A DNA stretch of 32,000 bases from Candidatus Heimdallarchaeota archaeon (GTDB taxonomy: Archaea > Asgardarchaeota > Heimdallarchaeia > Heimdallarchaeales > Kariarchaeaceae): positions 630,001-662,000 of the forward strand of contig JASBSB010000006.1 of assembly GCA_030149205.1 (NCBI GenBank), given 5' to 3'. Within the stretch, counting starts at the first letter, position 1. Each line of letters starts with the position of its first letter. Shown one piece after another: positions 1 to 32,000 of the stretch. The position numbers and the translations under genes are program-made. A model generated the notes under the pieces. It was not told the DNA's origin. It made no database searches and worked only from the letters and a program-made list of their open reading frames with translations.

Positions 1-215
1 GAAACTTCTGCTTTAATTTTGTTAATTGCATCTGATGCTTTCTCTTCGTTTCTTGCCGCTATGACCACCTCAGCACCTTTTGAGGCAAGAGCTTTAGCTG
101 CAACGAATCCCAACCCACTGTTCGAACCAGTAATAATGATTGTTTTACCAGTCTGATCTGGAATTTTTTCATAATTCCAGTTATGAATTGCTAATGGTTT
201 TGTTGACTGACTCAT
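1..215 (-). CDS. SDR family oxidoreductase (retinol-dehydrogenase-like), 5' part; runs off window start
   Basis: Manual translation from ATG at 215: MSQSTKPLAIHNWNYEKIPDQTGKTIIITGSNSGLGFVAAKALASKGAEVVIAARNEEKA; TGxxxGxG Rossmann motif. Not in the ORF track because truncated. Confidence 0.9.
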   Translation of the reverse strand, partial: MSQSTKPLAIHNWNYEKIPDQTGKTIIITGSNSGLGFVAAKALASKGAEVVIAARNEEKASDAINKIKAEV

Positions 216-259
216 TAGATTTTGATTAAGATAAAATATTTAAGAACTAATATTATCGC

Positions 260-294
260 AAAAAAAAAAAAAGGAACCCAATGGGTCCCCTTTT
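260..294 (-). terminator. Hairpin plus U13 terminator downstream of the 16S rRNA gene
   Basis: Minus strand AAAAGGGGACCC-ATT-GGGTTCC followed by 13 T (A run at 260-272 on plus), immediately after the 3' arm of the processing stem. Confidence 0.75.
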
Positions 295-298
295 CTTT

Positions 299-342
299 AC
301 ACAAAGAAATCAACTTTGACGTGAAATTGTATCATAATCAGA
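299..342 (-). other. 3' arm of the pre-16S processing stem (bulge-helix-bulge)
   Basis: Minus strand TCTGATTA TGATACAATTTCA CGTC AAA GTTGATTTCTTTGTGT is complementary to 1852-1897; AAA is a 3-nt bulge next to the 4-bp CGTC/GACG helix. Confidence 0.9.
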
Positions 343-351
343 ATGAAACTT

Positions 352-1803
352 AGGAGGTGATCCATCTGCAGCTTCCGCTACAGATACCTTGTTACGACTT
401 CTGCCTTCTCACCTACAAATGCATCGTCCATGCCACGAAGGCATGTCCTCAACACAAGCAGACTCGAATGCAGCGACGGGCGGTGTGTGCAAGGAACAGG
501 GGCGTATTCAGGGCATCATACTGAAATGCCCTTACTACTCATTCCGCGTTCATGAGGACAATTACATTCCTCAATCCCAACTGAGACAGCGATTAAGGGT
601 TGGCGTCGTCTTTCGACGTTGCATCCTATTGCCACTGCCATTGTATGCCGCGTGTGGCCCTGTACATAAGGGGCATACTGACCTCGTCTAGACTTCACTT
701 TCATCTAGCTCATCGCTAGCGATCTTTACAAAGTTCCCAAACTTCCCTGAGGAATTGCTGGTAATTGTAAATGAAGGTCTCGCTCGTTAAACCAATTAAG
801 GTCACAACTCACGTCACGAGCTTGAACGGGCCATGCACCACCAACCTATACCTCCGGTAACTTCATCAAAGTGACCTTCATAAGTATAGGCGGCACAGGT
901 AAGATTTCCGGCGTTGAATCCAATTAAACCGCAGCATCCACGAGTTGCGGTATTCCCCCGCCAATTGCTTTAAGTTTCAATCTTGCGATCGTAATCCCCA
1001 AGCGACCCGTTTAATGCCTTCGCTGCAGCACCGGGTTCTAAGAACCCGACACTTAACGGGTATCGTTTACGGCACTTGACTACAGGGGTATCTAATCCCT
1101 TTTGCTCCCAAGGCTTAAAAGTCTGACCGTCAGATGTGTCCTAGAGTATCGCTTTCGCCACAGGTGGTCCAAATAAGATCTACGCATTTCACCGCTCCCT
1201 TATTTGTACCATACTCCTCTTCCACTCTCAAGAAACCACGTTTCACCACCGATTCAATCGTTGAGCGATTGATTTTGAGCAGTGACTATGATTTCCGGCT
1301 GCACTTGCTTTAGGCTCAGTATATCAGTCCTCTCGAAGAGACAGTTTTACCGCGGCTGCTGGCACTGTCCTTGCCCTCTTCTTTCTTTCTAACTTATCTA
1401 CAGTTAGCAACAGTTTCCCGTTAGAGAAACACTCTGTTTTACCTCATCACGATTTCTCGCATTGTGAAGTTTTCTCGTCTGCTGGACTCCGTAGAGGCTG
1501 GAACGTTATCTCAGTTTCCACCTGGCGGCTCCTCCGTTAAGAGCCGCTACCAATTATCACCTAGGTGAGCCACTACCTCACCTACAAGTTAATTGGGCGC
1601 AGTTTCATCCTACCTTGAGTGTTGGTCTTTTCCAAGTCTCCACACCTATAGAGTATTAGCCACAGGTTACCGTGATTATTCTCTGCAGTAGGGTAGATTA
1701 ACGACGTTTTACTCAGTTTTTCGCCAAGATAGTAAACTATCTTTGACTTGCATGACTTAGTATAAAACAGATAGAGGCCTGATCCATCAGCATCAAATGG
1801 TGT
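352..1803 (-). rRNA. rrs: 16S rRNA, archaeal, divergent, stand-alone
   Basis: 3' end AAGTCGTAACAAGG...GGATCACCTCCT (anti-SD); GTGCCAGCAGCCGCGGTAA; ATTAGATACCC; AATTGGATTCAACGCCGG (archaeal); TGCACACACCGCCCGTC; 5' helix 1 CCATT/GATGG. About 1450 nt; ends approximate to a few nt. Confidence 0.98.
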
Positions 1804-1851
1804 GTCCCCCAATAAATTGAGGGTGCAAGTGTTTTCACACCTTGCTGTCGA

Positions 1852-1897
1852 TCTGATCACTTAATACAATTTCAATTCGTCGTTGCTTTCTTTGTGT
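1852..1897 (-). other. 5' arm of the pre-16S processing stem (bulge-helix-bulge)
   Basis: Minus strand ACACAAAGAAAGCAAC GACG AAT TGAAATTGTATTA AG TGATCAGA pairs with 299-342; AAT is the second 3-nt bulge. Confidence 0.9.
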
Positions 1898-2070
1898 TTT
1901 GTGTGTAATTTTTTCCTCTTGCATCCTATTTGATGGTCATAGAGTTTGGAGGTGTTATAATCAAAGGTGGGATTCAGTTGGTCATCACAGGATTGCTCGA
2001 ACTGCAACACTCCTTTGTTCAAATAAGTTGTTACTCGCGTACGAGTGCATATTTAGTTAAATCGCTTGCT

Positions 2071-2086
2071 TATATAAATTTTGAGT
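2071..2086 (-). promoter_or_regulatory. Probable BRE/TATA promoter of the 16S transcript
   Basis: Minus strand ACTCAAAA-TTTATATA (TATA at 2078-2071). Expected start near 2048, directly followed by hairpin ACTCG-TACG-CGAGT. Confidence 0.6.
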
Positions 2087-2573
2087 TAACTTTTTTGTTT
2101 AAGTATACGCTGATTGATTGTTTCGTCTGTGATTCATCGCGTGTAAGTCCCTTACGCTTTTCGTATTGAAACTTTCAGATAAATTGACTTAGGTGGGTTC
2201 ACTTATTAGACTTGCCAAGTATATCTAGGATAAGGTTTTGAAAGCACAATATACATTGTCAGAGGATATTTTTATTCATAGGACTTTTCTTTTTTAGAAT
2301 CTTGTCAATTATAGTATTCTAATAGTATTACGAATTGCGTATGAAACAGTTCAGCTTACACTGACATTTCTAAATGCATCGGTTGAGAATCGTGGTGAGT
2401 TTGTACTGCCCTCACACATTATTTCTGAACAATAGACACATTATGAACCAAAGTTTAACGTTTCTCTAATGATTATAATTCCACCTACAGAAGAGAATAA
2501 GGTGATGAAGAAATTTGACTCAGGCGAAATAGAAATCTGACTCGAATTTGGCGCCAAACTGGAGAGATATCTC

Positions 2574-3248
2574 CTAATTTTCTATAATTTCATCCTCAAA
2601 ATCTTTGAGGTTTGCTTTTACGGTGTTGATTAATTGCGAGTCTCCTATTTCATTTGCCAAGGATAATGCCTCATTATACACTTTTTTAGCTTTATCTCTC
2701 TGATGGAGCACCATATAGATAACTCCCATATTGTTAAGGGTCTCTATCTGGCTCTGAAGGTCACCGTTATCTCTAGATTCATCAAGAGCTATCTGGTAAT
2801 ATTCTAAGGATTTCTCATGGTTCCCTCTCGACTCATATATACCTGCTATATTGTTTAAAATCACTGTTTCTTTCTCGATTGGGGGATTGTTTAACGCAAG
2901 ACGATAGTATGTGAGAGCATTATCTAACTGACCAAGCCTTTGAAAGATAAAAGCAATTTCGCCTAAGGTTTTCGACGTTGGTAATTTATTATCAAATTCA
3001 AGCTTTAATATCTGCCTTAGATAAGCAACTGATAACAGAAGGAACCCCTTGGACTGATAAGTCTTAGAGATGAGCCGAAGTATATCACATTGTTCAGAAA
3101 CATTTTGTATCTCCCTTGCAAGCCTTAATGCTTTTTGAAAGTAATCTATTGCTTGATTCTCTTGTTTATTCTCGAGCAGTAATTTGCCACGACCTTTATA
3201 CTCCAAGATTCTTTCTTCAGAAGGGGAGTCTCTAAGGGAAGCCTTCAT
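2574..3248 (-). CDS. Tetratricopeptide repeat protein (224 aa)
   Basis: Repeated TPR patterns: TLGEIAFIFQRLGQLDNALTYYRLAL, ILNNIAGIYESRGNHEKSLEYYQIAL, TLNNMGVIY; GGAGGTG upstream. Confidence 0.9.
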   Translation of the reverse strand: MKASLRDSPSEERILEYKGRGKLLLENKQENQAIDYFQKALRLAREIQNVSEQCDILRLISKTYQSKGFLLLSVAYLRQILKLEFDNKLPTSKTLGEIAFIFQRLGQLDNALTYYRLALNNPPIEKETVILNNIAGIYESRGNHEKSLEYYQIALDESRDNGDLQSQIETLNNMGVIYMVLHQRDKAKKVYNEALSLANEIGDSQLINTVKANLKDFEDEIIEN

Positions 3249-3294
3249 CAGCTAGAATCTGCACCTCCACCTATTTAACCTTACCTTCAAGAAC

Positions 3295-4044
3295 TTAGAA
3301 CTTAATTTGAAGATTTTGAAATTTCTTGGTTAGGCTCTCATTCAGAGAATACTGTTTAGACACATGAATTATTGCATTTCTTAATATAATTTCCAAAATT
3401 TTCATCAACTCTTCATAGAGAGACATTAGAACACTTTTCGATGGTTGAGACAGGTTAAACGCATCTGAATCTAAAATAAGGTCAATTAATGCATCATTTT
3501 CAGATTTAATTAGATTTAACTTGATAAATTGTGGTATTCCGTGAAGTAAGTACTCTGATTGAACAACCAATTTTGTTCCAGATTCAATGTTTTCAAGTGG
3601 ATAACCGAAGGCAGATAATTCATCAAACAGGTCTGTGAAAATTGGAGATCTAAGTCTAAGCTTAATTTGATGAACCCTCAGTTGAATTGATAGGTTAAGC
3701 TCTTGGTTTAGTTTTGCAATTACAACAGAGAGGGGATCAAGTGTTTTGGTTGGCACACCAAACATCCTAAATGATTGAAAATCAATTATATTCCGATTTT
3801 CATCTAAAATTCCTTCTGATTTCAAAAATCTACATTTAAGAGATTGGAGTTTCACCTTCTTTAACCCATTAGTTATCCAAAATACCTTATATGCATCTTC
3901 AAGTTGGTCTATTGGTTCCATTTCCTTCATGTTGAAAAGAAAAAGCAACTTTGTCAGAGATTCCCAAGCATAGTGTTGTGCGGTGTCCTTGATCTCATAA
4001 ATAACTAGACAGTTGATAAAATTTACCTGAACCTGTATGATCAA
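3295..4044 (-). CDS. Hypothetical protein (249 aa)
   Basis: Long open frame filling the space upstream of the TPR gene on the same strand; no recognised motif; TTG start uncertain. Confidence 0.7.
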   Translation of the reverse strand: MIIQVQVNFINCLVIYEIKDTAQHYAWESLTKLLFLFNMKEMEPIDQLEDAYKVFWITNGLKKVKLQSLKCRFLKSEGILDENRNIIDFQSFRMFGVPTKTLDPLSVVIAKLNQELNLSIQLRVHQIKLRLRSPIFTDLFDELSAFGYPLENIESGTKLVVQSEYLLHGIPQFIKLNLIKSENDALIDLILDSDAFNLSQPSKSVLMSLYEELMKILEIILRNAIIHVSKQYSLNESLTKKFQNLQIKF

Positions 4045-4354
4045 AACTCTCTAAAATATTTAGAACGTATAGCAATTTAAGTTATTTGAATCACCATTAC
4101 TTGTAGATGACTTAACTGTACATTGTTTTGTTTTTGGCAAATTTACCGAAAATATTGCTAATAATTTCGAGATATTTTAAAAAATAATGTACAATTGTAT
4201 GGGATATATGAAAAAAAATCTTATTTTTAGTATATTATTCAACACATATATAATTGTTAAGTTATTCTCTCGGGGTTTGAAAATATAAAAGCTACATTAA
4301 TAGATTATATAAACTACGGAAGCAAACCCTTTGAACAACAGAGATTGAGACAGA

Positions 4355-5332
4355 ATGCACACAGTAGAATTGTATAGTAAAACATTTAACTTCGATCTGA
4401 AAGTTCTAAAGCAATTAATACTACTGATAAGACCATTTCACATAATTCATCAACTCGTAATAGTCCTGTTAGTAATAGGTTTGAAACAAATTAATGTGAC
4501 TCCCACAGAATTTATTTCTGCCTGGCTAATGCTGTTTTTATTGATGCCTTTTTTGTTTGGCTTGAATGATTATTGGCATAGGGTCGAAGATAAAGAGATG
4601 GGTAGAGATAGATTGTTTACCTCTAACTCTTTTTCAAAAACACAAGTGTTAACATTTACACTTTCAATTTTTTTGGTGATGAATTATCTTGCCTTTAGTA
4701 GATCAATGATTACGGGTTTATTCCTTTATCTGATGATTATTTGTGGTCTCTTGTATGGATATTTCAAGCATAAGAAACAAATGATCAAAACCTACTCTTT
4801 TCGGACACTTTCAGGTGTGACATTTTACCTGGTTGTAGCCTCATATTTTGGATTAACTGGTGTTGATTTTCTTATTGCACTTTTTGTTGGGTTGCTCGAC
4901 CTTTATTCACATATAGCTGGAGATCTAAGAGATTACCAGAAGGATAAGGTTGGTAAAGTTAATACCTTCCCTGTGAGATTTGGTACCAAATACACACTTT
5001 TCTTAATCTTAGGCGTGTATTTACTTTCTGTTCTTTATTTGTCTGAGATAGAGCTGCTTCAGGGGAAATTAATAGAGTTTCTTTCAATGTTACCATATAT
5101 TCTCACTTTCCCAGTGATTTCATTCATGGGCTATTTTCTATTGACATTACATACAATTAGGTATAACTGGTTACATGCAATCTTTCATTTCAGCAAAATT
5201 GCAACTTACTCCTTCTTAGGATTGTGTTGGCTTGGAATAAGCTTGAATTTAGTTTTAGGATTGGTTGTTCTTATCCTTATTGCTTGGTTAGTCAGTTATT
5301 ATCTATATCTCTGGGGAGATAACAGAATTTAA
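4355..5332 (+). CDS. UbiA-family prenyltransferase
   Basis: Multi-TM protein with motif I-like GLNDYWHRVED and motif II DLRDYQKDKVGKVNTFPVRFG. Confidence 0.85.
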   Translation: MHTVELYSKTFNFDLKVLKQLILLIRPFHIIHQLVIVLLVIGLKQINVTPTEFISAWLMLFLLMPFLFGLNDYWHRVEDKEMGRDRLFTSNSFSKTQVLTFTLSIFLVMNYLAFSRSMITGLFLYLMIICGLLYGYFKHKKQMIKTYSFRTLSGVTFYLVVASYFGLTGVDFLIALFVGLLDLYSHIAGDLRDYQKDKVGKVNTFPVRFGTKYTLFLILGVYLLSVLYLSEIELLQGKLIEFLSMLPYILTFPVISFMGYFLLTLHTIRYNWLHAIFHFSKIATYSFLGLCWLGISLNLVLGLVVLILIAWLVSYYLYLWGDNRI

Positions 5333-5335
5333 GCT

Positions 5336-6268
5336 TTAGATAACCTTTGAAAATTCTTCATGGGTAAGAAAAAGGTGAAGGTTAGTTGTAAGATTTTGAT
5401 TCTTCAATATGTTCTGAATAAATTTAAGGGACTCAATTATTTGAGGTGAATCTGGCAAATTAAGATTAAGTAAATATTTCAGGGCTAATATTATTGAATT
5501 AAATGGTTGAAAATCTTCTTCTAATATATCTTTGATCTGAATCAGTATAGGTTCCCTATAGCTTGAACTTTGTGAAATTGAATTCTTTGTCTGGTTCTCA
5601 GTAATTACAATTAAGGTTTCATCTGAAATTTTAAGGAGAATTTTATCAATTTTGACATTAAACATTGATTCAAAGGATGAAAAGCGAGTTGAAGATACCT
5701 CTAATTCACTGAATATTTGGCTTAAATCTTGATTCACTGGAGGTAAAGGTGTGAAATGAAATTTATGCCTTATAGTTGTTTTCAACCCTTCAAACTCAAT
5801 TTCTGATTTTTGTAAATCTTTGAAAAGCTGTCTAAATACTATAAACTGAGTGATATTCCCTATAAACAGGAAAGATCCTGAATTGAATTTAACTTGAGGG
5901 TTTGATCTTCGTATAGCACCTAAATCTAAGTATTCACCATAATCTGGGTTTTTAAAAAGCAAGCGCAATAAATCTACCTCGATTTTTTCACCTGCCAATG
6001 AACTTGACCTCTCCTTAGACACCTTAACTTGAAAAAAGGATGTGGTTCCTTCTGAGGTTAAATTTTTTCTGAATGCTTCAAAATGAAACCCATTGAGGTT
6101 TGATAATGATTCAATAGATGATTGTACAAACTCATTCTGACTGAAGAAATGATGAATGAACTTTGAGGTGAATTTTAAACTTAATAGGTGTCTCAAGGTT
6201 TGAGAATTAATTCTAGAAAAATCTATCAAGAACTCGAAACAGAAAATAGACTCGATAGATTCATCCAC
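5336..6268 (-). CDS. Hypothetical protein (310 aa)
   Basis: Long ORF convergent on ubiA and downstream of the LRR gene; no recognised motif. Confidence 0.7.
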   Translation of the reverse strand: MDESIESIFCFEFLIDFSRINSQTLRHLLSLKFTSKFIHHFFSQNEFVQSSIESLSNLNGFHFEAFRKNLTSEGTTSFFQVKVSKERSSSLAGEKIEVDLLRLLFKNPDYGEYLDLGAIRRSNPQVKFNSGSFLFIGNITQFIVFRQLFKDLQKSEIEFEGLKTTIRHKFHFTPLPPVNQDLSQIFSELEVSSTRFSSFESMFNVKIDKILLKISDETLIVITENQTKNSISQSSSYREPILIQIKDILEEDFQPFNSIILALKYLLNLNLPDSPQIIESLKFIQNILKNQNLTTNLHLFLTHEEFSKVI

Positions 6269-6354
6269 AATAAATTTTGAATAATGGATTTAATATGTTT
6301 ATGACTGACCTACTTACAAATAATAAGAAGAGAAAAGAAATTAGTGTTACCTAT

Positions 6355-7431
6355 CTAAAATTTCTTTTTTAGTTTTGTGAACTTTTCCGTATCTCTTATA
6401 AAATTATTTGGATCCAGCCCCTCAGAGTACTTTTTGTAGACAGAGTTTGTAGCATGAATTGTATTGTCATGAATTGAATCTAACTTTAATGGTTCGAGTA
6501 ATTTTGATTCTGCGCTGATATGCTTGTTTAATAAATTAGGATGTTTTAATTTCTTTTGAAAAGATGAAAATTGTATTTGGGGATATTCCTCCAAATTAAC
6601 CGTGGAATATTTTAGGGGGTTATTTTTTAAATTTAGCTGAGATAAATTTAGAAGAAATGTTGTATCGATTGTGATATTCTCAATAAAATTATTGCTTAAA
6701 TTTAGGTTTTTTAAAGCCTGAAGGCATTCTATTGACCTCGGAATATCTAAAATATGATTGCTGGATAGATCCAACTCTTCAATAATTTGATTTTCCGTAA
6801 GTGAGTTAGGAATTTTGCTGATTGAATTTCCAGTCAGTTTTACTTTTGAAAGTTTAGGCAAACCAAGTAAAATTTCAGGGAAAACATCTAGGGAGTTAAA
6901 AGATAGGTCAATTGATTGCAAACTCCTAAGATTTAGTATCTGGGGGGTAACTGAATACAATTGGTTATGTTTAAAATTAAGCTTTTTTAGGTTATTATTT
7001 GCAAATATAAATTTTGGAAATTCATTAAGGTTCATGTTTTCAATTCTTATTTCTTTTACAGTATTACATTTAATTTTGATGTTTAACTGTTTAGTACGCT
7101 CAGAATTAATTAAACCATAATTGGAAATTGTTAGTGAAGATACTAAATCTATGTCAATTCGATCTGAATTATTTAAACCCATAATTTCCAAAGATTTAGT
7201 CTTTGCTACCTTCAGGTTAATTATTTGGTTTATGTTTTTATAGACCTTTATTGATGTGCCAGCAAATAATTCAGGTATAATCAAATCTGGAATTTTGTTT
7301 TCAACAAAACTAAACCGACGTAGATCCAATGTTAGTGTATTTTTGACCTTTTTCACTAAACTTTCAATGGGAGGGTTACTTCCAATTAGTAATAGTTTTG
7401 ATTCAAGTAGAAAGTCCCCAATAGGTTCCAC
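6355..7431 (-). CDS. Leucine-rich repeat protein
   Basis: About 6-7 LxxLxLxxNxL repeats of ~23 aa (LKKLNFKHNQL, LQSIDLSFNSL, LSKVKLTGNSI, IEELDLSSNHI, LKNLNLSNNFI, LSQLNLKNNPL). Confidence 0.9.
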   Translation of the reverse strand: MEPIGDFLLESKLLLIGSNPPIESLVKKVKNTLTLDLRRFSFVENKIPDLIIPELFAGTSIKVYKNINQIINLKVAKTKSLEIMGLNNSDRIDIDLVSSLTISNYGLINSERTKQLNIKIKCNTVKEIRIENMNLNEFPKFIFANNNLKKLNFKHNQLYSVTPQILNLRSLQSIDLSFNSLDVFPEILLGLPKLSKVKLTGNSISKIPNSLTENQIIEELDLSSNHILDIPRSIECLQALKNLNLSNNFIENITIDTTFLLNLSQLNLKNNPLKYSTVNLEEYPQIQFSSFQKKLKHPNLLNKHISAESKLLEPLKLDSIHDNTIHATNSVYKKYSEGLDPNNFIRDTEKFTKLKKKF

Positions 7432-7554
7432 ATATTAAATTATGACTCAATAATATAAAGATTATCCTTAGCAAATTAAAACTAAAAGTTATCTGATTCA
7501 ACTTTGAATTATTCAACACATTTCAACTTTAAAGGGGTTTAATGGGAGAGATTC

Positions 7555-7570
7555 AAAACAATCTTTAAAT
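7555..7570 (+). promoter_or_regulatory. Candidate BRE/TATA promoter of tRNA-Val
   Basis: AAAACAATC-TTTAAAT ending about 23 nt upstream of the tRNA 5' end. Confidence 0.45.
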
Positions 7571-7592
7571 GATTTTCATAGAAATCAAATTA

Positions 7593-7666
7593 GGAACCAT
7601 GGTCTAGCTTGGTATGACGTTGCCTTCACACGGCAAAGATCACGAGTTCAAATCTCGTTGGTTCCA
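7593..7666 (+). tRNA. tRNA-Val(CAC), intron-less, CCA not encoded
   Basis: Acceptor GGAACCA/TGGTTCC plus discriminator A; D arm with GG; anticodon arm TTGCC-TTCACAC-GGCAA; T arm ACGAG-TTCAAAT-CTCGT. Confidence 0.96.
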
Positions 7667-8503
7667 TTGAAGTTTAGAGAGGAAGTAAGCCTTTATCTAA
7701 AAGAAGCTTACTCTCTTTCAGAAAACACAATCAAAGGTTTCGGAATCCCAAAAGGGTTTCAAAGAACTGGTTCAATATTGATTTTACGATCAAACCATAA
7801 ATTAGACGAAAGAATTGGTGAAGCTTGTCTAAACATATATTCATGGACAACTGGGGTTTTTCAACATGTTTCGACTCAGACTGAGGGGAGAATACCAAAA
7901 TTAATCTACTTGGCAGGTCAAAGAAACACAGAAACCATACATATTGAAAACGGAGTAAAATATGTTTTAGACATTGAGAAAATTACGTTTTCCCAAGGTA
8001 ACTCAAACCTTCGAAAAAGATTAATAAATGAGGTTAATGATGGAGAAAATCTATTGGACATGTTTGCTGCAGTTGGTAATTTGAGTTTACAACCAATTCT
8101 ATATAAAACAATAAACTTTCATTTGATTGAAAAACAACCTTACACGTACAAATTTCTTTTGAAAACACTGAAAATTAATGATGTAACCAGAGGAATTACC
8201 CAAAACATAGACTGTAGAGACATTACAATTAAAAATTGGGCAGACAGAATATTTATGGGATATCATGATGTGAATGAAGAGCATTTAACTTCTGCACTTA
8301 AAGCGTTAAAACAAAATGGAATAATTCACTTACATCCTCTCGTGAAAAACCATGATGTATCTGAATGGATTGAGTATTACTCTAAAATCATAGAAGCGAA
8401 TAATTACAGTATAATAGACGTAACAAGTTACACAGTCAAGAAATTTTCACCAGGATTAGAACATACGGAAATTCAATTCAAAGTTTCTTCTATCAAGGCT
8501 TAG
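7667..8503 (+). CDS. taw2: Trm5/Taw2 (Met-10) family SAM-dependent tRNA position-37 modification enzyme, Taw2-like
   Basis: IPKGFQRTGSILIL, ENGVKYVLDIEKITFSQGN, LDMFAAVGNLSL, ADRIFMGYH, GIIHLH, VKKFSPGLEH. The MGY and KKFSPG.H features resemble Taw2 more than Trm5b. Start placed at TTG 7667 because the ORF-track TTG at 7658 lies inside the tRNA. Confidence 0.8.
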   Translation: MKFREEVSLYLKEAYSLSENTIKGFGIPKGFQRTGSILILRSNHKLDERIGEACLNIYSWTTGVFQHVSTQTEGRIPKLIYLAGQRNTETIHIENGVKYVLDIEKITFSQGNSNLRKRLINEVNDGENLLDMFAAVGNLSLQPILYKTINFHLIEKQPYTYKFLLKTLKINDVTRGITQNIDCRDITIKNWADRIFMGYHDVNEEHLTSALKALKQNGIIHLHPLVKNHDVSEWIEYYSKIIEANNYSIIDVTSYTVKKFSPGLEHTEIQFKVSSIKA

Positions 8504-10271
8504 GAATGATTTGTTGAACTATCTTTTGCAGTTCTGAACGAATGGGTTTTAGATCATGTATTCCGGATTTAGTGAGAGGAGATAAAACATTTAACTTTAA
8601 AGTTTGATTGACTATTCGATTTAAACTTAAGTTAGCTGCAATTAAATTTCCTCTAAACACATAGATGAAAAGAAAGTCTGTCCCCTTTTTGTTCTCCGTT
8701 GTGAAAAACAGCTGCTTTGAAATTATTGTAAATTCACCATGCTGAATTAACTTTAAGTGTTGTTCATTCTTAAATATCTCTCTTCCAAAATCATTGAAGG
8801 CTCGAATAAAATTTCCAATGAGCTTATCTGTATCACGACCAATGGGACTCTGAGAATATTGCAAATCAAAAATAACGCTCCCACCTGCATCGACTAGTAT
8901 CACAAATATTGGTTTCTCAGTAAATAGTTGATCTGGGTGAACAAATAATCTTACAAAATCAAATGCCTGGTTAATTTGAAGAGTCCCTATTTCGAATTTT
9001 ATGTTGCTATAATCTTTATCTTGGGAGCTTAATAATTCCAACTGATTTTCAATAATTGGGCGAAGATAAGCAATATTATTTTTATTAGCTATCTTATTAG
9101 CTTCATTTACACTTTGGATTGCATCTTTAAAAGACCCATCAATTAGATTAACCTTACTTTTAAGAATCAACGCTTGAATTGCAAAATCATAGGAATTATA
9201 GTTTATAGAACTCCTGTAAAGATTGTTAGCTGTGTCAATTATTTGAGAGATAGATTCTTGGGTTTGAAATAAAATATAATTCAACAACAATATCTCTGCT
9301 TTCGCAAAACTGGCTTTTACCTGATACTGAAAAATTGTTCGATCATCTTCAATAAGGTCTACTAAGATTTGGTGTGCCTCTAAGATTTTAAAAAGATCTT
9401 TCTGTTCTTTTAACAACAAGGCACGAGTATAGTTATACCGAGTTATCGTGCTTGGATCCTTAAATTTGATTGCCAAATCATTAAATTTTTTAAGTTGTAA
9501 TTCTGCTTTTTCAAATTCTTCTGAATTAATTAAAAATTCAATGTATGATGAATAGGCCCACCCTAGATAGTAGGCATTTTCAAGTTCAGTAAGCAAGCTT
9601 ATAGACTTCTCAAAATCTTGGATAGCTAAGTCTTTCATTCCAATTTTCCAATAACAACTTGCAGAGTTCTCAAGTACACTAGCAAGGTAATTCAGATATG
9701 ATTCTTTCTCAAAATACTCCTTTGCAGGGGTCAGATATTCCAAGGCTGATTTGTAATCACCTTTTGTCATTAGAAAATAACCAATATTATCATAACAAAG
9801 AAACACCCAAGCCTTATCCCCAATCGACTCGAAGGCACTTATTGCAATTTTATAATGCTTAATACCCTCAGAATACATTCCTGCAATAAAATAGTAAAGG
9901 CCATAGGCTTTGTTCAGAAGAGCTAATAAAAATGATTTTTCCATTGGATGAAGTTCATCGGATTTTGTGTTAATTAATTCTTCAAGTAATAAAAGTTGGT
10001 TATACACTTTAGGTTTAGACCCACCACGTAGAGTGACATCGATTTTAAATGCCAAAGCAAAGAGATATTCTGGGGACGGAGGTTCATCTTCCAAACCAAA
10101 AAACATATCAATAGCAGTATTAGCCTTAGTGAACTGCCCTTGCATTGAATGATAAATTATTTTGAGTAAGAGAGCTTTAGAAAGAGGGAAATCAAATGAA
10201 TCGATTATAGATTCATCAACTTCATTTCTTAGAAATCTCTTAAATAAACCTCTTTCTAACTTATCAAACAT
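8493..10271 (-). CDS. TPR protein with C-terminal longin-like domain (Asgard-type)
   Basis: TPR patterns (CYDNIGYFLMTKGDYKSALEYL, VLENSASCYWKIGMKDLAIQDFEKSI); C-terminal PIFVILVDAGGSVIF...LIGNFIRAFNDFGREIF...HGEFTII...FIYVFRG has longin-like beta-beta-alpha-beta-beta-beta-alpha order. Confidence 0.8.
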   Translation of the reverse strand: MFDKLERGLFKRFLRNEVDESIIDSFDFPLSKALLLKIIYHSMQGQFTKANTAIDMFFGLEDEPPSPEYLFALAFKIDVTLRGGSKPKVYNQLLLLEELINTKSDELHPMEKSFLLALLNKAYGLYYFIAGMYSEGIKHYKIAISAFESIGDKAWVFLCYDNIGYFLMTKGDYKSALEYLTPAKEYFEKESYLNYLASVLENSASCYWKIGMKDLAIQDFEKSISLLTELENAYYLGWAYSSYIEFLINSEEFEKAELQLKKFNDLAIKFKDPSTITRYNYTRALLLKEQKDLFKILEAHQILVDLIEDDRTIFQYQVKASFAKAEILLLNYILFQTQESISQIIDTANNLYRSSINYNSYDFAIQALILKSKVNLIDGSFKDAIQSVNEANKIANKNNIAYLRPIIENQLELLSSQDKDYSNIKFEIGTLQINQAFDFVRLFVHPDQLFTEKPIFVILVDAGGSVIFDLQYSQSPIGRDTDKLIGNFIRAFNDFGREIFKNEQHLKLIQHGEFTIISKQLFFTTENKKGTDFLFIYVFRGNLIAANLSLNRIVNQTLKLNVLSPLTKSGIHDLKPIRSELQKIVQQIIPKP

Positions 10272-10330
10272 TAAGTTTCCAACAATAATAAATGGTAATG
10301 AAAATATTAAACCTTTATCTAAAATCTAGT

Positions 10331-11353
10331 CTACCAATGATTGATTATGAAATCCATACCACTTGATAAAATCCCATTAAAATTGCTTGAGTCATGTAAT
10401 CCTCTTGCTGAGGCAATTTTATAGTCAAAATATGAAGTTGCTGTTGATTCATACCAGTAATAATATTTGAACCAACTTATCTTGTCATTGACCTTAACAT
10501 TATCACTGTAAACTGCGCTGTGATAAGGAATAAAATCAACAGTGATTCCCATAACAGTGATGTATGAGGCTACTGGATGATAGATCGTGTTCACAGTAGC
10601 ACCACCCCATCCGATAGACCACCTACCTTCACCATTGCTTAGTGCAAAAGCAGCTGTTGTCATTGGGCCAATTACGTTTGCTTTAAACCATGATCCTTTT
10701 TCCACACTTTGTAACCAACCATAATGTTGATTATAAAGGTCTGAGCCATGATACATTTGCTGTCCTGCGGGTGTAATTGTGAAGAAATCAAATAATAATC
10801 CACTTAACCAAGACACATAACCAGAAATGTAGACTCCATAATGAGGAGAATCTAAAGTGATAAAAATGTCCACACCCATGTTAGAGTTTTCTTGGACAAA
10901 CATTGTTCTTGCAACTATACCACCCATGGATGCACCAGCTACTGCCAATCTATAATTTCCTGTGAAATACCCATCTAAATATCTGATGAAATCAGCCAAA
11001 TTTTGAGCTTGCTGACCTAACCAAAGGTCTCCGTCGACATAATCAAATATGATGACATCAAACCCCTTACTGGTCATTGTGTTAATTAATGAGCTATACT
11101 GTGAAATTGCAGTATCTGTGGTGAATGAATTATCTGGATCGAAACCTAACAATACAATCACTGGTTTGTCTAATGCACCAGCAATCCTCCATTCAGTAAT
11201 ATATCCTGAATGTCCGTTTACACTTCTCTTTTCATAATGGAAATTTGTAACTGTGTATCCAAAGACAGAACTCAAATTAGTTCCACCAATTACAAATATC
11301 AAAAGGAAAACAGAAATAGCGAATACTTTTAGAGTATTTTTTCGTGCTTTCAT
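10331..11353 (-). CDS. Secreted alpha/beta hydrolase (lipase/esterase-like)
   Basis: Basic-hydrophobic N-terminal signal peptide; KPVIVLLGFDP; nucleophile elbow GASMGG; FITLDSPHYG; C-terminal His in RGLHDSS. Confidence 0.85.
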   Translation of the reverse strand: MKARKNTLKVFAISVFLLIFVIGGTNLSSVFGYTVTNFHYEKRSVNGHSGYITEWRIAGALDKPVIVLLGFDPDNSFTTDTAISQYSSLINTMTSKGFDVIIFDYVDGDLWLGQQAQNLADFIRYLDGYFTGNYRLAVAGASMGGIVARTMFVQENSNMGVDIFITLDSPHYGVYISGYVSWLSGLLFDFFTITPAGQQMYHGSDLYNQHYGWLQSVEKGSWFKANVIGPMTTAAFALSNGEGRWSIGWGGATVNTIYHPVASYITVMGITVDFIPYHSAVYSDNVKVNDKISWFKYYYWYESTATSYFDYKIASARGLHDSSNFNGILSSGMDFIINHW

Positions 11354-11632
11354 ATATAATCTCGTACCCTATTGGGCAGGTTATTTCTAATATTTTGGTT
11401 TAAAAAGTTAACGAAAGACACATGCACATTACGATTTTCGATACTCATCAAAGTTGAGAATAGAAACCCTATATTACCAAAAAAATCATTTTAAAATATA
11501 ATAGAAACTTTTGTGGTTCGATTTTCTTCAGTCTCAAAATTGTTCTTCATTAATAAAATAGGGATTCTTTGGGGTATTAAATGAGAAAGTGTCACCTCTT
11601 ACAATACGAATTGAAACTATATTTGTTCGAAG

Positions 11633-12904
11633 TTATCCCAAACTAATAGACTCTTCGAACTCTTCAGTAAATTCATCGGTTGGGATCGAATCATCAACTG
11701 ACCTGAACCTTGTTACAGTAAAAACGAAAAGAAGTGTTGAAATAATATAGAGTGTAGAGGTAATGAGAAATGATTCTATATAACCGTAGAGATCAATCAA
11801 ATTGCCACTTACTGGGGAAAATACGGTCCAACCTACCCACCTGAATGTACTTAACCAAGCACCTCCTGTGGCACGGATCTTTTCCTCAATATATGACAAA
11901 AAGGATGCCTGAACAATAGGTGAACTCATATTGGCAAACATACCTCGAAGAATGTAGAATATGCTTGCTGTAATTAAGTTTGTAGATATCACTAATCCAA
12001 TCAATGAGAATACAGATAACATTGAGGTTACTAAATAGACCTTAGTTGGATTAAATTTTCGGGTTAAGAAAGGTGTTGTCTGTGTTGCTATCCCCATTGC
12101 AAGATTTAAAATTAAGACTAATACGGAGATTTGTGCAGGTTGAGCACCAAGTGACTTAAGGAAGGGGGGAAGATATGGTAAGGTTGCACCAGCCCCAGCA
12201 CCAGACATTAAATTCACCAAGGTAAATAGAATAAACGGGACTACAGCAGCTGAGGTATAAAGAATTTTGACTTGAGCCTTAAAATTAACTTGAGAATCCA
12301 TATCTTCCTTTGTTTCTTTTCGAATTTGAACAAAAAACAATACAAAAAATAACAAGCCACCGGTGGTCAGAACTACAAAAACTGGGAAAAAGATAGATGA
12401 CAGATTTTGTGAAGAGTACGATGAAGTGTTATAAAACCAGAAAGCTGAAATCCCTGCACCGATAGCAGGTGGAATCATCCAAGTTGTACTAAAGAGGGCA
12501 AACGCTGTGATCCTACTGTTCCCCTTATTCTGTGCTAAGATTGCTGCACCAGGTCCACTCATTGCTGCTTGTGAGATACCCGCAATTAAATAAAAGTTAT
12601 AAACACCTTGCTGAGTTTGATTAAACATAATCATTGGACCTGCTATTAAAGCACTGAGTCCACTGAATCCAACAATCTTCGATAACCCCAGTCGTGTTGC
12701 AAACAACGCAAGGGGAAAAGAAAGTATAGCAACAATCAGAAATCTTGCTGCTAAAATTGACCCAACCTCTTGATAAGACGACCCAAGAAGCTTCAGATAT
12801 ATTGATATTGTAGGATCAAGAATCCCCATTGCCAGATTTGTGACTGAAGCACCAAAAATAACTACATATGAGAATGGAGTCAACCCTTTGTAGGATTCAA
12901 ACAT
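11633..12904 (-). CDS. MFS transporter
   Basis: 423 aa, about 12 hydrophobic segments in two halves; degenerate motif A (FATRLGLSK, LTRKFNPTK); RGMFANMSSPI. Confidence 0.88.
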   Translation of the reverse strand: MFESYKGLTPFSYVVIFGASVTNLAMGILDPTISIYLKLLGSSYQEVGSILAARFLIVAILSFPLALFATRLGLSKIVGFSGLSALIAGPMIMFNQTQQGVYNFYLIAGISQAAMSGPGAAILAQNKGNSRITAFALFSTTWMIPPAIGAGISAFWFYNTSSYSSQNLSSIFFPVFVVLTTGGLLFFVLFFVQIRKETKEDMDSQVNFKAQVKILYTSAAVVPFILFTLVNLMSGAGAGATLPYLPPFLKSLGAQPAQISVLVLILNLAMGIATQTTPFLTRKFNPTKVYLVTSMLSVFSLIGLVISTNLITASIFYILRGMFANMSSPIVQASFLSYIEEKIRATGGAWLSTFRWVGWTVFSPVSGNLIDLYGYIESFLITSTLYIISTLLFVFTVTRFRSVDDSIPTDEFTEEFEESISLG

Positions 12905-13007
12905 TAGTTAGATCAATTATTTTGCTTTTTCAACCTTTAGTCATATCCTGATAACAAAAGGAAAATTGATGATTACTGGAAAAACTTCAAAGCCTTGTGA
13001 ATCAATG

Positions 13008-14390
13008 CTAATTTGCAGGAACTTCCATTGAGGTCTCTTCAACTGAAACAAAGCTGTCGATATTTTCAGCTGCTTTTTTAGCTGCTGCTATGGCTTCAAT
13101 AGCGGTTTTAGGACCAGTTACATCGTCTCCTGCTGCAAAAACACCATATACCGAAGTCATATAGGTCTCCGGATCTACTTCGAAAGTGTGCCACTTACTT
13201 AAAACAAAGTTTTGTTCACTGAGATAATCAAATTCTGGTTCTTGAGAAATAGCCTCAATCACAGTATCACAGGGGATTATATACTCTGAACCTTGAATTG
13301 GGATGGGACGTCTTCTACCACTTTCGTCTGGTTCACCAAGCTCCATTTTAATTACTTCAATCCCTGTTACTTTACCATCCATCCCAATAATTTTGGTTGG
13401 ATTTCGTAAATATTCGATCTTTATACCTTCTTCCTCGGTTGCTTCTATTTCCTCCTTAGCAGCTGGCATCTCTGCTTTTGTTCTACGATAAATTATTTCT
13501 GAAGTAGAACCTAACCTTAGTGAAACTCTTACTGCATCAATTGCCACATCACCACCACCAATAACAACGACGTGTTTCCCTATTGAGGTAATTTCTCTAA
13601 GTGCCACATTTCTAAGAAAATCTATAGCATGAACTACACCCTCTAGGTCTTCACCGGGTATATTCATATATTTTGGTTTGTGAGCTCCATGACCAATAAA
13701 AATCGCATCATATCCTAATGAAAATAAATCATCAATTTTTATGTCAACACCAAAGTTAACTCCCGTTTTAAAAATTACTCCAATAGACTCAAGCTTCCTA
13801 ATCTCTGATTCCAACAAAGAATTCTTTAGCCGGTATTCTGGGATACCCACAGCCAACATTCCTCCCAACAATTGAAATTTTTCGAAAACAGTTATTGAGT
13901 GACCTCTTAAGGCCAAATCATGAGCTACGGTTAAGCCTGCCGGACCAGCTCCTATAACTGCAATCTTCTTCCCTGATGGAGTGGTAGGGTTCAATGTTTT
14001 TTCATTGTGATCTGCTAAAAATCGTTTTATTGTAACAATCTGAATTGGTTCCCCTTTTTTCCCAACCACACAAGCATCCTGACAAAACGCAGGACAGATT
14101 CTATTGAATGAGGAAGGAAAGCAATAAAAATCATTTACAATCTTCGCAGCACCCTCTGGATTCCTTTCCTTTAAGTTCACCATCATATCTCGGATGTCAA
14201 AATGAGCTGGACAGGCATCCTCACATTTTGGTTTTCCACAAGTCAAGCACCTATCAGCTTCAGAATACACCTCTTCTTCAGTTAAATAACCTAAGTTAAC
14301 CTCATCAAAGTTTGACACCCTCTGTTCAACAGGCAAAAAATGTTTTGGCACTGCCTCTCTTCTTCTTTTTTTCTTTTCAGTAGTTGACAT
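13008..14390 (-). CDS. GltD/SudA/NfnB-like NAD(P)H-dependent iron-sulfur flavoprotein
   Basis: EADRCLTCGKPKCEDACP, RICPAFCQDAC, IAVIGAGPAGL, GGMLAVGIPEYRL, VIGGGDVAIDAVR, GVFAAGDDVTGP. Start moved to ATG 14390 (MSTTEKKK), which has GGTGA 5 nt upstream. Confidence 0.9.
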   Translation of the reverse strand: MSTTEKKKRRREAVPKHFLPVEQRVSNFDEVNLGYLTEEEVYSEADRCLTCGKPKCEDACPAHFDIRDMMVNLKERNPEGAAKIVNDFYCFPSSFNRICPAFCQDACVVGKKGEPIQIVTIKRFLADHNEKTLNPTTPSGKKIAVIGAGPAGLTVAHDLALRGHSITVFEKFQLLGGMLAVGIPEYRLKNSLLESEIRKLESIGVIFKTGVNFGVDIKIDDLFSLGYDAIFIGHGAHKPKYMNIPGEDLEGVVHAIDFLRNVALREITSIGKHVVVIGGGDVAIDAVRVSLRLGSTSEIIYRRTKAEMPAAKEEIEATEEEGIKIEYLRNPTKIIGMDGKVTGIEVIKMELGEPDESGRRRPIPIQGSEYIIPCDTVIEAISQEPEFDYLSEQNFVLSKWHTFEVDPETYMTSVYGVFAAGDDVTGPKTAIEAIAAAKKAAENIDSFVSVEETSMEVPAN

Positions 14391-14783
14391 AAATCTCACC
14401 CAATGGTGTTTTAATTTACTAAATATAGTATATAACCACAAAGGTGCCATTCGAAACTTGAAGTATCAATAAACTTGATGTTAGTAATTTTTTCTATTTT
14501 CGTACTAGATTATATTTTGGGAATTATTTTTTTAATATGTTCAAATTTCGAACGTATTTCTCAATAAAGACTGTAAAAATGTGAAAATAATGCGATATAA
14601 TATATCATTTATGCAAAAACACAAGATATAATACGATTACTGAAAAAATTATTACGAAAAAATATAAATTTCAATAGAAGTTCGGGTAATTTCATATTAT
14701 TTATTTCGAATATAAATGAATTATTGCATGGTTTTCCTATAAAACCCAATTGAAACCAAATTAAATTTCCAAGAATTTAGTTT

Positions 14784-15200
14784 TCATAAACCGTGAATAT
14801 AGAGTGGTTTGATCATAAAGATTATGCGTTTTTCTCCCTCTGGAAGTGGATAAACCTCTCGATTCATATACCTTTTTGCTAATTTATCAATGTGAGGAAC
14901 TGAAATCTCTTGATCATTTATCTGATCCACTACTTCCCCTTGCACTGATACATACTCATAAGGATCATTTGGGTTCAAAATAGCTAATGCGACTCTGTTA
15001 TTCTTCAATACATTGTTGAATTTCTTTCTCCCAGGAGCAGTATTGAAAGAGAACATGCCAGTCTCTTTATCAAAATCGAACCAAATTGGGGTAAGTTGTG
15101 GAAATCCATTTTCATTAACTGTTGCTAACATAGCCACGTAGGGTTGAGAGAGAAATTCAAAATATTTTGGGGGGATATTTGTTGGGTTTTTTAATCTCAT
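14784..15200 (-). CDS. PPOX-class (split beta-barrel) probable F420-dependent oxidoreductase
   Basis: AMLATVNENGFPQLTPIWF, FNTAPGRKKFNNVLKNNRVAL, NPNDPYEYVSVQGEV, HIDKLAKRY. Confidence 0.85.
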   Translation of the reverse strand: MRLKNPTNIPPKYFEFLSQPYVAMLATVNENGFPQLTPIWFDFDKETGMFSFNTAPGRKKFNNVLKNNRVALAILNPNDPYEYVSVQGEVVDQINDQEISVPHIDKLAKRYMNREVYPLPEGEKRIIFMIKPLYIHGL

Positions 15201-15308
15201 TAATTACCAATTTGTCAATCTATGATAAATCTATGCTTTTTTCTATTTGACCTTTGATTTTAAGCATCAGAAAAGCAGCTTTTTAAGTCACAAAATCAGT
15301 ATAAGTTT

Positions 15309-15773
15309 ATGATTACCCATATTACAAAAGATGAAGTTGAAGCTATCATCATGAGTGAATATGGTATTTACTTAAGCCTAAATCCCAAAGGTTACTTCTT
15401 TTTGTTTCAAAAAAGAGAAAGAAACGAAATTTATTGGTGCGATAATCCCATAATGTTGGATCAGTCCCTCTCAATTTCTAAAATAACATCAGTAGGGTTG
15501 ATGCTTTGTTATTATTCAGAGAAAGAAAAAGGGTTCATCCCCCAAATTATTGAAGTTCTTCATCCAGAATATCCAATGATACCTATCACATCCTTAAAAG
15601 TGGCAACTGAAGTAACAAATCATAAAGAAATTAGCATGAGTGTACTTGAGATCTTTGAGAACAAACAGGTAATCCTAACTTACAAAGACCGACCAATTGG
15701 GTTTGGCATGTGTCAACAATCTAAGTTCAAACCGGTTATAGATGTTGGATGGTACCTCAGAGAGGGTGACTAA
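15309..15773 (+). CDS. Nip7/UPF0113-like PUA-domain ribosome biogenesis protein
   Basis: C-terminal PUA-like segment VILTYKDRPIGFG and terminal IDVGWYLREG, matching the Nip7-type D(I/V)G.YLR end. Confidence 0.7.
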   Translation: MITHITKDEVEAIIMSEYGIYLSLNPKGYFFLFQKRERNEIYWCDNPIMLDQSLSISKITSVGLMLCYYSEKEKGFIPQIIEVLHPEYPMIPITSLKVATEVTNHKEISMSVLEIFENKQVILTYKDRPIGFGMCQQSKFKPVIDVGWYLREGD

Positions 15774-16495
15774 TTAAGGGTCTTAACCCACTCTTTGAAG
15801 TAGTTATCAAACAGGATAAGGGAAAGGTCTCTATTTGACCTAAAATCATCTAACTTTTTTACTGAGTATTTAGTTATCATCTTACTGAGATTTTGTTGGA
15901 GATTTGATTTTACCAAATATTGAAGGTTATATAATACTGCCAAACCCTCTTTATTGATATTAAATTCTTTAGGCAGTTCTTCATCAGTTACCTCAAAGTA
16001 GAAAAAGTTGTTCTTTTTTCTCAGGCTCTTGGCAATTCCTGTCCATGCTCCACAATAAAATTGTAATTCATTAATTTGAAAGGAAAGGTACTGATCTTGT
16101 GATTCAACAGTAATTTCACCAAGATTGTTTACAATTGCCAGTCGTAATACTCCTTTCAGGTAGCTGCGAATTAAGTTGTTTTTCGTTAAAATAAATACTG
16201 TTACTTCCTTACCAATTACAGGCTGAATATTTGCCAAAGTGGTTGAATAATATGATTCAGTTTCCTCACTTATAAGATCAAAATAATCAACCCTCCGGGC
16301 TGCCCCCTTTCCATCAATCTTTACAACCAGACTATGATCTTTATGTAGAAGGGAAAATGAATGCAACCCTGATCCCTGATCTATTGAATACTTCACATCG
16401 GGGTCAGAGTAATCAACAGATATCTGTTCTGTCTTCTTACATCTTTCACAGTAGACTTGGATGCTTACGATGGACGTAGAAATTTCACCCACCAT
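15770..16495 (-). CDS. Hypothetical protein with N-terminal CxxC / His putative metal-binding domain
   Basis: VYCERCKK and GLHSFSLLHKDHSLVVKIDGKGAARRV; stop codon overlaps that of the convergent nip7-like gene. Confidence 0.75.
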   Translation of the reverse strand: MVGEISTSIVSIQVYCERCKKTEQISVDYSDPDVKYSIDQGSGLHSFSLLHKDHSLVVKIDGKGAARRVDYFDLISEETESYYSTTLANIQPVIGKEVTVFILTKNNLIRSYLKGVLRLAIVNNLGEITVESQDQYLSFQINELQFYCGAWTGIAKSLRKKNNFFYFEVTDEELPKEFNINKEGLAVLYNLQYLVKSNLQQNLSKMITKYSVKKLDDFRSNRDLSLILFDNYFKEWVKTLN

Positions 16496-16678
16496 TAAAG
16501 GTGTTTTTGTACTTATTAAATTATTTAGTATTATTTTACTTAATTCAGAAGATAAACTTGTAAGATTAGTGTATAATTCTATATTTTAAATCACAGTTTT
16601 CTTTTCTCACGAAAATAGCTTTGAAAATTTGAGGCAGCACTATTATACACGGTTAATCGAATTTATCTTAGATCATCA

Positions 16679-18433
16679 ATGTTATTAGGAACAACATTTG
16701 GATTGTTGTTTGCAATAATAACTGGCATCACTTTTGTCGTGTCAGCCTATACAAATTGGTCGCTAACGGTTGGAGCCGTGGTTATAAGTCCAGCAATAAT
16801 AGGTCTTGTATTAGCAGCTCTTTTTTTAACCATCCAATTCTTGGTTTCACCATGGATAATGGATCTTCAGTTGTCTTGGCTCTATAAAATTCATTGGGGT
16901 AACTTAGAAGTTCTACCTCCTGAAATGGCTGAAGCACTCCAGGGTGCAATGAATAAACATGGTTTTACCCTGGCAAAGATTGGAATAATTGAGGATGAGA
17001 CCCCTAATGCTTTTACCTATGGAAGATTTACAAAAAACGCAAGAATGGTTTTTACAAGAGGAATAATCACTCTTTTAGACCCTGAAGAGCGTGTTGCAGT
17101 TCTTGAACATGAGGTAGGCCATATAGTCAACAAAGATTTCATCTTTATGACATTGGCCCAAGCAATTCCACTCTTGTTGTATATGACTTATATTACCTCA
17201 AGGGAGGCAGGAGCACAGATGGCAAGAACATCGGATAATAACACCGCAAAGGGAATTGGTGCTGCATTTATAGGTGTCGCTGTGTTAAGTTTTATTTTTT
17301 ACTGGTTGTCTGAATATTTTGTTTACCTCTTATCTCGAACAAGAGAATACCTTGCAGATCATTTCAGTGTTTTTAACACGAACAATCCGAATGCACTCTC
17401 CTCTGCTCTCGTGAAAGTTGCATATGGATTGGTTCTTGCTGATGCAAATATCAAAAGAAGATTGAATGAAACTAAAGGTGATTCAAAGGAAAATAAAAAA
17501 GAAATCACACAGATGAAACGTAAACAAAACTTTTGGAAGGGAATGAAGGCCATGGGATTGGCTGATTCTAATACTGCAAGTAGCCTCGTAATGCAGGCAT
17601 ATGCTCGTTCACCAGAAGTTTCAGCCGATGCTGTTGCTGCTGCAGCTACCTGGGATTTAAGTACACCTTGGGCAAAGGTTGTGGAATTAACTAGCACACA
17701 TCCATTGACCGGAAAGAGGCTTGTAAATATTGATTCACTTGCAATTGAGCTTAATCTCCCTCAAAAATATCCTGCCTTAGGGTCTGTAAAACCAGAAGAA
17801 TCTTTGTGGGATGATTTTCTAATTGATATCTTTGTAATGTTTGCATCCTCGATTCTCTCATTAATTTTACTAGCAGGGATAGGAGCATTATCAACATTCT
17901 TCACCATTGGAAACCCATTCATTGGAGCAGGCGTGGGTGTGATTATTTTTACATTCCTGTACTATTGGAAGACGAACCTAACCTACCCTAACCTGAAAAA
18001 TTGGGATAACCCTTCTGTCTCCAAGAACACTGTCTTTGAGGCTGTTAGTTCAGTAGAAAGAGATGGATACATAAAAGCGTCACCAGTGAGATCTAAACCA
18101 ATTGTCCTTGAAGGAGTAATTATTGGAAAAGGAAATCCTGGGTATATGTTTTCTGAGGATTTTGTTATCCGTGATGAATCTGGCATTATGAAACTTGACA
18201 TACGATCGATTTTAGGAGGACTTGGTAATTTTATCAGCTCATTCAAAGTTGGATCATACATCGAGCAGAAAGCCAGAGTAGTAGGATGGTACCAGAGATC
18301 CATGATGCCTTATGTTATAGTCAACAAAGTCTACCTAGAGGATGGAAGAGTTGTTAAAATAAGACAAAGAGGATTACATCAATTCTATGTAGGATTATTA
18401 CTCGCAATTGGCTTAGTTTTATTAGTATTATAA
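16679..18433 (+). CDS. htpX: M48 zinc metalloprotease, HtpX-like, with long C-terminal extension
   Basis: PNAFTYG, VLEHEVGH (HExxH), SRTREYLADH, STHPLTGKR; extra ~230 aa with TM helices and a beta-rich domain. Confidence 0.9.
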   Translation: MLLGTTFGLLFAIITGITFVVSAYTNWSLTVGAVVISPAIIGLVLAALFLTIQFLVSPWIMDLQLSWLYKIHWGNLEVLPPEMAEALQGAMNKHGFTLAKIGIIEDETPNAFTYGRFTKNARMVFTRGIITLLDPEERVAVLEHEVGHIVNKDFIFMTLAQAIPLLLYMTYITSREAGAQMARTSDNNTAKGIGAAFIGVAVLSFIFYWLSEYFVYLLSRTREYLADHFSVFNTNNPNALSSALVKVAYGLVLADANIKRRLNETKGDSKENKKEITQMKRKQNFWKGMKAMGLADSNTASSLVMQAYARSPEVSADAVAAAATWDLSTPWAKVVELTSTHPLTGKRLVNIDSLAIELNLPQKYPALGSVKPEESLWDDFLIDIFVMFASSILSLILLAGIGALSTFFTIGNPFIGAGVGVIIFTFLYYWKTNLTYPNLKNWDNPSVSKNTVFEAVSSVERDGYIKASPVRSKPIVLEGVIIGKGNPGYMFSEDFVIRDESGIMKLDIRSILGGLGNFISSFKVGSYIEQKARVVGWYQRSMMPYVIVNKVYLEDGRVVKIRQRGLHQFYVGLLLAIGLVLLVL

Positions 18434-18507
18434 ATTTGTTTACAATAAAATTATTCAAAAAAAAATGGTTCAATTATTAAGGAAAAAGGGAAAAAACATC
18501 ATTCGGA

Positions 18508-19077
18508 TTAGTTTTTAACTAATCTTCCCTGTAAATAGAAATCGACATAAGAACCAATTTCAATAGAGGGAAGTGTTTCATCTGGAATAATATTTTTTAG
18601 TATAACAGAATACAGTATTGAACCAAGGAGAGATAAAATTGTTCGAAATGGTAACTCTTTCTTTAAAACACCAGTATTTTGGTACTTCGATATTATCTTT
18701 GAAAAGTGAGTGAAATATGTTAGTGGTTCCTGTAATAATTCTTTTAAATTTGGATTATGAGAGATTTCTAAAAAAATATGAAAGAAAAAATATCCAAATT
18801 TAATAGCAGATTTCTGATAAACCAAAACTATGTTTGTCAGATCCTTCTTGACATCTCCAGAGTAATCTGGTAATTTACTAAAATGAGAATTTTTCACTGC
18901 ATAAGAAATTGATTGTTTGACTAATTGGGTCTTGCTCCCAAATCTGCGAAACAGAGTGACTTCACTGATATTTGCAGATTTTGCAATTTTTTTAGTGGTT
19001 GCACCCTGATACCCACTTAATCCTATCAATTTGATAACAGAGTTAAAAACTGCTTCATCCTTAACTATTTTTGGCAC
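18508..19077 (-). CDS. TetR/AcrR family transcriptional regulator
   Basis: GYQGATTKKIAKSANISEVTLFRRFGSKTQL helix-turn-helix signature; GTG start. Confidence 0.93.
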   Translation of the reverse strand: MPKIVKDEAVFNSVIKLIGLSGYQGATTKKIAKSANISEVTLFRRFGSKTQLVKQSISYAVKNSHFSKLPDYSGDVKKDLTNIVLVYQKSAIKFGYFFFHIFLEISHNPNLKELLQEPLTYFTHFSKIISKYQNTGVLKKELPFRTILSLLGSILYSVILKNIIPDETLPSIEIGSYVDFYLQGRLVKN

Positions 19078-19118
19078 TACCTAAACAATTGAGCGATCAT
19101 TGATATAGGTTTTTGTTA

Positions 19119-19138
19119 ATGCAAGTACATGCTAACAA
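19119..19138. promoter_or_regulatory. Degenerate second TetR-type operator
   Basis: ATGCAAGTA-CA-TGCTAACAA resembles the perfect site at 19157; both are preceded by GTTA. Confidence 0.6.
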
Positions 19139-19156
19139 AAGATTTTTATTTAGTTA

Positions 19157-19176
19157 ATGTAAGTAAGTACTTACAT
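19157..19176. promoter_or_regulatory. Perfect palindromic operator, probable TetR site
   Basis: ATGTAAGTA-AG-TACTTACAT, a 9-bp perfect inverted repeat with 2-nt spacer, just upstream of the AAGGAGG SD. Confidence 0.8.
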
Positions 19177-19191
19177 AAAGGAGGATATTAA

Positions 19192-19863
19192 TTGGTAAAT
19201 AGTCTAATTTTGCAATCCATCGGATTAGCATTCACAGGGTTGGTTTCATTGGGGTCAATAACAATTGTTCTTCTGCTCATACTCTCTAAGGATGGTTTTT
19301 ACAAGGGTCTCGGGTACACCTTGGGTTATTTTTTAGGATATGTGTTAATTGGAAACATTTTGATCGTTTTAAGTCTGTTTCTTCCTGTAAATTTTACTAA
19401 TCAAGTAAATTCGACTATACCCATATTCTTGTTGGCTCTAGGAACACTTCTTCTATTCTTAGGATTAAGAAATTTGAGAAGAGGGCCAAAGACATCTAAA
19501 GAGAACAAAGGATTTCTTTCTTCCTTAGATGGATTTAATTCTAGAAAGTCTTTCATGTTAGGAGCTGCAATCACTGTGATCAATGTTAAAAACCTTGCAC
19601 TTTATATGACAGCAATGTCTGGGATAATCCTAGTTCAGGTTGATATACTTGACAAAATTTTACTAACATTCCTCATTTCAATCATCTTTTGTATTGGTGT
19701 GTTTTTTCCAGTATTGATCTATCTAATGTTTCCAGAAAGTTCTGAAGTTAAACTTACTAGCTTTAAGGCATATTTAGATACACATAGTCACAAACTATCT
19801 ATTTACCTTCCAATCTTCTTCTCTTTCTTGCTTATATTTAAAGGAGTTACAGATCTACTATGA
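19192..19863 (+). CDS. GAP/Sap-family (LysE-like superfamily) membrane protein
   Basis: About 6 TM segments; LVSLGSITIVLLLILS..G..KGLGYTLGY and AAITVINVKNLALY match the GAP/SfLAP pattern; AAGGAGG SD; TTG start. Confidence 0.7.
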   Translation: MVNSLILQSIGLAFTGLVSLGSITIVLLLILSKDGFYKGLGYTLGYFLGYVLIGNILIVLSLFLPVNFTNQVNSTIPIFLLALGTLLLFLGLRNLRRGPKTSKENKGFLSSLDGFNSRKSFMLGAAITVINVKNLALYMTAMSGIILVQVDILDKILLTFLISIIFCIGVFFPVLIYLMFPESSEVKLTSFKAYLDTHSHKLSIYLPIFFSFLLIFKGVTDLL

Positions 19864-22526
19864 CAACAAAGTTACCATTAGTTTTAGATTTCGACCAAAT
19901 CAGGTCAAAAGATTTACCACTCGTAGGTGGAAAAGGAGCAAATTTGGGAGAAATGACTTACGCGGGATTTCCTGTTCCACCGGGTTTCTGCATAACAACC
20001 CTAGCTTACGATAATTTCATAGCAACCTCTGATCAATCCACTAGGATCTTTGATATTCTTAGTGACCTCTCTGTAGATAATTTAGATAAAATTAGAGAGG
20101 CAGGAAAAGAGGTTCGTGATTTGCTTAATATGGCATCATTTAGAGAAGAATTGCAATCTCCATTGCTAGAAGCCTGGAGGAGGTTAGGTTCTGAGCAAGT
20201 TTATGCCATACGATCAAGTGCAACAGCAGAGGATCTCCCAAATGCATCATTTGCAGGACAACAAGATACGTACCTAAATGTCATTGGTCAAGAACAGTTT
20301 TTGGAGTCAGTTAAAAAATGCTGGATATCTTTATTTACAGATAGAGCAATACTTTATCGAATAAAAAACAATTTTCCCCATGATAAGGTCAAATTAAGTG
20401 TGGTTGTACAAAAGATGATAAAATCCGAAAGATCGGGGATAATGTTCACTGCAAACCCTGTGACGGGGCATCGTCACACAATTCTGATTAATGCTAGCTA
20501 TGGGCTTGGAGAAGCACTTGTGAGTGGTTTGGTTAATCCGGATACTTACGAGTTTGATAAAAGAAAAACTCAGATTGTTGATGTGAAAATTTCCGACAAG
20601 AAGATTGGAATCTACCCCCTTAAAGATGGGGGAACGAAAGAGGTAGAACTATCTGAGGAGTTGCGAAACAAGCAGGTGTTATCTGATGAGGAAATATTAC
20701 AACTGGGATTGCTTGGTGTAAAAATAGAAGAATATTATAAGTCCCCCCAGGACATTGAATGGGCATCTGAATCGCAAAATTTGTACATTGTACAATCTAG
20801 GCCGATCACATCCCTATATCCTATAGATGGGTTAAAATACCCTGAAGGCACTCTGGGGATATTTTTTAGCTTTGGACATCAGCAAAACATGCTCCGAGCC
20901 ATGACCCCAATGAGTTTGTCTTCAATCACCACCTTTCTTCCAGTGGGTCATACTGAAAGCAAATATGAATCAGATTATGTCAGAATTAGTGGAGATAGGG
21001 CATTTTTAGATATAACAACAATGCTTAGACACCGAATTTTAAAGAAGATTGTATTGAGGGTGACTGGGCAAATGGATGCATTAGCCCCAAAATCTATCCA
21101 GATTCTTATGAAAAGACCAGAATTTAAAAAATCTCCTCGAGCAAAAATTCCAATTTCTACAGCCTTTCGAGGAATAAAACTTATCTTAAGAGTGGTCAAC
21201 GATATTTTCAGGAAAAACCTCTCAGGGTTTGTTGATAAAACCAATAGGGATATAGACATATTCCTCGATGAAGTTAGAGAAGAGATGAAAGGCTTACAGC
21301 CAGATATTAACCTTCTAAATTTGTGTGAGCAATATTTACAGAAAACACCCTCTTTCATGTTGAATTTTGTTCCTGAAGCATTTGCTGGGATTGCGTCAAC
21401 TAAGATCCTTGAGGGATATAGCAGGAAATGGTTAGATGACGCTACAGCAGGAAATATCAGTCTTGGGATAAGGGGTAATGTGGTTAATGAAATGAATTAT
21501 GCAATTGGAGATCTTGCTGATTTGCTTCGTGAATCACCCGAACTTTCGCGTTCAATTGAGACCCTCAATAATGACCCTTTTGATTGGTTAAATTCATTAG
21601 AATCCATCCAAGGAGGTCATGAGTTTCTAAATGCATGGCAAGAATTTATAGAAAGCTATGGTGCTCGTGGCCCTTCTGAACTAGATATATATAAGCCTAG
21701 ATGGTGGGAAGATCCTCTTCCAGTATTGAATGTGATTCGAGAATATATGAAAAAAGAGAAGGGAAGCCACAGAAAACAGGAAGCAGAATTTATTCAATTA
21801 CGAGAACAGGCATTTGATGAATTACTACTAAAAGCATCTAAGGGAATTCGAGGGAGATTTCGAAGAAGAAGGTATAGAAGACTCTATTTTGTAATGACTG
21901 AGGTTGGAGGAATGAGGGAACACCATAAATTTATGATGATCCGTTTAATTTCGTTAGTGAAAAAATCACTTCTTCGAATTGGAAATAGCCTTGTAGAATC
22001 AGGAAAATTAAAGGAAATCGACGATCTTTGGTTTTTAAAATGGGGAGAATTGGTTCAGGTACTTGAAGGTTCAACTATTGATCGAAATGAAGAAATTAAG
22101 CAGAGAAAAATAGATTACAACAGGTATCAAAGCTTGATTCCACCAGCTATCATTAGTAGTGACGGAGAATCACCAGAAGTTAACTATGAAATTGCAGATG
22201 CCCCTGAAGGTGCATTACTTGGAAATCCTGTTTCTGGAGGAGTAATTGAAGGGATAGCTCACGTCATTAGAGATCCAACAACAGAATCACTGAAAATGGA
22301 TGAGGTTTTGGTTGCTGAATTCACCGACCCGGGTTGGACTCCATTATTTATCAATGCAAAAGGTTTGATACTTGAAATTGGTGGTGCTTTAACCCACGGT
22401 GCCGTAGTTGCAAGGGAGTATGGCATACCTGCTGTAGTAGGTGTAAAGAATGCAACGTCCCTCATTAAAACAGGACAAAAGGTTCGAGTGGATGGAAATA
22501 CAGGAATAGTTGAAATTTTGGAATAA
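19860..22526 (+). CDS. Rifampicin-phosphotransferase-like (Rph/PigC architecture) ATP-dependent dikinase
   Basis: N-terminal ATP-grasp (VGGKGANLGEM, IRSSATAEDLPNASFAGQQDTYLNV, QDIEWA, VQSRPIT); central domain with GHQQ, YGARGPSELDI and REHHKF; C-terminal phospho-His swivel (GGALTHGAVVAREYGIPAVVG); no C-terminal PEP-binding barrel. ATGA overlap with the upstream gene. Confidence 0.88.
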   Translation: MTTKLPLVLDFDQIRSKDLPLVGGKGANLGEMTYAGFPVPPGFCITTLAYDNFIATSDQSTRIFDILSDLSVDNLDKIREAGKEVRDLLNMASFREELQSPLLEAWRRLGSEQVYAIRSSATAEDLPNASFAGQQDTYLNVIGQEQFLESVKKCWISLFTDRAILYRIKNNFPHDKVKLSVVVQKMIKSERSGIMFTANPVTGHRHTILINASYGLGEALVSGLVNPDTYEFDKRKTQIVDVKISDKKIGIYPLKDGGTKEVELSEELRNKQVLSDEEILQLGLLGVKIEEYYKSPQDIEWASESQNLYIVQSRPITSLYPIDGLKYPEGTLGIFFSFGHQQNMLRAMTPMSLSSITTFLPVGHTESKYESDYVRISGDRAFLDITTMLRHRILKKIVLRVTGQMDALAPKSIQILMKRPEFKKSPRAKIPISTAFRGIKLILRVVNDIFRKNLSGFVDKTNRDIDIFLDEVREEMKGLQPDINLLNLCEQYLQKTPSFMLNFVPEAFAGIASTKILEGYSRKWLDDATAGNISLGIRGNVVNEMNYAIGDLADLLRESPELSRSIETLNNDPFDWLNSLESIQGGHEFLNAWQEFIESYGARGPSELDIYKPRWWEDPLPVLNVIREYMKKEKGSHRKQEAEFIQLREQAFDELLLKASKGIRGRFRRRRYRRLYFVMTEVGGMREHHKFMMIRLISLVKKSLLRIGNSLVESGKLKEIDDLWFLKWGELVQVLEGSTIDRNEEIKQRKIDYNRYQSLIPPAIISSDGESPEVNYEIADAPEGALLGNPVSGGVIEGIAHVIRDPTTESLKMDEVLVAEFTDPGWTPLFINAKGLILEIGGALTHGAVVAREYGIPAVVGVKNATSLIKTGQKVRVDGNTGIVEILE

Positions 22527-22667
22527 GGGGTTAACACTTGCTGTTTGCATTAGGGACATATTCAAAAATAAAATTACATTGTGGTTAGGTCCGAATTCAA
22601 ACAAAACAGGTGCAAATTCACAGTTTATTCCAAATAGACATTTAATCATTTTGCCTGAGTTGAACTT

Positions 22668-24926
22668 ATGGGCAAGTTTGTGGATTTTCTAATGAACCTC
22701 AGCCAAAAATGGATTTTCTGGAAAATACAGGTCAAAGTTCAATACTGGTTGAATACTCCACTTAAAATCAGATGGTGGGAGGAACTTAAACTCAAAGGTC
22801 CTATTAAAATAAATTCAAATGAGACTATAGAATTTAGAGATGGAACAGTTTTATCTACAGTCTACAAACAGGATGTACTAAAATTACAATTGTCAAAGAC
22901 AGAAAATCCACCTTTGTTAGTCTATTCATTTTTGGAAACGTTAAATCTCGCTGAAATCAAACACAATTCTGTTTCACAAATATTTAAGGAGGAAAGAAAG
23001 GGTAGAGACTTAAAATTTGAAATACAACAGACAGAGGAACAAATTCTTCTAGTAAACAGATATCAATCAATAAACTTGAGAATAGAAAAAACCAATAGAT
23101 ACACCAAGCTGATCTTTTCATTTGATTTCAATAGGGTATTTGGTTTAGGAGACAAAATACAAGATTTAAAAAGAAAGGGGGAATTTACCTTTTGGAACCT
23201 TGATAATCCACACTATAATGACATGACAGATAACCTTTACCAAAGCCACCCTAATGCTATTATTCAATCACCTGAGACATGGATAAATCTCATTGTTGAT
23301 TACCCTGGCTATCAAAAGTGGACAATTAACTCTGACAGTATTCAAATTATCATTCAATCAAGAGATTTCACAGTCTATCTTTCAGCTGCTCTGGAACTGA
23401 AATCCCTGTACCAAAAAATGACAACTATTGTTGGAACATTTGATTTACCACCAGTATGGGCAATAGGTTATCAACAGTCCCGCTGGAGCTATCCAGATCA
23501 TAACAGTATTGTCGAACTTGATAAAAAATTTGAAGAACACAATATTCCTTGTGATGTATTTTATCTCGATATTGATTATATGGATAGTTATAAATGCTTT
23601 ACCATAAACAGAGACAATTTTCCGGACTTAAGAAACCTGTCCCTAAAAATAGAACCGAGAAAGATTGTGACGATAATTGATCCTGGAATTAAGAAAGAAG
23701 AGGGGTATGAGATATATGAAACAGGTGTTTCAAAGGGATACTTCCTCAGACAAAAGAAGGATGGATACTATTCTGGGGTGGTATGGCCTGGAATTTGTAA
23801 CTTTCCAGATTTTTTGGACGATGGATTACTTGATTGGTGGTTTAATAATAATTTAATTTTACTTAATCAAGGAGTAGCAGGAATTTGGAACGATATGAAT
23901 GAACCATCCATATTCTCAATGAGAAGAACTTTCCCTAGCGATGTATCTCATACAGTGAAAAACATCTCCCACCAAAAGGTTCACAACATCTATGGATTGA
24001 TGATGTCGAGGGCAACCAACCTTGCTATAAGGAAAGCAAGTAAGAATCGTCCATTTGTGCTTACTCGATCATCATACCTTGGAGGGCAGAATTTTGCATG
24101 GATGTGGACTGGGGACAACTCTTCATCATGGGATCACCTGAGATGGAGTGTCAAACAAATCATCTCAATGAATTTAACTGGTTACGTGTTATGTGGGGCA
24201 GATGTTGGTGGGTTTTCAGGAAATTGTAATTCAAAGCTTCTTCAAAGATGGACACAGCTTGGTGTTTTCTACCCGTTCTTTAGAAATCATTCAGCTCTTG
24301 GAACAATTGCACAAGAACCTTGGAAGTTTGATAATACAACCCTCCAAATAACTAAAAAAGCAATAGAACTAAGATATGAACTGGCTTTTTACATTTACAC
24401 CTGTTTTTATCTGGCTCAACTAGGAGTTGAACCTATCATTCAGCCATTATTTATGCAGTATTCGACCACAGAATGTTTTGACCCTGAATTTTGTGAAACA
24501 CAGTTTTTCTTCGGTTCTAACCTGTTAATTACTCCATTATTGAGTGATGAAAACAATAGAAGGGTGTACTTACCTCCAGGAATGTGGTATGATTATTATA
24601 CTGGACAAAAACTTGAAGGTGGACAAATTATGGATATAACTGTTCAGGATGATCAAATTCCAATTTATATAAGGGAAAACACTGTATTACCTATTTCAAC
24701 TAATATTGGAAGAACCATGGAAGAGACATTGAAAAATGATTTTACAATTAGATTGTTTGGTAACAATCCTAAAGGAATGATATATTTTGATGGACTGAAT
24801 CATCAAAACCTTTCTGAGTATTGCCTTGTTCAGTTTAAGAACCTCGAGTTTGAATTACTGAACTTTGGATTCACATTAAACAAAACTGGAGAAAATAGTT
24901 TCAAATTTGAAAAATCCAAAAATTGA
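22668..24926 (+). CDS. Glycoside hydrolase family 31 alpha-glucosidase
   Basis: PPVWAIGYQQSRWSY, YLDIDYMD, nucleophile WNDMNEP, acid/base WTGDN, GADVGGF, FYPFFRNH. Confidence 0.95.
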   Translation: MGKFVDFLMNLSQKWIFWKIQVKVQYWLNTPLKIRWWEELKLKGPIKINSNETIEFRDGTVLSTVYKQDVLKLQLSKTENPPLLVYSFLETLNLAEIKHNSVSQIFKEERKGRDLKFEIQQTEEQILLVNRYQSINLRIEKTNRYTKLIFSFDFNRVFGLGDKIQDLKRKGEFTFWNLDNPHYNDMTDNLYQSHPNAIIQSPETWINLIVDYPGYQKWTINSDSIQIIIQSRDFTVYLSAALELKSLYQKMTTIVGTFDLPPVWAIGYQQSRWSYPDHNSIVELDKKFEEHNIPCDVFYLDIDYMDSYKCFTINRDNFPDLRNLSLKIEPRKIVTIIDPGIKKEEGYEIYETGVSKGYFLRQKKDGYYSGVVWPGICNFPDFLDDGLLDWWFNNNLILLNQGVAGIWNDMNEPSIFSMRRTFPSDVSHTVKNISHQKVHNIYGLMMSRATNLAIRKASKNRPFVLTRSSYLGGQNFAWMWTGDNSSSWDHLRWSVKQIISMNLTGYVLCGADVGGFSGNCNSKLLQRWTQLGVFYPFFRNHSALGTIAQEPWKFDNTTLQITKKAIELRYELAFYIYTCFYLAQLGVEPIIQPLFMQYSTTECFDPEFCETQFFFGSNLLITPLLSDENNRRVYLPPGMWYDYYTGQKLEGGQIMDITVQDDQIPIYIRENTVLPISTNIGRTMEETLKNDFTIRLFGNNPKGMIYFDGLNHQNLSEYCLVQFKNLEFELLNFGFTLNKTGENSFKFEKSKN

Positions 24927-25356
24927 CTCACTGATACACAGAAAACAACAAAGGTATTATTTCATAAAATTAGTTTTCAATCGGTTTAAGATGAAATACA
25001 GGAATTGAAGAAATTGAATGAAACAAAGAACAATATTTCAATGGATTAAACTTAATTAACTCTGGTATGTTAAATACACCATCTGGGAAACAAGAATATG
25101 CATAAGATTTTAAGAAAAGATTCAGTCATTTTTTATAATTTTTTAAAACTTATTTAAATTGAAGAAATAACATATCACCTAAGGGCTATCAATTTTGGTC
25201 AATCTGACCATTTAAAATAGACAGTTGCTATACTTAATAATTTTTAGTTAATTTTATTATATTTCCTATAAATTAAGAAATTAAGGAAATTAAATTTAGT
25301 CCACAATTTAATATAAATAGAAATGTTATATAAGTATCATAGCCTTAAGTAGTATA

Positions 25357-26082
25357 ATGAAAAGCCTTAAACTTAACAATTTTAAACATCTAGAAGCCGA
25401 ATATATCTCTTTGATTGTTAAAGCTGTTTCAATTCTATTTCTCATTACACAATTTTATATTATTTATGCCAATCGATCCATAATAAATGCTAAATCAGTC
25501 GGATGGTCGTTATTTAAACCAAATTTTGTAATTTCACTTTGGAGTTCGATTTTATATTTTGGGGTGATGGTATTTTATCTCGCCATATACACTTACACAC
25601 TTAAGGAAATTTCCAATCGAATAAAATCAGATATACTTAAAGGATACATGTTGTTCAATTTGGTATTCATGTTTCCCCTTCTCTCACTCACATTAGCAAT
25701 AGCTAATCAATCAAATATAGGTACTACTCTCTCTGGAGTATTGTTTGTGATGGTTTTGGGATTAGGAGTATTGGGTATGATTTTCTCACTTGCTATGGTA
25801 GCATCTTCGACTATTACAAAAAATAGCCCTAATTTGTCAAAATATTTCATATTCTCTCCTCTCCTGACCGGACCAGTCTATATTATTCTATCAATAATCC
25901 TTGTAATTCTACTTGATACTAATGTTTTCCTTGGGTTTGGGTTGATTATCCTAATAAACTACCTTCTCATCAGAAAATTAATGAAATTTCCAAAAGCTTT
26001 CGACGATCTATTGATTGATCTTGAGATTCAGCTTGTTAATAGGATCGAAAGTCAAGACCTTTATCCAACTGCAAATTTCTAA
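25357..26082 (+). CDS. Hypothetical integral membrane protein (~6 TM)
   Basis: 241 aa with about six hydrophobic stretches; no recognised motif. Confidence 0.75.
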   Translation: MKSLKLNNFKHLEAEYISLIVKAVSILFLITQFYIIYANRSIINAKSVGWSLFKPNFVISLWSSILYFGVMVFYLAIYTYTLKEISNRIKSDILKGYMLFNLVFMFPLLSLTLAIANQSNIGTTLSGVLFVMVLGLGVLGMIFSLAMVASSTITKNSPNLSKYFIFSPLLTGPVYIILSIILVILLDTNVFLGFGLIILINYLLIRKLMKFPKAFDDLLIDLEIQLVNRIESQDLYPTANF

Positions 26083-26115
26083 GAATTCAATAAAATCAAG
26101 ATCAATTAATAAATA

Positions 26116-27582
26116 TTAAACGCTATTCAAAAACTTTGGAGGTGTTCTGTGTAAAGTTTGTTGCTCATAGGCATAAGCAACTTTAATTAACTTGTAATCA
26201 GTAAACGGCAACCCTAGAAAACTGACCCCCGTGGGTAGCCCCTGTATATAGCCAGCTGGGACGGTGATAGAAGGAAAACCAGAGACAGCCGCATAAAAGG
26301 TTGAAGAACCCCCAGAGCAATCACCGTTGACATAATCAATTAACCATGCTGGATTTCCAGATGGAAAAATAATTGCATCCAATGAGTTGGTTTCAAAAGT
26401 ATCAGATATGTTGCTTCGTAACTCATCGTAGCGAATCATTGCTTCTTTGTACGACTCTGATTCAAATCCTTGGCTTTCTAACGCCATAGAAAAAAATTCT
26501 TGTCCAAAATAAGGCATAACCAATTCCTGGTTCCTTTCATTAAATTTGATTAAGGATTGGATACTATTTACACCAGTGGGAACCTCTACATGTTCAAGGT
26601 ATTTTTTTAGATCCTCTTTGTAATCAGTGACAAGAACCTCTAATTCGTTCAAGGAACCTTCTGGAAGCTGTATTTCGACAGGATCAATTAAGACCCCTCC
26701 AGCTTTTTCAATGTCTGTTAATGCTTGTCCCATAAGTTTATCGACTTTGGGAGCACCTCCAAATGATGATCGTAATACTCCTAACCTTTTGTCTCGTAAA
26801 CCTTCAGTAGAGAGTTCATCAAGAAAATCTGAGGAAGAAAATTTATTATGCTGAGTCACTGGGTCAGACTCATCATTCCCGGATATCGCGTGAAGAAGTA
26901 TTCCCGCATCTTTTACCGTTCTTGCCATTGGGCCTGCTGTGTCCTGTGTATGTGAGATGGGGATGATACCAGATCTGCTTACTAAACCCATTGTTGGTTT
27001 GACACCCACTATTCCATTGATCTGGGAAGGACAGATAATTGAACCATCAGTTTCTGTACCTACAGCTACCGTGCAAAGGTTAGCTGCAACAGCAACAGCT
27101 GACCCAGAACTTGAACCACAGGGAGTTCTATCTAAAGCATAGGGATTTCGGGTTTGACCTCCGCGTGATGACCAGCCACTGATAGATTTTTGTCCCCTTA
27201 AATTTGCCCACTCACTTAAGTTGGCCTTGGCAAGAATTACTGCACCAGCTTCCCGTAATTTCTTCACAATGAAAGCATCTTGCTTAGGATAATGACCCAC
27301 CAAAGCCAGAGAGCCAGCAGTAGTCATCATTTGATCTCTGGTATCAATGTTATCCTTAAGTACCAAAGGTATACCATGAAGCAAGCCCCTCTTCTTACCA
27401 GCCTTTCTTTCTTCATCTAGAGCCTTAGCTATTGACACAGCATCTGGATTAACTTCTAAAATTGCGTTAGTCATTTTATCTATTTTTTGGATCTGCTCTA
27501 AGTAGAGTTTGACGAGTTTTTCAGAAGACAGTTCACCAGAATCCATCAACACTTGAAGTTCTGATATTGTGTACTCTTTCAT
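26116..27582 (-). CDS. Amidase signature family enzyme (peptide-amidase-like)
   Basis: LHGIPLVLKDNI (Lys), TPCGSSSGSAVAVAA, GTETDGSIICP (Ser-cisSer-Lys triad), VKPTMGLVSRSGIIP. Confidence 0.95.
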   Translation of the reverse strand: MKEYTISELQVLMDSGELSSEKLVKLYLEQIQKIDKMTNAILEVNPDAVSIAKALDEERKAGKKRGLLHGIPLVLKDNIDTRDQMMTTAGSLALVGHYPKQDAFIVKKLREAGAVILAKANLSEWANLRGQKSISGWSSRGGQTRNPYALDRTPCGSSSGSAVAVAANLCTVAVGTETDGSIICPSQINGIVGVKPTMGLVSRSGIIPISHTQDTAGPMARTVKDAGILLHAISGNDESDPVTQHNKFSSSDFLDELSTEGLRDKRLGVLRSSFGGAPKVDKLMGQALTDIEKAGGVLIDPVEIQLPEGSLNELEVLVTDYKEDLKKYLEHVEVPTGVNSIQSLIKFNERNQELVMPYFGQEFFSMALESQGFESESYKEAMIRYDELRSNISDTFETNSLDAIIFPSGNPAWLIDYVNGDCSGGSSTFYAAVSGFPSITVPAGYIQGLPTGVSFLGLPFTDYKLIKVAYAYEQQTLHRTPPKFLNSV

Positions 27583-27786
27583 TGAAAATTGATAAAAAGA
27601 CAGTTTAAAAATTTTTGTGAAACACTATTTCAAGATAGCAAGAAAAGATATTTGGCGAATTTATGAAGTTGAATTAAGATTTTATGATGGTTAAATTACC
27701 GGCTTTAACAAATACCAAAAATATAACCATGAATTGTTATTAGGGGATTTATAGATTATTATTAAAGGAACAAATAAATGAAATTT

Positions 27787-29109
27787 CTAAAGCTTTTCAT
27801 ATACCTCTTTTAAGAGACTATATGCTTCTTCCCTGGTCTCTCCCCAAACTATTAACCCATCCTGATGACCAAGGAGACAGACAGGTTTGGTGAGTTTAGG
27901 ACTATCAGTGTACACTTTTTGTATGGCTCTAGCCATTTCTGGTGTCCCATAAGGAACCTCCTTGGGAGTTGTCAACATGTTAAACTCGGAGTACCTGTCC
28001 CACATATCCTCATAGTGAACATGTATTACACAGTTTACCTCTGGAGCAACATCATAGATTGCCGCATGAGTCATTGATTCAGAGGAGGGTTTTAATGGAC
28101 CCTTAGAAATAACACGATTATTCGCTACATCAAAATCCATTACCAGACAGTAGTCTTCAAAATTGGTTTTATCAAGGTGTCCCGTTTGAGTGCCAGAGAC
28201 AAAAAACTGTCCATCATCAGTGTAACGCTCACTTATGTTGCCAAACCCTATATTAGGCGTTCTGGAATGATCGGCTGGATAAACCCCAATCAGGTTCATT
28301 TTATGTAGTTTATCTCTAAGCTTTATCATCTCATCAAGGTATCCCGGTGAAATTTTTAAATTCTTTTTGTGATACTGCAACTCATACTTAATTACTCCAT
28401 CCAGAGGTTCTGAATTGAACTCTTTTAAAACTTCAAAAATTTCTGAAAACTGTGTTATACTATGCTTTGCAGAATGTTCTTTATTTCCTTCTATTTCAAC
28501 TAATATACCTTCCATTCCAAGAAACTCTGTCACCTCAATATCATGCTCCCAACTGTCTCCCACCATTATCGCTTCGAATGGTTTAACATCTAGTCTGTCT
28601 AGGGCATGAAGATAAATATGGGGATGAGGTTTCTCTTTGCCTGCCTCCTCACTGGTGATGACCACTTCAAAGAAATTGTCCAAATTCAATCTATGGAGTT
28701 TTCTAAATTGTATTTCTGATGACATATTTGTTATTATCCCAAGTTTATAGTAAGAATCTTTTAACTGTTGTAACGTTTCAACGACCCCATCAAATGGTTT
28801 AATGCTCCTGAGAAAAGCATCCCAATACCTTTGTGTCAATTCAGCTATATGAAAAGGCTTTGAGGATTTATAATATTCCTCTACCATGGCTTGAAAGTAT
28901 AACACTCTTGAATGACTTCCAGAGGTTCCCTCTAAGAATCTTTTTACCCTTTGTCTTCCATTTTTATATCGGCGAATAAAGTCAGGATAAGACTCATTGG
29001 TTAAAACCTGCCAATAATCATATGCCCCTCTCAGTCCCTCCTCGTGTGAGGTGCTATAGGAATATAATGTACCATCCAAATCAAAAAAGATGGTTGTGAT
29101 TTTATGCAT
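27787..29109 (-). CDS. HAD-IA phosphatase fused to class II aldolase/adducin-family domain
   Basis: N-terminal FFDLDGTLY, GIITN, GKEKPHP, VGDSWEHD; C-terminal DGVIKY, GFGNISER, PSSESMTHAAIY, VIHVH, GHQDG. Confidence 0.9.
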   Translation of the reverse strand: MHKITTIFFDLDGTLYSYSTSHEEGLRGAYDYWQVLTNESYPDFIRRYKNGRQRVKRFLEGTSGSHSRVLYFQAMVEEYYKSSKPFHIAELTQRYWDAFLRSIKPFDGVVETLQQLKDSYYKLGIITNMSSEIQFRKLHRLNLDNFFEVVITSEEAGKEKPHPHIYLHALDRLDVKPFEAIMVGDSWEHDIEVTEFLGMEGILVEIEGNKEHSAKHSITQFSEIFEVLKEFNSEPLDGVIKYELQYHKKNLKISPGYLDEMIKLRDKLHKMNLIGVYPADHSRTPNIGFGNISERYTDDGQFFVSGTQTGHLDKTNFEDYCLVMDFDVANNRVISKGPLKPSSESMTHAAIYDVAPEVNCVIHVHYEDMWDRYSEFNMLTTPKEVPYGTPEMARAIQKVYTDSPKLTKPVCLLGHQDGLIVWGETREEAYSLLKEVYEKL

Positions 29110-29219
29110 ATTAACAGTTTAGAAAGCAAGTTCTATAAAGTTTAAATTAGGGATTATTCATAATTTAGAAAAATTTGACATTTGAATACCAAATTTAAAG
29201 CAAATTAAATCAGATGAAA

Positions 29220-29924
29220 CTAAATTCCAAGGTAGGCCTCTCTTATGTGTTTGTTTCCTTCAAGCTCCTTTGCATTGCCACTGAGTGCAATCCTCCCTTG
29301 CTCTATCACATAACCTTTATCAATTATCTCTAATACCCTATGAACGTGCTGTTCAGAGATTAATATTGTGACTCCCTCCTCATTGATTCGTTTAAATGCG
29401 TTAAAAATATCATCAACTATGATTGGGGCTAAACCCAAGGATGGTTCATCCAATATTAGAAGACTGGGGTCGGACATAAGCCCTCTCCCGATTGCTAACA
29501 TTTGTTGCTGTCCACCACTTAAGGTTCTAGCCTGCTGATTAAGTCTTTCTTCAAGTATTGGAAACAGTGTTAGCACACGATTCAGTGATTCTTTTCTCTT
29601 AGATTTTGCTCTTTTCTGGTAAGAACCTAGCAAGAGATTGTCCTTCACAGACATGTCCGGAAACAGCTTTCTACCCTCTGGAACTAACGAAATGCCTAAT
29701 TCTACCCTTTTTGCAGGATTCAGGTTTGTGACTTCAACCTCATTATACAATATTGATCCCTCAAATGGTGAAACCAACCCTGCGATTGATGCAAAGGTAC
29801 TGGTTTTTCCAGCTCCATTTGGCCCAAGCAGACCAACAACAGAGCCCTTAGGGATTTCTAAATCTAATCCCCAGATCACTTGTATTTTTCCATATTTAAC
29901 CTGTAGATTGCTAATTTTCAACAT
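29220..29924 (-). CDS. livF: Branched-chain amino acid ABC transporter ATPase
   Basis: GPNGAGKT, VPEGRKLFPDMSV, LSGGQQQMLAIGR, LILDEPSLGLAP. Start moved to ATG 29924 (MLKISNL), which has GGAGGT upstream. Confidence 0.93.
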   Translation of the reverse strand: MLKISNLQVKYGKIQVIWGLDLEIPKGSVVGLLGPNGAGKTSTFASIAGLVSPFEGSILYNEVEVTNLNPAKRVELGISLVPEGRKLFPDMSVKDNLLLGSYQKRAKSKRKESLNRVLTLFPILEERLNQQARTLSGGQQQMLAIGRGLMSDPSLLILDEPSLGLAPIIVDDIFNAFKRINEEGVTILISEQHVHRVLEIIDKGYVIEQGRIALSGNAKELEGNKHIREAYLGI

Positions 29925-31944
29925 ATTTTGATACCTCCGAGGCTGTTGATCCCAGATATGCATTGATCACAGCTGCATTCTTAGAAATCTCCTTGGGACT
30001 CCCGTCTGCAATGAGTTTTCCAAGATCCAAAACTGCGATTCTGTCAGATATACTCATTACGGCCTTCATTACGTGTTCAACAAAGACTATTGTTTTCCCT
30101 CGCTCGTTTCGAATCCTTCGAATTATATTCATAAGCTCCTCGGTTTCAGAGGGATTGAGACCTGCAATAATTTCATCAAGAAGAATCACATCGGGATCAG
30201 CTGCTAAAACTCTAGCGAGCTCTAGTTTCTTCTGCTCGTTTATCACCAGATTTGAAACTTTTTGATGGGCTAATTGTTCTAGACCTATGAATTCTAATGC
30301 TTCAACTGAAATAGATAACCCATCTGTATAACTAACACTCTCTCTTCGACCGTTAAATGCACTTGCAAGTACATTTTCCATTACAGTCAAGTTGGGAAAC
30401 ACGTGAACTAACTGAAAAGTCCGGGCGATTCCCAATTTTATTGACTTATGAAATGGGATACCTGTTATAACCTTCTGATTAAGCAGAACTGTTCCTGAGG
30501 TAGGTTTGTAGTACCCCGAAATAATGTTAAACAACGTTGTCTTTCCAGCACCATTTGGACCAATCAACCCCAGTAATTCATTTTTGTAGACATTAAGAGT
30601 CACATCATCAACTGCATTAATTCCACCGAATTGTTTGTGGATGTTTAGAACTTCTAGAATTAAAGGTGGTTCTTTACCTGGTTTATTTATACCAATGGTT
30701 GGTTCTTTACCTGCTTTATTTATATCAATGGTTTCAGATTTCGCAATCTCAGTTTCTTTCCAAGAAGGATACAGTTGTCGTTTGTTACCAATCTTTACAG
30801 AGTCTTTATCAATAATGGACTCTTCTGCTACCCAACCCTTATCATGAAAGTAACCCATAATTCCTTTGGGAAGATATAGAATTGCCAAAATAAATATTAA
30901 GCCATAAATAATTATATAACCAGAGCTGAAATCTAACTTGAGACCAAAAAGACTGATAGAGACCCCTGCTAACATCTGAGTCAATAAGACATCAAGGGGA
31001 GAAAGTAATATTGCTCCTATAACAGGTCCAAAGACACTTGCTCCTCCACCAATGAAGGTGATAATTATCATTTGTACTGTCAAGGCAGTTGGGAATGTTT
31101 GATCTGGAGTGACCACAAATAAAATTGTGATATTAAACGCCCCAACAATCCCGGCTATAAAGGCAGAAATAATAAATGCAGTTAATTTGGTGTATAATAC
31201 ATTGATACCAATTGACGAGGCTCCTTCAGGACTCTCTTTTATGGCCCTAAGACTTAACCCCAACCTACTGTATGATACATAATGGGTGATAATGAAGGCT
31301 AATATTGAAGCTACAAGCATAAGATAATAACCAGCAATATAAATATCTCCAAATTCACTCAAGATTTTTCCTGTTGATATACCCTGACCTCCTCCAGTAA
31401 AGTCTGAGAAGTAGGAAATCACCTGTTGAGTGATTGTGGCGATAGCAAGCATTGCAACTGCAAAGTATGCCCCTCTAAGTCTCAAGATGGGAAAACCAAT
31501 AATCAACCCATAAAGGGCTGCAATGACACCTCCCATTAAGAAGGCTAACCATAAATTTAAACCATAATTCACATAGGTGATGGCAGCAGCATAACCTCCA
31601 ATCCCAAAGAAGACAACATGCCCGAAATCCACCTCTCCTCCATAACCCCCAATTATATTGTAACTCTCTCCCAGTGCAATAAAGAAGAAGATAAATCTAA
31701 ATGTCTGTAATAATCCACCGGTGTTCGGTAGAAGAGGGAGAGCAACTGAAATAACAACAAAAAACACTCCAATCAAACCAAGGGGGGATGCTAATAACTC
31801 TATCATTTTTTTGGTGCCCATACCAAAGATGAGTTCATTAAAAAAGCTGTAAAGAGGATTTGATCCTTTATACTGCCACTTTTGTTCAGAAGGCTGCTCA
31901 GTTTCAGTTGGTATATTTTTATCACTTGTCGACATAATTAGCAT
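29911..31944 (-). CDS. Fused LivM permease + LivG ATPase
   Basis: N-terminal GYGGEVDFGHVVFFGIGGY, LRLRGAYFAVAML, AIKESPEGASSIGIN; C-terminal GPNGAGKTT, GIARTFQ, LLDEIIAG, VEHVMKAVM. Confidence 0.92.
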   Translation of the reverse strand: MLIMSTSDKNIPTETEQPSEQKWQYKGSNPLYSFFNELIFGMGTKKMIELLASPLGLIGVFFVVISVALPLLPNTGGLLQTFRFIFFFIALGESYNIIGGYGGEVDFGHVVFFGIGGYAAAITYVNYGLNLWLAFLMGGVIAALYGLIIGFPILRLRGAYFAVAMLAIATITQQVISYFSDFTGGGQGISTGKILSEFGDIYIAGYYLMLVASILAFIITHYVSYSRLGLSLRAIKESPEGASSIGINVLYTKLTAFIISAFIAGIVGAFNITILFVVTPDQTFPTALTVQMIIITFIGGGASVFGPVIGAILLSPLDVLLTQMLAGVSISLFGLKLDFSSGYIIIYGLIFILAILYLPKGIMGYFHDKGWVAEESIIDKDSVKIGNKRQLYPSWKETEIAKSETIDINKAGKEPTIGINKPGKEPPLILEVLNIHKQFGGINAVDDVTLNVYKNELLGLIGPNGAGKTTLFNIISGYYKPTSGTVLLNQKVITGIPFHKSIKLGIARTFQLVHVFPNLTVMENVLASAFNGRRESVSYTDGLSISVEALEFIGLEQLAHQKVSNLVINEQKKLELARVLAADPDVILLDEIIAGLNPSETEELMNIIRRIRNERGKTIVFVEHVMKAVMSISDRIAVLDLGKLIADGSPKEISKNAAVINAYLGSTASEVSKYVEN
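30668..30733. repeat. 33-bp in-frame tandem duplication in the LivM-LivG linker
   Basis: GGTTCTTTACCTGGTTTATTTATACCAATGGTT followed by GGTTCTTTACCTGCTTTATTTATATCAATGGTT (31 of 33 identical). Confidence 0.9.
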
Positions 31945-32000
31945 CTACTCCAATAATTTCCCAAAGAGTCCTGTTGGTTTGAATAGGATAAATAAGATCA
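31945..32000 (-). CDS. livH: C-terminus of branched-chain amino acid permease LivH (partial)
   Basis: Minus-strand frame ILFILFKPTGLFGKLLE* ends in TAG directly before the ATG of the livM-livG fusion; the (R/K)PxGLFG end is typical of LivH. Confidence 0.8.
   Translation of the reverse strand, partial: ILFILFKPTGLFGKLLE

Follow-up and report, generated by a model that had tools for sequence, protein, structure and literature searches.

A tRNA-Val gene abutting the UUG start codon of a taw2-like gene in a Heimdall-group archaeon: a candidate for leaderless mRNA made by tRNA processing

The window, a stretch of 32,000 nt from the genome of a Candidatus Heimdallarchaeota archaeon (here G000), contains one tRNA gene called by ARAGORN, a tRNA-Val(CAC), and directly behind its last base a gene for a TRM5/TYW2-family protein, here named taw2 (Table 1). 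Upstream, a leucine-rich-repeat protein gene (LRR_8, E 2.7e-21; 6355-7431, - strand) is divergent from the tRNA gene, so the 160-nt spacer at 7432-7592 must carry both promoters. Downstream, a convergent gene for a 592-aa TPR protein (8493-10271, - strand) shares 11 nt with the 3' end of taw2. The window also holds a complete archaeal 16S rRNA gene (352-1803, - strand, 1198 bits).

Table 1. Features in and around the tRNA-Val/taw2 junction, with positions counted from the first base of the window.
Feature	Position	Strand	Basis
TATA box CTTTAAAT of the tRNA-Val promoter	7563..7570	+	TTTAAA hexamer 29 nt before tRNA base 1
tRNA-Val(CAC), A37, discriminator A73	7593..7666	+	ARAGORN, Rfam, co-transcript fold
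Alternative in-frame TTG in the 3' strand of the acceptor stem; would add M-V-P	7658..7660	+	Frame reading
Predicted tRNase Z cut: tRNA 3'-OH at A7666, mRNA 5'-phosphate at U7667	7666..7667	+	Inferred from tRNase Z specificity
taw2-like gene, TRM5/TYW2 family, wyosine pathway; 278 aa, TTG start, TAG stop	7667..8503	+	Pfam, NCBIfam, PDB, alignment
Hairpin in mRNA codons 4-18, overlapping the 10-residue insertion	7677..7719	+	MFE -16.4 kcal/mol, z -1.8
First T5 run behind the tRNA, at +190 within taw2	7857..7861	+	Sequence reading

The tRNA-Val is a canonical elongator tRNA by its 7-bp acceptor stem (GGAACCA/TGGTTCC on direct reading), its T-loop, its CAC anticodon and its Rfam RF00005 score (65.3 bits against a gathering score of 29), which ranks third among the tRNAs of the genome. 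Folding predicts the cloverleaf both for the tRNA alone and within a 148-nt co-transcript, and the gene is the single Val(CAC) gene detected in the tRNA list of the genome. The discriminator, A73, is A7666. The bases that follow at once read TTG AAG TTT AGA; TTG occupies positions 74-76, with CCA not encoded, and the same TTG, at 7667, is in frame with taw2 on the same strand, leaving a spacer of 0 nt between the tRNA 3' end and the start codon. A preliminary description of the locus had reported this zero spacer, and ARAGORN, Rfam and direct reading all bear it out. It had also assigned an A to position 37, which the anticodon loop TTCACAC confirms; with A at this position, the tRNA-Val is no substrate for Taw2.

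Two ideas about the history of the tRNA gene were considered and set aside. A foreign origin might be read from its identity of 67-74% to Val(CAC) of relatives, but the genome's own Val(UAC) is equally divergent, making this a genome-wide trait. Integration of a mobile element at the tRNA finds no support in repeats: the tRNA 3' half and junction have no genomic repeat of at least 13 nt beyond chance 13- to 16-mers.

The tRNA set of the genome is itself unusual. Only 22-23 tRNA genes are detectable in G000 by ARAGORN or Rfam, versus 36-38 in two congeners, and with these tools no tRNAs for Leu, Gly, Ala, Asp, Glu, Gln, Asn or Trp were found, a pattern that points to unusual introns, split genes or gaps in the assembly. 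ARAGORN also calls an intron-containing "tRNA-Stop(tta)" in G000 (C4:59648-59735) and in the relatives G001 and G003 (L063; L094). Its 3' end in G001 is the same as that of tRNA-Lys(CTT), and the called gene is probably no suppressor but tRNA-Lys(UUU), its intron misplaced by the call.

What does the abutting gene encode? Its reading frame of 834 nt, closed by TAG at 8501-8503, specifies a product with a TRM5/TYW2 domain (PF02475, 114.8 bits against a cut-off of 28), which it shares with the Taw2/TYW2 proteins PH0793 of P. horikoshii (PDB 3A25/3K6R) and MJ1557 of M. jannaschii (PDB 3A27). PH0793 is its closest PDB relative (E 5e-35) and is likewise 278 aa long; MJ1557 (E 4e-31) and then Trm5b (E 5e-23) follow. 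The segment ADRIFMGY aligns with ADRILMGY of PH0793, giving the shared motif ADRI[LF]MGY; Trm5 has N-L-P at the position where Taw2 has the MGY motif. The top NCBIfam matches are two Taw2 models (NF047823, 133 bits; NF047824, 126 bits), followed by Trm5b (106.5). The product differs from known Taw2 in staying far below the equivalog cut-offs of these two models (133 versus 550 bits and 126 versus 350) and in a 10-residue N-terminal insertion that is peculiar to this genome in the alignment. It looks like a Taw2-type tRNA-Phe imG-14 aminocarboxypropyltransferase, a function predicted here from these similarities.

The likeness to PH0793 is accompanied by the presence of pathway partners. G000 encodes a Taw1-type Wyosine_form domain (C8:54874), a TYW3 (Taw3) protein (C2:161904) and a Trm5b-like paralogue (C2:62265-63302), and judged by this gene content the wyosine pathway around Taw2 is present in the genome. 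The taw2 product also keeps all 51 invariant columns of a 19-sequence family alignment, without stops or frameshifts. Its identity to the congeners (51%) reflects a divergence similar to that of RNase Z (55-57%), and the best hit in a search of 5.8 billion proteins reaches 54% identity. The homologues come, by their source names, from the Kariarchaeaceae, a Heimdall-group family. Thus, taw2 does not look like a decaying gene, and because it is intact, diverges at an RNase Z-like level and is accompanied by Taw1, Taw3 and Trm5b, it should be expressed.

Where does translation of taw2 begin? The frame is open upstream back to 7508, and ahead of the conserved domain it offers only two canonical starts, TTG 7658 and TTG 7667. 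The next ones are TTG 7778 (residue 38, beyond the invariant P28, G30 and R33) and ATG 8060 (residue 132). Both are unlikely as starts in this family because either would delete family-invariant residues. Read from 7667, the product begins M-K-F-R-E-E-V, which aligns with MKFRD, MRFRD, MKFKD or MNFRD at the annotated starts of most of 18 Kariarchaeaceae homologues; F3 is invariant in the alignment of the product with these 18. The N-termini of a few homologues extend 1-5 residues further, and judged by homology alone TTG 7658 would also be an acceptable start. In the predicted fold of the released mRNA, the UUG is unpaired. Translational coupling from an upstream ORF was also considered, since a TGA at 7668-7670 overlaps the TTG, and was rejected: the frame in question is no more than ATG 7599 with a stop two codons on.

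These results agree in large part with the preliminary description. It had placed the next in-frame ATG deep in the conserved domain, where ATG 8060 indeed lies, and had judged the N-terminus from 7667 to be of about the expected length before the PK motif, which holds with 26 residues before IPKGF compared with 25 before LPKRW in P. horikoshii Taw2. It had also named a start further downstream as evidence that would speak against its reading; TTG 7778 and ATG 8060, with their loss of invariant residues, do not supply one. Its inventory of starts was correct for TTG 7667 and the distant ATG and overlooked TTG 7658 in the acceptor stem.

The expression signals at the locus belong to the tRNA. 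The box CTTTAAAT is the sole promoter-like element upstream of taw2 on the + strand, and a 13-mer of the promoter, AATCTTTAAATGA, recurs at other genomic sites. The TTTAAA hexamer of the box has the spacing at which TATA elements peak across the genome before leaderless starts (-30 to -27), so transcription of tRNA-Val should begin no more than about 2 nt from G7593 and give a 5' leader that is minimal or absent. About 9 of the 23 tRNA genes, tRNA-Val(CAC) and tRNA-Arg(CCT) among them, have a TATA hexamer 27-33 nt before tRNA base 1, which implies transcripts with no or minimal 5' leader. For taw2 itself, the preliminary description had noted neither a TATA element for a start at 7667 nor an SD, and both observations were upheld. 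The place where a TATA box for transcription from 7667 would lie reads GATCAC, and no TATA-like hexamer of the genome-wide set occurs in 7593-7700. No SD match (GGAG, GAGG or GGTG) lies in the 20 nt before TTG 7658 or TTG 7667, with the 3' end of the 16S rRNA in the same window, GGATCACCTCCT, as anti-SD reference. A scan for bacterial-type promoters and terminators gave nothing above shuffled expectation. Directly after the tRNA there is no oligo-T terminator; the first T4 comes at +115 and the first T5 at +190, and this T5 run could be a partial terminator.

Does the host have the means to process such a transcript? tRNase Z is established to cut CCA-less pre-tRNAs directly 3' of the discriminator. 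Because CCA is not encoded in tRNA-Val, tRNase Z would have to cut after A7666 to give a usable tRNA. A CCA-less gene of this kind needs both 3' trimming and CCA addition, and G000 encodes an enzyme for each: an RNase Z homologue of nearly full length (G000:C4:260656-261525, 252.8-254 bits) and a class II CCA tRNA nucleotidyltransferase of bacterial/eukaryotic type (G000:C7:80327-81934, equal to L104:28-1635, - strand; PF01743 111.8 bits, PRK13299 254.6 bits). The models for the archaeal class I CCA-adding enzyme, TIGR03671 and PF09249, have no match in G000; as this genome is 93.5% complete, the lack of class I is apparent rather than proven.

Translation of the released mRNA would depend on leaderless initiation. 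Start signals were surveyed for G000 ORFs of at least 150 aa with an unambiguous first start codon, with a TATA window of -31 to -26 and an SD window of -15 to -8. A TATA-like hexamer preceded 26% of first starts with ATG, 33% with GTG and 16% with TTG, where control windows gave a background of about 5% (range about 3-8%), and an SD motif preceded 29%, 10% and 28%, respectively (background, about 6-9%). GTG first starts are mostly leaderless-like and TTG first starts mostly SD-led. There is also a sharp genome-wide TATA peak at -30 to -27 of start codons. By these signals, leaderless initiation is common in G000 and GUG leaderless starts are frequent. UUG leaderless starts appear to exist and to be rare; some TTG/TATA cases seem, by reading, to have family-typical N-termini.

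The scarcity of UUG on leaderless mRNAs may be a matter of transcription. Archaeal RNA polymerase rarely initiates on a pyrimidine, and the contrast between GTG and TTG initiation in G000 fits a purine-start rule for transcription. Genes with 0-nt leaders in Sulfolobus avoid UUG, which a review ascribes to RNA polymerase signals and not to translation (PMC7531240), and pyrimidine 5' ends were taken by Randau as a mark of processing (PMC3491384). There is also evidence from translation, since in the bacteria tested leaderless mRNAs start weakly from UUG (PMC8459731). An mRNA whose 5' end is made by processing could be leaderless and begin with a pyrimidine, because the constraint on RNA polymerase would be bypassed.

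Is the layout conserved? The preliminary description had proposed this comparison, and the zero spacer is absent from relatives: of 29 genomes ranging from congeners to members of the class, none has a tRNA or T-loop motif near taw2 (within 400-1500 nt), nor is there synteny of the flanking genes. The orthologues of taw2 in relatives are preceded, at about 30-38 nt, by A/T-rich boxes that belong to them, which implies no leader or a very short one. The four relatives in which tRNA-Val(CAC) was located (G001, G003, G005 and G011) all have TTTTTT or TTTTTC directly after it, and in two congeners 45 of the 60 tRNAs are trailed within 15 nt by a run of at least T4. With a tRNA-Val terminator and a taw2 promoter present in relatives and gone here, the tRNA-Val/taw2 layout is derived and lineage-specific. 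The other 22 tRNAs detected in G000 have their nearest same-strand ORF start at least 54 nt downstream, so that 0-nt abutment to a gene is found for 1/23 tRNAs in G000 and 0/60 in the two congeners. The exact 23-nt pattern of the tRNA 3' end had no match in metagenome contigs. Across these 82 other tRNAs and 29 relatives, tRNA punctuation is not a general or conserved organisation. The suggestion in the preliminary description that Taw2 expression is purposefully coupled to tRNA processing therefore finds no comparative support, given 0/29 relatives, oligo-T after tRNA-Val in 4/4 and a single case among 23 tRNAs. Variable spacing in relatives counts against conservation, though not against the mechanism in G000.

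A second tight junction was seen in a different member of the genus. In G001 (C32; L102:1369-1737), a tRNA-Leu(GAG) extends to 1453, and only TTTTT separates it from ATG 1459, a 5-nt spacer with no space for a promoter. The gene behind it encodes a 92-aa CRS1/YhbY (CRM) RNA-binding protein (Pfam, 36.7 bits) whose N-terminus matches its orthologues. This junction is absent in G002, G003 and G004, and G000 has no match to a CRM gene. Tight junctions from tRNA to gene arise sporadically in the Kariarchaeaceae and are no rule.

How, then, might taw2 be expressed in G000? Co-transcription followed by a cut is the most economical account, since taw2 is intact, belongs to a pathway, has no signal of its own and has its homologous start at the cut site. 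Specifically, tRNA-Val(CAC) and taw2 would form a single transcription unit driven by the tRNA promoter, with transcription starting at about G7593. tRNase Z would cut after A7666, as is required for a usable tRNA, and the same cut would free a 5'-monophosphate leaderless mRNA whose first bases are the UUG of taw2. The leaderless pathway, which appears widely used in G000, would then translate this mRNA. The arrangement is derived, through loss in this lineage of both the oligo-T terminator behind the tRNA and the promoter that taw2 once had. We infer this sequence of co-transcription, precursor cleavage and translation from a 5'-terminal UUG from the anatomy of the junction and the enzymes and signals of the host, and consider it, on balance, modestly probable. 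Several points weigh against it. The layout occurs in one genome only, so conservation and covariation give no support; UUG is weak on leaderless mRNAs of the bacteria tested, and TTG starts in G000 are mostly SD-led. 5'-monophosphate ends may be substrates of 5'-3' decay in some archaea, so the mRNA end may be unstable, and the T5 run at +190 could terminate part of the transcripts.

Some of these same points suit a fairly recent accident, in which a deletion or rearrangement deprived taw2 of any functioning expression signal, so that the gene is silent or barely expressed and has not yet decayed. The layout is unique to G000, the UUG start is weak and has no SD, a T5 run lies inside the gene, and loss of taw2 might be tolerated, as wyosine pathways vary among archaea. 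However, 51/51 family-invariant residues are kept with the frame undamaged, the divergence of taw2 from congeners is not above that of RNase Z, and the genome has kept the enzymes of the steps on either side of Taw2, Taw1 before it and Taw3 after it. A random deletion would also rarely put a homologous start exactly at a cleavage site and remove the terminator as well, and we regard an accident of this kind as unlikely, though deserving of consideration. An artefact of assembly was also considered, as the genome is a metagenome-type assembly in 12 contigs. The junction lies deep within a 669-kb contig, however, and connects, precisely to the single base, an intact tRNA with an N-terminus that is itself intact, in frame and homologous, so that such an error is hardly credible.

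The two other alternatives keep taw2 expressed and place its start or its promoter elsewhere. Translation from TTG 7658 would use unprocessed read-through RNA, and tRNA maturation and Taw2 synthesis would compete for the precursor. This codon is buried in the acceptor stem of a stable cloverleaf and, being neither preceded by an SD nor located at a 5' end, fits neither known archaeal route of initiation. The M-V-P extension that it would add consists of bases dictated by the tRNA; that the codon is in frame, and that some homologues are 1-5 residues longer at the N-terminus, leaves this a quite improbable start. Alternatively, a cryptic promoter in the tRNA gene, or a non-canonical start codon, could provide taw2 with an independent mRNA. 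The sole A/T-rich patch is the T-loop sequence TTCAAATC (7647-7654), and a start set by it would fall near 7677, past the UUG; in-frame ATC, ATA and ATT codons are present, but the next canonical start, TTG 7778, drops invariant residues, and 7593-7700 is free of hexamers from the genome-wide TATA set. An independent mRNA of this type seems very improbable. Release of a UUG-initial mRNA by tRNase Z is thus the reading we prefer.

This proposed release by tRNase Z resembles three known systems, and it differs from each. In mitochondria, tRNA punctuation follows the Ojala-Montoya-Attardi model, with cleavage by RNase P and RNase Z/ELAC2 (reviewed in PMC3790967; mentioned in PMC7531240). As in mitochondria, the tRNA abuts a coding sequence with a non-AUG start, and RNase Z excision is proposed to give a 5'-monophosphate leaderless mRNA with its 5' end at or beside the start codon. 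However, mitochondrial punctuation is the general rule of a polycistronic genome, whereas here it would concern one unconserved junction among 23 detected tRNAs, in a 3.3-Mb archaeal chromosome with otherwise ordinary promoters and terminators. When RNase Z of Nanoarchaeum equitans cleaves a tRNA-Val precursor, it "automatically generates" the 5' end of sRNA8 (PMC3491384). There, too, an archaeal tRNA-Val directly precedes a second functional RNA, but that RNA is a C/D box small guide RNA with no translation start, and here it is an mRNA. In T. kodakarensis, tRNA-Lys (TKt3) is co-transcribed within the 159-nt 5' UTR of TK0306 (PMC4247193). In that case, as is proposed for taw2, a protein gene lies behind an archaeal tRNA and is transcribed together with it from a single promoter; TKt3/TK0306 keeps a spacer, and thus yields an mRNA with a leader, whereas the zero spacer here makes the start codon the first triplet after the cut. 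A search of the full-text literature brought up no account of a chromosomal mRNA in prokaryotes that has its start codon placed directly behind a tRNA.

What would the finding mean? As a single unconserved locus read from its sequence, the tRNA-Val/taw2 case carries moderate weight. It does hold a warning for annotation, since gene callers may run such ORFs on into the tRNA or discard the correct start codon. If the proposal is true, it would offer a simple design to express genes behind tRNAs in archaea, and it would demonstrate that a 5'-monophosphate end made by processing, together with UUG, is acceptable for leaderless initiation in archaea. It would also be a natural, non-organellar case in which tRNA 3' processing, rather than transcription initiation, sets the 5' end of a translated mRNA, and one found in the archaeal group closest to eukaryotes. 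A wider picture can be offered tentatively, as a plausible suggestion that still falls slightly on the doubtful side. A free-living Asgard archaeon may make an mRNA in the manner of mitochondria, by tRNase Z excision of a chromosomal tRNA that leaves a 5'-monophosphate leaderless UUG message, with a pyrimidine end hardly reachable by RNA polymerase initiation. Such junctions may arise repeatedly in the family, as at tRNA-Val/taw2 and tRNA-Leu/CRM, and at taw2 a strong tRNA promoter, a weak start and an internal T5 run may together set a low level of the enzyme.

Follow-up and report, generated by a model that had tools for sequence, protein, structure and literature searches.

A TetR-linked cassette of an SfLAP membrane protein and an Rph-like dikinase in a heimdallarchaeon, probably sensing, phosphorylating and exporting a small molecule other than rifampicin

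The window analysed here is a stretch of 32,000 nucleotides from a contig of Candidatus Heimdallarchaeota archaeon. It contains an archaeal SSU rRNA gene (352-1803, minus strand, 1198 bits), and the host is thus archaeal. The locus under study comprises the following features.

18508-19077, minus strand: tetR, coding for a 189-aa TetR-family repressor with a GTG start (PF00440, 40.2 bits, cut-off 24)
19120-19137, no strand: operator O2, a degenerate copy, TGCAAGTACATGCTAACA, with 2 mismatches to TGTWAGT-N4-ACTWACA
19143-19152, plus strand: candidate A/T-rich TATA-like element, TTTTTATTTA, between O2 and O1
19158-19175, no strand: operator O1, a perfect 18-bp palindrome, TGTAAGTAAGTACTTACA, the only match in the genome
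19192-19863, plus strand: gene for a 223-aa SfLAP/GAP-family (LysE-superfamily) membrane protein (PF11139, 77.8 bits, cut-off 35)
19860-22526, plus strand: gene for an 888-aa Rph-family small-molecule dikinase with ATP-grasp, central substrate and swivel-His domains
20949-20984, plus strand: 12-residue cradle insertion of the dikinase (aa 364-375), HTESKYESDYVR, defined by alignments with RPH-Lm

All gene features of the original prediction were recovered. The Pfam matches identify its divergent tetR and its GAP-family membrane gene, and direct reading of the sequence at 19860-19863 reveals the ATGA overlap, ctactATGAcaaca, that joins the SfLAP stop to the dikinase start. The GTG start of tetR aligns with the Met of its orthologues, and the TTG start of SfLAP is preceded by GGAGG.

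The palindrome TGTWAGT-N4-ACTWACA is found in the tetR/SfLAP spacer. O1 is located 4 nt 5' of the GGAGG (19180-19184), and O2 is placed toward tetR; a second site with similar spacing is also present in L011, L015, L026 and L094. A single copy of the palindrome is present in the 3.3-Mb genome, where 0.16 would be expected, and this arrangement is therefore beyond chance. It is kept in the tetR/SfLAP (or tetR/rph) spacer in 7/7 tetR-bearing clade arrangements checked, both archaeal and bacterial (L010, L011, L013, L015, L020, L026 and L094), which correspond to eight locus ids because L014 repeats L013; L010/L017 and the window's own L016 are also repeats. TetR orthologues with 34-40% identity are encoded divergently, upstream of SfLAP, in L010, L011, L015, L026, L094 and L013. 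In L010 and L011, too, similar TATA-like runs lie just 5' of the operator, and the element of the window would put the transcription start within O1. The conserved operator suggests that the three genes are co-regulated, as had been proposed.

Other archaeal MAGs and many Chloroflexota carry the same trio between unrelated flanks, and the neighbourhood survey and the phylogeny thus bear out the predicted co-conservation. Full trios are present in L010 (same genus), L011 (a Heimdallarchaeota MAG), L015, L127, L026, L094 and L020, and in nearly all loci the SfLAP and dikinase genes overlap by 4 bp. Linkage to SfLAP marks a single enzyme clade (SH-aLRT 100), with SfLAP in 11/12 rows. On the 89-row family tree the SfLAP label requires 2 changes, compared with a mean of 10.5 for shuffled labels; none of 500 shuffles was as low, which places the gene arrangement beyond chance. 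Several observations count against our reading of the locus as one functional module. The twelfth row, Litorilinea L013, retains a frameshifted SfLAP stub of the first ~35 codons and thus manages without SfLAP. SfLAP and dikinase genes occur with no tetR detected in L012, L024, L025, L027 and L028; the flanks read in L012, L024 and L028 contain neither tetR nor operator, and L025 and L027 have an operator-like site with 2 mismatches but no strong TetR.

The dikinase has a PPDK_N ATP-grasp domain (aa 20-318, 354 bits) and a C-terminal PEP-utilizers swivel domain (aa 814-882, 84 bits) with His846, and its precomputed annotation also includes PF27448 (Rph_4th). It aligns over its full length with the Listeria rifampicin phosphotransferase RPH-Lm (EC 2.7.9.6; PDB 5FBS/5FBT/5FBU and 5HV1; E 2e-177 to 5hv1/5fbs), with which it shares the three-domain order. 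The predicted Rph-type motifs are present (GHQQ at aa 339-342 and RE at 686-687), together with TTFLPVGHTESKYESDY at 357-373. The residues of the ATP site, the phosphate site and the His of RPH are essential (Stogios et al., PMC4844700). The corresponding residues of the dikinase are K25, R118, T137, E300, Q341, Q342, R686, E687, K690 and H846, matching K22, R117, T136, E297, Q336/Q337, R666/E667, K670 and His825 of RPH-Lm. This set is intact in the window enzyme and in five other archaeal-subclade rows, and across 131 clade members none of the catalytic residues of either half-reaction varies. Based on these shared residues, conversion of ATP to AMP, Pi and a phospho-substrate would be expected.

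This invariance also bears on a regulatory role for the dikinase-like protein. An RPH-like protein of Haloferax, PspR, is reported to bind DNA, to repress phaRP and to make no RIF-P (PMC10948481), an archaeal precedent for such a function. However, the cassette already has its own TetR and a conserved operator, and in the Stogios phylogeny the clades that hold Haloferacaceae sequences are separate from the validated RPH clade; our family tree was built without the Haloferax protein. We consider a PspR-like regulator very unlikely.

The enzyme is not a PEP synthase. The PEP/pyruvate-binding domain PF02896 is absent and the His domain is C-terminal, an Rph-type order unlike that of PpsA, as originally noted. 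The PpsA equivalogs TIGR01418 (445 vs 740) and NF005057 (464 vs 598) are both failed, and a canonical dikinase with PPDK_N, mobile domain and PEP-utilizers_C is encoded elsewhere in the genome, on contig C4. The protein does pass NF004878, an NCBIfam subfamily model named 'phosphoenolpyruvate synthase' (951.9, cut-off 945), but this model has a Paenibacillus Rph-like clade (score 1239) at its centre. The anticipated mislabelling by pipelines is real: relatives carry the public names 'phosphoenolpyruvate synthase', 'pyruvate, water dikinase' or 'rifampicin phosphotransferase'. Despite the agreement between the model and these names, a ppsA assignment is hardly tenable.

The predicted divergence of the pocket segment was also found in the comparison with RPH-Lm, using the contact residues of PMC4844700. 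The 12-residue insertion interrupts the stretch that builds the naphthoquinone cradle in RPH-Lm. It occurs in none of 38 true-Rph rows, and is present in the SfLAP-linked clade and in two TetR-linked neighbour clades. The signatures REHHKF and VVxEMN replace REYPKY and ITxxMG of Rph, and the positions of Y351, T354, A357, M359, V368 and L387 of RPH-Lm are substituted. L478 and F479 are conservatively replaced by M and L, Q336/Q337 are kept, and positions 500-501 of the dikinase remain hydrophobic. The enzyme scores 711.6 against the NCBI Rph equivalog NF041857, below the curated cut-off of 999 (Bacillus thuringiensis Rph scores 1481), and its clade is separate from the Rph of Bacillus, Nocardia and Streptomyces in the family tree. 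None of the 38 true Rph loci examined has a linked TetR or SfLAP gene, unlike the archaeal cassette.

One alternative is that the cassette encodes a rifamycin or ansamycin phosphotransferase, conferring real resistance in Chloroflexota and of little or no use once in the archaeon. The full RPH architecture with every catalytic residue, the naming of some relatives as 'rifampicin phosphotransferase' by JGI, and the prediction by Stogios et al. of possible rifamycin activity in clades adjoining the validated one are in its favour, and conservation of the phosphate-binding residues (Gln341/Gln342, Arg686/Glu687 and Lys690) and of several hydrophobic contacts leaves room for such activity. It is opposed by the failed equivalog, the position outside the validated clade and the altered cradle. 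Furthermore, rifampicin does not target archaeal RNA polymerase, and yet the cassette is intact in at least six divergent archaeal-subclade rows; the archaeal dikinase copies remain intact in lineages with identities down to 47% in the flanking GH31 gene. Two tested homologues outside clade A also lacked activity: that of C. difficile conferred no RIF resistance (PMC4844700), and the Haloferax PspR made no RIF-P (PMC10948481). We therefore regard a rifamycin-directed cassette as unlikely, and the pocket, unlike that of RPH, suggests a non-rifamycin substrate.

The nearest relatives of the enzyme are found in two TetR-linked bacterial clades of Rph-like proteins with 41-44% identity, a Paenibacillus/Vulcanibacillus group at the centre of NF004878 and a Rhizobiaceae/Promineifilaceae/Trueperaceae/Myxococcota group. 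They share with it a TetR gene and the cradle insertion, which is thus not particular to the cassette. Their TetR genes are co-directional and directly 5' of the enzyme gene, with a doubled HTH region in one group; the proteins are only 13-20% identical to the TetR of the window, and these clades have neither an SfLAP gene nor the TGTWAGT-N4-ACTWACA operator.

SfLAP is encoded once in the genome. Its AlphaFold2 model (mean pLDDT 82.6) is all-helical with nine helical segments, and the motifs GS(I/M)T, GYxxxY and NxKN are conserved in the A2 alignment. That the model matched no solved fold, and that the distant SfLAP homologues examined have no dikinase linkage, count against an export module. 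We know of no direct precedent for a LysE-type carrier that exports an anionic phospho-product, which weighs the same way. [quoted passage not shown] Nevertheless, SfLAP might handle the unmodified compound instead, or act in import.

Import is central to a second alternative, in which SfLAP admits a phenolic or a compound of similar kind, phosphorylation by the dikinase blocks its exit and TetR is a catabolic repressor. Catabolic operons are often under TetR regulators. HpeHI is a split RPH homologue with a sub-micromolar Km for the phenolics that it phosphorylates; trapping has been suggested for it (PMC12167813), and likewise for its relatives CreHI and phenylphosphate synthase (PpsAB). These enzymes share with the dikinase the ATP-grasp, the RPH-type substrate domain, the swivel-His chemistry and small hydroxylated substrates. 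However, they consist of two polypeptides, encoded alongside carboxylases or phosphatases in catabolic operons, and have no SfLAP partner, whereas the enzyme of the window is fused at RPH length. No conserved carboxylase, phosphatase or other catabolic gene adjoins the cassette, and the flanks differ in every locus. Given also the listed direction of LysE-superfamily carriers, uptake and trapping appears rather improbable.

The mycobacterial Gap/Sap proteins raise a third alternative, in which a molecule made by the cell itself (for example a membrane or envelope lipid, glycolipid or signal) is modified and then delivered to the surface by SfLAP, as is reported for Gap and Sap. These proteins share with SfLAP the Pfam family, the LysE superfamily and a size of ~225 aa, and the only PF11139/GAP members studied handle glycopeptidolipids and sulfolipid-1 (PMC4608589); the SfLAP and dikinase genes, with their translation tightly coupled, may be matched in dosage. 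The likeness is a distant family-model match (77.8 bits); the GAP family has a 3+3 helix layout, and the SfLAP model was read as all-helical. No glycolipid- or other lipid-synthesis genes are linked, and the partner is a soluble dikinase. Moreover, the cassette is patchy: SfLAP is above the cut-off in 3/400 genomes of the phylum, and the cassette-type dikinase (50-57% identity) occurs in 4/41 relatives, window included, a broader tally of 7/41 including three genomes in which a 30-38% paralogue is the sole homologue. This patchiness, the spread across phyla with very different envelopes and the dedicated ligand-type repressor fit an accessory response over envelope building, and make a Gap/Sap-like role distinctly improbable.

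Rather than being peculiar to the archaeon, the cassette belongs chiefly to Chloroflexota, and at least 126 representatives reach ≥48% identity. The suggestion that it is bacteria-derived fits this distribution, and an origin in bacteria, probably Chloroflexota, is plausible; the AU test leaves the direction of transfer unproven, as it did not reject the archaeal and bacterial groups as sisters. The proposal of an undescribed system holds for the combination of proteins but not for its logic. The known counterpart is the mphA-mrx-mphR macrolide inactivation cluster of Enterobacteria (PMC7690851). Here too a small mobile unit encodes an antibiotic phosphotransferase together with MphR, an antibiotic-binding TetR-family repressor, and Mrx, a hydrophobic membrane protein. 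None of its three proteins is homologous to those of the cassette, and gene order and operator differ. Mph(A) is an APH-type kinase making ADP/GDP, in contrast with the swivel-His dikinase, and Mrx is outside the LysE superfamily, unlike SfLAP.

Altogether, we lean towards the view, with somewhat better than even confidence, that the locus is a self-contained two-gene operon repressed by its divergently encoded TetR, an inducible module for phosphorylation and export of a non-rifamycin small molecule. Without inducer, the TetR dimer would occupy O1, overlapping the region where the SfLAP-dikinase transcript starts, and also the weaker O2, facing tetR itself. A small hydrophobic ligand would release the repressor. 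The dikinase would then phosphorylate His846 of its swivel domain at the expense of ATP, with formation of AMP and Pi, and the phosphate would pass to a hydroxyl of the small molecule in the central domain, as in RPH; the pocket difference would make this molecule a non-rifamycin. Co-translated SfLAP would expel the compound or its phosphorylated product. The net outcome would be that a toxic natural product or xenobiotic encountered in anoxic sediments is inactivated and exported on induction.

The original prediction described a divergent tetR, a GAP-family membrane gene and an Rph-like kinase gene, and all three were found where it had placed them, with matching domains (PF00440, PF11139, and PPDK_N plus swivel):

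Genes of the cassette (coordinates in the window, strand, description)
18508-19077, -, TetR-family gene, 189 aa (PF00440, 40.2 bits)
19192-19863, +, SfLAP membrane gene, 223 aa (PF11139, 77.8 bits for a cut-off of 35, model positions 3-212 of 213)
19860-22526, +, Rph-like dikinase gene, 888 aa (PPDK_N ATP-grasp domain PF01326, aa 20-318; PEP-utilizers swivel domain PF00391, aa 814-882)

The SfLAP stop and the dikinase start overlap as ATGA. All the enzyme motifs quoted in the prediction are present in the dikinase, for which precomputed annotation also gives an Rph_4th domain (PF27448). The window is archaeal, as indicated by an archaeal SSU rRNA gene at 352-1803 (-; 1198 bits). The cassette is flanked by ordinary genes coding for an M48 peptidase, a GH31 glycosidase, an amidase, ABC transporters and oxidoreductases. 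No mobile-element markers were detected in these flanks, and the G+C content of the cassette does not differ from that of its surroundings. A search of sequencing runs found the window DNA in a sediment metagenome, possibly its source, and, in part, in a hydrothermal-vent metagenome, and listed no RNA runs containing it. Two other genes of the window were noted. The M48/HtpX-like peptidase (16679-18433, +) has 584 aa, roughly double the normal size, with a long additional C-terminal region that includes more hydrophobic stretches, and the ORF at 27787-29109 (-) combines two domains, a HAD hydrolase (aa 4-203) and a class II aldolase (aa 288-436).

Databases call such genes PEP synthase, as the original prediction anticipated, or else rifampicin phosphotransferase. 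Neither name is likely to be right, and the misnaming affects both metabolic reconstructions and the counting of resistance genes in sediment metagenomes (resistomes). For a PEP synthase speaks the 'PEP synthase' subfamily model NF004878, on which the dikinase scores barely above the cut-off (951.9 versus 945). However, the centre of this model is a group from Paenibacillus that scores 1239, and the model therefore does not define the cassette clade. Identity as a PEP synthase or pyruvate phosphate dikinase was ruled out because the dikinase has no match to the PEP/pyruvate-binding TIM barrel PF02896, carries its His domain at the C terminus rather than centrally and fails both PpsA equivalog models, TIGR01418 and NF005057. 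A canonical enzyme with PPDK_N, mobile and PEP-utilizers_C (PF02896) domains is encoded elsewhere in the genome, on contig C4. The PigC and RedH equivalog models were failed as well (410 versus 1300 and 403 versus 1350 bits); the match is in two stretches, with the ATP-grasp part (aa 17-319) scoring best.

The dikinase aligns end to end with the structures of the Listeria rifampin phosphotransferase RPH-Lm (5hv1/5fbs, E 2e-177). [quoted passage not shown] The residues functionally tested in RPH-Lm (K22, R117, T136, E297, Q336/Q337, R666, E667, K670 and H825; Stogios et al., PMC4844700) all have counterparts, namely K25, R118, T137, E300, Q341, Q342, R686, E687, K690 and H846. These catalytic residues are 96-100% conserved among 131 clade members and are likewise kept in all six archaeal-subclade rows.

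A catalytically intact enzyme of this family might be a residual rifamycin or ansamycin kinase. Nevertheless, its scores and its predicted pocket argue against rifamycin specificity. On the Rph equivalog model NF041857, the dikinase scores 711.6 bits for a cut-off of 999, close to the other clade members (690-763) and far from a Bacillus thuringiensis Rph (1481); on NF000283, it scores 519.9 for a cut-off of 1700. In a pairwise alignment, the cradle contacts Y351, T354, P356, A357, M359, V368 and L387 of RPH-Lm correspond to I356, F359, P361, V362, K368, L383 and T402, and there are two insertions (4 and 6 residues) in this stretch, where the alignment is uncertain. A multiple alignment, also uncertain here, places a single 12-residue insertion (aa 364-375) in the naphthoquinone cradle (Y351-V368 of RPH-Lm) that is absent from 38 of 38 true Rph rows. 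Two neighbouring bacterial clades also carry this insertion, which is thus not unique to the cassette. Furthermore, the catalytic Arg-Glu block reads REHHKF, versus REYPKY in Rph, and a second conserved block reads VVxEMN, versus ITxxMG. The divergent pocket of the original prediction is therefore recovered. Phylogeny likewise places the dikinase outside the validated Rph clade, in a separate clade (SH-aLRT 100) apart from a 39-row Bacillus/Nocardia/Streptomyces group. Rifampicin activity can be lacking in RPH relatives that fall outside the validated clade, as published tests showed for a homologue of Clostridioides difficile (PMC4844700) and for Haloferax PspR (PMC10948481). A PspR-like regulator is another, very unlikely reading of the dikinase, which keeps its catalytic residues and is encoded next to a dedicated tetR. 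Taken together, the sequence features argue for a member of the Rph family that is not a plain Rph.

We surveyed the neighbourhoods of 80 genome loci with dikinase identities of 35-52%. SfLAP genes were found only beside enzymes of at least 46% identity; loci at 41-44% identity often have a co-directional TetR gene and no SfLAP. At the 38 loci of the validated-type Rph clade, neither a TetR nor an SfLAP gene lies directly upstream. The enzymes linked to SfLAP group in a single clade of an 89-row tree (SH-aLRT 100), with SfLAP in 11 of its 12 rows, and the SfLAP label requires 2 changes, versus 10.5 with shuffled labels. The tetR(-)/SfLAP(+)/dikinase(+) order recurs in unrelated flanks in a genome of the same genus (L010, genome G001), in a MAG labelled 'Candidatus Heimdallarchaeota' by NCBI (L011) and in the assemblies of L015 and L127. 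The same order, again in unrelated flanks, is seen on an incomplete contig (L020) from a further genome of this genus and in Chloroflexota MAGs (L026 and L094). SfLAP and dikinase genes without a detected tetR are present at L012, L024, L025, L027 and L028. Thus, the predicted co-conservation of the trio is borne out by its order in unrelated flanks, a single enzyme clade and a shared operator. The literature searched contained nothing relevant on a linkage between SfLAP/DUF2910 and Rph.

The exception in the clade is Litorilinea (L013), which keeps tetR and the operator, with SfLAP reduced to a frameshifted stub of its first ~35 codons; the loss of SfLAP is therefore secondary here. In Litorilinea aerophila, this stub (L013:4860-4990) is situated after the operator and before the start of the dikinase gene, making the locus a natural 'SfLAP-less' variant. 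Two co-directional genes with no Pfam match (411/381 and 241/226 aa) come after the cassette at L015:4026-6027 and L127:6001-7909. The first of them overlaps the dikinase stop in L015, and the pair may be additional components of the cassette in this lineage. In a neighbouring Rph-like clade, TetR proteins of ~250-266 aa encoded directly upstream of the enzyme (L029:3216-3965, L036:3194-3967, L044:3144-3944 and L047:1140-1940) harbour two consecutive TetR-type HTH segments, i.e. a doubled DNA-binding region.

The SfLAP protein scores above the gathering threshold of PF11139, and its 223 residues fall within the size range of the GAP family. Members of this family (TC 2.A.116, LysE superfamily) have about 180-290 residues and six helices in a 3+3 layout (PMC4608589). 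The AlphaFold2 model of SfLAP (pLDDT 82.6) is all-helical, with long hydrophobic helices. It gave no match at E <= 0.001 in a fold search against the PDB, which thus adds nothing on the fold class to Pfam and TCDB, and a complex prediction with residues 320-888 of the dikinase scored 0.00, a value that speaks neither for nor against an interaction. As a word-based search retrieved only 8 SfLAP relatives, an exhaustive profile search was used instead. SfLAP proteins that are more remote, scoring 99-165 bits with the subfamily profile, are found in other gene contexts, and hence the dikinase link is a property of this subfamily rather than of SfLAP proteins generally. The membrane protein might, less probably, serve an uptake-and-trap entry step like that of HpeHI (PMC12167813); carriers of the LysE superfamily, among them the GAP family, are listed as exporters (PMC4608589).

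The TetR protein has an N-terminal HTH (PF00440), and a perfect 18-bp palindrome, TGTAAGTAAGTACTTACA, is found at 19158-19175 in the spacer between tetR and SfLAP, the presumed promoter region. This putative operator ends 4 nt before a GGAGG motif and 16 nt before the TTG start, and a second, degenerate copy lies at 19120-19137. The TGTWAGT-N4-ACTWACA motif occurs in the matching spacer of all 7 tetR-bearing clade arrangements read (eight locus identifiers, L014 repeating L013). The set covers archaea and bacteria, and the operator is doubled in 4 of the 7. Allowing up to 2 mismatches, no motif was found in a sensible position in the neighbouring clades, and the 3.3-Mb genome has a single occurrence, versus 0.16 expected. 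Based on this conservation in orthologous spacers and single genomic occurrence, the TetR protein is a predicted dedicated local regulator of the cassette. An A/T-rich, TATA-like run (19143-19152) separates the two operator copies, and L010 and L011 have comparable runs upstream of their operator. At the Chloroflexota loci, TTGACT lies within the operator instead, with TATCAT 17 nt further on. The operator would thus have been kept with a promoter of the host's type. Profile searches against solved structures returned generic TetR matches only (Mce3R, HapR/LuxR-type and others), which give no clue to the ligand, and the C-terminal domain has only generic similarity to solved TetRs. An unlikely alternative is that the cassette modifies a lipid of the cell itself. 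Archaeal and bacterial members resemble each other in pocket segment and operator, which suggests that they share a class of ligand.

The clade has at least 126 representatives, mostly from Anaerolineae-type Chloroflexota and a few from Asgard archaea. Apart from the archaea, its named members are Chloroflexota (Anaerolineae, Caldilineae, Promineifilaceae and Litorilinea), one Spirochaetia MAG and one Bacteroidetes MAG. Among 41 relatives, the window's genome included, 7 genomes have a dikinase match at E <= 1e-50. The cassette's type (50-57% identity) is harboured by four of these (G000, the window's own, with G001, G002 and G007), and G006, G011 and G015 have 30-38% paralogues only. The window's genome also has such a paralogue, an 884-aa protein 34% identical to the cassette enzyme (contig C7:374410-377025; L023:1465-4119, +). 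It adjoins no TetR or SfLAP gene, has a Fer4_5 protein gene upstream and clusters with L019, a homologue found in a different genus of the family. The same genome encodes an unusual 1011-aa fusion of a response-regulator receiver, DUF5752 and a PPDK_N ATP-grasp domain (contig C2:429145-432180; L003:907-3942, -), in which no swivel-His domain was detected. Among 400 genomes of the phylum, SfLAP above the cut-off was found in 3 species, all of the window's own genus.

The archaeal-type subclade (the window's enzyme, P0006, P0012, P0019, P0098 and P0111; SH-aLRT 100) is nested among named Chloroflexota in a quick 135-row tree. However, an AU test keeps the simple sister alternative, with all other clade members as one group (p-AU 0.685), and its constrained likelihood is higher; we therefore do not claim nesting. 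The 'probably bacteria-derived' part of the original prediction is backed by the bacterial next outgroups, the rarity of the cassette in the phylum and its abundance in Chloroflexota, from which, taken jointly, a bacterial origin is likely. The 53% identity between same-genus dikinases had raised the idea of independent acquisitions within the genus, which was rejected: the flanks are equally or more divergent (GH31 47%, M48 29%), so this value is not odd.

The cassette combines an intact RPH-type dikinase with a changed pocket, a GAP-type membrane protein from the same message region and a dedicated TetR with a conserved operator, all three inherited together. The interpretation of the original prediction is thus supported in part, for the linked trio and for a divergent enzyme of neither PpsA nor plain Rph type. 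We propose that TetR would repress the operon and that binding of a hydrophobic ligand would lift this repression. The dikinase would then phosphorylate that compound or a relative via phospho-His846, and SfLAP would export the compound or its product. Functionally, the mphA-mrx-mphR macrolide cluster (PMC7690851) is the closest analogue, its proteins being unrelated to those of the cassette. MarK (PMC12624787), considered as a single-chain aromatic kinase relative, was discarded as an unrelated UPF0261 protein.

We know of no RPH-family substrates beyond rifamycins, prodiginine assembly and phenolics. The family is a large, unexplored group of small-molecule dikinases (Stogios et al. 2016, PMC4844700). 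As judged from gene context, the present clade is defined by its conserved TetR, operator and SfLAP and is common to Chloroflexota and a few Asgard archaea. With its own predicted ligand sensor and a defined 18-bp operator, it offers a practical handle on the substrate, and the cassette is a clean case of a regulator-operator-operon unit in both bacteria and Asgard archaea. It is conceivable, if rather unlikely, that the cassette is a resistance determinant against a not-yet-known natural product to which Chloroflexota and Asgard archaea of anoxic sediments are both sensitive. Such a compound would be an antibiotic or toxin that acts across domains on a universal target. If so, the orthologous TetR and the conserved operator would be a ready-made biosensor to fish the compound from sediment extracts. 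The archaeal copies would then show that a bacterial unit for sensing, inactivation and export had been adapted, together with its operator, to a TATA-type promoter in archaea and had stayed functional.
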